DNA of 64,000 bases from NCBI RefSeq assembly GCF_004010195.1, contig NC_057719.1, positions 14,952,269 through 15,016,268 of the forward strand, in the 5' to 3' direction. Made by a program: the position numbers and the translations under genes. The notes under the pieces were generated by a model. The model was not told where the DNA came from and searched no databases. It saw only the letters and a program-made list of their open reading frames with translations. Of this stretch, positions 1 to 64,000 are shown piece after piece (within the stretch, counting starts at the first letter, position 1; each line of letters starts with the position of its first letter). This DNA is from Chiloscyllium plagiosum (lineage: Eukaryota).

Positions 1-189
1 TTGATTCTAGCTGAGTTAAGCAGTGGGGATACCAACCAATAGAAACTGTGATTGTTGAGTAAAAACAGGACCAACTTTAGTTGGTCAATCTGCTGATGTC
101 CATTGAAATACACCTAGGTGATGGTGGAGATTTCTGAGCTCCTTAGCCTGGACATCATGGGTGACCCGAGCATACTGGTTAACCTGTGA

Positions 190-440
190 GTGTTGGATCT
201 CTTTGCAGTGTAGGGTCACTAACGTGTGTAGGATCAGTGGGTGTATTGGACTAACTGGGGGCAATGGATCTATAGGTTAATTGGATCACTGTAAGCATTC
301 ATGTATTTGGATTGCTTGGTGATATTGGATCACTGCAGGTCATTGGAGCATCAAGGAGTGTTGAACCATCTGTATTATTGGATCACTGCATTAGTGTATC
401 TCTGGATCTTTGCAATCATTGTGGCAATGGATTACTTGAA
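190..440. repeat. Degenerate short-period repeat (TTGGATCACTG-like units)
   Basis: ttggatc-type motifs recur about every 20-40 bp. Confidence 0.4.
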
Positions 441-1424
441 GTTCTGAATGCTTTGAATTATAAGTGTTTCATGTCCAGTTGTCCAGCTGTTTTCTTAAAC
501 ATTTGGCCCTTAAAACCTCACTTTATCTCTTACATCCTCTCAACACTCCTCTTATGTCCACTGCCCATCCATATTAACTCATGTTAAACTATGCCAATCA
601 ACAACCTCCATGTCCCTTGTATGTCAACTTAGTACCAGCCTATGTCAAATCATTGACCCCTTCTTGGCATCCTTTGTCTTTATAACTTGTAGGCTAACTC
701 ACTGAACATTTGCCAAGGGCAGACATCAGAAGCCATGCTGAAATGAAATAAGGTTCTAAGTATCTATGACAGACTTTATAACTAAACAGTCTTATGAAAA
801 TCTGTGCAATATATTTAATTTGCCTCAAGTATTTAATCACTTTTTAAAGATGTGTATTTATAAACATACATCAAAGACAGAAAATCCTTTAACTAGCTTT
901 TTGAGTGTCAATCAAACTGTGAACCTAAAACCTCCACTGTGTTAATGGTAGGTTGTGAAAATCAGTTAAGAAATAATAATGCTTTAATTATAAGATTAGG
1001 CTTATGACAACAAAGAGCTATTGAAAATGTTAGAACAGGTACCCCTCAATTCAAGATACAAGCAGGTGTTTTTGTTTCCCATCATCAATAACTTCTAAAA
1101 AGTTGAAAACTTATCTTTTCTACTCACCTTATTCACTTTTCATGACCACCTACATTTGTTTTGAAATTTTGTAACATATTTTGCTAGTTAAGCCCCATAT
1201 TGAAATGAATTTGAGGTCTGCTTAAACTCAGTAGTGAATTTAAATGGCTGCTGAGTTCAGGTTTCATTCCTATGTTTCCTTCCATTCCCATTCAGTGCCC
1301 TGCTCCACCCCACTGAAAATAGGATCTGCTGGAAATGAGGAGGGACTATCAGACCAAGGACCTGCCAATGATCTTTAATGGTTACTGGGATCTCCACAAT
1401 TTTGTGAGAATCTAGGCTTGCAAG

Positions 1425-1845
1425 AATGAGAGTGGGAGGATGGAATGTGGGTACCTGTGAGAGAATATGGGTGGGCATGTGAGTTTGCATATACATATGG
1501 AAGAATATCTGCGTGTATGTGTGTGTGGGGGGGTGGGAGTGTGTGTGTGTGCATACATGTGTGCGTGCCTTGTGTTTGCATGTGTGGGAGTATGTGTACA
1601 TATAAACGCTCATGAGTGAGTGTGGGAGTGTTTGAGTTGCTGAGTGTGCTTGACGAAGTGTGGAGGTGTGAATATGTGTGGATGAATGTGAGTGTGTTTG
1701 AGTGGGATGGTGGAAGTGGTAGTGTGCGTGTGTTGGTATGTAGGTGCAAGCATGAGTGGATGAGTGTCTGAGAGGGGGGCAAGAGAGATGTGGGGATGGG
1801 CGGGTGTGGATGCGCTTGTGTTCATGTGTAAATGCTAGTGTGTGA
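1425..1845. repeat. GT/GA-rich low-complexity tract
   Basis: Degenerate (GT)n; explains the His/Thr-rich spurious ORFs on the minus strand. Confidence 0.85.
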
Positions 1846-1898
1846 TTTGATTTTAGATTAGATTAGATTACATTAGATTTTTTTTAGATTAGATTAGA

Positions 1899-2470
1899 TA
1901 TAGCAAATGATTACAGTGTCATGCAACTGATATGATATATTGAACAAACCTAGATTGCTGTTAAGTCTTTCATCTTTTAGAATGGGTTGCAGGTTTTAGT
2001 TCATTAATATGTACATCTCAGAACTTCTTTTAAGTCACATTCTCTTTTAACTTAAGGTTTTATTAAAACAGGTGACACCTCAGCTCAGTTCAACATATTA
2101 AACTGTGAGGTTAGAGTCTGTCTGTATCCCAATCTTGAGTCAGACTGGTTCTGTTTCCAAAGTGCAATTTACAAAATATTACATGGATTGATTGCCTGCA
2201 TTGTCTGCCTGCAGATTGTGTGTTTTTTTGAGCAAAATAGAATGTATCTGTGAATATAATTCTGCAAATGTAAATTCACCCCATATGAGGCAATGTATGC
2301 ATGTGTGTGTGAGAGAGAGAAAGAGAGTGGGAACGTGTGTGCATGTATGTGTGTGGGGAAGAGAGTAAGAGTGTGTGTATGTATGAGATGGAATGGAAGT
2401 GTGTGTAAGTTTGTTTGTGAGGAAGGGTAGAGAAGATTTTTGTGTGGGAGTTAGTGTGTGCATGACTGTG
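1899..2470 (-). mobile_element. Penelope-associated repeat (non-coding 3' region plus GT tract)
   Basis: atagcaaatgattacagtgt...ttaagtctttcatcttttagaatg matches the interior of the foldback elements at 22550-22640 and (reverse) 7060-7150. Preceded by (TTAGA)n at 1850-1898. Confidence 0.6.
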
Positions 2471-3339
2471 TGAGCATGAGGCTGTGCGGTGATGGGATTG
2501 TATCCTCACAGTTTCATTTGTGCTATAGTAATTGTCCAAGAGCATCTCCTTTCCAAGAGCCATTCTGGATGTTACAATGGGCTCATTCTTACAATTCACC
2601 TATATATAGAATATGTTTTGTCTGTAATTATCATGCATGAAAAATCCAGACAAAAGTTATTAAATTACCCCACAGGATCATTGCCATCAAACACAAGACT
2701 CTGCTTGTCTCCCAATTCTGAAGCCAGTTCCTGTGTTTTTGTGATTGTTTTTGGACTGTACACAGTCGACAGAGTTTGCCTGCCAGGGCCTCCCTGTAAA
2801 TCAGCGCCTGATTCCATACACTCCACCCTCTGCAAATATGCCAAGCATTTTATTTAGTTCAATAATGAATAAACCAGGGAGGGGCTCCAAGGAGTAAGCG
2901 GATTGAATGGCAATGGCCCTCACTCATGGGGCAAAACAGCAGCCCAGCTGGTGTGTGTGTTCATGCACTGGGATATTGAACCGTGAATTGATACAAAGCA
3001 GATTTCAGCCATTGCTTCTGGCATAGGGCGTTCCTGATTCAGATGTCTGGGAGGTTAAAGCCTGAAAAGAACATTTCCACAGTGGCAGGAATTGGTAAAT
3101 AATTAAACGTGTTCTCGAGAAAGACAGGCTGATATAACAATAATTTGGAGGGTAGGGTGATCAGATGCCAATTCACTCAGTGTTCTCTGACATTTCTCTG
3201 GTTCCTTCTCTCAGCCCATCTACATCAGGTATCTCTGGAAGAGAGAGAGGAGACAACACCAAGAGGTGAATTGATCTCCTTCCCAAGCTGCTCTGGCACA
3301 TTTACCAAAAGCAGGGAGCTTTCGGAACCCAGTGACTAC

Positions 3340-4395
3340 AGATGAATGAGATTGAGGGTGATTTAGCAGTTTGGATCAGAAATTGGCTGGTTGTGAGAAG
3401 ACAGAGGGTGGTGATTGATGGGAAATGTTCATCCTGGCGTTCAGTTGCTTGTGGTGTACTGCAAGGATCTGTTTTGAGGCCACTGCTGTTTGTCATTTTT
3501 ATAAATGACCTGGATGAGGGCGCAGAAGGATGGGTTAGTAAATTTGTGGATGACACGAAGGTCGGTGGACTTGTGGTCAGTGTGGAAGGATGTTGCAGGT
3601 CACAGAGGGACATATATAAGCTACAGAGCTGGGCTGAAAGGTGGCAAATGAAGTTTAATGCAGAAAAATGTGAGGTGATTCACTTTGGAAGGAGTAACAG
3701 GAATACAGAGTACGGGGCTAATGGAAAGATTCTTGGTAGTGTGGATGAGCAGAGAGATCTCAGTGCCCATGTGCATAGATCCCTGAACATTGACACCCAG
3801 GTTGATAGGGTTGTTAAGAAGGCATATGGTAGAGGGATTGAGTTTCGGAGCCATGAGGTCATGTTGCAGCTGTACAAAACTCTGGTGCGGTTGCACTTGG
3901 AGTATTGCATACAATACTGGTTGCCACATTATAGGCAGGATGTGGAAGTTTTGGAAAGGGTGCAGATGAGATTTACCAGGATGTTGCCTGGTATGGAGGG
4001 AAGGTCTTATGAGGAAAGGCTGAGGGACTTGAGGCTGTTTTCGTTAGAGAGAAGAAGGTGACTTAATAGGGACATGCAAGATAATCAGAGGATTAGGTAG
4101 GGTGGACAGTGAAAGCCTTTTTCCTCAGATGGTGATGGGCTAGCATGAAGGGACATTGCTTAATTTGAGAGGTGATAGATGTAGGACAGATGTCAGAGGT
4201 ATGTTCTTTACTCAGAAATTGTAAGGTTTATGGAAAGCCCTGCCTGCAACAGTAGTAGACTCACCAACTTTAAGGGTAGTTAAATAGTCTTTGAAAATGG
4301 GATAGTGTTGGTTAGATTAGCTTCAGATTGATTTCACAGGTTGGTGCAACATCAAGTGCTGCAGAGCTTGTACTGCACTGTAATGTTCTATCTTC
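3340..4395 (+). mobile_element. CR1 LINE, 5'-truncated (RT C-terminal half plus 3' UTR)
   Basis: ORF 3342-4061 has QGSVL.PLLF.IFINDL, KFVDDTK and HLEYC.QYW; ends in a gttcta-type tail. Confidence 0.93.
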
Positions 4396-4639
4396 TACTA
4401 GCTAATGGTTCCACCCAAACTCTTGGGATATGATGGTTGACCTTAATCGAGGAATGTATAGGGGTTAAAACAAGCACATTGAAAAACTTGGATGGCAAGC
4501 TGCAACTATAATAAATAGTGCTAATTATCATGTAGCTAACTGGTGGTACAGAATCTGGAATATTGATACAATGCAAACAATGATCCAATCAGGATAGCCA
4601 TTGTCCACAAAAAAGCTTTGATGTTTGGTGCTTTGACAT

Positions 4640-4860
4640 AAGAGTTCAGTTAGCTCAGTTGTTCAGACACCTCGTTTGTGATGTCGAATGGCACCAACAA
4701 TGTGGGTTCAATTCCTATTCCAACTGAATTTTCCATGAAAGTCCTGCCTTCTCAGCCTCACCCATGCCTGATGTGGTGACTCTCAGGTTAAATCACCACT
4801 GATCGTCATTCTCTCTCTCTCTCTTTCTCTAATAAGAGAGTGGGGCTATGGAAACTTTAC
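4640..4860 (+). mobile_element. tRNA-derived SINE
   Basis: Box A-like tagctcagttg, box B-like gggttcaattcc; body gtggtgactctcaggttaaa is shared with 49480-49570 and 63200-63390. Confidence 0.65.
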
Positions 4861-5248
4861 CTGAACTTTGATGTGTTCTAGACCAAAGTCAAGCTTGAGG
4901 AGGTTGTAGATCCCGATGCCTCTTTCTATGGCAACATCTCAGCAAACCAAAGTCAACTTGTAACCAATCACCTGCAGTACAAATTTTAATGATTTTTAAA
5001 ATTTGGCATTCTTGAATTGGTCCTGATCTGTGCAAGATGAAACGTTTCGCCAACAGGTCTCTCATAGAACAGAAAGCTGAATTGTGCCCAAAAATGGTCA
5101 AGCGTGGGGCAGATTGTACATTCCATGATGATGTTTCAACCACTGTGCTGCCAATATAACTGGAGTACATCCAGCAGAACACACAATAGATACATGTTTA
5201 TGAAGTGTGAGTTTGAACAAATACTGAAACATGCTCTTCAACTATAAA

Positions 5249-6440
5249 CTTTTTTTTATTTCAAAAATATACTTTATTCATAAAAATCTTTGTATATACA
5301 AAGCAGTTCGGTTCTACACAGTTGCATATCAAGCAAACAAGCAAAATATTGAACTTTGACTATTGCAAAAAAATGAAAGACCTTGTTTATACAAAACTAA
5401 TATTTACATATGTTTGAGGCACCAGGAACGTCCGATAACTGAACAGGTTCACATTTACCATCAGCAGGAAGACCTCCGACAGTACTCTTTCCCCACCACG
5501 CCTTGGCAGCAGCTGTCCCAAACTTTAGTACGTCTCTCAGCACGTGGACCTGGACTTTGCAATGTGCCATGCTGCAACACTCAATTGGAGACAGGTCCTT
5601 GCTCTGGAAAACTATCAAGGTTCGGGCAGACTAGAGACCCTCTTTCACCGAGTTGATGGCCCTCTAAGCGCAGTCACGTTGTGCATCCTGGGGAACAGAC
5701 GATAGAGCAGAGTCCTGCATCACAGTGCTTCTAGGGACAAACCAATGCACCTTCCTCCAGACTTCCTTTGCTAAGGGACATTCTAGAAGGAAATGTGTGA
5801 CAGTTTGGTCCACCCCACCCCCGCCACAGCCACTTGAAGGACAGCATGCGCTGGCACAGTCCAACTGGGCGTACATGAAGGATCTCACTACCAGCCAAGG
5901 TGCTTCGTGCTTGTTGGTAAGTTCTGGCGATGAGGCATTCTGCCACCTGATTTTGATGGTCTGCTCAGGGAACAAACCGACATGATCCAGCCTCTCCTTA
6001 TTCCGCAGGGTCTCAAGGACACTACGTGCTGACCACTTTCTGATGGACGTGTAGTCAAAGTTGAAAGTGAGGATCGAAGATGCTGGAAACCAGAGTTTAG
6101 ATCAGAGTGGTGCTGGAAAAGCACAGCAGGTCAGGCAGCATCCGAGGAGCAGGAAAATCGACGTTGCGGGCAAAAGCCCTTCATCTGGAATGTAGTCAAA
6201 GGTATTTATCTTTGCAAATTTCTCTACAAAGGACAGGTAATATGGAACGGTCAAACTACTTGGAACACTCCATATCAGTAAGGCCAGGCCCATCCTTCAC
6301 AACAGCAAGGACAGGTAGAACCTCAGTACATAGGGACACTTGGCCTTTGCATACCGAGGGTCTACACAGAGTTTGATGCAGCCGCACACAAAGGCAGCCA
6401 TCAGATGAGAGCAACATTAGGCACATTCTCCACCACTCAA
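5249..6440 (-). mobile_element. Tx1/L1-clade LINE 3' fragment (degenerate ORF2 C-terminus)
   Basis: WQNASSPELTNKH, CCPSSGCGG..QTVTHFLLECPLAKEVW (zf-RVT-like), VPYYLSFVEKF; AATAAA and poly(A) read as tttatt/poly-T at 5249-5278. Confidence 0.8.
6061..6190 (-). mobile_element. Short PLE terminal-repeat insertion with decayed hammerhead
   Basis: 11-bp TSD tgtagtcaaag at 6050-6060 and 6191-6201. Confidence 0.8.
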
Positions 6441-6444
6441 CCCC

Positions 6445-6785
6445 TGCTTCAGCCCAACAAGTCCACACCGACCCTCTGAAGAGTAACCCACCCAGACCCA
6501 TTCCCCTAACTAATGCACCTAATACTATGGGCAATTTATTATAGCCAATTCACCTGACCTGCACATCTTTGGTGTAGGTCAGGTGGGAGGAAACAGGAGC
6601 ACCCGGAGGAAACCCATGCAGACATAGAACAGTACAGCACAGAACAGGCCCTTCAGCCCACAATGTTGACATGGTACATGGGGAGAATGTGCAAACGCCA
6701 CACAGACAGTCGTCTGAGGCAGGAATCGAACCTGGATACCTGGCACTGTGAGACAGCAGTGCTAACCACTGAGCCACCACCCCGA
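6445..6785 (-). mobile_element. HE1/V-SINE-like tRNA-derived SINE, interrupted by a ~45-bp CR1 3' tail at ~6623-6667
   Basis: Minus strand reads ggtggctcagtggttagcactgctg...ggttcgattcc...tgcacattctcccc; same family as 16175, 58796 and 60505. Confidence 0.88.
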
Positions 6786-6929
6786 TAACTTGGGTGACTG
6801 AGACAGCACAGTTTCAGGGAATGGGCCAGCCCTGTGCGACATACAACAGACAGAGAGCCTCACGTCTGATGCACGGCAACTATAAACAGTGGGGAAAGAA
6901 CCCTATCCAGGGTATGGAGGAGCCAGTGA

Positions 6930-7262
6930 TGGACTGGGGTGGGCAAAGTTAAAAATCACACAACACCAGCTGAGCACTGCTCCTTCATCGGGTTGTTATC
7001 TCGAGAATGTGACTTAAAAGAAGTTCTGGGATTTACATGTTAATGAACCGAAACCTGCAACCTATTCGTAAAGATGAAAGACTTAACAACAATGTAGGTT
7101 TGTTCATTATATCACTTTAGTTGCACAACACTGTAAACATTTGCTATAAATTCTGTGTTTTATGATCGCATTCCACACCTATCTGATGAAGGAGCAGCAC
7201 TCCAAAAGCTAGTGCTTCCAAATAAACCTGTTGGACTATAACCTGGTTTTGTGTGATTTTCA
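6930..7262. mobile_element. PLE foldback element (inverted terminal repeats)
   Basis: aaaatcacacaacaccag...ctggttttgtgtgatttt inverted ends; ctgatgaaggagcagcactcc core at 7183. Confidence 0.75.
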
Positions 7263-8829
7263 AATCTATTCAGGGTGGCAACACCAGCAGCTTCCCTGTC
7301 AATAGGGGGATATGAGTCCATTTGTGAGCCGCTACAGCTGTTTCCATCAGTGGAGGGAATGGTTCCAACTTTACCTCTGCAATATAAGAGGTATTGTGAG
7401 GTGCTCTTACTGGTTGTGATTGCAAAATTTAGGCAATTATAAAGATCAAAAAGCACAGCAACAGACCATTTATGAGACACACAAGCCTCCTCCTACCACT
7501 CTCCACCCAATCCGATCAGCATAACCTTTCTCTCGCACATTTTTCTGACTTTCCCTCAAATTCGCTTTCCCTTTCATTGCATACGAGAGGCTTTCTCAGG
7601 CATTTTAAGGCTGGAAATCTATGATGGTGTGTCTTTTTGTGAACAATATGCTTGGTAAGGAAAATAATGGCAAATGACCCATTGTGCTGCAGTGTGTTCA
7701 ATATCATTAGAACCAAAGAAATTTTGGTTAAACTTGTGTTCATTTGTTTAAGAAGTACAGGAATTAGAATTGGAAATGAAATAAATATAATTATATTTTG
7801 GAAGGTTTTACACAATTTGTGGAATGTTATGTGTATAAACTGAATGTTAATAAATAAATGTTATTATGATGTTTAAGTAATTACTTTGCTGATTTCTGTC
7901 AGTAGTAGTACATCTTAGGAAATAATATTTCTTCAACAGGTGGATATAACCTGTTGGCAAAGGCAGAAAGTGAGGAGGTTAATTAGTAAATAAATATTCG
8001 GGAGTCTTCCTGTCACAGAAACTAATTATTCAATGCCCACTTGTGTAATTGATGAACTTTTATATCACTTATACTCTGCAGTGGAAATATTCATTGTTAC
8101 CACTAATATTTTAAAAGTGTCCAAAGCACCAATGGAACTTAAAAGCTAGTTTTTTTTTGTACCAGTGAATGAATGCTGGGACCAAGTTTCCTAACCATGC
8201 TGCCAGGCTCAGTGATATGTGAGTTTGAAGATTAAATGAGTATTCAGTGAAAAGGTGACAGGTATCTATGATGAAATAACAAGACTGACTAAACCAAAAG
8301 CACATATTAAGTATAAGAATTTCCCTTATACAATTCCATTTCCACCCCAGCAGTTGTGCCCAATGGAGTTTTAAGATAGGGTAGAGTTATAATATGTGGA
8401 GATGATGAGACCAGCGAATGTACTGAGCTTATTTGAACATTTCCATTGTAAATATATATGTACCCACTTATGGTAGAAATTATCTTGGAAGACGGATACA
8501 TTTTAATTACACCATCCATCCAGTAAAGCGTTGAACTGGGACGAGGGCATAGTTAAAGATTGACAGACCTGCCAAATGTTGTGGTACCAACAAGTAGTAG
8601 CTTCTGGGTGGGTTACAGTGCTGAATCCTCTTTTCTTTTTTTTTAAAGATAATGTTAATAAGATTAGACAGCTCCTGGTGGAATCTGTAACTGAAATAAC
8701 TGCGCAGAGGCCAGTATCCTGTCACCAAGTCACCCTTCATTTGCTTGTGCACAGTACACTTGCTGTGCCTGTGACCAGCCAGCTCGGAGTCAATCTCCTG
8801 AACTGAGGAGATTCTAAACCCCCATTTAT

Positions 8830-11800
8830 AGTTTTATTTTCCTTTTTTCCCCTTTATTCTGATCTCCTGTTTATATTTTAATATCCAGCTTGGAGTCTAT
8901 CCCCTGGTTTTTGTTTTCCCTCTCCCCACAATACTGCCCACCAGTGGTAGTACTTAATACCACCTCCTCAGCACCCATGTTGTGTGTATGTGTAGGTGTA
9001 GGACACAGTGAAGAAACAAGTGCAGAAAACTTTATTGACATTCCACCACCAGGAAGAAAGGAAACCGAGTGGCCACTGACAGGCAGTGCCCTTCTCATCA
9101 AAGGGCAATGCCTGAGTGAACAAAAAAGTGAAGGGGAGGGGAGGGATTAAAGCAAAATAGAGTTGGAGGGGGAAATAAAACACTCGATTCCCTGCAGTGC
9201 CCACCTCTCACTGAACAGCTCGAGATACTGCATCCTCCTCCCTGTTTATATTTTTTATTCTCCTCCTGAAATAACTCCAAAGAGGTCGGTATCCTGTCAC
9301 CAAGTCACCCTTCATTTAGACATTGAAAGTCTTTGATACTGACCCAACTCCCTCAGATCCAGCTCTCAGAGTGTCAGGATGTCTGACATTCCTGTTATTT
9401 TTTGTTTTTTATCTACTTTATGTTTTGTGTAGGTGTCGGACACAGTGAAGAACAACAAGTTTGTAAAGCTTTATTCAATTTCCACCACCAGGAAAAAAGG
9501 AAACACCCGAGTGGCCAGTGACAAGCAGTGCCCTTCACATCAAAGGGCAACGCTGCGTGGTCAAACAGTGAAGGGGAGAGCAGGGATTAAATCCAAACAG
9601 AGTTGGCGGGGGAAATAAAACACTCCACTCCCTGCAGTGCCCACCTCTCCCTGAAAATCTCGAGGGTGTTGGTAGACACTGCATGCTCCTTCTCCAGGGA
9701 CACCCACATAACCGCGGAAGAGGGGCAGGCAGTCGGCTATAACGACCCCCTCCATGGCCCGCTTCCTGGACCTGTTTATGGCCAGCCTAGTCAGGCCCAG
9801 GAGCAGACCCACAAGGATATCCTGTGACCTCCCTTCCCCCCCCCCCCCCCTCCTTTGCACTCGGTGCTCAAAGATCAGGGGCATGGGGCTGACGTGCAGC
9901 CAAAAACATAAAAGAACATACCTTAAGGAAAACAAAAAGTGAGTGCAGATGCCCACACCTCATACATAACACGGTCCACGTACTCCACAGTGCGACAGAA
10001 CAAGCAGTTGGGCTGGGAGTCCGTGAATCACCGCAATCTGCGGTTGCAGGGGACCGCTACGTGCAGCACCCTCCACCCCAGATCCCCAAGAGAAAGGGGG
10101 AGTACTCCCACTAGAGAGCCCTCCACTGGGGATCTCCACCTCCCAGTGGCAAATGGGCACGCCAAAGCGTGTCCGGGCCGTGGATAAGGGAGAAGAGGTG
10201 GATGGTGTGCAGTAGCAATCAATAGAGTTTCATATCTCGAGTGGGGACAAAAATAAAATTTCAGAGGCAGCTCAGGTTGTGGGGCACAGGCTCCCATTGG
10301 AGATCCCCGTTTATATCTTTTCCCTTTTTCTTTCTTTTTTTTACCCCCACACTACCGCCAAACTGCAGTATAGCTAATTTTTTTCCCCCGCACCCATGCT
10401 GTGTGTGTGCAGATGAAAGACACAAGGTGCACAAATCTTTATTCAATTTCCACCACCAGGAAGAAAGGAAACATCAGGCTGGCCAGTGACAAGCCCTTCT
10501 CATCAAAGGGCAATGCTGCATGATCAAAAAAATGAAGGGGAGGTTAGAGGTTAAATCAAAATAGAGGGGGAAATAAAACATTGCACTCCCTGTGGTGCCC
10601 ACCTCTCACTGAACAGCTCGAGGGAGTTGGTAGGTACTGCGTGCTCCGCCCTGTGTATATTTTTTATTCTCCTCCTGAAATAACTCCAAAGAGACCGGTA
10701 TCCTGTCACCAAGTCACCCTTCATTTCGACATTGAAAGTCTTTGACACTGACCCAACTCCCTCAGATCCGGCTCTCAGAGTGTTAGGATGTCTGACATTC
10801 CTGTTTTTTATTTTTTTGTGTGAGTAGGTGTCGGACACAGTGAAGTAAACAAGTGCGTAAATCTTTATTCAATTTCCACCCCCAGGAAGAAAGGAAACAC
10901 CTGCGTGGCCATGGAGAAGCAGTGCCCATCACATCAAAGGGCAATGCTGCATGAGCAAACAGTGAAGGGGAGGGCAGGGATTAGATCAAAATAGAATTGG
11001 AAGGGGAAATAAAAACCCTCCACTCCCTACGGTGCCCACCTCTCCCTGAACAGCTCAAGGCAGTTGGTAGACACTGTGTGCTCCTCCTCTGTTTATCTTT
11101 TTAAAAATGTTTTTTCACACTGGTCGAGCCCCATCAAGGAGAATGTCTGATACTCCTCTTTTTTACCCCCACACTACTGCCTAACTGCGGTAGTGCTTAT
11201 TTTTTCCCCCAGCACCCATGTTGTGTGTGTGCAGGTGTGGGACACAGTGAGAGACACAAGGTGCACGAATCTTTATTCAAATTTCCACCACCAGGAAGAA
11301 AGGAAAACACCCGAGTGGCCAGTGACAAGCAGTGCCCTTCACAAAAGGCAATGCTGTGCGATCAAACAGTGAAAGGGAGGGCAGGGATTAAATCAAAATA
11401 GAGTTGGCAGGGGAAATAATGCACTCCACTCTCTGCGGCACCCACCTCTCCCTGAACAACTCCAGAGTGTGCGGCACCCACCTCTCCCTGAACAACTCCA
11501 GAGTGTTGGTAGGCACTCTGTGCTCCTCCCCTGTTTATTTGTTTTTTCTTTTTTTTTCTTTTCTTTTGTAGTGCTTATTTTTTCCCCAGCCCCCATGTTG
11601 CGCGTGTGCAGGTGTGAGACACAGTGAGAGACACAAGGTGCACGAATCTTTATTCAAATTTCCACTACCAGGAAGAAGGAAACATCCGAGTGGCCAGTGA
11701 TAAGCAGTGCCCTTCACAGCAAAGGGCAGCGCTGTGTGATCAAACAGTGAAAGGGAGGGTAGGGATTAAATCAAAATAGAGTTGGCAGGGGAAATGATGC

Positions 11801-12547
11801 ACTCCACTCCCTGCGGCACCCACCACTCCCTGAACAACTCCAGGATGTTGGTAGGCACTGTGTGCTCCTCCCCTGTTTATTTTTTTTTCTTCTTATCCCC
11901 ACACTACCGCCTAGTTACAGTAGTGCTTATTTTTTTCCCAGCACCCAAATCTCCTGTTTTTTTTCTTACTCCTTTTTTTTCTCTTATCTCCACACTACCA
12001 GTAATGCTTTTTTTTCCCAACACCCATGTTGTGTGTGTGCAGGTGTGAGACACAGTGAGAGACACAAAGTGCACAAATCTTTATTCAATTTCCACCACCA
12101 GGAAGATAGGAAAACACCCGAGTGGGCACTCCCCTGTTTATTTTTCTTTCTTTTTCTTTTTTTCTTTTTTTTTCTTTTTTTTTGTTTTAACCCCCTCACT
12201 ACCGCTAACTGCGGTGGTGCTTATTTTTTTCCCCAGCACCCATGGTGTGTGTGTGTGCAGGTGTGAGACACAGTGAGAGACACAAAGTGCACAAATCTTT
12301 ATTCAATTTCCACCACCAGGAAGATTGAAAAACACCCGAGTGGCCACTCCCCTGTTTATTTATTTTTTCTCTTTTAGATAGGAAAAGACCCAGGTGGCCA
12401 GTGACAAGCAGTGCCCTTCACATCAAAGGGCAAGTCCCTGTTTATTTTTTTTGAGACACAATGAGAGACACAAGGTGCACGAATCTTTATTCAATTTCCA
12501 CCACGAGGAAGATAGGAAAACACCCGAGTGGCCACTCCCCTGTTTAT
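8830..12547 (-). mobile_element. Head-to-tail stack of ~11-13 5'-truncated Tx1-like LINE 3' ends
   Basis: On + each unit starts with a T-rich tract and ends at a cc(c)tgtttat-like junction (near 8875, 9249, 10314, 10658, 11096, 11538, 11880, 11958, 12141, 12359, 12445, 12547). Units share a 3' UTR, and the longer ones share the ORF2 end ..RERWAPQGV.C.ISPS.LI*. Confidence 0.88.
9588..10305 (-). pseudogene. Frameshifted Tx1-like ORF2 C-terminus (zf-RVT region) in the longest stack unit
   Basis: GVLPLSLGDLGWRVLHVAVPCNRRLR, NCLFCRTVEYVDR, DILVGLLLGLTRLAINRSRKRAMEGVVIADCLPLFRGYV. Confidence 0.8.
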
Positions 12548-13424
12548 TTTAGTTAGCCAGAGCTTCCTGATTGGACCAGGTTAACAACCTCAATCAAGGA
12601 TGCCATAGTCAATAAGATCCACCAATCACTACAGTTGCAAATCAGTAATCAATCAGCTATTGTTGAGTTTAAAAAATGAAACATTCAGACCTGACCAGTA
12701 AGGATTAATCATTAAGGGTTAATTGGATATGACAATGACCATTTGAAATAAAGGGGAAACGTACATGAACAACAAACCCAATGTGAAACATAGCCCTTTT
12801 TGACTTGGGGATGGGGAGTGTGATTCTGCCTGACCTTAAGGGGCAGTGGGAACTGTCTGCTTCTGCAGTTTACATGGGGCTGCCTGGACTTATTTCTCCA
12901 CACATATTTGAGGGCTGGAGAAGTACTGAAGTTATGACAAAATGGGGATTCAGCACATAACCTGAGAGACAAAGTAGTATTAATAGCAGGGACTTTACCC
13001 TGCTCATTGGACTTCAGACCATCAGGCTGGGGTTGATGTGACAGGTGCTGTGGACTCTGAGATTGAGCTCTGAATACCATTGTCACCAAAATCCCCAATG
13101 GATAAAATGGGAGACTCATTTGTTTATCGCAGTTGTTCAACTTGGTAAGTTTAGAATATAGATGTATATTATAACCCAACAATTCACATATGTATTATAA
13201 CCCAACAAATTAGCCATATATTGAAGTTCACATGTTTTTGTCTAGTTATTTTGATCAGACCTTAAAGAACTTGTTAGATACTTTCAGTCTAACAGTAGAA
13301 ACAGTCAACAGCATCTTACGGAACTTATCAAAATCAAATCATGATACCATTATCTGGAGTGATAATTAGTGTTGCTAGTGTTGAAAAGCCTCTACTGTCC
13401 TAGTGGACTTCCTTCCCTATGACC

Positions 13425-13700
13425 ATGGAACAACATAAGGCCATTCGGCCCTTCAATCCTGTTCCACCATTCAGTAACATCGCAGCTGATCTTATTTTAA
13501 CCCCAACTCTACAATCCTGCATTTCCCCAATAATTCTTTCAACTCAAGAATCTATCTCCTTCTGTCTTGAACATATTTAAAGGTCCTACATTCATTGCCT
13601 TTTGAGGAAGGGAGTTCCAAAAATTCACAACACTGAGAAAACATCATCTTTTTTAAACAGGTATTCCCATTTTTTTTAAACAATGACTAGATTATCCCAC
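13425..13700 (-). mobile_element. Old CR1/L2 3' end
   Basis: ggccattcggccc...ccaccattcagtaacatc resembles the reverse complement of the CR1 3' UTRs at 31690-31780 and 48900-48990. Confidence 0.65.
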
Positions 13701-13754
13701 AAGATTGGAGACTATCTCACAAGCTTCTCCCATATCCTTTCTCCATACACGCAG

Positions 13755-14217
13755 TCAAACAAAACAGAATTTATTTACACACTAACCAAAAAAACCCGAT
13801 TTAGAATAACATAATTATTTAAAAACCCACCGACATGAAAAGCAACGTAACAAAGAGCTGTTCCAATTTCCTGCAACATCCCATAAACACACCTATGGCA
13901 AAAGAGTAAATTCAAACACAGGTTCTTACAGGAGAGAGATTTCAGAGACAGTGAGGATCAGCATGGAGCCGTTTCTTTGGGTCTGCAATTAAAACCTACA
14001 CAAAAATAGAAAGAATCCTGAACTGGGAGAACTGGCCACTCCCCCTTCATTGTGCAAGTGCATTTTTAAAAAAACCTGAACGCCTTTTCTGATTGTTAAC
14101 GTAGGCAGCATCATTATTAAAGTAGCCAGTTCAAACATTTCAGCACCTCTGCCTTTACAATCCCTTTCAAAAAAAACAAAGACAGAATAACCTTGTTAAA
14201 GGAGCAGTATCACCACA
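13755..14217 (-). mobile_element. Partial LTR, same family as 23878-24542
   Basis: Minus strand tgtggtgatactgctcctttaacaaggttattctgtctttg and aataaattctgttttgttt match that LTR. Confidence 0.75.
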
Positions 14218-14399
14218 TAACATAGGTTCCTCCTTTCTACTCTTGTAAACAAACAAAAATTTGGTTAAATATCCCCTGGTGGAGTACTGTGACAAAAATG
14301 CAAATGAATGGTTAGCAGAAACTCAGATGACAAAAAGGAAACTAAAAGAGATCATGATAATGATGTCTGGAATAATAATGCTCTCCAGCTCTTTTCATA

Positions 14400-14750
14400 C
14401 CTACTAGTCTCTGAAGGTTTATATCGGGCTGGTGAGCACTGCATGCTCTATCTCCAAGGACACCCGAGTGTGGATGTTACCACAAAGCAAGGGCAGACAG
14501 TCAGGCATAATGACCCCATGCACAGCGCCCTCCCCCCCCCGCTAGTTAATGGTCACTTTGGCCAGGCCTATGAACAGAACCACAAAGAGGCTTTCTGATT
14601 TGCTCCCCCCCCCCGCCCCCCAACAACTACACTCCCCGTACAAGGTGCGGTTTCCACTGATTAGAGGCATGGGGATGAACTCCAGCCAAAAATGTAAAAG
14701 CTGCCCTCATAAGAAACTAAACAAGGGCTACGCACAAACACGTTCAAAAT
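14400..14750 (-). mobile_element. Divergent Tx1-like ORF2 C-terminal fragment
   Basis: Aligns by eye to 9660-9940 (cactgcatgctc..tccaaggacacc..ggccaggcc..ggcatgggg..cagccaaaa). Confidence 0.65.
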
Positions 14751-14944
14751 AAAATCTTTTTTTCTGGACTATATTGAAGGGGCCTGTTCTGTTAACAGTA
14801 GTAGAGGGCAAATCACTAATGTGTGTTAAATAGCAAAGGTACTTGCCTTAATAAAGTGTGTTGTTTATTGGGTGATAGCAACAGGTACCAAGTAACATTG
14901 GCTAATGACACCTAACAGGAGTCAGAGATGACCCCTGTTCTGAG

Positions 14945-15193
14945 AGTTTCAAGGAAGGGTCACTCAACCTGAAACATTAACTCTGATCTCTCTCCACAGG
15001 TGTTTCCAGATCTGCTGAGCTTTTCCAGTCATTTCTGTTTTTGTTTCTGATTTACAGCATCTGCAGTTCTTTCATTTTTTATCAGAGATGACCTTGGATG
15101 ATGGAGTTGAGAGTGTGTTGCTGGAAAAGCACAGCAGGTCAGGCAGCATCCGAGGAGCAGGAAAATTTGAAATGGCTGATGAAGGGTTCCAGA
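14945..15193. mobile_element. Two adjacent PLE terminal fragments
   Basis: 14945-15075 holds a decayed hammerhead (gaagggtcactcaacctgaaacatta). 15106-15193 is flanked by the 12-bp TSD ttggatgatgga (15094-15105, 15194-15205). Confidence 0.7.
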
Positions 15194-15782
15194 TTGGATG
15201 ATGGACTCTAGAACTATGCTCCTCAATTCTTCACCTAAGACCACATGGCATCATTCAGTACAGTCTCTAATATTAACTATTTCAGAACATGGCATTACAC
15301 CACAAAGTTCTAATGTACCCACCTAGAGCTCTGAGAAATGCCAGTGGGACACTTAATTGTGCAGGAGGCGAATTTTCTTGTTTCCTGGATGCGAATTAAA
15401 TGTTTCCTATTACGTTATCAAAATGTTCAGATGGGTTGGGTTTCCTGGCCATAATCAGCAGGAATCTGTTTTACATTTATTAACACATCATGAATACTGA
15501 TTAAGATAGCAGCCCACTGAAATTGTGTTCACAAACACAACCTTGGTAGTCAAAAATGGAAAATATATCAGTTCACAATCCCGAATGTACCCTGAAAAGA
15601 TTTATGCCTCACATGCATGCATGTTTCTCCAAGGTCCAGTGAGTACAAATATTTTCAATAACTTCGCCCTGTCAGAAAAGAGATTGTGCATAAACACATA
15701 CAGTGTTAGGATTGAAGCCTCTCCAAGACCATGACTATATTGATCAGCTCATGAAAAGTCTCAGTCATGTGCAGTTGACTTT

Positions 15783-16165
15783 GAACAAAGAACAAAGAAA
15801 ATTGTAGCACAGGAACAGACCCTTCAGCCCTTCAAGCCTGAGGTAAACCGTATCCTCTATCTAAACCTGTCACCTATTTTCTAAGGATCTGTATCCCATT
15901 CCTCCCTGTCCATTCATGTATCTGTCTAGATACATGTTAAATGATGTTATTGTGCCCGCCGCTACCACCTCTGCTGGCAAAGCATTCCAGGCACCCTCTG
16001 CGTAAAGAACTTTCCATGCATATCTTCCTTAAACCTTTCCCTCTCACCTGAACTCATAACCCCTAGTAATTGAGTCTCCTGCTCTGGGAAAAAGCTTCTT
16101 GCAATCCACCTTGTCTATACCTTTAATGGTTTTGTAGACCTCAGTCAGGTCCCCCGCTCAACCTC
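15783..16165 (-). mobile_element. CR1 3' end
   Basis: (gaacaaa)n tail followed by the reverse of a CR1 ORF2 end/3' UTR. Confidence 0.8.
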
Positions 16166-16174
16166 CTTTGGTGT

Positions 16175-16428
16175 TTTTTTTTTAGATGATTTACAGTGTG
16201 GAAACAGGCCCTTCAGCCCAACAAGTCCACACCGACCGCCGAAGCGCAACCCACCCAGACCCATTCCCCTACATTTACCTCTTCACCTAACACTACGGGC
16301 AATTTAGCATGGCCAATTCTCCTAACCTGTACAATTTTGGACAGTGGGAGGAAACCGGAGCACCCGGAGGAAACCCACGCAGACACGGGGAGAATGTGCA
16401 AACTCCACACAGTTAGTCGCCTGAGGCT
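16175..16428 (-). mobile_element. HE1/V-SINE-like SINE, 5'-truncated
   Basis: cacccggaggaaacccacgcagacacggggagaatgtgcaaactccacac core. Confidence 0.88.
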
Positions 16429-16537
16429 TTAAATACTTAAAGCGTTAGGAGTGAAGTCTGTACTGTGGGGAGTGCTGGTTGGTTTATTGTGCAGCAGCTC
16501 CCTGGTTCTGACACTGGACTTATGTGGTGAGATGTGG

Positions 16538-18152
16538 TGTGGTGGAAAACACAGGAGACAGATGCTTCAAAGGCAGAGGAAACTCGGATTTTCTTAAAGC
16601 AAGCAAAATGTGTACAATAACTGGAAAAGAAAATGAATATTTTTTTTAAAAACCCAATCTTATGGATCAAGCAAAGTGAGACTTATCTGACACAGCCACC
16701 TAGCTACCCAGTTAACCCTTACAACCCTGACTTGGTAGTGTGGGTTTAAAATTACAGAGAGCTGTTAATTATTGGGTGAGAGGGGAAAGGGGAGAATGAG
16801 AGAGAAAATGCTAATCCTGGGGTCTTGTCCAGGGTGCCCTGCACCGTTAGCCCACCCTTCCTACTCTATCCAACTGAGCTGGGACAGAGGGCCTCAATGA
16901 CCTTATGCTCACCCCTGAAGTGGCTTCTGTCAGCTCGGACGGTGGTGGGTTTCACTGACACTGCCCAAGTCGGTATCTCAGCTCCCCAGTCGCTTCCCGT
17001 CTGTATGTGGAGGTTTGCGATTGAAAAGATCGTTTATTCTCATTCTTTTCCTGAGTCTATCAATGGTTACAGTCCGACTCACTGCGACTGGCTGTGTTTG
17101 ATTCTCTCCACTCTGGCCAAACCTCTCGCTGAATCCAACCTCCCTTCGAGATTTGGGCTCCCCAGTTATACTGACTGCCGGTTCTCCATTTCTCCTGCCA
17201 AATCTGGGTTTGATTACTGAGCTTAAGAGTGTGATGCTGAAAAAGCACAGCCAGTCAGGCAGCATCCAAGGAGCAGGAAAATCGACGTTTCGAGCCAAAG
17301 CTGATTGCTGAGCTGTTGTTCCTCCTCTCCAGGGTTAAATGAGCCTCCTGATTATTAGATGAGGTGTAAATAGTTCTTTAGTTAAAGTGAATGACAGTTC
17401 TGAATGTCCAGTATTTCTCTTTGATGGATGTAGGTTAAAGCTTTCCTAATAGTGTAGGGCCAGGTTTTCAATGTAAAACAATGGTGTGAAATGTTCAGTA
17501 TCTCTGTTTAAAAGTTGAATGGCTTTGTATGTTTTTGTTGGCTCCAGAATGTCTCAGTTGTTTCCTCTGCAGGCTGGTGTTCCTTGTCTTCAGCTGAGGT
17601 GTTTGTGGGGGTCTTCGTTTAGCTTTACAATCTAAGGCTGTGTTCAGACAGCTGCCCCTAGGCTTGCATATTGCATGCTAAACCCCTGTTCAGACAGCTG
17701 CCCCTAGGCTTGCATATTGCATGCTAATCCCCTGTTCAGACAGCTGCCCCTAGGCTTGCATATTGCATGCTAAACTCCTGTTCAGACACCTGCCCCTAGG
17801 CTTGCATATTGCATGCTAATCCCCTGTTCAGACAGCTGCCCCTAGGCTTGCATATTGCATGATAATCCCCTGTTCAGACACCTGCCCCTAGGCTTGCATA
17901 TTGCATGCTAATCCCATGTTCGGACAGCTGCCCCTAGGCTTGCATATTGCATGCTAAACCCCTGTTCAGACAGCTGCCCCTCAGCTTGCATATTGCATGC
18001 TAAACCCCTGTTCGGACAGCTACCCCTAGGCAGCTCTTTCACCCAGAGAACTCAGTGACTCTCAGTTCAAATGTGAATTCCACAAACTCATGTCCCAAGT
18101 TCAGAGGGTTTTAGTCCAGGGTATCTGATGGGGATTTTTGCCCCACCTTACA
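16538..18152 (-). mobile_element. Putative solo LTR containing a VNTR and a PLE fragment (17224-17301)
   Basis: TG...CA ends with near-matching 4-bp flanks (gtgg/gggg). The internal PLE piece has TSD tgatt(a/g)ctgagct at 17211-17223 and 17302-17314. Confidence 0.4.
17641..18030. repeat. 46-bp minisatellite, ~8.5 copies
   Basis: Unit tgttcagacagctgcccctaggcttgcatattgcatgctaa(a/t)cccc starts at 17641, 17687, 17733, 17779, 17825, 17871, 17917, 17963 and 18009 (partial). Confidence 0.97.
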
Positions 18153-18299
18153 GGGGAACAAGCCTACCCAAGTGAGGCAGCTGCTCTGGCTGACACCAGC
18201 AAACATGACCAAGGCAGACAAGTAGGCCTGAGCTCAGAAGGGAGCTCAACTCAAAAGGCCACCTTTTGTCATTGCATCCTTGTCCCCTACAAGCCTTTA

Positions 18300-19380
18300 A
18301 CAACAAGCTATTAGACCTCTCTGTTCTCCTAGTTGTGATGCGAGGTCAATGAGTTGACAGTGGATGTGCTGTTGTTCCTTCATTGCTTTAATTGTTGACC
18401 CTGGTGAATATGTGAGAGGTAGTTCCGTTGTGGTGCCATAAGCACTATATTGTTTGGGGCAATGAAGTGTAGAATTGATTGCACATGAAGCATCTGATGG
18501 AGATGCCTGGCACCCACATTTGCGTGCGATTGTCCTCTGCAGTAGCAACTTTACGATGTTAACTCTGTCTGCAGGAAGTATAAAGTATTGGGCAAAATGT
18601 ACCCAGGTTCTGAACAACATGATCTGTGGTGAGAAATTTGGGAGAATCGTGTGAGATGTCAATTTCCCAATATCAGGACCGAAGAGTCGATTTTTCAACC
18701 AAGGCACAGATGATGAAGATGAGATTTCTGCTAGTAAGTGGTGAGAGACTTACTAATGGGGATTTGCACACATCAATACCTTCACTACAATCTAATCCTG
18801 CCTGATTAATACGCAGGCTCCCATTCTTCGCATCCACTGGGTAGAAACTGGACGCCATGAATTCTCCACATGCAAGTCAGAACAAGTACCTGGCAATTCC
18901 AGCTCACCATTCGCTTTCCGGATCTCAACCTTGCAAACCCAGCACCATCATCTCAGGGCACACTATATGGGCAGAGGGTCCTTGCACCCTAAGTCCATGG
19001 ATAAGGCATGTGATAGTGCAAGTTCCTCTATGCCATTGTCGCAATCCATTTACAGTACACTTCTATACTGCCATGCTGCACTGCCTCAGTACCTTCTGCT
19101 GCAATGTCATTGCAAGGATGCTTTATGCACAAGGATGTACGTACAGCTCAGGACAGGACCAGGGTGCAGCACGTTCTCTGAGTGCTCGCTCACGTCCCAC
19201 TGACCTGGATTCTCACCACATTCTTGCTATGCGTTTTAGTGTTTCGCTCCCCTTCCCCAAACCCCCTCAGCCACACTTTAAAGGGTCACAGAACAAAGGC
19301 ACAAACTAATCGAATGCACACCCACTATCTGTGGCAAAGCCTACGCAACATAATGGGATACATAATGAAGCAGAACAAAA
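18300..19380 (-). mobile_element. Possible highly decayed Gypsy pol remnant
   Basis: ILAMTLQQKVLRQ near 19060-19125 resembles the segment before the integrase zinc finger; weak. Confidence 0.3.
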
Positions 19381-19390
19381 TAGCGGACAG

Positions 19391-21048
19391 AAACACATGA
19401 TGTGCTCAGCACTTTCTGTGCTCGGTTCGAGCAGAATGCCAGCAGCAGGGTGTCTCCTGCCCCGACAGCACCAGACGCACCTGATCCCTCTGTCACCGCG
19501 GCAGACATCAGATCGGTCTTCCTGAGTGGAAACCCAAGGAAAGCGTCTGGCCCTGACGGAGTCCTCGGCCATGCACTCAGACCCTGTGAGGACCAGTTGG
19601 CGGAAGCATTCACTGACATCACTCTCCCTCCTACAAGCCAAACTCCCCACCTACTTCAAGAAGACTACTATCTACCCCATACCTAAGAAAGCACATGTAA
19701 AGTAGCTTAACAACTACCGCCTGGTTGCTGTGACCTCAATACTCGTGAAGTGCTTCGAAAGGCTGGTCATTGTCCATATCAAGTCCAGTCTCCCGGCCTG
19801 CCTTGATCCCCTTCGATTTGCCTACCGATGAAACAAATCCACAGCGGATGCCATGTCCCTAGACCTGTACTCATCCCTGGATTATCTGGCTAGCGAGGAT
19901 ACCTCTGTCAGACTGCAGCTCATCGACTACAGCTCCGCCTTTAACACCATAATCCCTACCAGACTCATCTCAAAACTCCGAAGCCTAGATCTCGGATCCA
20001 CCCTCGGCAACTGGATCCTCAGCTTCCTGACCTACAGACCGCAATCAGTGAAGATAGGAAACTGCACATCTTCCACAATAACACTCTACACTGGGGCTCC
20101 CAAAGGAGTGTTCTCAGCCCCCTATTGTACTCCCTGTACACCCACAACTGTTTAGCAAAATTCCAAATGAACGCATCTACATGTTTGCTGATGACACCAC
20201 CATGTTAGGGTGGATAGTAAACAACAATGCGTCAGAATACAGAAAGGAGATAGAGGACTCAGTGACATGGTGCAATGATAACAACCTCTCTCGCAATGTC
20301 GGCAAAACAAAATAATTAATCATTGACTTCAGGAAGAAAGGAGGAGAACACTCCTCCATTAACATCAGGGGAGCTGAGGTGGAGAGGGTTCAGAGCATCA
20401 AGTTCCTGAGAGTGACAGTAACTGACAACCTGGCCTGGACTTCCCATGCAGATGCGACGGTCAAGAAGGCACAACAACGCCTCTTCTTCCTCAGGAGGCT
20501 AAGAAAATTCAGCATGTCCATAAGGGCCCACACCAACTTTTATAGATACACTATGGAAAGCATACTGTCTGGGTGTATAACAACCTGCTACAGCATTTGC
20601 TCTGCCCAGCACTGTAAGAAACTACAGAAAGTTATGTGCACAGCCCAGACCATTGTGGAAACCAACTTCAGACACAGACTCCATTTGCATTTCTCATTGC
20701 TGCAGAAAGGTTGCCAACATCATTAAAGACGCTTCCCACCCCAATAATGCTATCCTATAACCTTTTCCATCAGGCAGAAGATGCAGAAGCTTGAACATAT
20801 GCACAACAGGTTCAAGAACAGCTTCTTCCCCGGTATTATGGACCTTTCTAATTTCAAATAATGTTGCTCTTGCTTGGTGTACCTCCTATGCAGCCATAAC
20901 CTGTATGCCTCACTCTGTCTGAGCATCCTATGTTCCTGTACATCCTTGTTTGCTATGATCTGCCTGTACTGCTTACAAAACAAAACATTTCACTGTACTT
21001 AGGTACATGTGGCTATAATAACTCAAATCAAATCCAATTAAATCTAAA
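19391..21048 (+). mobile_element. Rex1/Babar-clade LINE, 5'-truncated and degenerate
   Basis: NPRKASGPDGV, DYSSAFNTIIP, MFADDTT, KKAQQRLFFLRRLRKF, ESILSGCIT; (caaat)n-like tail. Confidence 0.88.
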
Positions 21049-21145
21049 CGGAACTTCTGTGTTGCCTTGCAGTTTAGTGCAGACACAGAAATTTTAGAGA
21101 TTAAGAGTACAACTTCAGTTTCAAGCTCTGATGCAAAGCAGCTGG

Positions 21146-21445
21146 TTCACAGAGGAGAAGCCATTCACTTGCTCCAAATGTGGGAAGGGTTTCAGTAAAT
21201 TATGCAACCCTGCAGCGGCACTGGTAAGTTCAATCAGGGGAGAAGCCATTCACCTGTCCCCAGTAGGGAAAAGGATTCAATTAGCCATTCAGCCTGCTGA
21301 GTCACCAGTTCTACTCAGTGTCTGTCGGAGGGGATTCATTTGTTTTACAAACTTGCTGAGACACCACAAAGGTTATATGGGGAAAAGACCTTTTAACTGC
21401 CCAAATTGCAGTAAATGCTATAAAAGCTCAGGGGAACTAAGAATA
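21146..21445 (+). pseudogene. Degenerate C2H2 zinc-finger array fragment (about 4 partial fingers)
   Basis: TEEKPFTCSKCGKGF, GEKPFTCPQ*GKGF, GKRPFNCPNCSKCYKSSGEL; contains stops and frameshifts. Confidence 0.75.
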
Positions 21446-21449
21446 TTTC

Positions 21450-22312
21450 GAGAGGCTGCTGCAGTGATGAAGGCGGTGTGGTCAATTCCTCACAGCCATT
21501 TTGACTGCATCCTGGTGGGTCCTGCAGAGTGGTGGTCTGCATGTTGGTGGCGTCTTTGGCTATGAGGTGGGTTTGATCTGGGATTCCAATGTCAGTATGG
21601 CAGTTTCTCAGCTTCTCAGTGAGGCCTCAGTGTGAACTTCCAGCCTCGGAATGGTTCTTGAGTAGTCTCCCAGCCTTGAGAGCCTCAAGATGAAGCCTGG
21701 TACAGTCTGGAGTCAAGATGCGGCGCAGACTAGAGGCTAGGTGTCAGCGCGGACTGGGTTGGAAGAACTATTATTCTGAATGTTTTATCTTCACTATTTT
21801 TCTAAATTTTTCCCTCATAGTTTGTAGTTAAGAATCTGTACCTAAGTACCTTGGTACCTAAGATGGTGCCATTAGGGGCGATTTGTCATTTTTCACTATA
21901 TTCATTTGCGTACATGCGACAATAAAGTTAATTCGAATTCGAATTCCCTGAGGCAGTATCTGCAGCATCTTCTGGCTTGGGGTTCCAAAGGCTTGGCATG
22001 GTGGTCTGCTTCAACAGCAGCTTTGGTGTCAAATGGGTTCTTGAGGGTGGCTTCTGCAACACCTTCATTGGCATGGTGGTCTGGCCTGAGAATCTGTGGC
22101 TTCTATGCCAGCTTTCTGCAGCGGTGAAGAAAGCAAGTCCTGTCTTTTTATTGACCTTGGGAACTCATGGGCTGTGAATTGCACAAAGATGACCATTGTC
22201 TTAATTTTATTTATATACGGGTTCCGCTTTTAATATGGTGCCTTAAAGCTTTTCACTACATTTTTTGTGAAAATACAAGTGACAATAAATAACTATTCTA
22301 TTCTATTCTGAT
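21450..22312 (+). mobile_element. Two tandem non-coding retroposon fragments with Rex1-like 3' tails
   Basis: Both end tttcacta...(g/a)taca(t/a)g(c/t)gacaataaa plus a microsatellite (gaattc / ctatt), like the tail at 20987-21048. Confidence 0.5.
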
Positions 22313-22434
22313 TCAGTTACCAGTGGTTATAGAAAAAGGCTCAGGTCAAGCTTAATGGGGTGAAATTGGTTGAGAAGGTTTTCCTCATGCACTCAACATT
22401 TTTCATTTAGAAAACAGCTTGCCTGAGTGAAGTC

Positions 22435-22991
22435 AAAAATCACACAACACTAGGTTAAAGCCCAACAGGTTTATTAGGAAGCACTTGCTTTCAGAGCTCT
22501 GCTCCTTCATCAGGTGGTTTCAGAGTATAAGATCCTAAGACACAGAATTTATAGCAAAAGTTTACAGTGTGATGTAACTGGAATTATATATTGAAAAAGA
22601 CCTGGATTATTTGTTAAGTCTCTCATCTTTTAGAATGACCACGTTGGTTTCATCGCTTTAATATGTAAACAGCAAAACGTTTTTAAAAGTTACATTCTCA
22701 AGTGAACTTTTTAAAAAGGTTTTGCGATTTACCTATGAAAGAATTGAAACAAACATGGTCATTCTAAAAGATGAGAGACTTAACAAACAATTCAGATCTT
22801 TCTCAATATATAATTTCAGTTACATCACACTGTAAATCTTTGCTATAAATTCTGAGTCTTACGATCTTATACTCCACAACCAACTGATGAAGGAGCAGCA
22901 CTCTGAATGCTAGTGCTTCCAAATAAACCTGTTGGACTATAACCAATGGTGTTGTGTGATTTTTAACTTTGTACACCCCATCTCCAAATCA
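22435..22991. mobile_element. PLE foldback insertion
   Basis: Long inverted repeat; 15-bp TSD tgcctgagtgaagtc at 22420-22434 and 22992-23006. Confidence 0.88.
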
Positions 22992-23877
22992 TGCCTGAGT
23001 GAAGTCCTAATTACATACCTGGAAGTCTTCCATGGAGGTGTAGGGACTACAGAGAAGATAAGGCCACCTTGCATGCTGACAAGGAAAATTTGTGATAATC
23101 GTGCACCACAAATTCTATTAGATCTGCTTTCAGAGGACAATTACACAATTCTGCAAGGCCTACTCAGTGCCATTTGCCTAGTGAGAAAAAGTTGAAACAG
23201 AAATCAGAAGGCTGGAAATTGAAGGAATCATCAAACCAATCCAGACTGGAGAATGGGCAGCACCAGTCAGATCAATTTTGAAGCCTGATGGTCAGTTCAC
23301 CTTTGTAGAAATTTCAAACAAACAGTAAAGCGCTTTTGTAGCTGGATAGCCAATCCCTCAGATAGAGGATTTGTCCATAGCTCTTGTAGGCGTGCAATCC
23401 TTCACAAAGTTGGACATGAGCCATGCTTACTTGCAATTGCCTTTCGACGAGACTTCCCAGAAATATGCTACAATTAATACCCATAAGGGCTTGTACCAAC
23501 ACTGCTATAAATCAAATTGATAACTGAGACTACCATTTGGGGCATGAAAGGGAAAGAAGGATTGGCTGCATTTAGGAAGTGGTACCAATACTTTCATGGA
23601 TGAAAATTTATGATAATCATCTATCCTACTAGATCTGCTTACAGAGGACAAAGCAGTGCTGCCCATAGCTTCAGGCCAAATTCAGCAATGGGCTCTAATA
23701 CTAAGTGCATATAATAAGGAGTTAGAAAACCGTCTGGGAGGCCAATTAGCGAATGTGGGCTCATTGAGCCACTTCTCATTCACAGATGCACCATTGATGG
23801 TACTCCCAGTGGAAGACTCAGTAATGATATGACATTTTTTGGACATGCTCCCAGTCACAGCTGAAAATTCAGACTTT

Positions 23878-24542
23878 TGTAATGATGCTGCTCCGTTAAC
23901 AAAGTTGTGCTGTCTTTGGTTTATGTTTTCAAAAGTGCTGTACGAGGCAGAGTTGCCAAGAGGTGTAGCTTAGATGAGTTTTCGGGCCAATTTGATTATA
24001 GCTAACAGATACTGCCTCAGAAAAAGGGTTTCAAGTTTTAAAAAAGACACTTGTACAATGAAAGGGGAATGGCCAGTTCTCCCAGTTCAGCTTTTCTGCA
24101 GTTTGGTTTGGTTTATAGTTTTGGGTTTTAGCAGTCTGACTGTTCAGAGAAATCGATCAGTCAGTTTTTTGAGGCTGTAGTAAAAGAAATAGCTCCATGC
24201 TGAATCACCCTGCTATCTCTGTCTCTCTGCTGTAAGACACTGTGTTTAATTTTACCTTTTTTGCTAAGTGGGGATTGTTGCAAGTATTTGGAACAGGATC
24301 ATTAAGATAGGATAGTCTGTTGGGTTTTTGGATAGGTTACGTTATACTACATTTTGCACTCTTTTGTTTTGTTTCATTTGGTAATCTTGTAAATAAATTC
24401 TGTTTTGTTTAAAACTAAATGGTTAGGCCAGCTGCATCGCTCCTGGAATATCCACTCTACACTGTCTTAAAACAAATAGCAAAATTAGAGTCCGGGCTAG
24501 TTCCTTGAAATGTTTTGAGGGGGTCTGGCCTGGTCCATAACA
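23878..24542 (+). mobile_element. Solo LTR (665 bp) inserted in the Gypsy pol remnant
   Basis: TGTAATG...CATAACA ends, internal AATAAA, 4-bp TSD cttt at 23874-23877 and 24543-24546. Confidence 0.88.
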
Positions 24543-24938
24543 CTTTGAATGCAGAAAGAAACAGCCTGGTGATGATGGGGGAAGACAAAAGGACCATCAC
24601 AACTAGCATTGAAATCTTTTTGGACCAGGAGAGCCCAATTCAGAGTAGAGAATGGCATATTGTTATGGGGAGCAAGAGTGATTGCCCCAAGCAAAGTTCA
24701 CTGCAAAATACTTGCTGAAGTCCATTAGGGTCACCCAGAGGTCTCCAAATTGAAGATGCTGGTGAGAAGTTATGCCCTGGTGGCCATGCATGGATGCAGA
24801 CATAGCCATGTTGGTGGGGCAGTGCCCAGAGTGCTAACAAGGACAAAAACTATTGCCAGCAGCTCCCTCACATCCAAGTAACCTGGATGCAGGTTAAATT
24901 CTGACTATGCAGGTCCTTTCATGCCCTCAGTGTTCTTG

Positions 24939-25200
24939 GTTAAAAATCACACCACACCAGGTTATAGTCCAAGAGGTTTATTAAGAAGCACTAGCTTTCA
25001 GACCACTGCCCCTTCATCAGGTGGTGGTGGAGTATAGGATCGTAAGACACAGAACCTTGTATGATCTTATATTCCACAACCACCTGATGAAGGAGCAGTG
25101 CTCCAAAAGCTAGTGCTTCCAAATAAACGTGTTGGACTATGATGTGGTGTTGTGTGATTTTTAACTTTGTACACCCCAGTCAAACACCGACATCTCCAAA
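24939..25200. mobile_element. PLE foldback insertion
   Basis: Inverted ttaaaaatcac...gtgatttttaa; flanks cagtgttctt / caatgttctt. Confidence 0.82.
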
Positions 25201-26133
25201 CCAATGTTCTTCGTCATTATACACAACCACTCACAGTGATTGGACATGCTTTGGGTCCACTTGTCAAATGTGGGATAATAGAAACACTGTTTGCATCTTT
25301 TTCAATACACACTGGAATGTTGGTCACAGATAACAGGCCATTGTTTACCAGCAGGGAATTTGAGTATTTCCTATAGCCAAATAGGAGTCAACATGTAAAA
25401 ACAGCTCCATACCACTCATCATCCAATAGTCTGGCAGAAAGAACTGTGCAAGCTTTGAAGGCTGGCTACAAGAAACAGCCTACAACCTCGCTAGATACCA
25501 AGATGTCACAGTTCTTATTTGATTATGGAATGATCCCACATGCAACTTCACAGGTAGCACTGACAGATTTGTTAATGGGGAGAAGATTCCTACTAGGTGA
25601 AGTAGATCTTGGGGGGACAGTGAAACGGAATCAGGAATGCCAACATCAGACACAAACGAGAGAGACAGTTTGATAAAGGGAATGAAGTTTGGTGTAGGAA
25701 CCATGGGAATGGCCCTACATGGGTGAGAAGCATGGGTGACACGAGACCAGGACCAGAGATGTATAAAGTTTGGGAAGGTGCAATGGCCTTGAACAAGGAC
25801 TGTATGAAAGACATGAAAACAATTCAGGAGCAAAACATGTCCTGCTCCTTGGAACAGTCAGAAAGGCTGCCAGAATCCATGGTTTCACCCTCTCTGATGA
25901 GTCCCTAGAATCTGAGATAGACATAACAATATAGCCACCTTGATGTCTTTGCAGCCAGAAGAAGAGGGTGAAATTCTGCCGAGGCACTGCTGGTGCAAGA
26001 AGCAAGCTCCTGCGTGTGACACGCCACCCGAATCAGAGGTTGTGTCAGAGGAACCTGACCCGGTGCTAAAATGACCCAGGAGCCTCTCCAAGATAAAGGG
26101 TCAGTCTGTGTCTTTGAACTCAAAGGGGGAGGG

Positions 26134-26361
26134 CATAACAATTGTGACGAAGTCATCCAGGCAGACCACACAGAATATGTGTTCCCTGATTGGGGCTGTT
26201 AACCGGGCCCAATCAGGGAACCCTGGCTGACAGGTAAAAATGGGAGTATCAGAGATACTGACACTGTGAAAGCTGACTCGGAATGAAACATTACTGAGGT
26301 CAAGGACTGTAAATAAAGGGTGACTTGGTGACAGGATACTGGCTTCCATGGAGTTATTTCA
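26134..26361 (+). mobile_element. 3' LTR of the Gypsy element, with no insertion at the TATA-like site
   Basis: Follows the PPT; ccaatc boxes, aataaa, ends gagttatttca. Confidence 0.82.
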
Positions 26362-27054
26362 TATTGGTCATCCTAGTTGCCCTAGTTTTATACTTACTAC
26401 ATGGAAGCAGTAACACCTGTAACAGTCTATCATCATAAGTTGAATGTGTAGCAAGAAGGTTATGTGGCTAGCTTACTATGAAAAAACTTTTTTAATTTGG
26501 CCAAAATTGGGCAGGTATGTAGTTCAAATCACCTCAAAGTTTGGCCTACCAGATGTCTCATTAATGTCCCATACATGAGGTTTTAATCTTTTTTTTATTG
26601 GGTGTCATTTTAAGAACTCCTGTCTGAAACCATCAAAGTGCTTCATTAAATATAGAGCTAAAACTTCCTGTTCATTTATTTATTAATTAGTTATACGATT
26701 GACGATTGACTTGTCATTGCCTGTTTAGGTCTTTGAGTGTTTCATGTGATAATTTGGTGATTGGACAGATGACAAAATCACAGCATCTTAACCCAGGCAT
26801 CTGAGAACTGAGTGAACAGAGAAACCAACAGTTTCATTCTGATGGAGAACAACAGCCCACAGACTGAGAAATAGTGTAATTTTACAGTCGGTGGATTCAA
26901 TCCCAAGTTAGGAAGAGAAGTTAAGGAAAGAAAGGCTGGAGTAAAAGACTAAGAGAAGGAAGATTAAGGTCTTGATCTTCCAGTTTTTTTGACTAAGTGT
27001 ATGTCAGGTAGGGTTTGTTAAAGGGGTTCTCACCACTGGAACCATTCTTATAAA

Positions 27055-27640
27055 TTGCTTCTGCCCTCTCTCCATCCTTTCTAAAGTGTGATGCCCAGAA
27101 CTATACACAATACTGCATCTGTGGTCTAATCTGTATCTTACACAAATTCAGCATCACCTCTTGCTCTTGTACTCTAAGTTCATATTAATATAGGCTAAGA
27201 CACTGCATGCTTTATTAATTATTATCTCCATCTATCCTGCTTTTTTCATTAATCTATGTACGTATACACGCAGGTCCCTCTGCTCTTGCACTCCCATTAG
27301 CATTGTACTCCTTATTCTATATTGTCTCACAATGTGCTTCCAACCAAAATGCATTGCCTCATACCTCTATATTCCACCTCATCTGGCACCTGACCGCACA
27401 CTCCACCAACGTGTCAATGTCCTTTCAGAGTTCCACACTGCCCTCCTCACAATTCGCAATTCTACCAACTTTCATATCGTTGCCCTGTTTGAAGTTGAAA
27501 TTGCCCTGGCGCATCAAGATCTAAATAAATAATATAAATCAGAAAAAAACAAGGATCCTAACTCTGCCCCTTTGTGAACTTCACTTCACATCTTCCTCAA
27601 ACCCAATGTGTAGAAAGGTCATCAATATCCCTTTCCTCTC
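27055..27640 (-). mobile_element. Old CR1/L2 RT fragment
   Basis: Reverse of gcagtattgtgtatagttctggg (YCV.FW motif) and upstream RT-like sequence. Confidence 0.6.
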
Positions 27641-28081
27641 CATCAGGATAATTTGTTCATCTTCTCTTTGATCCTTCACACTCACTCTATCACTGCCACT
27701 GGACCCACCTCCCATCAAGTTTGATGCTTTACCATCTTCACCATTGCCTGTAAGGTCTTGCCCACTCACCCTCACCAACTCATATCTGACACTTCCAACT
27801 CTGCCAGCCTCAAGCAGGCCTTGCACTCAGAGGTTGCCAAGATCTGCTGAGTGAAGGCTATTCCCCTTTGATTTGACTGAGGCCTACTGACAACCATGGC
27901 CTGCTTCCTGGCTTTGCATCTGCACCAAATGGCAGAGCAAGTCAGCACCAATATCTCCATAAGAAAGGGCAAAGAGCAAAAGGGAAGGCAAGGCAATGCA
28001 AGGCAGGGATGGTGTGAGTATCCTGTTAGGCTCAGAATGAGTGAGCACTATGACAGTGAGTGAAAAGACTAGAAATACAGG

Positions 28082-28307
28082 ACATAGAGGTCCTGGGCCT
28101 CCTTCACCGCCGCTCCCTCACCACCAGACGCCTGGAGGAAGAACGCCTCATCTTCCGCCTCGGAACACTTCAACCCCAGGGCATCAATGTGGACTTCAAC
28201 AGCGCTCTCTGCCTTTATTCCTGATGAAGGGCTTTTGCCCGAAACATCGATTTTGCTGAAGCTCCTCGAAGCTGCCTGAATTGCTGTGCTCTTCCAGCAC
28301 CATTGAT
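28082..28307 (+). mobile_element. PLE 3' fragment (endonuclease C-terminus plus hammerhead)
   Basis: RRLEEERLIFRLGTLQPQGINVDFNS; 13-bp TSD ctagaaatacagg at 28069-28081 and 28308-28320. Confidence 0.88.
28217..28252 (+). ncRNA. Minimal type I hammerhead ribozyme motif
   Basis: CUGAUGA-A-GGGC UUUU GCCC-GAAA-C-AUC with a short helix I. Confidence 0.65.
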
Positions 28308-28537
28308 CTAGAAATACAGGCCTAGTGCACTCCATAAGCTGGCACAAGGTCCTTGCTGCAGCATTACAATGAGAATTAGAGGCACAACATGAGGACCAGC
28401 GCTGAAATGCTGATGTGTCCTGTAAATGGATCAGAAGTGTGCATGAGGGTTCTTAGAGGCTGGCACATGTCAGGTGCCAAAGGGATGCATAGAACATGTC
28501 CTGGGATATGGCTGTCTGTTGTCCAACATGAGAATCA

Positions 28538-28870
28538 TTTTTATTTATTCATTCACGGGACAAGGGCATCACTGGTTGGGCAGCATTTACTGCCCATCCC
28601 TAATTGCTCAAGGGAAGTTAAGAGTCAACTACATTGCTGTAGGTCTGAAGTTACAAGTAGGCCAGACCAATTAAGGATGGCTGGCAGTTTCCTTCCCTGA
28701 AGGACATTAGTGAACCAGATGGGTTCAACAATGGAGTCATAATCATCATTTGACTCTTAATTCCAAATATTTATTGAATTCAAATTCCACCATCTGCCCT
28801 GATGGGATTTGAACCCAGGTTCCCAGAACATTATCTTTGTCCCTGGGTTAACAAATACCACATGGCCATT
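28538..28870 (-). mobile_element. tRNA-headed SINE with an L2-like 3' tail
   Basis: Minus strand gggttcaaatccc box B; ends ccgtgaatgaataaa like the LINE end at ~49080-49095. Confidence 0.7.
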
Positions 28871-30849
28871 GTTTCCCTTTCAAACAAACAGCAAGCTTTA
28901 CACACCAGGCAACCATTCTGGTTTCTATGTCACATTTTCCCAACTACTTCCCTTTCCTTGGGAGACCAGGAGCAATGGGATAAATCCTGCATGCCCAATG
29001 AGGAACAATAAATGTTTTCCCAGACCTCCTGCTATCCGTGGCAGTTAAATATGTTGGTTGACTCAACACCCCCACTGGTCTGATGCCTGCTTCCCATGAG
29101 AATCAGGACTCAAAACGTTAATCAAACTCAATTATCCTAAATGTAATCTTCGCAAGTAATGGACCTTGCAGCAAATTGATGGGAGACATTATGACGGAAA
29201 AATTGTACTTCAGTCAAAAAAATGTCTCAAAGCATTTCTTATACAATTCCACAAATACCAATACTCAGTTCATGAATTGTTGATGACATTGGAAGGGGAA
29301 AGAATATTAGTCAAAAGTCCTTTCCATTCTTGGAACAATGCATTGCATATTTTACCTGAAAGTGCAACAAGTCCTCTGTTTAACTTTGCATCTCACACAC
29401 ACACACATTATCTTTGCTACTGCATTGTTCCAGCAACAACTGTGTTTTCGGTGTTGCAATGAGCCTCTGACTTAAAAGCAATTATGCCACCCTCAGCTGG
29501 TCAACTAGCATCAAGAGTCAAAATAAGAATCTTTTTTCCGAAATATTTCACTGCAAAATAAACTATTGACATCGACTGCACCTACAAGTCATCAAACCAA
29601 ATTGGGACGGGTCACAGTATATAAATGACGCTGAGTGGAGGTGTCTGCATACTCTGTACACTCTGTTAATTTACCTTTTGAGAAGTCACAATTTTTTTTT
29701 CTGGACCCAGTGCTATCTCTACTAAAAAATGCCTTTACTCTCTGCCAAGTGTTGATTGGAACCTACTGGTCCACACTCAGATCAGCAGCCCATTCCGTAC
29801 TAATGAAAGCAACATGGGTTCCAAGTTACAACAGGGGCCACAGTGGTTTAGCTGTTCTGCAGTCGGACTGACTGATACAACAAGTAAGCCACATACCTGC
29901 AGGGTGAGATAGTGCAGGAATTGAACCTCTGGATTCTGTTGCATTTCAGGAATTAATTCTAAGTGGCACTTATCAACATTACACCCGCATCCACTTTAGA
30001 CCCATTAACTGAAGTAAGTGAGGGGTGAATGACAGTGACATAGTGGTCATGTCACTAGACTAGTAACTCAAGAGTCAAAGGTTATTGTTCTGGCTTCAAA
30101 TCCCACTGTTTCAGGTTGTGAAACTTAAAAGAAACTCCAGTGAGCAAGGAAGATGGCAGGCAATAATAACAAAACTAAATTCCTGGATAATTCCAGAACT
30201 TGGCTAGGTTGTACCATTGATGGGCACCATCATTTTCTTTTGCCACCTACTCTTTTGCCATGTGTACTCGAAGTAAATCATTAGCCATGCTATATTGAAG
30301 GCTCTGGCTAGGATTCTTCTATTTGGAATGAGTTATTTGACAATTGGTGTGACTTGATGTTGTGGGGATGAAAATAGCCAAACTGAACTAGGTCAGCCAT
30401 TTTGATTTTGTTCCAGTCAGGATTCGTGTTTCCGTTCAGCAATACAATGGATCTCATAGAAGTGCCATAGAAGATAGATGGTTTATATACTTCCCAAATG
30501 ATGGTGCAGAGTGATGGGTTGCAGCAATTAAGATTACATTCTGTATGTCTATTTCATTGGAAGACAAGACTCTGTCTGTTTTTTCTTAAGCCCACAATTC
30601 CACTCATGAAATTGAAGATCAATAGCCCCAGCCCATGGATTCTTAATAATCAGCTAAGAAATTATGACCTGACAAAACAAGGAATCGGTGACATGTGAAA
30701 AGCTACTCAATGGAATGGAATAAGAGCAGCCCTTTTACATATCATTGCGTTGAAATTCAATGTCCAAGGAAGGTCAGATGCCAGAAGACATTGCCTCACC
30801 AGTGTAACACACTGAAAACCAAGCCCCACTATTCCTGGAATCGTCACCA

Positions 30850-31220
30850 TTTAGAAGTCAAGAAAATCATGAGAGGCATAGATAAGGTAGATAACTAATA
30901 GCTTTTCCATATGGTAGGGGAGTCTAAAACTAGAGGGCTTAGGTCTAAGGTGAGAGGGAGCGATATAAAAGAGCTCAGAGGGGCAATCGCTTTCACACAG
31001 ACGGTGGTGAGTGCCTGTAACAGGCTGCCAGAGGTAATGGTGGAAGCAAGTACAATTTTGTCATTTTAGAAACATTTGGACAGGTACATGAAAGGGATAG
31101 GTATGGAAGGATATGGACCAAGTGCAGGCAAATGGGGACTAGTGAAATTGTGAAAATCGGGTGGCATGGAAGATGAGCTGAAGGGTCTAATTCCATGCAG
31201 TAGACTTCTATGATTCTGTG
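30850..31220 (+). mobile_element. CR1 3' end
   Basis: KIMRGIDKVD ORF2 end; ctatgattctgtgattct tail. Confidence 0.8.
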
Positions 31221-31504
31221 ATTCTAAGTTAAATAGTTTGAAAAGCTTGCAGAATTCGCCAACTTTGGTGCTTTTTTGACCTAGGTTGACAGAGAACATG
31301 GACCAAGTCTCAGTACTTAACAAGAATTACTGTTTTTTATTATTATTAACTAGGCTCTAACCCCCTTATAAACTCCCCTTCACACATAAACAGACAGGGC
31401 AAAAAACAATGGGTGTCATGGATGGGTGTGAAGACTGAGAAAGCAATTTAGTAGTCCGTGTTGTCAAAACAATCCTTTTATAAATCAGAAATCTGCTTCT
31501 TTTA

Positions 31505-31788
31505 GGATAGGGAGTAGCAGATTTAAAACAGAGATGAGGAATTCGCTCAAAGGGTCATGAATCTGTGTATTTCACTCCCCCAGAGTGCAATGGATGTGAG
31601 GACATTGAGTAAATTTAAGGAGGAGATAGGCAGATTTTGAATGAGTAATGCATTGAAGAGCTACAAAGACTGGGCAAGAAAGTGGAGTTGAGGCCAATAT
31701 GTGATCAGCCATGGTTGTATTAAATGTAAAACAGCCTCGAAGGGCTGAATCGCCGACTGCCAATCCCAATTTTTATGTTCTTATGATC
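31505..31788 (+). mobile_element. Old CR1 3' end
   Basis: gatcagccatg...ctcgaagggctgaat 3' UTR; ttatgttcttatg tail. Confidence 0.7.
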
Positions 31789-31789
31789 T

Positions 31790-32300
31790 TCCTTCTCCAG
31801 GAGCTCTCAATTGTTTGCAGGAGGCAGTCACCACCCATTTTAATCCCCCTTCGCACTCCCTTTCTGACACGACCATCTTCAGCCTCCTCCATTGCCACAG
31901 CAAATCAGACTTTAAATTGGAGGAACAACACCTCATCTTCTGCCTGGGCAGCCTAAAGCCCAGAGGACTCAACATTGAGTTCTCCAATTTCAAATAACCT
32001 TCCTTCCCAACCCCTGACTCCTTTCCCAGCCCCTTCCCTTCCCTTCCATTCCTCTGATTGACCCATACTTCCAGCTATCAACTGGATTCATTCCTCCCAT
32101 CAACCAACCCAGTGGTACCCTCTACCTGTCTTCATCTATCCCTACCTCACCACCCTGCGCCCCCCCCCCCCCCCTTTACCTGCAGCTCCCCTCACACACA
32201 CCTCCAGTCCTGAAGCAGGGTTCCACCCAAAATGTTGACTTCCCCACCTCCTGATGCTACCTGGCTTGCTGTGTTCTTCCAACGTCCTGCTTGTTTGCCA
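31790..32300 (+). mobile_element. PLE 3' fragment (GIY-YIG C-terminus, 3' UTR, decayed hammerhead)
   Basis: HFNPPSHSLSD...KLEEQHLIFCLGSLKPRGLNIEFSNFK*; cctgaagcagggttccacccaaaatgttg at ~32209. Confidence 0.82.
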
Positions 32301-33015
32301 CTGACATGGCATATCTAAGATCAGTGTATTGTCCTGTGGAAAGTACCATTCTGCAGTGCTAACCTCTTGGAGCACTCATCAGAAGTTTTGCAGCCTGTAT
32401 ACGAACAGTAAGAAATAGTCATTCATTGAGAGTAGAAATCAAGATGAGTTTTAAATGACAGAATGGTTGCACTGAAGATCACAGCACAGATTCCAAATAC
32501 CAATACGCCTTAGTCAGTTTGGGCTCTGAGTTGAGTGACTGGTTTATAGAGTATCAAGTTCTATTTTTATTGAAAAGATTACTTGATTTTTACAAGGTGT
32601 TTGGAATACTGCATTCCATGATGCTTCTCTTTTTATGACTTGTGATGGCTGAATAAATTAAGAATTCCACTCATATTGTCTAGGATTCTGAGACTCCTTG
32701 AAACTGGTTCAACTCCCGAAACCAAAGATTACGACATGACTATCTTTAAATCGTCGAAACGAAAGGTTGAATAATGGAATAAAAACTGTAAGAGTTCAAC
32801 AACCTCACATTTTGCTAAGATTACTGGCAGATTTGAAGTTGGCATGGGTAGTCAGCAAAAGAGCCACCAGAATTTTCTATGGATGGGGCATCAGGATGTA
32901 AAGTCAAGAGAGTGCAATGGGTATTTAAGTTGGTTATACTGGAGATAATAAACAAAAAGGAAAAGAGCAAATGTAAAAAGAAGAAAATAAATAAAGTAGA
33001 CAGAAGCAGATGAGC

Positions 33016-33118
33016 TGAAAATGTGTTGCTGGAAAAGCGCAGCAGGTCAGGCAGCATCCAAGGAGCAGGAGAATCGATGTTTCGGGCATGAGCCCTTCTT
33101 TAGGAATGAAGCAGAAAT
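33016..33118 (-). mobile_element. Short PLE terminal fragment
   Basis: 13-bp TSD gaagcagatgagc at 33003-33015 and 33119-33131. Confidence 0.8.
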
Positions 33119-33220
33119 GAAGCAGATGAGCCCCAGGCTCAGCCCTGCTACTCCGACACCATCTACTATTCTCACCACTAGGGGCAGTATACTGCATGTT
33201 CATAACATGAGAAAGACTTT

Positions 33221-33386
33221 AGGAGAAAATGAGGACTGCAGATGCTGGAGATCAGACCTGAAAAATGTGTTGCTGGAAAAGCGCAGCAGGTCAGGCAGCA
33301 TCCAAGGAGCAGGAGAATTGATGTTTCGGGCATAAGCCCTTCTTCAGGCTTATGCCCGAAACATCAATTCTCCTGCTCCTTGGACG
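33221..33386 (-). mobile_element. Short PLE fragment with an intact hammerhead core and partial foldback
   Basis: 14-bp TSD atgagaaagacttt at 33207-33220 and 33387-33400; minus strand CUGAAGA-A-GGGC UUAU GCCC-GAAAC. Confidence 0.85.
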
Positions 33387-33419
33387 ATGAGAAAGACTTT
33401 CCCTCATATTCTAGACTGT

Positions 33420-33580
33420 GATAGATAGATTTTTCAACAGGAAGGGAATCAAGGGTTATGGGTAAAGGGAAGAAATTGGAGTAGAGAATTATTGGATCAG
33501 TCATAATTTCATTGAATGGTAGAGGAGACTTGATGAGCTGAACAGCCGACTTCTGTTCTTACATCTGATGGTCTTATGCC
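33420..33580 (+). mobile_element. CR1 3' UTR fragment
   Basis: gggaatcaagggttatggg...gatcagtcat...ttgaatggt, as at 48870-48945. Confidence 0.65.
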
Positions 33581-33893
33581 TTTTAGTGCACACAACCAGC
33601 AATTTGTAACAGTCCTCAGCCAAAGTTGCGTCCACCTTAATATACAGTAATATGTGACGACAATCTCACACTCGTACCACAAGCCAGCAGTTTACGTGAC
33701 AATCTCTGCACGTGCAACAAGCAAGCAAGTCTTAAGGGAATAGTGCTCACCAAAGTCCATGGAGGTACTAATTAGTCAGGGGGTATGGAACAGTAAGTCA
33801 AGGGCAACCTTCAAAACTACTCCATTAGCTGTGATCCAGCATTTAGCCTGGGTACCTTGGTTAGGGAATCTGTTCTCTGCAGTCCAAGCAGTG

Positions 33894-33954
33894 CGCTTTT
33901 CCAGCAACACATTTCCAGCTCTGATCTCCAGCATCTGCAGACCTCACTTTCTCC
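33894..33954 (+). mobile_element. 61-bp PLE terminal fragment between 59-bp direct repeats
   Basis: 33835-33893 is identical to 33955-34013. Confidence 0.85.
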
Positions 33955-34194
33955 TCCAGCATTTAGCCTGGGTACCTTGGTTAGGGAATCTGTTCTCTGC
34001 AGTCCAAGCAGTGGATCATAGTCAATCCTGTGACTACATAGCAGCCAGCTTGAGGGATTTCTCTGAGAAAGCAATCTCAAAGGTGTTGTCAAACCAAGCT
34101 GAAGAAGGAATTGTAGAATAATGGAATATCCCAATATGATGATGAGACTCTGGCATCAGGAAAAGATTGAGAACAGGCATCAATCTAGAATAAG

Positions 34195-37100
34195 CATATA
34201 GAACATAGAACAGTGCAGCACAGAACAGGCCCTTCAGCCCATGATGTTGTGCGGACCATTGATCCTCATGTAAGGTAAACCTAATGTACGAACCCTCAAA
34301 TTTCTGTGACCATATGCATGTCCAGCAGTCTCTTAAATATCCCCAATGACCTCACTTCCACAACTGCTGCTGGCAACGCATTCCATGTTCTCACAACTCT
34401 TCGCTTAAAAGAACCCGCCTTTGACATCTCTATACTTTCTGCCAAACAGCTTAAAACTATGACCCTCCGTGTTAACAATTTCTGCCCTGTGAAAAAGTCT
34501 CTGGCTATCAATTCTATCTATGCCTCTCATTATCTTGTACACCTCAATTAGGTCTCCTCTCTTCCTTCTTTTTTCTAATGATAAAAGTCCGAGCTCAGTC
34601 AACCTCTCTTTGTAAGATAAGCCCTCCATTCCAGGCAGCATCCTGGCAAACATCCTCTGAACCCTCTCCAAAGCATCCACATCTTTCCTATAATAGGGCG
34701 ACCAGAACTGGACACAGTATTCCAAGTGNNNNNNNNNNNNNNNNNNNNNNNNNNNNNNNNNNNNNNNNNNNNNNNNNNNNNNNNNNNNNNNNNNNNNNNN
34801 NNNNNNNNNNNNNNNNNNNNNNNNNNNNNNNNNNNNNNNNNNNNNNNNNNNNNNNNNNNNNNNNNNNNNNNNNNNNNNNNNNNNNNNNNNNNNNNNNNNN
34901 NNNNNNNNNNNNNNNNNNNNNNNNNNNNNNNNNNNNNNNNNNNNNNNNNNNNNNNNNNNNNNNNNNNNNNNNNNNNNNNNNNNNNNNNNNNNNNNNNNNN
35001 GCTGCAGCCTACAACAGTCCTCTATACTGTCAACGACACCTCCAACCTTTGTGTCGTCTGCAAACTTGCTAACCCATCCTTCACTCTCCTCATCCAAGTC
35101 ATTAATAAATATTACAAAGAGTAGAGGCCCAAGGACAGAGCCCTGTGGAACACCACTCACCACTGACTTCCAGGCAGAATACTTTCCTTCCACTACCACT
35201 CACTGTCTTCTGTCGACCAGCCAATTCTGTATCCAGACAGCTAAATTTCCCCTGTATCCCATTCCTTCTGAACGAGCCTACCATAGGGAACCTTATCAAA
35301 TGCCTTGCTGAAGTCCATATACACCACAGCCACCGCTCGACCCTCATCAACTTGTCTAGTAACATTCTCAAAGAACTCGATAAGATTTGTGAGGCATGAC
35401 CTGCCCCTCACAAAGCCGTGCTGACTGCATTTAATCAAGCCATGCTCTTCCAGATGGTCATAAATCCTATCCCTCAGAATCCTTTCTAACACCTTGCAGA
35501 CGACAGACGTGAGACTGACTGGTCTGTAATTGCCGGGTATTTCACTATTTCCTTTCTTGAAGAGAGGAATTACATTTGCCTCTCTCCAGTCCTCAGGTAC
35601 AACTCCAGTGGAGAGTGAGGATGCAAAGATCTTCGCAAGCGGCAAAGCAATCACATTTCTCGCTTTCCAGAGCAGCCGAGGACAAATCTGGTCTAGTCCT
35701 GGCGACTGGTCAATCTTAATGTTTGTCAAATTTTTCAGCGCATCAGCTTCCTTAATCTCTATCCATTCCAGCATGCTTACCTGCTCCTCAATGGTTTCAT
35801 TCACTACAAGGTCCTTTTCTTTAGTAAAGATAGAAACAAAAAACTCAGTTAGGGCTTCCCCTACATCCTCAGACTCTATACACAAGTTCCTTATGCTATC
35901 CCTGATCGGCCTTACTCTTTCTTTGATCATTCTCTTATTCCTCACATACATGTAAAATGCTTTTGGATTCTCCCTAATCCGTTCTGCCAAGCCTTTATTA
36001 TGCCCTCTCCTGGCTCTCCTCAGACCATTTTTGAGCTCCTTCCTCACCTGCCTGTAATCCTCTAGAGCTGAGCAAGACCCTTGCTTCCTCCACCTTACGT
36101 AAGCTGCCTTCTTTCTTTTGACGAGAAGCTCCTCCGCTCTCGTCACCCAAGGTTCCTTTATCTTACCCCTTCTTGCCTATCTCAGAGGAACACATTTATG
36201 CATCACTTGCAACAACTGTTCCTTAAACAGTCTCCATGCCCTTTCCATGGATCAATTGCTCCCAGTCCATGCTTATCAACTAACATCTGATAGCATCACA
36301 GTTTCCTTTTCCCTAATTAAATATCCTCCCATTGTGCCTGCTTCTCTCCTTCTCCATAGCTATGTAGAATGTGAGACAGTTGTGGTCACTATCACCAAAA
36401 TGCTCTCCCACCGCAAGATCTGACACCAGCCCCGGCTCATTGCCGAACACCAAATCCAAAATGGCCTCTCCTCTCGTCAGCCTGTCAACGTACTGAGTTA
36501 GGAATCCCTCCTGAACACACCTCACAAAAACAGCTCCTTCCAAACCATCTGCTTGAAGGAGGTTCCAATCAATATTGGGAAAGTTAAAGTCACCCATTAC
36601 AACAATCCTACTACATTCACACTTTTCCAAAATCTGCTGACCTATGCTTTCTTCAATCTCCCTGCTGCTATTGTGGGGCCTGTAGTAAACTCCGAATGAG
36701 GTGACTGCTCCCTTACTGTTTCTAATTTCCACCCATACTGACTCAGTAGGCAGACCCTCCTCAAAAATGGTAATTTCTGTAGCTGTGATACCCTCTCTGA
36801 TTAGTAGTGCTACACCCCCTCCTCTTTTTCCCCCCTCCCTATTCTTTTTAAATGTTCTAAACCCTGGAACATCCAGCATCCATTCCTGCCCCGAGAAACC
36901 CATGTCTCTGTTATGGCCACAACATCATAGCACCAGGTACTGATCCATGCTCTAAGTTCATCACTTTCATTCCTGATACTCCTTCCGTTAAAGCAAACAC
37001 ACTTTAACCGATCCCTTGGTTCTTTCCCAGGAAATTCCTTCCCACTGGCTGCGCTACCTCTTGCTATTGCCTCATCTCCATCAACTCTCACCACCGGTAT

Positions 37101-37690
37101 ATAGCTCAGGTTCCCACTCCCCTGCCATACTGGTTTAAACCCTCCTGAACCACTTGAGCAAACCCTCCACCCAGGACATTGGTCCCCTTCCAGTTCAGGT
37201 GCAACCCGTCCTTCATGTACAGGTCCCACCTTCCCCAGAAGGCATCCCAATTATCTACATATCTGAAGCCCTCCCTCCTACACCAGCTGCGCAGCAACGT
37301 GTTAAGCTGCACCCACTCCCTGTTCCTCGCCTCACTATCTCGTGGCACCGGTAGTAAACCCGAGAACACTACTCTGTTCGGCCTGCTTTGCAGCTTCCAC
37401 CCTAACTCCCCGAAATCACTTTTTATATCCTCAATCCTTTTCCTGGCTATATCATTGGTGCCAATATGTAACACGATTTCTGGCTGTTCGCCCTCCCCTT
37501 TCAGAATCTTATACACCCGATCAGAGACGTCCTGGACCCGGCACCAGGAAGGCAATATACCTGCCGGGAATCTCAATCCTGACCACAAAATCGCCTGTCA
37601 ATTCTCCTAACAATCGAGTCTCCTACCACTAGCGCTTTTCTATTCTGCCCCCTTCCCTTCTGGGCCACAGTGTCAGGCTCAGTGCAAGCA
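34195..37690 (-). mobile_element. Long CR1 LINE (partial ORF1 SGNH esterase; ORF2 APE plus RT; frameshifted)
   Basis: ORF1 IVLHIGTNDI and KDGLHLN; APE VVAITETW, GDFNFPNIDW, SDHN; RT NYRPVSLTS, DFSKAFDKV, KFADDTK; (gttctat)n tail; N gap inside. Confidence 0.95.
34729..35000. other. Assembly gap
   Basis: Run of N. Confidence 1.
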
Positions 37691-37789
37691 ACTGCTCTAG
37701 CATCCATAACCCACTTTTTTGAATGTCCACACAATACTAAACAAGAAAGCTTAATTCAGTTGCTATAAAATCAAGCAATAAACTTATAT

Positions 37790-38008
37790 TCAATAAAGGA
37801 AATGATATCACCACAGGAAATGACATCACCAATGCAAAGAAACCCAAACATATAAATGGAAAGCAGGAATCATCAGCTTTGTCCGGAGGCTCACTGAAGA
37901 TGATATCTAGTATGGTGATGAAGCATCTGAAAATGAGACTTCCAGCTCAGTGAGCAAACCTATATCCAGAACCTCAACCTGAGCTACAAATCTTCTCAAA
38001 ACTCGCTA
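37790..38008 (+). mobile_element. PLE 3' terminal fragment of a further family, with decayed hammerhead
   Basis: cactgaagatgatatctagtatggtgatgaagcatc (CUGAAGA...GAA(G)CAUC). Confidence 0.6.
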
Positions 38009-40419
38009 ATAAAACTTGATGGGTTACCCAAAATGAAATTTCAAAAATTGAAAAGTCAATGGTCAGCACTGGTCTCAATGTTTCTGTGTCTTTTTAAAGG
38101 AATGTGTCTGTTGAGTTATGTGTTGTAACTCAGCACTAATGGACTAAGCTACCACAGTATGGCTGAAAAGTTCAAATCCTGTTAAAAACAGTGACTTAGA
38201 TGATAATGTGACTAATTATCTGCTAAATATAGTGTACTTGATCAGAGAGTTGTGCTGTGAAAATATCATATCAGAAGATATATAAGTAGCAACAACATAA
38301 TGAGAGAAGTCTGAGGTCAAAATTTGCTCAAACCGTGAGATAAGCCTCTTACCAGGGAAATAAGAAAATCTCTTCATGAGTAATTGATCAAACCAGTCAT
38401 GCCAGTTAACACATTCCTCACCAGTGGTCAAACTGATCTTACTGCTGGAGACTGGGCAGTGTCAAAGTTTGAAAACACAGCCTGCTTAGCTGGAGAAAGG
38501 GTAAAAGAAAGCCTAACTCAGAGCGATAGTTAGATAGCTCAAGAGGGATCGTCTGATCAACGATGAAACAGGCTGATCTCCTCTTTTGGCCTGATTTTCA
38601 GACAAGTCCATGTAAACTTGTGATTGTAAGAATGATGAGGTTAAGTTGGAGAGTCTTGCTACTGTTGCAGTATTCTGTCATGTACTTTGCTTTGATAAAG
38701 AACATTGGGTAAATCCCGTTGTTAGAACTTCCTTGGGTTACTGAAATCCAGAATAAACCTGATAGACCAGGAAAGGTGGGAATAAAAGCCTACAACACAC
38801 AGGCGAGAGACACTAAGCACAAGTATCTCATTATGCTAATACCAATATCATCCTAAAGCATGAAATAAAGCAGAGGTGTTGCTCAGTTATCAGTAGATTC
38901 CTCACAGTGATGCGCAATAGATTGACTGAAGCTTGAAGCAAGTATATAATGTTTATCTTCAAGTGCAAAGCCACGTTTAATTATCATTCTGTGCTAAAAT
39001 CTTTCCATAATTATATTCAGTGTAAGTTTATTAAATATCAGTCTCTATTCCACAGCATGTTGTAAATTACTTCACAGCCAATTTGATTTCAAAATACTGT
39101 TGTCAGTTGCTTCTGTAGTCGTATATCTAGAGCTCGGGTTTGTTCATTATTGAGGGAACTTGCTGTAAGATTGGCAGATTCTTTGTAAACTGGGCCCTTA
39201 GGATTAGGCCAATTTTTTTTTTAAATCAGAAAAATGTGAAGAAAATAACTGGTTTGCTCCTTTATTTCACTTTTGACACTTTGAAGTTGGTTGATTGAAA
39301 AGTGACTGATATGCGTCAGATGCATAACTTTTGCACAGACAGATTGACTGCCCTATGTATTTGGATAGTTCACTTTACTTCTGCAGTTTCCTGTCTCAAC
39401 TGAATGTGAAAACTTGATTTCAACCACAGTACTCCTCATTTGGGCCGGCAAACATTTCAGATGTTGATTGCTTTTGAAACTAAATGCAGCAATGCCAGGG
39501 AAATAAAAGGAAATAAACTTAAGATTCATTTTCATTAACAATTGCTGGAGCTAATTAAAACAGTAAAATGATCCTAAATGCTCAAAGATGAATGAGTTAA
39601 AAGTCTTGATCTGTATTCTCCAATGAATTATTTAAAGGGGAAGTAACCTTGCCAAAATAAGAAATGTCTTTGGCAAACTATTAAGAATTTGTTTACAGAT
39701 GTCTTAACAGTGCAAGCCACGTTGAGTCTCTCAGGGTCTTACGTACAAGTGTTGCTGTGTAAACACTTTTTGTGGCTCTTTATCCACATCAGTCAAAAAG
39801 AGAGAGATTGAGAAATGTACTTACTTGATGATGATTGCACTTTAACTACTGGCTTTGTTACAAAGTCCAAATAGATGCTTATATATTTTCAAATAACCTA
39901 CTGACAAGAAAGCCATTACATTTTCCTCATGAGTTGTTTCTCAATGTTGCAGTTTGTCACAAATCACATTCTTATAGCGTGCCTCTCAGGAAATCAAAAG
40001 GAATGAAATTACTGAGAAAAAAAGCAAGTTTGATTGTTAGAATCACGTGTTTTGCAAAGTTTCCAATGGAAAGAACATTCTGAAGACAATTTCAGTTGAA
40101 ATATTCACTTGGATCAATGTCCTCAGTCATTGACTTAATAACTCCTTCGGGGCTTCATTTTGAATGCAGGCACCAGTATCGCCAATTGCACTTATTGTTC
40201 TATTTTTGCCATTTGTGCTCAGCTGACTCTCCAGGTTTTTCAATTACTTACGACATTGTGTCCAAGCTCATCCAGCAACCACATTTTTAAGCACGCTGTG
40301 TCAGCTGGGTATAAAACTTCTCATGGCACCATTACAAAGCAGTGCAGTACCATTTTCCTTAGTCCCCTAAGCAATATTACTCCTCAATCCACATCACTAT
40401 GACACATGATCACGATCAC

Positions 40420-40590
40420 ACCCTGTTTGTGCGACCTTACCATGAGCAAATTGACTAAACTGTTTCCTAATTGTGACTGAGAACTGTCTCAATTACACTT
40501 ACAAATTACTCTTTAGAAGTATTTAGTTGGCTTTCCAATGCTTTGGAATGGTATGAGATGATGAAAGACACTATACAAATGCAAATCATT
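40420..40590 (+). mobile_element. Decayed 3' tail of a Deu-type SINE
   Basis: gcaaattgact...gaagtatttagttggc...gctttgg...gaaagacactatacaaatgcaa resembles the SacSINE1/AmnSINE-type tail as I recall it. Confidence 0.5.
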
Positions 40591-42074
40591 ATTTTACGGT
40601 TGACTTCAGTAGTTGGACAGTCAAATGCATCTATTTATCATTTCTTATATGCAAATGTATTTCAAACCAGATTTATGAAGTAAACAATTCTGGGCATGAG
40701 CAAGTGTATGCAAATGTTATAGATATGGCTCATCTTTTGCCAAAATGGAAAAGATGCCTCTTTTCAAACAGTCTGCCAATACTTACCAACAGAAGATTAC
40801 ACGCAATCCTCACCCAGATATTCTACATGAAAACGTAAGCAAATATGTTCACAATGCAGACTCTCACATCTTACATATAAGCTGCATTGGAAAAGGTTGT
40901 ATTTCTTTCAACAAAAACAATAATTTCTGTATGAATTATTATATGAATAGCATTGTTGCAGTTCTGGCATTCGGTATGCATTTCCTGGTGATCTTGTTTC
41001 AGTTATTCAGGATTCCTTTTGCTCACCTTCTCATTGCTGACTCCTTGCATCATGGAACATGTGGCTTCTGAATCTTTGTCTTTGATGTCAAACACTTTGA
41101 TCTTCCAACATCTGCGTGTGCTTTTTGTTTTCTCAAAAACTCTTCCTGCTCATGCTTCAGGACTACCCCCTGATCTTCCCTCCCCCTCATCACCCCATTC
41201 CTCTCATTTGTGCTCCTTCACCATGGTCAAATGCTGACTGATTTGGTATTTTTGGACGCTGGACAATGTTAATCAGCATTTTCAAATTATCCATAACCTA
41301 TCATGAAAACTATATTCTCAAACAATCCCTAGCTCGTTTTACATGGATTTAATCATGTAGCCTTCTCTCATAAGATTCTAAAGTGAATGGCTCGAGAATC
41401 TATCCATGCTTTCATTGACCACTTACAATCTGTCAGAAGGTCACTTGGCTCATTCCTGCAGCCTCTGCTAGACACCATATTAGAATTACCTACAGTACTC
41501 TTCCCACCAGAAGATACATTTATCACCGCATGTTTAAATGATCTAAACCGATTCAATTTGCTTGCTTTGGCTTCAATGTACAAGATGCAGCCAATACTCT
41601 GTTAAATGTCAGCTCGAGACAGCAGCAGCAGCATTATGAACAGTCAAATGGACCATGTGCACATGTTCTTGCTAAAACGCATGGCTGTTTTTGTTTAAAT
41701 TGAAGGAATGATTTAAGCAGGCTGTAGTGGAAGATTTACAAATACAATCAATTTTGACTATGATTTCGAAGAAAACCTGAGAGAAACACAGATTTGTTTG
41801 CAAACAACCTTATTTTTCATAGAACTGACCTGCAGGCTGACTGGTAAAGGATGAGCCTAATTTGACATGCTGTCATGACAAGCGATCACCAGCACATCTT
41901 TCCTCCGTCACAGTCAGGGAGTATTTTCAAAAAGGTATTTTTTGTCTAGGATATCGATGCAATAATTTTTCAACTCTCACACACTCTAATAACATGGTCA
42001 ATAACTCGGATCTTCCTAAGGTTTATATTCACATACCATCTTTCATGACCTCAGAACATGACAAAGTGCTTTTG

Positions 42075-42390
42075 GAAGTGCAGACACTTTGAACACAGCA
42101 AACATTTAATAATTACCTGAAACTTTGTTTTCAACGATTTACTGGAGAGTTAATTGTTGGTCAGGACATCAAGTAGACATTCCTTACTCAGCTTCAAAGT
42201 ACTCCCCTGAAATTTCTTAAATCCACCTCAACTTTACACTTCATCTGTAAGGTGCACTTCTGACAGTGCAGCACTCCCTCAGTACTGGCAATAGAGGGTC
42301 AGACTAGATTCTGAGCAAAAGTTGCTGGAGTGAGAATTGAATATTCATTTCTCTGACTCAGAGTTAAGAATGCCATCCCACTCCACCCAT
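42075..42390 (-). mobile_element. Deu-domain SINE (SacSINE1/AmnSINE-like), old
   Basis: Minus strand cagtactgagggagtgctgcactgtcagaagtgcacc..cagatga (Deu core); tRNA-like head remnant. Confidence 0.7.
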
Positions 42391-42399
42391 TTCAGTTCA

Positions 42400-43490
42400 A
42401 ACAGAAAGGATGTCTTATGACTTCCACCAGGATAGCAAGCATTCAGCAAGTCAATGTTTGCTCAATCTTGTATTTGGCACTGATACTGCTACCTGCACAT
42501 TGAGATATTGTTCTGGAGTATCTCGAGGTCTGCTGTGGTCAAATGAAGTTTTGCCATTTTCGAATTATAATCGACCAGGGCGAAACCTTCTCTCTGAAAT
42601 TCCAATAAGATCCATTGTTAACACTTCCCACAGTCTTTTCACAAAATCTGATGAAATCCCCATTGGCCTTTTGGACATGCATGAGGTACAATCAGCAGCA
42701 GCAGAACTGTATTCAGCCACAACCTGTACCTCATAGCCCACACTTCACCTATTCATCAATCAGCCTCAATGTCGATTGCAGAAGGGCTTGCCAGGAGTAG
42801 CATCAGGCATACCTAAAATAATGTGTTAAACTGTTGAGGCCACAACACAGGGCTACTTGAATAAAGGGAGGAAGTGAGGACTGCAGATGCTGGAGACCAG
42901 AGTTGAAAAATGTGGTGCTGGAAAAACACAGCAGGCCAGGGCTACTTGAATGTCAAATAACTTAAGTATCATGCGTTAGACAGAGCTAAATCATCCCACA
43001 ACCAAAGAATAGCAATGGATGATTGAACAACTCATCGGAGGAGAAGCCTCCACAAATATCCCCATCCTCAATGATCAGGAAAGCAAGGTCTACTCTGCAA
43101 AAGATGAAGCATGTAGAAGCATCTGCAGCTATAACTGCTGAGTAGGCAGTGCCATCTTGGCTCTTCCTGGATATTCTTGCATCCCAAGTACTAGATCCCA
43201 ATCTTCAGCCAATTTGACTTACTTCAGGCAACATCAACAGATGGTTGAAGGTCTGGGATCCTGCAAAGGCTAAGGGGCCTGATAACATTCTTGCAATTGT
43301 ACTGAAGACCAGTGCTCCAGAATTAGCTACCTCCTTAGACAAACTGTTACGATACATTTACATGTATATCCTATCCAAAAAACAATGCTGGATAAATCCA
43401 ACCCAACCATTTGCTATAGACTCCATGAGTCTATTCTCAATCACCAGTGAATTGGTGGAAGATGTCACCAATGGTGTAATTAAGTGGCAC
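42400..43490 (+). mobile_element. Old L2/CR1-group LINE fragment, with a PLE insert at 42863-42936
   Basis: DPAKAKGPDNILAIVLKTSAPELA (RT N-terminus); insert TSD cagggctacttgaat at 42848-42862 and 42937-42951. Confidence 0.65.
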
Positions 43491-43599
43491 TTATGTTTAA
43501 TTCATCCATGGCATGTGGGTATTGCCAGCTAGGCTGGCATGTATTGGCCATCCCTAAATGTCCATGGGTTAGTTAGGCAAGACTTTCATTCCATATTTG

Positions 43600-46500
43600 G
43601 GTAATCCAAGATGGAGAGCAGGAAAAAATTCTCGCTGTACAGGCTGCTCCATTTTTTGAGGTATTTTAGATGTTGGAGGTGATTTCCTTGAATTCCAGGA
43701 GCAGCAATGACTGTTTCATATGCTGTTGCATTGTTTTGGAATGTTGGAGAAAAAAAAAAGTCAGAACAACAGCACTTTTAAAATTGAGAGGAACAGACAA
43801 AGGCAGCAATGATCAGGTCAGTGCAGGAGAGAGAAACCCACACTGCTAACTAAGATAGCAGTGAACCTGCACAGTTACTGCCTTTGCTGTTGAATTCATT
43901 TATCGCTGGACATGGGAGTGCGTCTAGGAAAATCAATAAACAGTGAAAGTCCCAACTGATCTTGGAGGAACCTGTTTGGGAAAGGTCACAGCACAGAGAC
44001 AGATAAGTGAATAGTTTTAAGTGTGCCTTGGGGCCTTGCTGTAAGTCTGCAGTATTGAGTAAAATGGGTTCTTTCTCGATTAAATGTTTTATTGAGCTAT
44101 GTCTCTTGATTAAACTTAAAAATATAAGCCATAAGTATTATGTTAGCCTGGAGCAGTGTTTTGTGGAGGAATAAGACCTGCAGATTGGAAGAAGCAAAAA
44201 TGGCCTTTAATAAAGTGATATGCTCTTCTTGTCGGATGTGGGAGTTTAGGAAGAGTTTACGTTTTACTGAGGATTGTATATGCAATAAATGCCATTAGTT
44301 GTGAATCCTGTCAGATCGAATAGGTCGATTGGAGCAACAGTTAGAAGCAATGAGGGATTTACAAGAGCAAGGGGATGTGATGGATGGCAGTTATAGGAAG
44401 GGAGAAAAGTTCAGATACAGTCACATAGAAGGGTAACTCCAGGAAAGGCAAGAGGGGTAGGCAAGTAGTGCAGGAATCTTCTGTGGCTATCCCCATTTCA
44501 AACAAGTCTGGTGTTTGGAAAATATTGGGGATGATGGATTCTCAGGGAAATGTAGCATGAACAGCCAAGTTTCTGGTATTGAGACTGGCTCTGATGCAAT
44601 GATGGGTATGTCTGGATTCAAGAGATCAATTGTGTTAGGGGACTCTCTATTCCGAGGCATAGACAGATATTTCTATGGCCAGTAATGAAAAATCAGAATG
44701 GTGTGTTACTTCTCTGGGTGCCAGGATCAAGGATGTCTCAGAGAGAGTGTAGAATGTTCTCAAGAGGGAGAGGGCCAGCAGCATTGGATCCAATGACATA
44801 GGAAGGGAAAAGGATGAGATTCTGAAGGGAGATTACAGAGAGTTAGTTAGGAATTTAAAAGGAGGTCCTTGAGTGTAGTTATATCCCAGTACTACGAGCT
44901 AGCGAGGGTAGGAATAGGAGGATAGAGCAGATGAATGCATGGCTGAGGAGAAAGATTCAGATTTTTGAACCATTGGAATCTCTTTGGGGTAGAAGTGACC
45001 TGTTCAAGAAGGACGGATTGCACCTGAATTGGAAGGGGACTAATATACTGGCAGGGAGATTTGTTAGAACTGCTCAGGCGGATTTAAACTAATAAGGAGG
45101 GGGGGGGGGGGGGTGGGACCCAAGGAGATAGTGAGGAAAGAGATCAGTCTGAGACTGATACAGTCAATAAAAGAAGCGAGCCAAACAGTCAGGGCAGGCA
45201 GGGACAAAGCAGAGACTGATAAATTAAACTCCATTAATTTCAATGCAAGAGGCCTAACAGGGAAGGCAGATGAACTCAGGGCATGGTTAGGAACTGGGAT
45301 ATGATAGCAATTACAGAAACATGGCTCAGGGATGGGCAGGACTGGAAGCTTAATTTTCCAGGATACAAATGCTACAGGAAGGACAGAAAGGGTGGCATGA
45401 GAGAGAGGGAGTGGCGTTTTTGATAAGGGATAGCATTACAGCTGTACTGAGGGAGGATATTCCCAGAAATACATCCAGGGTAGTTGGTTGGGTGGAACTG
45501 AGAAATAAGAAAGGGATGATCACCTTATTGGGATTGTATTATAGACCCGCAAACAGTTGGAGGGAAGTTGAAAAACAAATTTGTAAGGAGATCTCAGTTA
45601 TCTGTAAGAATAATAGGGTGGTTATGGTAGGGGATTTTAACTTTACAACATAGACTGGGACTGCCATAGAGTTAAGGGTTTAGATGGAGAGGAATTTGTT
45701 AAGCATGTACAAGAATTTTTTCTGATTCAGTGTCTGGATGTACCTACGAGAGAAGGTGCAAAACTTGACCTACTCTTGGGGAATGAGGCAGGGCAGGTGA
45801 CTGAGGTGTCAGTGGGTGAGCACTTTGGGGCCAGCGACCATAATTTTATTAGTTTTAAAATAGTGATAGAAAAGGATAGACCAGATCTAAAAGTTGAAGT
45901 TCTAAATTGGAGAAAGGCCAATTTTTGATTGTTTTAAGCAAGAATTTTCAAAAGCTGATTGGGGGCAGATGTTTGCAGGTAAAGGGATGGCTGGAAAATG
46001 GGAGGCATTCAGAAATGAGATAATGTGAGTCCAGAGATGGTATATCCCTGTTAGGGTGAAAGGAAAGGTTGGTAGGTATAAGGAATGCTGGATGACTAAA
46101 GAAATTGAGGTTTTGGTTAAGGTAAAGAAGGAAGCATATGTCAGGTTTCGACAGGATAGATCAAGTGAATGCTTAGAAGAGTATAAAGGCAGTAGGAATA
46201 TACTTACGAGGGAAATCAAGAGGGCAAAAAGGAGACATGAGATAGCTTTAGCAAATAGAGTTAAGGAGAATCCAAAGGGTTTTTACAAATACATTAAGGA
46301 CAAAAGGGTAATAGGGAGAGAATAGGGCCCCTCAAAGAACAGCAAGGCGGCCTTTGTGTGGCGCCGCAGAAAATGGGGAAGATACTAAATGAGTATCTTG
46401 CATCAGTGTTTACTGTGGAAAAGGATATGGAAGATATGGACTGTAGGGAAATAGATGGTGACATCTTTAAAAATGTCCAGATTACAGAGGAGGAAGTGCT

Positions 46501-48550
46501 GGATGTCTTGAAATGCATTAAGGTGGATAAATCCCCAGGACCTGATCAGGTGTACCCTCGAACTCTGTGGGAAGCTAGAGAAGTGATTGCTGGGCCTCTT
46601 ACTGAAATATTTGTATCGTCGATAGTCACAGGTGAGGTGCCAGAAGACTGGAAGTTGGCTAATGTGGTGCCACTGTTTAAGAAGGGTGGTAAGGACAAGC
46701 CAGGGAACTATAGACCGGTGAGCCTGACGTCGGTGGTGGGCAAGTTGTTGGAGGGNNNNNNNNNNNNNNNNNNNNNNNNNNNNNNNNNNNNNNNNNNNNN
46801 NNNNNNNNNNNNNNNNNNNNNNNNNNNNNNNNNNNNNNNNNNNNNNNNNNNNNNNNNNNNNNNNNNNNNNNNNNNNNNNNNNNNNNNNNNNNNNNNNNNN
46901 NNNNNNNNNNNNNNNNNNNNNNNNNNNNNNNNNNNNNNNNNNNNNNNNNNNNNNNNNNNNNNNNNNNNNNNNNNNNNNNNNNNNNNNNNNNNNNNNNNNN
47001 NNNNNNNNNNNNNNNNNNNNNNNNNNNNNNNNNNNNNNNNNNNNNNNNNNNNNNNNNNNNNNNNNNNNNNNNNNNNNNNNNNNNNNNNNNNNNNNNNNNN
47101 NNNNNNNNNNNNNNNNNNNNNNNNNNNNNNNNNNNNNNNNNNNNNNNNNNNNNNNNNNNNNNNNNNNNNNAAGAAGGGCTTATGCCCGAAACGTCGATTC
47201 TCCTGTTCCCTGGATGCTGCCTGACCTGCTGCGCTTTTCCAGCAACACATTTCCAGCTCTGATTAGGGATAGTCAACATGGCTTTGTGCGTGGGAAATCA
47301 TGTCTCACAAGCTTGATTGAGTTTTTTGAAGAGGTAACAAAGAGGATTGATGAGGGCAGAGCGGTAGATGTGATCTATATGGACTTCAGTAAGGGTTCAA
47401 CAAGGTTCCCCATGGGAGATTGGTTAGCAAGGTTAGATCTCATGGAATAGAGGGAGAACTAGCCATTTGGATACAGAACTGGCTCAAAGTAGAAGACAGA
47501 GTGTGGTAGTGGAGGGTTGTTTTTCAGACTGGAGGCCTGTGACCAGTGGAGTGCCACAAAGGTCGGTGTTGGGTCCTCTACTTTTTGTCACTTATATAAA
47601 TGATTTGGATGTGACCATAAAAAGTATAGTTAGTAAGTTTGCAGATGTCACCAAATTTGGAGGTGTAATGGACAGCAAAGTTTACCTCAGATTACAATGA
47701 GATCTTAATCAGATTGGCCATTGGACTGAGAAGTGGTAGATGGAGTTTAATTCAGATAAATGCGAGGTGCTGCAAATCTTGGGAAAGCAAATCTTAGCAG
47801 GACTTAAACATTTAATTGTAAGATCCTAGGGAGTGTTGCTGAACAAAGAGACCTTGGAGTGCAGATTCATAGCACTTTGAAAGTGGAGTCACAGGTAGAT
47901 AGGATAGTGAAGAAGGCATTTGGTATGCATTCCTTTATCAGTAAGAGTATTGAGTACAGGAGTTGGGAGGTCATGTTGCGACTGTACAGGACATTGATTA
48001 GGCCACTTTTGGAATATTGTGTGCAATTCTGGTCTCCTTCCTATCGGAGGGATGTTGTGAAACTTGAAAGGGTTCAGAAAAGATTTACAAGGATTTTGCC
48101 AGAGTTGGAGGATTTGAGCATAGGGAGAGGTTGAATAGGTGAGGGCCATTTTCCCTCTAGCGTCAGAGGTTGCGGGGTGACCTTATAGAGGTTTATAAAA
48201 TCATGAGGATAAATAAACAAAGTCTTTTCCCTGAGGTGGGGGGAGTCCAGAAATAGAAGGCATAAGTTTAGGGTGAGAGGGGAAAGATATAAAAGAGACC
48301 TAAGGGGCAACGTTTTCATGCAGAGGGTGGTGCATGATTGGAATGAGCTGCCAGAGGAAATGGTGGAGGCTAGTACAATTGCAACATTTAAAAGGCATCT
48401 GGATGGGTGTTTGAATAGGAAGGGTTTGGAGGGACATGGGCCAGGTGCTGGCTGGTGGGACTAGATTGGGTTGGGATATCTGGTCGGCATAGACGGGTTG
48501 GACCGAAGGGTCTATTTCCATGCTGTATACCTCTATGACTCCATGACTCC
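43600..48550 (+). mobile_element. Near full-length CR1 LINE (5' UTR; ORF1 Zn/coiled-coil plus esterase; ORF2 APE-RT), inactivated
   Basis: ORF1 MAFNKVICSSCRMWE..CICNKC at ~44200, LGDS, KDGLHLN; ORF2 NARGLTGKADEL, GDFN, SDHN, NYRPVSLTS, KFADVTK; (atgactc)n tail; many stops. Confidence 0.93.
46756..47170. other. Assembly gap, followed by a PLE terminal fragment (47171-47258) inserted in the CR1
   Basis: Run of N; next bases aagaagggcttatgcccgaaacgtcg are a hammerhead cut off by the gap. Confidence 0.95.
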
Positions 48551-48554
48551 ATGA

Positions 48555-49095
48555 ACATCTTCAGCATCCACTCCCCATACCACCAATGCTCAGTAGCAGC
48601 AGTGTGTGTCATCTTAAGATACACTGCAGAACTTCATCAAGGCTCCTCAGATAGCAGCTTCCAAACCCATGACCTCTATGATCAAAGAAGTCAAAAACAG
48701 CAAACACATGGGAAGATCTGAGGTTCCCCTCCGAGGCGAATAATTTACTGACTTGGAGCTATATCACCATTCCTTTATCGTCAACAAGCTAAAATCCTGG
48801 AACTCCCATCCGAACATGCTACATCACATGGAATTTAAGAAAGAGTTGGATAGAGCACTCAAAGATAGTGGAATCAAGGGTTATGGCGATAAGGCAGGAA
48901 CAGGATACTGATTAGGAATGATCAGCCATGATCATGTTGAATGGTGGTGCAGGCTCGAAGGGCTGAATGGCCTACTCCTGCACCTATTGTCTATTGTCTA
49001 TTGTCTATTGAATGCAGTGGTTCAAGAAAGCAGCTCACCAGCACCTTCTCAAAGTTAATTCCCAGCCAGTGCCATCCACATCCCATGAATGAAAA
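48555..49095 (+). mobile_element. 3' end of an old L2-like LINE, with a CR1 tail inserted at ~48833-49010
   Basis: Ends ccacatcccatgaatgaaaa; the insert ends in (ctattgt)n. Confidence 0.65.
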
Positions 49096-49899
49096 TTGTC
49101 TTGTGTATGAGTATGGCACACGTTTAGCTTAACAAAACATATTCCTATTTGTCTTTCAAAAAAGACTGACCATAACACTGATTTTTATGCTCTTGATCTG
49201 CAATTTGTGATACCTAGACATCCTCTGTGGAGCTTCGGTCAGATTTTTCATCACATCAACTTTCATGCTACCATTCTATAGTTATAGAACTTTAATAAAT
49301 TGTCCTCTATCATCAAATATTGTTGCTGTCTGTGGCACCTTTTCAGCACTTTGTCTGCTGGATCTTATTCAACCCTTCTTGCAGATCGAGTTGTCTGACC
49401 TTTGTGCACTCCTGGTCAGATTCTTGAGATGCCCAAACTTGCCCTCAGTTACCTAACTGAAGTTACAATGAAGGACCCTCCTTCTCCACCTGTCCCTTCC
49501 CCTGAGGGGTGATGACCCTCAAGTTTAACCAGTCACGTATCTCTCATGAGAATGCAGCCCTGTGGCCCTTCAGGTCTGTACTTTTTACTTCTTCAGTAAG
49601 AATAAGATCTGCTTCTGCTGAAACCACTGCAGCCTTCCAGAGTGAATCTGTCATTAATCATGGCTTGTACAGTTCTGGAATATCTCAGGCTGTCAGTGTC
49701 TGCACATATACTGTCCCTGAGGCTGCTTGCTCCTTATCTCTCAGTGAGGATTTTCAACTCCTTCTGTGTTGTAACAAACCCTTATTTATGTCTTTATATC
49801 TAACAGCTTATCAAATACAACTCCTCAGACCTTTCTCTCCCCATACTCATCCTAGATTGGTCTGTTCTTGCTTACTGTGTCAAATTATCGGTTAATTCA

Positions 49900-50770
49900 T
49901 CATGGTCTACATGAAACAGCACAAAAATAAGTGGGATAGCAAGTTGTGAGAGTGATACAAATAGTTGGTTTTGAATTATTGATAGGTTAAAAGCAAGTGG
50001 TTAAAAAAAATTGGCAAATGGAGAACTATGTGGCAAATTTTGAAGTTGTTCATTTTGGAAAGGAGAACAAAGGTACAGAGTATTATTTAAATAGAGGAAA
50101 CTGCAGAACTCTGAAATACAGAGGGACTTGGCGCTACTTGAGCATGAAGCACAGAAAGCTAGCACATACGTGCAACAGGTTATCAGGAAGGTTATTGGAA
50201 TATTGGCCCTTATTTCAAGGGGATTGGAGTATTAGAGTAGGGAAGCCTTATTGCAACTGTACAAGCTGCTGGTGAGACCACCTCTAGAGAACTGAGAGCA
50301 GTTTTGGGTTGCCTTATTTAAGGAAATGTATCATTGCACTGGAAGTTCAGAGAAGGTGAACTGCAATGATCCCTGGTGTGGAGAGATTGTCATATGAGCA
50401 AAGGCTAAACAGGCTGAGATTCTGTTCGCTGGAGTTTAGAAGAGAGGTGATCTCATTGAAATGTACAGGATTTTTAAGGGCCGAAAGAGGGTAACTGTTG
50501 AGAAAATGTCCCATTTGGGACAGTCTGAGACAAGAGGACATAGTCTCAATATAAAACAGTGCCAATTGAAGACTGAGTTCAGAGAACTGTAGGGGCAGAG
50601 TGCTTGTGTATATTACAAGCTGAGATAGATAGAGTTTTATTCAGTAGGGGAATCAAGTTTACAGGGAAAATGCAGGAAAGTGGATGTGAGGAATGTCAGA
50701 TCCTTTGAATGGCAGAGCAGGTTGAAGAGGCCAAATGGCCGACCCCTGTTCCTATTTCTTATGGACTTTT
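49900..50770 (+). mobile_element. Old CR1 3' fragment
   Basis: WQMENYVANFEVVHFG and LYKLLVRP; CR1-type 3' UTR. Confidence 0.75.
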
Positions 50771-50903
50771 GGTCATATCTATACCCCACCTCACCCAAAC
50801 AAGAACGAAAATGCATCTGTAAGAGGAATTTTCATTGGTCTTCAAAAATGATCAATTTTATTTCCATAGCACATTAACAATTGCAACATTAAACATACAA
50901 TAA

Positions 50904-52418
50904 ATCAAGGATAGTCAGCATGGTTTTGTGATGATCAAGGATAGTCAGCATGGTTTTATTGAATTCTTTGAAAAGGTGACGAAGGAGGTTGATGAGGGGA
51001 AAGCGGTAGATGTGGTATATATGGATTTTAGGAAGGCGTTTGATAAGGTTCCCTATGGTAGGCTACTGCAGAAAATACGGAGATATGGCATTGAGGGTGA
51101 GTTGGAGGTTTGGATTAGGAATTGGCTGGATGGAAGAAGACAGAGGGTAGTAGTTGATGGCAAAGTTTCTTCATGGAGTGCCGTCACTAGCGGTGTTCCG
51201 CAAGGATCTGTTTTGGGACCATTGCTGTTTGTCATTTTTATAAATGACATGGAAGAGGGGTTAGAAGGTTGGGTAAGCAAGTTTGCGGATGATACGAAAG
51301 TCAGAGGAGTTGTTGACAGTGAGGAAGGATGTAGCAGGTTACAGCAGGATATAGAGAAGCTGCAGAGCTGGGCAGAAAGGTGGCAAATGGAATACAATGT
51401 AGCTAAGTGTGAGGTGATTCACTTTGGGAAGAATAACAAAAAGATGGGGTACGGGGCTAATGGTCGGATACTTGGTAGTGTGGATGAGCAGAGGGATCTT
51501 GGTGTCCATGTACACAGATCTCTGAAAGTTGCCACCCAGGTAAATACTGCGGTGAGGAAGGCATATGGCGTACTGGCTTTTATTGGTAGAGGAATTGAGT
51601 TCCGGAGTCCTGAGGTCATGATGCAGTTGTATAAAACTCTGGTGCGGCCGCATCTGGAATATTGTGTGCAGTTTTGGTCGCCATACTATAGGAAGGATGT
51701 GGAGGCACTGGAACGGGTGCAGAGGAGGGTTACCAGGATGTTGCCTGGTATGGAAGAAAAATCGTATGAGGAAAGACTGAGGCACTTGGGGCTGTTTTCA
51801 CTAGAGAAAAGAAGGTTTAGGGGCGACTTGATTGAGGTGTACAAGATGATTAGGGGGTTAGATAGGGACGACAGTATGAACCTTTTCCCGCGTATGGAGN
51901 NNNNNNNNNNNNNNNNNNNNNNNNNNNNNNNNNNNNNNNNNNNNNNNNNNNNNNNNNNNNNNNNNNNNNNNNNNNNNNNNNNNNNNNNNNNNNNNNNNNN
52001 NNNNNNNNNNNNNNNNNNNNNNNNNNNNNNNNNNNNNNNNNNNNNNNNNNNNNNNNNNNNNNNNNNNNNNNNNNNNNNNNNNNNNNNNNNNNNNNNNNNN
52101 NNNNNNNNNNNNNNNNNNNNNNNNNNNNNNNNNNNNNNNNNNNNNNNNNNNNNNNNNNNNNNNNNNNNNNNNNNNNNNNNNNNNNNNNNNNNNNNNNNNN
52201 GTTAGGTTCTTCACTCAGCGAGTGGTAAGTTCATGGAATGCCCTGCCAGTAGCAGTGGTGGACTCTCCCTCTTTATGGGCATTTAAGCGGGCATTGGATA
52301 GGTATATGGAGGATAGTGGGTTAGTATAGGTTAGGTGGGCTTGGATCGGCGCAACATCGAGGGCCAAAGGGCCTGTACTGCGCTGTATTCTTCTATGTTC
52401 TTCTATGTCTATGTTCTA
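50904..52418 (+). mobile_element. Young 5'-truncated CR1 (open RT C-terminal frame)
   Basis: Uninterrupted frame from 50928 up to the gap at 51900, with [26 protein letters not shown]; (ctatgtt)n tail. Confidence 0.95.
51900..52200. other. Assembly gap
   Basis: Run of N. Confidence 1.
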
Positions 52419-53385
52419 CACAACAACCATATTTTACATAAGTCCACAAGTACCACATTATTCAGTGACCTTCACATGTGCTCTGAATAAAGTATCTGCA
52501 ATAACAGTATAGTTTCCAGGCACAGGAATAATTTTTAAATTATATCTTTGAAAAATTAAGCTCCACCAAAATAATCATAATTTCTTTTTCCAAACTGTTC
52601 CAAGAAATCAAAGAACTGTGCTCCTTTTAAATAACAGTTGCTTCCAAATTATTGGTGATGTGCATTTCAAAGTTATGCCGCACCAACACCAGACTCAATT
52701 TTCTTTCTTAGTTGCTGAATATTTTTGCTAACATGCGGTCAGTTTCTTTGAAAAATAACTAACTGGCTATTCGATCTCCATCACGCTAGCTTGTAATCAA
52801 TCAGCTCCCAAACCAATGTCACTGGCATCAATAGCAAGTTTGAATGGTTTCTCATATTTCAGCACAGCTAAACTAGTGCAGTTGTCAGTCCAGCTTTCGG
52901 ATTTTCAAAGGCACTCAGGCACTCTTGCATCTATTTAAGTTTTCTGCCTCTCTTTAACAAATTTGTTAATGGTACAATGCCAGTGCTAACGTTTGGAACA
53001 AAATTTCAATAAAATCTACCCATGCCAACATTATACAAAATTGCATGCATTGTCCTAAGCAGGAGAAATTCCAAATAGCCTTTACTTTCTCTTGGTCTTG
53101 TCACATTATGTCACTCAAATAAGTAATTTCTTCTTTGGTAATTCCACTTTCAGCCAGATTTAAAACTGACTTTAGACTATTTGAAATATTTCAGCCAAGT
53201 TGTGTAAGTGCTCTTCCCGGGTTTGGCTAAAAACACCAAATTGTCAATATGAACAACAACATAGTTCTACAAATTTGTTGGTTAATCATTGGAACATTGC
53301 AGATTCTTTATCATTCCAAATGGCATAACTACAAAGTTAAAAATCACACAATACCACGTCATAGTCCAACAGGTTTAATTGGAAG

Positions 53386-53420
53386 CACTAGCTTTCGGAG
53401 CACTGCTCATTCATCAGGTG
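53386..53420 (-). ncRNA. Minimal hammerhead ribozyme motif
   Basis: CAC-CUGAUGA-AU-GAGC AGU GCUC-C-GAAA-GC-UA-GUG. Confidence 0.6.
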
Positions 53421-53442
53421 GTTGTGGAGTATAGTCCACAGC

Positions 53443-53477
53443 TACCTGATGAAAGAGCAGCGCTCTGAAAGCTAGTG
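53443..53477 (+). ncRNA. Minimal hammerhead ribozyme motif
   Basis: UAC-CUGAUGA-A-AGAGC AGC GCUCU-GAAA-GC-UA-GUG; palindromic AGCU helix III. Confidence 0.65.
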
Positions 53478-55609
53478 CTTCCAATTAAATCTGTTGGACT
53501 ACAACCTGGTGTTGTGGGATTTTTAACTTTGTACAACCCAGCCCAACACCGGCATCTCCAAATCAAGGCATAACTATACATTGCTACAGTTCACCCGATG
53601 CTGTAAATGCCAATGTTTCTCTTGCTGTATCAAGTAAAGGGTACTTGGCATTATCATTTTAGCAAGTTGATTATTGCAACAAAATATATTTTATGCATGT
53701 CCAACTCAGTCAATGTAATTCTGCAATTTTGGATTAGGATACGGCTCTGCTTTTGTTACCAATTTGACTTTGCAATAATCATTACAGAATCTTTGAAACT
53801 CATCCAGACTCATCACCCCAGCAACTATGACTCAATTTAAAACAATCATTGTCTATCATGAACATCATCTCTTCCCTTACCCGAGCTAATTTTTCGACAT
53901 TGAATCTGTATGAGTATTGTTTTATACATATTGCACTCCCCATTAACATCATGAACAGCCAAACTGTTTTTCCAGACCCAATCATGCAATTTGATATAAG
54001 GTTCTTTAATTTCTTTTGTAAGTCACTTTGATACTTTTCCGGAAGATAACACATGATGCCATTGAACATGTTATGTGCCCTCATGCTCTCCAATCTGATT
54101 GCTGAAGGGTCAACTTTTAAAGTTTCAATTTCTGACTCATTCTCTAATTGTTCTGATATTTCTATTTCACACTTCACTTCTTTCACTGTTATGAACGTCC
54201 TTCTTCCATGACTGTTGCCCTTGTCATAATATCTCTCTAACATGTTAACATGACAAAACCAATGATCCTTTTTCCAGTCTGGAGTATACATTATATAATT
54301 TATATGATTAACTGTCTTTTTGATTTGATTGGGTCCAGTGAACTTTGCTTTTAATAGTTCCTGAGAGACAGGTAACAATGCCAACACTTTATCTCCAATA
54401 ACAGCATTTTGAACATTGGCCTTTTTTATCTGCCCTGGTTTTCATTGTTTGTTGAGCACCCTTCAAATGTTTTTTGTCAGCTCACACACTTTATTTTGTT
54501 TCCCTTTGAAATATGAAACATGGATTGAAAGCACAGTCTCTGAGCTTTGGCTCATTAATTTTCCTTTAATCATTTTATGTTGTGCTGTCATCTCATGTCT
54601 ATAAATAGCTCAAAAGATTGAAACCCTATAGACTCATTTGGAATGTCCCCAATGACAAACAGTAACAAAGGAATTCTTTTATCCCAATCATTGGGACATT
54701 GTTGGCAACAAATTCCAAACATGGCCTTCAAAGTTTGATGCCATCTTTCCAACACCCATCGAGATTGTGGATGATAAACAAAAAATGCAAATTATTTTGT
54801 TCCCAAATTGGCTTTGAATATTTGCAACATAAAATTTGAACCTTGATCAGATTACTTTTCTTAGGGTAATCCATACCTTTTAAAATGTTGAACTAACTTC
54901 TCTACAACCACTTTTGCAGCAAATGTTCCTAAAAAGACTGCTTCAGGAACTTTCATGAAAATGTCCAGAATTAAATGATACCAATTCCCACTCCTAGTTC
55001 TACTTCAGGTTCTATGCACTTTATTGGGACTCTGTTAAATGGTTAAATGCTTTAATATTTTCTCCTGCATTTACTTATACCTAAATAATACTCTACTGGA
55101 ATTTTGAAAGCCACTTGTAAAATTCCATTACAATACTGAGATGGACCACTCCTAATTCCTCATCATATGGTATTTAAGGTGGTCTCCATTTCCTCATCAA
55201 TATTTTGTTTTCAAATAATACCACTCATTGTTTCTGAGTAGGCAGTTTGATATAACTTTTTGAATTCTGAATTGTTTTTGCATTTCCATGAAAAAAGATG
55301 GGCTAAACAAATCAGCCTCATTCTGTTCCTTCAACCAGCTTAGATAAAATTTAGAAAATTTTATTAGATAGCTGAATTTCCAAATCGTCTCCCAATTGTT
55401 TTTGTCCAATTCTATTGGTCTGAGATCTAGTCACAACATAGTCAGAAAACAATCCAGGATATTCCTTCAGTAACATCAGTTTCTTTTACCTCTCCTGGTT
55501 GTTCCATTGGATTTGGTGAGGCAAATATTCTTGAAAATGTCAAGTCTTTTCTCAAAATAAAATCAATGCCTTCTGTCAGAATTTGTTTCATTACTCCTAC
55601 TCTGCAACT

Positions 55610-55830
55610 TAGAACCATAAAATCATAGAATTTTATAGTACTGAAGGAGGCCATTTGACCACTGCCTCCCAAAGGAGTTTCCCAGATAATCTTATTCTCT
55701 TACTTTATCTCCGTAACCCTCTAACTACATCACTTTCAAATATATATCCAGCTCTCTTTTGAAAACTCCTGTCTCCACCACTCTCACAGGCAGCATATTC
55801 CAAAACCCAACAACTCTCTTCCTCCTCATC
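55610..55830 (-). mobile_element. Old CR1 3' end
   Basis: catagaa-type tail and aggaggccattt 3' UTR on +. Confidence 0.55.
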
Positions 55831-56317
55831 TTACTCCTAACTCTCTAAATTCTCCACTTACTAAGTCATTCTAATTCAGTTCTGTGTAATGTATAAATTT
55901 GTCTCCTTTATTCAAAAGCATAAAGAAATACCTTACTTTTTGAGGCAAAGTACATAGAACTGCTGGTGGTCTTCTATATTACTTTGGTGTCTCTAAGACT
56001 GTCCTCTTCCATCTATTTCTTCCCGATAAAACTCCCCAACTGTAATTGTCTCTTAACATTCCTGCCAGAACTGCTGTTTCTCTGATCTTACAAACTTATT
56101 TAATGGGATGTCAAACATTAAATTTTGCAGGAATACCATTTCTTCCATCATAATTTCCCTTATGTTCTCTTTTTTTATTTCAATAGCTTGAGTGATCCAA
56201 ACCACAGATCTCATAGTATTTGTTTCTGTTTGCAAATTTCACAAATGTCAAATTAAGTTTCATTCTTGTACTCCTAGATTTTAATTAATAAGCATCAAGC
56301 ACAAGCTCAAAAACATG

Positions 56318-56499
56318 GGGAAAAGTCTCAGTAGAAAGTTTGCGTTATCCAAACGGTGCCCACAATTCATCAATCATGCTATAGCCAATTCGCAATGATG
56401 AAATCCAGCAGATCAACGTGGGAATATTTTGAAATATTAAGATCCAACCATCATTTGGCACCTCCATCTGCCCAGCTGCCTTCCTAACGGACATAAAAT
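56318..56499 (+). repeat. ~180-bp segment duplicated at 57197-57379
   Basis: Near-identical direct copies (about 3 differences). Confidence 0.9.
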
Positions 56500-56543
56500 T
56501 GACTATTTGACAGTTTGTACTTGGCAGATTTTTCTTCTGTCAA

Positions 56544-56853
56544 GATTAGAGTGGTGCAGGAAAAGCACAGCAGGTCAGGCAGCAGCCGAGGAGCAGGAAA
56601 ATCGATGTTTCGGGCAAAAGCCCTTCATCAGGAATGAGGCAGGGAGCCTCCAGGATGGAGAGATAAATGGGAGAGGGGTGGCGTTGGGGAGAAGGTGGCT
56701 CTCAGAGGCTCCCTGCATCATTCCTGATGAAGGACTTTTGCCCGAAACATCAATTTTCCTGCTCCTCGGATGCGGCCTGACCTGCTGTGCTTCTTCAGCA
56801 CCACTCTAACCTAGACTCTGATCTCCAGCATCTGCAGTCCTCACTTTCACCGA
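56544..56853. mobile_element. PLE insertion with two inverted terminal repeats, each with a hammerhead
   Basis: TSD agatttttctt(c/t)tg(t/a)caa at 56526-56543 and 56854-56871; cores at 56601-56635 (-) and 56721-56755 (+). Confidence 0.88.
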
Positions 56854-56899
56854 GATTTTTCTTTTGACAAACTGACATGCACTGTCAAACTTGGACCTA

Positions 56900-57208
56900 A
56901 TATAGAACATAGAAAAGTACTGCACAGAACAGGCCCTTTGGCCCACGATGTTTACATTAATCCTAATGTAAAGTATAGTAACTTAACCTACACACCCCCT
57001 CAACTCACTGCTATCCACGTGCATGTCCAACAGCCGCTTAAATGTCCCCAGTGACTGTGCTTCCACTGCCACAGCTGGCAACACATTCCATGTATTCACA
57101 ACTCTCTGCGTAAAGAACCTACCTCTGACGTCTCCTTTATACCTTCCTCCTAATATCTTCAAACTATGACTTCTCATACCAGTCAATCCTGCCCTGGGGA
57201 AAAGTCTC
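56900..57208 (-). mobile_element. CR1 3' end
   Basis: RLFPRAG..GRFFTQRVVNTWN; tagaacatagaa tail on +. Confidence 0.85.
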
Positions 57209-57724
57209 AGTAGAAAGTTTGCGTTATCCAAACGGTGCCCACAATTCATCAACCATGCTATAGCCAATTCGCAATGATGAAATCCAGCAGATCAACGTGG
57301 GAATACTTTGAAATATTAAGATCCAACCATCATTTGGCACCTCCATCTGCCCAGCTGCCTTCCTAATGGACATAAAATCCCTTTCATATCTATTCTTAGT
57401 GTGGTTTGGTGTTATGTGTAGATTCATAGCTAAATCGAATCTCTCACTGGAATTAGAAGCATTCTCTGAGCTAATACATTCTCCTTCTTTATTTATTCTA
57501 GGCTTTCACTTGACCAATTCATTTTCAATAGTTCCCTATCTGTTTTGAGTTCAGACATTTCATTATTCCCACCTCCTTCTGCTTTTCTTTCTTCCCTACT
57601 TTCTATTACAGGTTGTTAGATTAGATTCCCAGGTTGTTCTGCTGGATTTCATCATTACAAATTGGCAATCGCGCAATTGATGAATTGTGGACACCGTTTG
57701 GACAACGCAAACTTTCTACTGAGA
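57205..57724. mobile_element. MITE-like element with ~100-bp terminal inverted repeats
   Basis: tctcagtagaaagtttgcgtt(a/g)tccaaacggtg(c/t)ccacaattcatcaa at both ends, inverted. Confidence 0.6.
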
Positions 57725-58764
57725 GGATATAGCAATTTTCAATTGTGACCTTCTACAAAGTGATTTTCTATAGCGACCTTTTACAGAGTGATTCTCTATA
57801 GTGTTTCTCCATCATGTGATTTTCTATAGCACGAGATTACAGAGGATCACAACTGTTAGATTATAGCAGATCTATTTGCATCCTCTTTTCTTTTGTTGTC
57901 TTTTCCCTTTCCATTTCTTAAATATGTGATGCATTCAATAATCTTCTGAAATTTCTTTGTCCTCTGACTCAAGCCTTTTCATTTCTAACGGTGGAGCACA
58001 AATGAGAATAGCATGTAAGCCAGTAATAAAGCCACAGCTGGACAATTGTGTTGTCATGCTATGATTCATTTTCCTTCATTCAAAGCATTACCATAAACGT
58101 GGTGAAAACCTGAGACTGTATGCACAGATTCATGAGAGATACCATCTGTCAGCCTAACAATCAAAGAATAAACCCTCTACCCCAAAACTCTACTTCCTAT
58201 CTCCCAACAAAGGTTATCTCCATTACAGTACGTGGTCATTTTTGTTAACAATTTTATATCCTAAATCCTTCAGCATGCATTCACTGCCCCAACTACTTTT
58301 ATCAGATGAATGAACCGCATGTATCCAAAGACATTCTGTACAATGCACTGACCGCAGGGTTGTGACCATTGAACTTCCATTTCTCTGGTGACCTTAAGTC
58401 AAGATGGTGGATTTAAAGCAGACAACTGAGAGACAATTGCTGAGGTTGTTACCTCTTGAGGTCAAATATTTCACAGGATGCTGGAACAGGTGAGCAGAAT
58501 AGGTAAAATCTGCAGACTGACAAGATAACACAAAGAAATAGTGGTCAAAATTGCACACCTTCTGAACCCAAAGTGAAGCAAGTGTAGCAAATTAGATTAG
58601 ATTAGATTACAATATGCCATGTCAGAGTGGAGCTGGCAATGCTTATCATTAAGTTGCCAGTGACAATGCAAATTATCATCTCACAAGACAGAAGGTCACT
58701 GAAACAATCCCACGTTGAACTTATCAACTGTCTTCTGGATAAAATATAGACAGTAGCAATAGAC

Positions 58765-59415
58765 TTTTGATTAACTATTGTCACATGTACCTAGGTTTTT
58801 CAGATTAGTGTGGAAACAGGCCCTTTGGCCCAACAATTCCACACCGACCCTCCGAAGAGTAACCCACCCAGACCCATTTCCCTCTGACTAATGCACCTAC
58901 ACTATGGGCAATTTAGCACGGCCAATTCACCTGACCTGTACATCTTTGGACTATAGGAGGAAACTAGAGGCAATCCACACAGACACGGGGAGAAAGTGCA
59001 AACACCACACAGACAGTCACCCAAGGCTGGAATCGAACCTGGGACCCTGGTGCTGTAAGGCAGCAGTGCTAACCACTGAGCCACCATGCCGCCCTAGGGG
59101 CATGTTTTGTGTGCAGTACAGGCAAACCATACCATTCAAAGTGCATGAGGATATTAGAACAGGAATACAAAGTTACGGCTGCAGGGAAGATGCGCAAAGA
59201 GTGAGATCATCACTAAATTTAAAACTCGAGAGATCCATTCAGAAGTCTAATAATAGCAGAGAAGGCCCTGTCCTTGATATGTTGGTGCGTGAGTTCAAGC
59301 TTTTGTATCTTCTGCCCGATGGAAGAGATTATAACCGGGGTGGGAGAGAGGTCTTCGCTGATGTTGGCTGCCTTCCCAAGGCAGTGAGAAGTGTAGATGG
59401 ATGCATAAAGTAATA
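58765..59415 (-). mobile_element. Rex1-like 3' end interrupted by a SINE
   Basis: Reverse of gtacatgtgacaat tail; ccatcgggcagaagatacaaaagcttgaac matches 20767-20796. Confidence 0.7.
58796..59092 (-). mobile_element. Full-length HE1/V-SINE-like SINE
   Basis: ggcggcatggtggctcagtggttagcactgctg head with box B ggttcgattcc; TSD cctagg at 58790-58795 and 59093-59098. Confidence 0.9.
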
Positions 59416-59417
59416 AA

Positions 59418-59910
59418 GTCATAGGGATGTACAACACAGAAACAGGCTCTTCAGTCTAACTGTCCATGTTTACCAGATATCTTAAATTAATCTCGTCCCA
59501 TTTGCCAGTACTTGGCCCATGTCCCTCGAAACCCTTCCTATTCATGTACCCATCCAGATGCCTTTTAAATTTATCATTGTACTAGCCTCCACCACTTCCT
59601 CTGGCAGCTCATTCCATACACACACCACCCTCTGTGTGAAAACGTTGCCCGTTAAGTCCTTTTTAAATGTTTCCCCTTTCACCCTAAACGTATGCCCTCT
59701 AGTTCTGGACTCCCCAACGCCAGGGAAAAGACCTGGTGTATTTATCTTGTCCACGTCCCTCATGAATTTATAAACCTCTATAATGTCACCCCTTACCCTC
59801 CGACGCTCCAAGGAAAACAGCCCCAGGCTATTCAGCCTCTCCCTATAGCTCAAACCCTCCAACCTTGTCAACATCCTTGTAAAGTTTTTCTGAACCCTTT
59901 CAAGTTTCAT
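59418..59910 (-). mobile_element. CR1 3' end
   Basis: KLERVQKNFTRML...FTQRVVCVWNELPEEVV. Confidence 0.88.
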
Positions 59911-60299
59911 TGGATAGAAGGTTGGCTTGAGTGATGGACTGGGCAATGTTCACAATTCTCTGTAGTTTCTTATACCTTCTTAACAACACATTCTGCAACC
60001 TCCAGAAAAATATTTAACAAGATTGGTTGGACATGATCAGCCCTTCGTAAATCTACACTGTTTCTTTTGGATCTAATTTCCCCAAAGATTACCCACCATC
60101 CACAAAACGCACAGGAACATATGGAATGCTTTGCACTTGCCTGGGTGACCGCAGCTTCATCAAGAAGTTTGACGACACTGTAATTAGCCAATATTTTGTA
60201 TCCTTTAAGCTGGATACATATTTCTACCTCACCTGTTTGATTTTTATGCATCTGCTATTGGTCCACTCAGGCAACAAATTGCCCAGTAGGAGCAAATTT

Positions 60300-62000
60300 C
60301 TACAGATGCTGGGAGCCATACTGAAAGCAAGAAATGCTGGAGATCACAGCAGGTCGGACAGTATCCCTGAAGAGAAAGCCAGTTAACATTTCGAGTCTCG
60401 ATGCCTCTTCATCAGAGCTGACGTGAAGTGTGGAGGGGACAGCATTTATGCTATAGTTGAGGAGTGTGTGGGTGGTGAGGTGTCAAGTGCTGGTGGAGAA
60501 AAGATTAGATTACTTACAGTGTGGAAACAGGCCCTTTGGCTCAACAAGCCCACACCGACCCATGCCCCTACACCTAACACTACGGGCAATTTAACATGGC
60601 CAATTCACCTGACCTGCACATCTTTGGACTGTGGGAGGAAACTGGAGCACCCGGAGGAAACCCACGCAGACACGGGGAGAATGTGCAAACTCCACACAGT
60701 CAGTCGCCTGAGGCGGGAATTGAACTTGGGTCTCTGGGGCAGCAGTGATAACCACTGTGCCACCATGCCACCCACTTTGATTGTACAGATTAAGTGATCA
60801 GAATATGAGAATGGCAGAACAATGACTAACTGCCAGCCTTGCAAGAACAGAGAGTTCCACTGTGGGGGAGAGGAAGAGAGGGTCTGGTGACAGAGAATGT
60901 AACAAACAAAGCTAAAAGAAAGGGAAGAAATGGAAGTTGGTTCACAATTTAAAGGTGTTGAACTCAATGCTTAAGTCCAGAAGACCATAAAATGCCTAGT
61001 CAGAAGCTAAGATGCTGTTCCTCCAGTTTGTGTTGTGATTCACTGGAACACTGCAGAATGCTGAGCACAGACACATTGGGCACGTGAGCAGGACACTGTG
61101 TTAAAATGAACAACTATGGGAATGTGTCCTGATTGTGCACAGACCAGAGGTGTTCTGCAAAGCGATAACCCAGTCTGCGTTTGGCTTCTCCAATGTTGAG
61201 TAGGCCACATTAGGTACAGTGAATACAATACACCAGACTCAAGGAGGTATAGGTGAAACAGAGCTTCAGCTGGAAAGACTGTTCAGGCCCTTGGATGGTG
61301 AGCAGAGGAGGAGGTGAAGGGGCAAGTGCTGCACCTTCTGCAGTTACATGGGAAGGTGCCATGAGAAATGGGTGTGGTGTTATTGGTTGATGAATGGACT
61401 AAGGTGTCCCGGAGGGAATAATCCCTGTGAAATGCAGACTGGGGGGGCTGAAGGGAAGATGTGTTTGGTGATGGCGTCCTGCTGGAATTGTCTGAGACTG
61501 GAGGTGTCTAAAGTTGGCGAAGAATGATTCTTTGAATGCAGAGGTTAGTGGGATGAAAAGTGAGGACAAGGGGGACCTGATCACACTGCTGTGAGTGCTG
61601 GGAATGGGCAAGGGCAGAAGCATGGGTGATAGGTTGAAGACCCTGTCCACCACAGTGGGTGGGAAACCATGGTTATGGAATAAGGAAGCCAAGTCAGCAG
61701 GAGGGTGGCATCATCGAACAAATATGACATTGGTGAAGGAACTAGGAGAATGGGATGGAGTCCTTGCAGGGCATGGGTTGTGACGAGCTGTAGTGAAGGA
61801 GCAATGGGAATCATTGGCTTTGTCATGGTTTATTCCCTGAAATGGAGACAGCGAAGTCAAGGAAAGGAATGGAAGTATCAGAAATGGATGTTGTGATAGG
61901 AATTGAGAGGTTGAAATTGAAGGCAAAATGAACACATTTTTCAAGGTCCTGGTGGGAGCAAGAAGCATTTAAAACAGCTGTCGAAATTTTCCTGCAGCCC
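60300..62000 (-). mobile_element. Decayed 5'-truncated Penelope-like element (RT C-terminus, GIY-YIG region, terminal repeat with hammerhead)
   Basis: IPFLDFAVSISG and SLFHNHGFPPTVVDR; minus strand ctgatgaagaggcatcgagactcgaaatgtt at 60384-60414. Confidence 0.8.
60505..60773 (-). mobile_element. HE1/V-SINE-like SINE nested in the PLE
   Basis: Same core as 16175-16428; ttagattac tail on +. Confidence 0.88.
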
Positions 62001-62869
62001 TCAAGTGGTACATGAGGAGGATGGAAAGGAAAGGATAATATCATTAATGACCATCACCTGCCCTGAAGCTTATTTAAATGATATACTTAATACAAAATAG
62101 AGATTGTCAATTGCATAGATGATCTTTAATCAACCTGTATAACAATTCTGGAGTAGATGGGACTTAAACTTAGGCTCCCAAGCTCAGGGGAAGAACATTA
62201 CCACTGTACCATGGCAGCCCTTTTCTCACAGTGCTAAGATGATGCCGTGTGACTCCGTAGTGTGTGACACAATGCAATCAAACTGTCACATCCAAATGGC
62301 GTGTGGGGATAGCAGAACATGGTTGACTCAAACTTGTTCACGTTTAATCTGGCTGCTCTCTTAAATGTTAGCTATGTCCACCTAAAGTGATCATTCATTG
62401 ACATGTATCAAATAGTAGATCATTACTATCAATGGCTGTCATTACTTGAAGGTAGTTTAAGATATGGCTTGTTTAATGCAGTGGTAGTGTCTCTACCGCT
62501 AAACCAAAAAGCCTGAATTTAAGTTCCACATGCTCCAGAGGTGTGCCTGAATATGTTGGTGAAAACTATTTGAAACTCCAAGGGCATAACACAGGCAATT
62601 GCAGGTGGGTAGGGGATGAAACACATGTTTGTTGGGGTGTGAAAGTGCTTCTGGATTTTTTTTTTAAAAGAGGCAAAAATCTCTTATGGGGAGGAAATGT
62701 TTGGCAGGATGAAATGCTGGGAGCCTTTTGTGAACTGAGTCTCTGTTGTGAAAGGGTGGAACATATCTGACGATGAGAGAGAATTTGCATTAAGGAGGTC
62801 TGAGCAAAAAGAAGAGAAAATGAGGTCTTTTACACCTGTGAGAGTTGCAGAGATTTCTTGTTATATATT

Positions 62870-63900
62870 TTCAGGAGACAATGGGAGATCAATGCCATAA
62901 CCTTTCCCATTATTTTTGACACCCTTCCATTGACTATTGAGGGCTTCTTCAGAGCAATCCAGCCAAGGGGAGTGTTTCTTGGCATTACTAATATTTGGCT
63001 ATCAGTATAGGCGCGTTGTGCATGTGAGCATAGATTTCAAATCAGAGCCCTGTGCCATGTTACAAGTGGGTAGTAATCAGGCTGTGACGGGTGATGGTGT
63101 GTCAGATACAGTTGGCATATGGAGGACTGACTGCAGAACAAAGGAATCATGACTCAGGTTAATGAGAAGTTATCTGCATATTGCATTGCCTGTCATTCCA
63201 TGTACAAATTGGCTGGCTCTGGAGGCTGGATGACTGGCCTGTAATAGACACCAATACTAACAGGTTAAATTCCTCCACTGTAGTTCCTGAGAAAGATTCC
63301 CTTCACAACCTTTCCGCTTGCCTGAAGTGTGGTGACCCACAAGTTAAACACCACTCACGAGAGAGCGGTAGGACCATGGTGACTTTGCCTTGCCAACTGC
63401 ACATTGTGCGATTGGGATATTTCTGATTTATCAAAATGGGGCACGCAAAGTCATGTGTGTGCAGCCAATGACACCCTACACCAGGAGGACATCTACAGTC
63501 TCAGACAGGCCTTCGTGTTGGTTTTACCTGATTGCCTCTAGATAAGGAGAATGAGCTGAAAGTATCTGTTTATGTAGCGAGCTTCAGCAACTGTCTACTG
63601 CTTAAAGTCTTCACCCAGACACAAAGGTCAACAGTGACAGTCACCATGACAGCCATGGGTACCTTGTCTTTGCCTATCTTTACAGTTGTAGCTATGGTAA
63701 CAGCAGAGTTGCCAATTTCAGTGACTACCGCTTTCATGAGAAGTCATCTCATAGATTGGCCCTCACTGATTCAGGTCAGAGAATTGTTTCCTAAAGGTCC
63801 TTTTTGTAAATGACTTGCTGACCTTCTTTCCCCTCCTCTGCCTCTGCCTCCCTCAGATAGCTGCTTGCCCTGAGGTGCATGTTCTTGGTCTATTCAGTCC
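62870..63900 (-). mobile_element. Fossil PIF/Harbinger transposase, interrupted by a SINE at ~63200-63390
   Basis: Across minus-strand frames: RTFRKQFSDLN, KAVVTEI, PMAVMVTV, V*GVIGCTHMTLRAP (cf. QGAIDCTH), HNVQL, HDSFVLQ, YPLVTW, WLDCSEEAL. Confidence 0.7.
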
Positions 63901-64000
63901 TTGATGCTTCAGGTGCATAGAATGTGCCATAAACATAGTCAGGTGTGTGCAGTAACCAGGGCAGTTTGCTTTGTAAAAGAGGAAGACTGGAGTGCCTTTG

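Follow-up and report, generated by a model that had tools for sequence, protein, structure and literature searches.

Probable repeated homing of a Tx1-like LINE to the TATA box of a Ty3/Gypsy-like LTR in Chiloscyllium plagiosum

Introduction

Homing into a fixed position of another mobile element has been described for relatives of the Tx1 retrotransposons. According to the main text of Kojima (2015, Genome Biol Evol 7:1702, PMC4494074), Tx1L targets a fixed position in another transposon, the crocodilian Tx1 families Tx1-8_Crp and Tx1-4_AMi prefer LTR retrotransposons, and tandem copies of a partner SINE with a target duplication between them are taken to have inserted one after another. Other site-specific APE-type LINEs, namely Keno, Kibi, Koshi, and Tx1-Mar with SINEU-3, occur in tandem stacks, their targets being U2 snRNA genes, microsatellites, and a Mariner element. 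R1 and R2 in rDNA, which belong to other clades, make repeated use of one multicopy RNA gene target, R2 by means of a restriction-like endonuclease. Both are co-transcribed with the target, and homology with the target or with upstream sequence probably assists the formation of their precise 5' junctions.

Here, we describe an array of LINE fragments within an LTR of C. plagiosum, located in a 64,000-nucleotide stretch of contig NC_057719.1 (the window, to which all coordinates refer). Like Tx1L of Xenopus laevis, the type element, with whose ORF2 it is colinear, the LINE homes into another transposon, but the target of Tx1L is a piggyBac-type DNA transposon (Tx1D) and here it is the TATA box of an LTR. 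Going by the published description alone, a preference for LTR retrotransposons is shared with Tx1-8_Crp and Tx1-4_AMi, although these inhabit other host genomes and the main text of PMC4494074 gives no position inside the LTR element. An initial annotation of the window, made from the sequence alone, had suggested that this type of target might be undescribed, which was too strong in view of the crocodilian families. As with Keno, Kibi, Koshi, and Tx1-Mar, insertions are stacked in tandem, at a different target, and where Tx1-Mar brings SINEU-3 as a non-autonomous RNA, the LTR site has received one SINE and one ferritin retrocopy (single examples). Repeated use of a multicopy target is common to R1, R2, and the present LINE, for which a role of homology at 5' junctions may likewise be envisaged.

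Literature searches yielded no paper on Tx1 insertion at an LTR TATA site, nothing relevant by title or abstract on Tx1 in sharks, and no such case by title or abstract for a LINE in connection with a TATA box and LTR. For preferential Tx1 insertion into LTR retrotransposons, PMC4494074 alone was returned.

Structure of the array

The minus strand of 8692-12633 comprises a single short LTR that is interrupted immediately 3' of its CCAAT/TATA region by 11 co-oriented, 5'-truncated, A-tailed LINE 3' ends of 54 to ~874 bp (Table 1). Both the split LTR and its filling had been placed correctly by the initial annotation, and its estimate of unit length, about 50-1050 bp, fits the observed range. 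The description as an array of LINE units was incomplete, as two subfamily-B LTR blocks and tiny A-rich or target-only pieces near 8831-8964 are also present. Unit coordinates are given relative to an 840-nt copy that occurs naturally at a different locus (L021/L004) and aligns to 11 minus-strand units between 8965 and 12534. Empty LTRs from elsewhere in the genome align to both host halves (L056, L058, and L066 to 12536-12614 in the 5' part; L058 and L066 to 8688-8830 in the 3' part), and genome matches to the host 5' stretch cover query positions 85-175, equivalent to 12546-12636. The related LTR near 26 kb is uninterrupted with a diverged site, as had been noted.

Table 1. Features of the window. 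Ref, position in the 840-nt reference copy; percentages for units are identities to that copy.
Feature	Position	Strand	Basis
Host LTR 5' (U3) part, subfamily A, with CCAAT boxes, ending at the TATA box	12546..12640 (5' boundary approximate)	-	direct reading and alignments
U1, Tx1 3' fragment, ref 678-760, 96%	12452-12534	-	alignment
U2, Tx1 fragment, ref 651-702, 89%	12376-12429	-	alignment
U3, Tx1 3' end, ref 678-840, 88%	12178-12346	-	alignment
U4, Tx1 fragment, ref 678-807, 92%	12001-12128	-	alignment
U5, Tx1 extreme 3' end, ref 780-840, 76%, 63 nt	11885-11947	-	alignment
U6, Tx1 3' end, ref 508-807, 89%	11568-11869	-	alignment
U7, Tx1 3' end, ref 508-832, 94%	11163-11527	-	alignment
U8, older-subfamily Tx1 fragment, ref 504-777, 82%	10814-11089	-	alignment
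Foreign block copy 1: target motif, subfamily-B LTR 3' part, tag ending in A-run	10632..10817	-	sequence comparison
U9, old Tx1 3' end, ref 509-840, 78%	10335-10647	-	alignment
U10, longest unit: ORF2 C-terminal region (Tx1 ORF2 residues 1063-1291) and 3' UTR, 82%	9426-about 10299	-	alignment, extended by tblastn
Foreign block copy 2: subfamily-B LTR 3' part and tag	9223..9408	-	sequence comparison, 92% identical to copy 1
U11, old Tx1 fragment, ref 534-792, 82%	8965-9224	-	alignment
U11 tail, short LTR fragment, A-rich/target-only micro-units	8831..8964	-	read by eye
Host LTR 3' part (R-U5), last target copy to LTR end (...TTATTTCA)	8692..8830	-	direct reading
Related uninterrupted LTR, diverged target site (GGTAAAAATGGGAGTATCAGAG), CCAAT boxes kept	26173..26362	+	alignment
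TAAACAGGRG copies 1-5	12537-12546, 12435-12444, 12349-12358, 12131-12140, 11951-11960	-	motif search, ≤1 mismatch
TAAACAGGRG copies 6-10	11870-11879, 11528-11537, 11086-11095, 9239-9248, 8864-8873	-	motif search, ≤1 mismatch

The units fall into two age classes, with U1-U7 younger (mostly 88-96% to the reference; U5 76%) and U8-U11 older (78-82%), and have at least six different truncation points. U3 is followed by a long T/C-rich tail (A-rich on the minus strand; 12137-12188), and U7 contains an internal 36-nt tandem duplication (11434-11506). For a LINE, the 3' ends are unusually variable, ranging from ref 240 to ref 840 with an A-rich tail after each, a point against the repeated homing proposed below. 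Older units lie downstream in the window array and in L006, L011, and L019, yet the gradient is reversed in L005 and mixed elsewhere, and given this inconsistency we draw no claim from it.

Identity of the LINE and its target

Best match and colinearity support placement of the LINE with the Tx1 clade, in accordance with the initial annotation. Its reverse transcriptase (RT) is 46% identical over 389 aa (299 bits) to the X. laevis "Transposon TX1 149 kDa protein" (P0030), whereas the same query reached 65.7 bits with human L1 ORF2p chains and no more than 52 bits with R2 proteins. In tblastn comparisons, copy L042 was colinear with Xenopus laevis Tx1 ORF2 residues 1-1292 and copy L045 with residues 9-1292, including the N-terminal APE-type endonuclease region (residues 1-365 in L042 and 9-468 in L045). 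L042 matched the RVT_1 profile (E 6.7e-23). Matches to Exo_endo_phos in the decayed copy L045 (20.1 bits, cut-off 24.5) and to zf-RVT, the ORF2 C-terminal zinc-binding motif (24.2 and 22.9 bits, cut-off 27.5), were weak and fell below the Pfam cut-offs, and a CCHC knuckle is present in the ORF1 region.

The target appears to be the short LTR of a Ty3/Gypsy-like retrotransposon family with at least two subfamilies (A and B), which differ downstream of the insertion site. Sequence downstream of the LTR in L004/L070 gave a weak RVT_1 match (20.1 bits) and an RT_RNaseH match (PF17917; 25.9 bits, cut-off 24.8), Pfam searches there found no integrase or gag family, and a 91-aa gag-like piece had no Pfam match and no homologue in profile and homology searches. 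In four empty LTRs read directly (L056, L057, L058, and L066), CCAAT precedes the TATA box, a putative R follows it, and AATAAA lies close to the 3' end, which is the layout of an LTR promoter. In intact LTRs, the site itself reads ...CCAATCAGGGAGCCCTGGCTGACAGATATAAACAGGAGATTCAGAG..., a canonical TATA box and thereby more than the "TATA-like" site of the initial annotation.

Ten minus-strand copies of TAAACAGGRG (≤1 mismatch) separate units inside the array (Table 1), in keeping with a target motif at nearly every junction, and more degenerate copies can be seen by eye near 10300-10313, 10650-10660, and 8815-8830. Across both strands of the 64-kb window, the motif had 23 matches versus 10.5 expected from shuffles, and 0/100 shuffles reached 23. 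It belongs to the LTR and not to the LINE: it is carried without an insert by 6 of 20 sampled LTRs, and LINE copies at non-LTR sites (L013, L015, and L016) lack it and have target duplications of their own.

Insertion-site preference

Two samples were drawn from the 40 best-scored of 3204 LINE and 1349 LTR candidates, with a bias to well-preserved copies: 20 of 46 non-self LINE matches (the top 19 and one picked for its tandem neighbor), and 20 of 39 non-self LTR matches picked by U3 similarity only. Among the best-scored LINE copies, 14/20 occupy the TATA site of the LTR and share its orientation (L003-L009, L011, L012, L014, and L017-L020), and flanks elsewhere in the genome are hence not random. 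In three others (L001, L002, and L010), the insertion point is a TATA-like site that follows CCAAT motifs in some other sequence, and three lie elsewhere (L013, L015, and L016). The share of 14/20, for best-scored copies, exceeds the >20% of flanks in one sequence that is the criterion for target specificity in the main text of PMC4494074. With 6/20 copies located outside the LTR family, the site is strongly preferred but not used exclusively. Single insertions have readable target duplications of 11-16 nt.

The reciprocal sample gave a similar picture, with Tx1 sequence starting at the site in 9/20 of the best-scored LTRs (7/9 confirmed by BLAST, all plus strand; L051 and L061 are 35-40-nt 3' ends identified by eye). 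Six were empty (L050, L056, L057, L058, L066, and L068), one held a SINE with a target duplication (L067), one a ferritin retrocopy followed by a Tx1 unit, two another repeat at that point, and one (L059) was unassigned. Similar arrays were present at no fewer than 9/20 other loci. Among the sampled copies, homing extends across the genome.

We consider it very probable that an APE-type, poly(A) Tx1 LINE strongly prefers the LTR TATA box and the ~12 nt behind it (ATATAAAC AGGAG(A/T)(T/G)T) in at least two LTR subfamilies, and that repeated homing builds the arrays. The LINE endonuclease would nick the bottom strand at the T-run opposite TATAAA, where the poly(A) tail of the RNA would pair and target-primed reverse transcription begin. 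A top-strand cut 11-16 nt downstream would then leave AAACAGGAG.. duplicated on either side of the insert, and the A-tail together with the duplicated motif would rebuild an A-rich + AAACAGG site. With a rebuilt site after the A-tail, an occupied LTR would offer at least two landing sites, allowing head-to-tail arrays to grow.

Homing could also be real with the site chosen through tethering to proteins bound at the promoter, or to bent TATA DNA (e.g., TBP or a CCAAT-binding factor). This reading is suggested by L001, L002, and L010, half of the six copies located outside the LTR family, at which the TATA-like sequence lies 25-30 nt behind CCAAT motifs. We regard it as unlikely, considering that insertion points are nucleotide precise and that two LTR subfamilies with different downstream sequences share a conserved duplicated motif. 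Moreover, the related LTR at 26173-26362, a single case, retains its CCAAT boxes and is empty at a diverged site, and the endonuclease of Tx1L is reportedly target-specific itself. We presume that the endonuclease itself recognizes the target.

Origin of the array units

The array might instead be a young satellite, in which a single insertion or a few were multiplied in tandem at the DNA level, through unequal crossing-over or through slippage between the repeated motif and A-tracts. Runs of units with exactly the same 5' junction within an array are consistent with this (L019, ref 519, four units; L005, ref 528, three; L020, ref 523, four), as is a composite block (LINE end, subfamily-B LTR part, and tag) that occurs twice here and nowhere else in the genome. 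The two foreign blocks are 92% alike, each consisting of a subfamily-B LTR 3' part and a 16-nt tag. In a genome-wide search, the tag, taken as 22 nt, occurred only twice, both times in the window array (in copy 1 and at 9253-9274), and hence the foreign block at least may have spread by local duplication; with no progenitor among the matches to the tag, the search gave no evidence of 3' transduction from elsewhere.

For the array as a whole, such amplification is very unlikely. Mean identity was 0.868 within arrays (41 pairs) versus 0.891 between arrays (1975 pairs), and the observed within-array value was equalled or exceeded in 1951 of 2000 label shuffles. These comparisons replaced a nearest-neighbor test (2/36 units with the nearest neighbor in their own array), which was biased by the far larger number of outside candidates. 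Units within arrays are thus no more alike than those of different arrays, indicating that most are separate insertions, and simple tandem duplication, named in the initial annotation as a potential refutation, fails to explain the array. Even within a single run, units vary in their 3' ends and in the length and composition of their tails; units also belong to different age classes, and the motif copy beside each insert matches the variant carried by its LTR. The two age classes and multiple truncation points of the window array likewise speak against amplification, which leaves unexplained the use of the same site, with different truncation points, in 14/20 LINE copies and 9/20 LTRs elsewhere.

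The earlier proposal that each insertion duplicates its target and regenerates the site is supported, but fully independent insertion does not explain the identical 5' junctions. Microhomology was rejected as their cause in L005, L019, and L020, where only 0-2 bases are shared; it may contribute to junctions in the window (GGAG at ref 508). Under repeated homing, such runs could arise by homology capture. A new insertion at the site copy just upstream of a resident unit would leave the cut top strand ending in or next to the resident 5' end, from where it could pair with the homologous part of the new cDNA. Pairing of this kind would re-create the old 5' junction in units that are not copies of each other.

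It is highly improbable that a LINE without target preference was captured once by an LTR element and spread passively as the LTR amplified. Passive spread could produce the same position and orientation in many LTR copies, and the ref 479 junction does recur in L006, L007, and L053. However, that truncation point is also found at the non-LTR site L015, 5' truncation points vary widely among LTR copies, each insert is flanked by target duplications, and 6/20 LTRs are empty. The AATAAA of the insert, upstream of R, would also be expected to shorten the LTR genomic RNA.

Contigs from four public sequencing runs, two from C. plagiosum itself and two from one related species, extend over the junctions between flank and LTR (8400-8719 and 12566-12900; about 3% difference in the related species) and internal junction pieces at 8714-9012, 10508-10704, and 11765-11980, although many "joints" in the contig matches represent other copies of the repeat. 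An assembly artefact, in which a high-copy repeat was collapsed or mis-joined, is hardly credible: the sequence is very high-copy, the assembly is fragmented (101,977 contigs), and none of the public-run contigs spans the whole array, but contigs at single-copy depth cover both flank and several unit-to-unit junctions, and similar arrays recur at other loci, so that misassembly, also raised initially as a potential refutation, does not account for the array.

Implications

The LINE is a clear new example of the homing known for Tx1 relatives, and no new principle. It represents a well-defined case, with high occupancy, of a vertebrate-type Tx1 LINE directed at the core promoter of another retrotransposon: one nucleotide position is struck in about half of the sampled, best-scored LTRs. 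A possible, if doubtful, reading of the site is that homing to the TATA box amounts to promoter capture, in which each copy, 5'-truncated ones included, would come to lie ~15 nt downstream of a functional Pol II promoter with CCAAT and TATA boxes and be transcribed from it, the LTR element being disarmed. The same machinery would bring other polyadenylated RNAs (a SINE and a ferritin mRNA) to the site, and the LTR family would act as a genome-wide landing pad for retrocopies. Such arrays offer natural material for studying how an APE-type endonuclease reads a 15-20-bp site, which bears on programmable RNA-templated insertion, how 5' junctions form when the target already holds a homologous insert, and by what means a transposon family may silence or exploit another. 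In annotation, they are best treated as nested insertions rather than as a new composite repeat or satellite.

Structure of the array within the split LTR

Read on the minus strand, the array stretch opens with U3 sequence from a short LTR, passes its CCAAT boxes and then AAATAAACAGGGG, and ends with the R-U5 part of the same LTR, whose terminus is ...TTATTTCA. Both halves could be aligned with three uninterrupted LTRs elsewhere in the genome (loci L056, L058, and L066). Alignment of a natural LINE copy of 840 nt found at a different locus (hereafter, the reference copy, which supplies all "ref" positions) placed 11 head-to-tail LINE units between the halves, all on the minus strand. The 5' ends of these units are scattered over the LINE (ref 51, 504-509, 534, 651, 678, and 780); their 3' ends fall at ref 702 to 840, each followed by an A-rich tail. 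By identity to the reference copy, the units form two age classes: a younger one (U1-U7, mostly 88-96%, the exception being the 63-nt U5 at 76%) and an older one (U8-U11, 78-82%), whose members have variants of their own in common. The target motif TAAACAGGRG occurs 10 times inside the array with at most one mismatch, and the whole window holds 23 such matches vs 10.5 expected, a number reached in 0 of 100 shuffles.

A foreign block is present twice in the array as well. Its two copies are 92% identical, and each comprises the target motif, a 3' LTR portion from another subfamily, and a short tag. This 22-nt tag has two occurrences in the genome, both in the window array. The pair of blocks may stem from two insertions, but it is no less likely that the block was retrotransposed once, with 3' transduction, and then duplicated locally. 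The initial annotation had described an LTR split by same-orientation LINE units, with the target motif repeated at unit junctions, and a related LTR with a diverged site and no insertion. All of this is borne out, and its account of the array content holds for the LINE units, with the two foreign LTR blocks as a necessary addition.

Features of the array and of related sequences in the window
Feature	Positions	Strand	Description
Array stretch	12640-8692	minus	LTR halves and intervening sequence
R-U5 part of split LTR	8830-8692	minus	end of array stretch
LINE units U1-U11	12534-8965	minus	numbered in this direction
Foreign block, copy	9223-9408		
Foreign block, copy	10632-10817		
Tiny "units"	8831-8964		start of LTR behind the site plus A-tract
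Related LTR	26173-26362		intact, target site diverged, no insert
Tandem repeat	17683-17968	minus	TGAACAGGGG repeated every 46 nt; merely resembles the target motif
Tx1-like stretch	14430-14612	minus	183 nt, 69% identity to ORF2 3' region of reference copy

Tiny "units" in the window and at loci L003, L008, L017, L019, and L020 comprise just an A-tract and the 10-60 nt of LTR sequence that directly follow the site. Such pieces are abortive insertions whose target duplications are long, or else read-through copies that have undergone heavy truncation.

Contigs from four public runs, two from the same species (one possibly the assembly's own sample) and two from a related species, were compared with positions 8400-12900. 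Both junctions between flank and LTR are covered, the related species differing by ~3%, as are the internal junction pieces 8714-9012, 10508-10704 (with the unique tag), and 11765-11980; none of the contigs spans the whole array. The older part of the array, at a minimum, therefore arose before the two species split and is no artifact of this assembly.

Assignment of the LINE to the Tx1 clade

A search with a 331-nt unit gave >3,200 candidate matches in the 3.56-Gb assembly, the best 40 at 91-95% identity. Walking upstream through natural LINE copies led to long, decayed elements, including those at L042 and L045, in loci where parts of the sequence read as N. The L042 element carries RVT_1 in one open piece (E 6.7e-23), which shares 46% identity with the Xenopus laevis "Transposon TX1 149 kDa protein" across 389 aa (299 bits); with the same query, human L1 ORF2p structures scored just 65.7 bits. 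By tblastn, the Xenopus TX1 protein (1308 residues) is colinear with both elements (residues 1-1292 in L042 and 9-1292 in L045), a span that takes in the N-terminal endonuclease part, and a CCHC knuckle is present in the ORF1 region of the LINE. Pfam matches to Exo_endo_phos and zf-RVT fell under their cut-offs in these decayed copies. Together, the bit scores and the ORF2 colinearity agree with the Tx1 assignment made initially, and membership of the Tx1 clade appears well supported.

Long LINE copies have GC-rich tandem repeats, ~1.3 kb in all, upstream of the ORF1 region, as seen in L045 (oriented positions ~100-1450). The separate Tx1-like stretch in the window probably belongs to an older or different Tx1-like family.

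Homing to the TATA box of the LTR

Two genome samples show that the LTR TATA site is a real target of the LINE. Each was drawn from the 40 top-scoring candidates of its search, and the fractions hold for those candidates rather than genome-wide. The first sample comprised 20 of 46 non-self LINE matches (the top 19 and one picked for its tandem neighbor), each with 1 kb of flank. In 14 of the 20, the LINE lies within the same LTR family and in LTR orientation, as expected from the initial annotation, with ...CCAATCAGGGAGCCCTGGCTGACAGATATAAACAGGAGTGT upstream of the LINE and the LTR continuing from (A)AACAGGAGTGTCAGAG... past the tail. Three others (L001, L002, and L010) occupy TATA-like sequences 25-30 nt behind the CCAAT motifs of other sequences, and the last three (L013, L015, and L016) are at other places, where the duplications are ordinary (13-16 nt) and the LINE 5' end lacks the target motif.

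The second sample was blind to occupancy, as it consisted of 20 of the 39 non-self matches to the U3 part alone. Tx1 sequence begins at the site in nine of these LTRs (seven confirmed by BLAST, all plus strand, and two recognized by eye as 35-40-nt 3' ends), and six are empty. Of the remaining five, one holds a tRNA-like SINE, one a ferritin retrocopy, and two another repeat; one is ambiguous. In the empty LTRs, the motif forms a canonical TATA box 27 nt behind a CCAAT box, and AATAAA is found near the LTR 3' end. Since these empty LTRs carry the target motif, it is the LTR's own.

Target duplications of 11-16 nt start within the TATAAAC A-run. Such duplications fit a putative mechanism in which the bottom strand would be nicked, much as by L1, in the run of T opposite TATAAA, the poly(A) tail of the RNA would prime there, and the top strand would be cut 11-16 nt downstream. 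The tail and the duplicated AAACAGG... together rebuild an A-rich site with the motif, such that occupied LTRs remain targets. Judging from a few cases (variation in the 3' ends, plus the SINE and ferritin insertions), the protein may choose the site, and the template may be chosen mainly via its poly(A) tail. Possibly, the site is picked instead by tethering to promoter-bound factors, as hinted at by the three CCAAT/TATA-like sites outside the LTR family, although the empty, diverged site of the related LTR in the window weakly favors reading of the sequence.

Probably independent insertions and shared 5' junctions

Array neighbors are not recent copies of each other, because identity within arrays is not above that between arrays. 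Over ref 535-750 (64 units), the mean was 0.868 in 41 same-array pairs vs 0.891 in 1975 other pairs, and label shuffling reached the observed within-array mean in 1951 of 2000 shuffles. Neighbors are also unlike in 3' end and tail. In many arrays, runs of units nevertheless have exactly the same 5' junction (ref 519 in L019, 528 in L005, 523 in L020, and both 678 and 504-509 in the window), and useful microhomology was not found at several of these repeated same-array junctions. The best explanation, we infer, is homology capture, in which a new insertion would use the site copy directly upstream of a unit already in place. The top strand, once cut, would then end at or inside the 5' end of that unit and could pair with the homologous part of any new Tx1 cDNA, re-creating the resident junction. 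Under this model, units with a common junction should adjoin one another and be situated upstream of the founding unit. A single capture of the LINE by an LTR element, followed by spread with it, is excluded, since 5' truncation points vary widely between LTR copies and the duplicated motif matches each LTR's own variant (AACAGGAGTGT, ACACAGGAGAT, AACAGTAACATC, and others).

One truncation point, ref 479 (TTACGTTAGGG...), is shared by four separate loci, three at LTR sites (L006, L007, and L053) and one at a non-LTR site (L015). Such recurrence regardless of target suggests that the RNA may have a favored 5' end or that reverse transcriptase may stop there.

Other inserts at the same site

Loci L054 and L071, adjacent stretches of one contig, contain a 5'-truncated, intron-less ferritin coding sequence at the LTR TATA site (Pfam Ferritin, E 6.4e-08), followed in order by a short A-run, the target motif, a Tx1 unit, and the remaining LTR. 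This sequence looks like a cellular mRNA retrocopy brought to the target of the LINE. At L067, a tRNA-like SINE of ~110 nt with a short A-rich tail sits at the LTR site, flanked by a motif duplication (ATCTAAACAGG(A/G)GAT); related SINE copies lie near the LINE loci L032 and L033. Another repeat, GC-rich and internally repetitive, starts exactly at the LTR target site in L052 and L069 and also adjoins Tx1 copies in L025, L026, L040, and L045. It could be a further passenger or the 5' region of another LINE.

Relation to known target-specific LINEs

Many Tx1 families are target-specific (Kojima 2015, PMC4494074): Tx1 inserts into the piggyBac-type Tx1D, Keno into U2 genes, Kibi and Koshi into microsatellites, and Tx1-Mar into a Mariner element. 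The same source describes tandem insertions sandwiching a target duplication as the product of sequential insertion, and a target common to Tx1 families and their partner SINEs. For the LTR-preferring crocodilian families Tx1-8_Crp and Tx1-4_AMi, its main text gives no landing position inside the LTR elements; here the position is the TATA box. In the literature searched, which excluded Repbase Reports and most subscription journals, no description was found of a LINE (Tx1 or other) aimed at an LTR TATA box.

Overall, the observation in the initial annotation is confirmed, and its interpretation, a LINE that repeatedly targets the LTR TATA site, is supported. The element is a new family with a new target site among target-specific Tx1 LINEs, some of which were already known to prefer LTR retrotransposons. 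What goes beyond the known picture is the exact TATA-box position, with high occupancy among the sampled LTRs, inherited 5' junctions that are specific to each array, and the foreign polyadenylated RNAs brought to the same LTR site.
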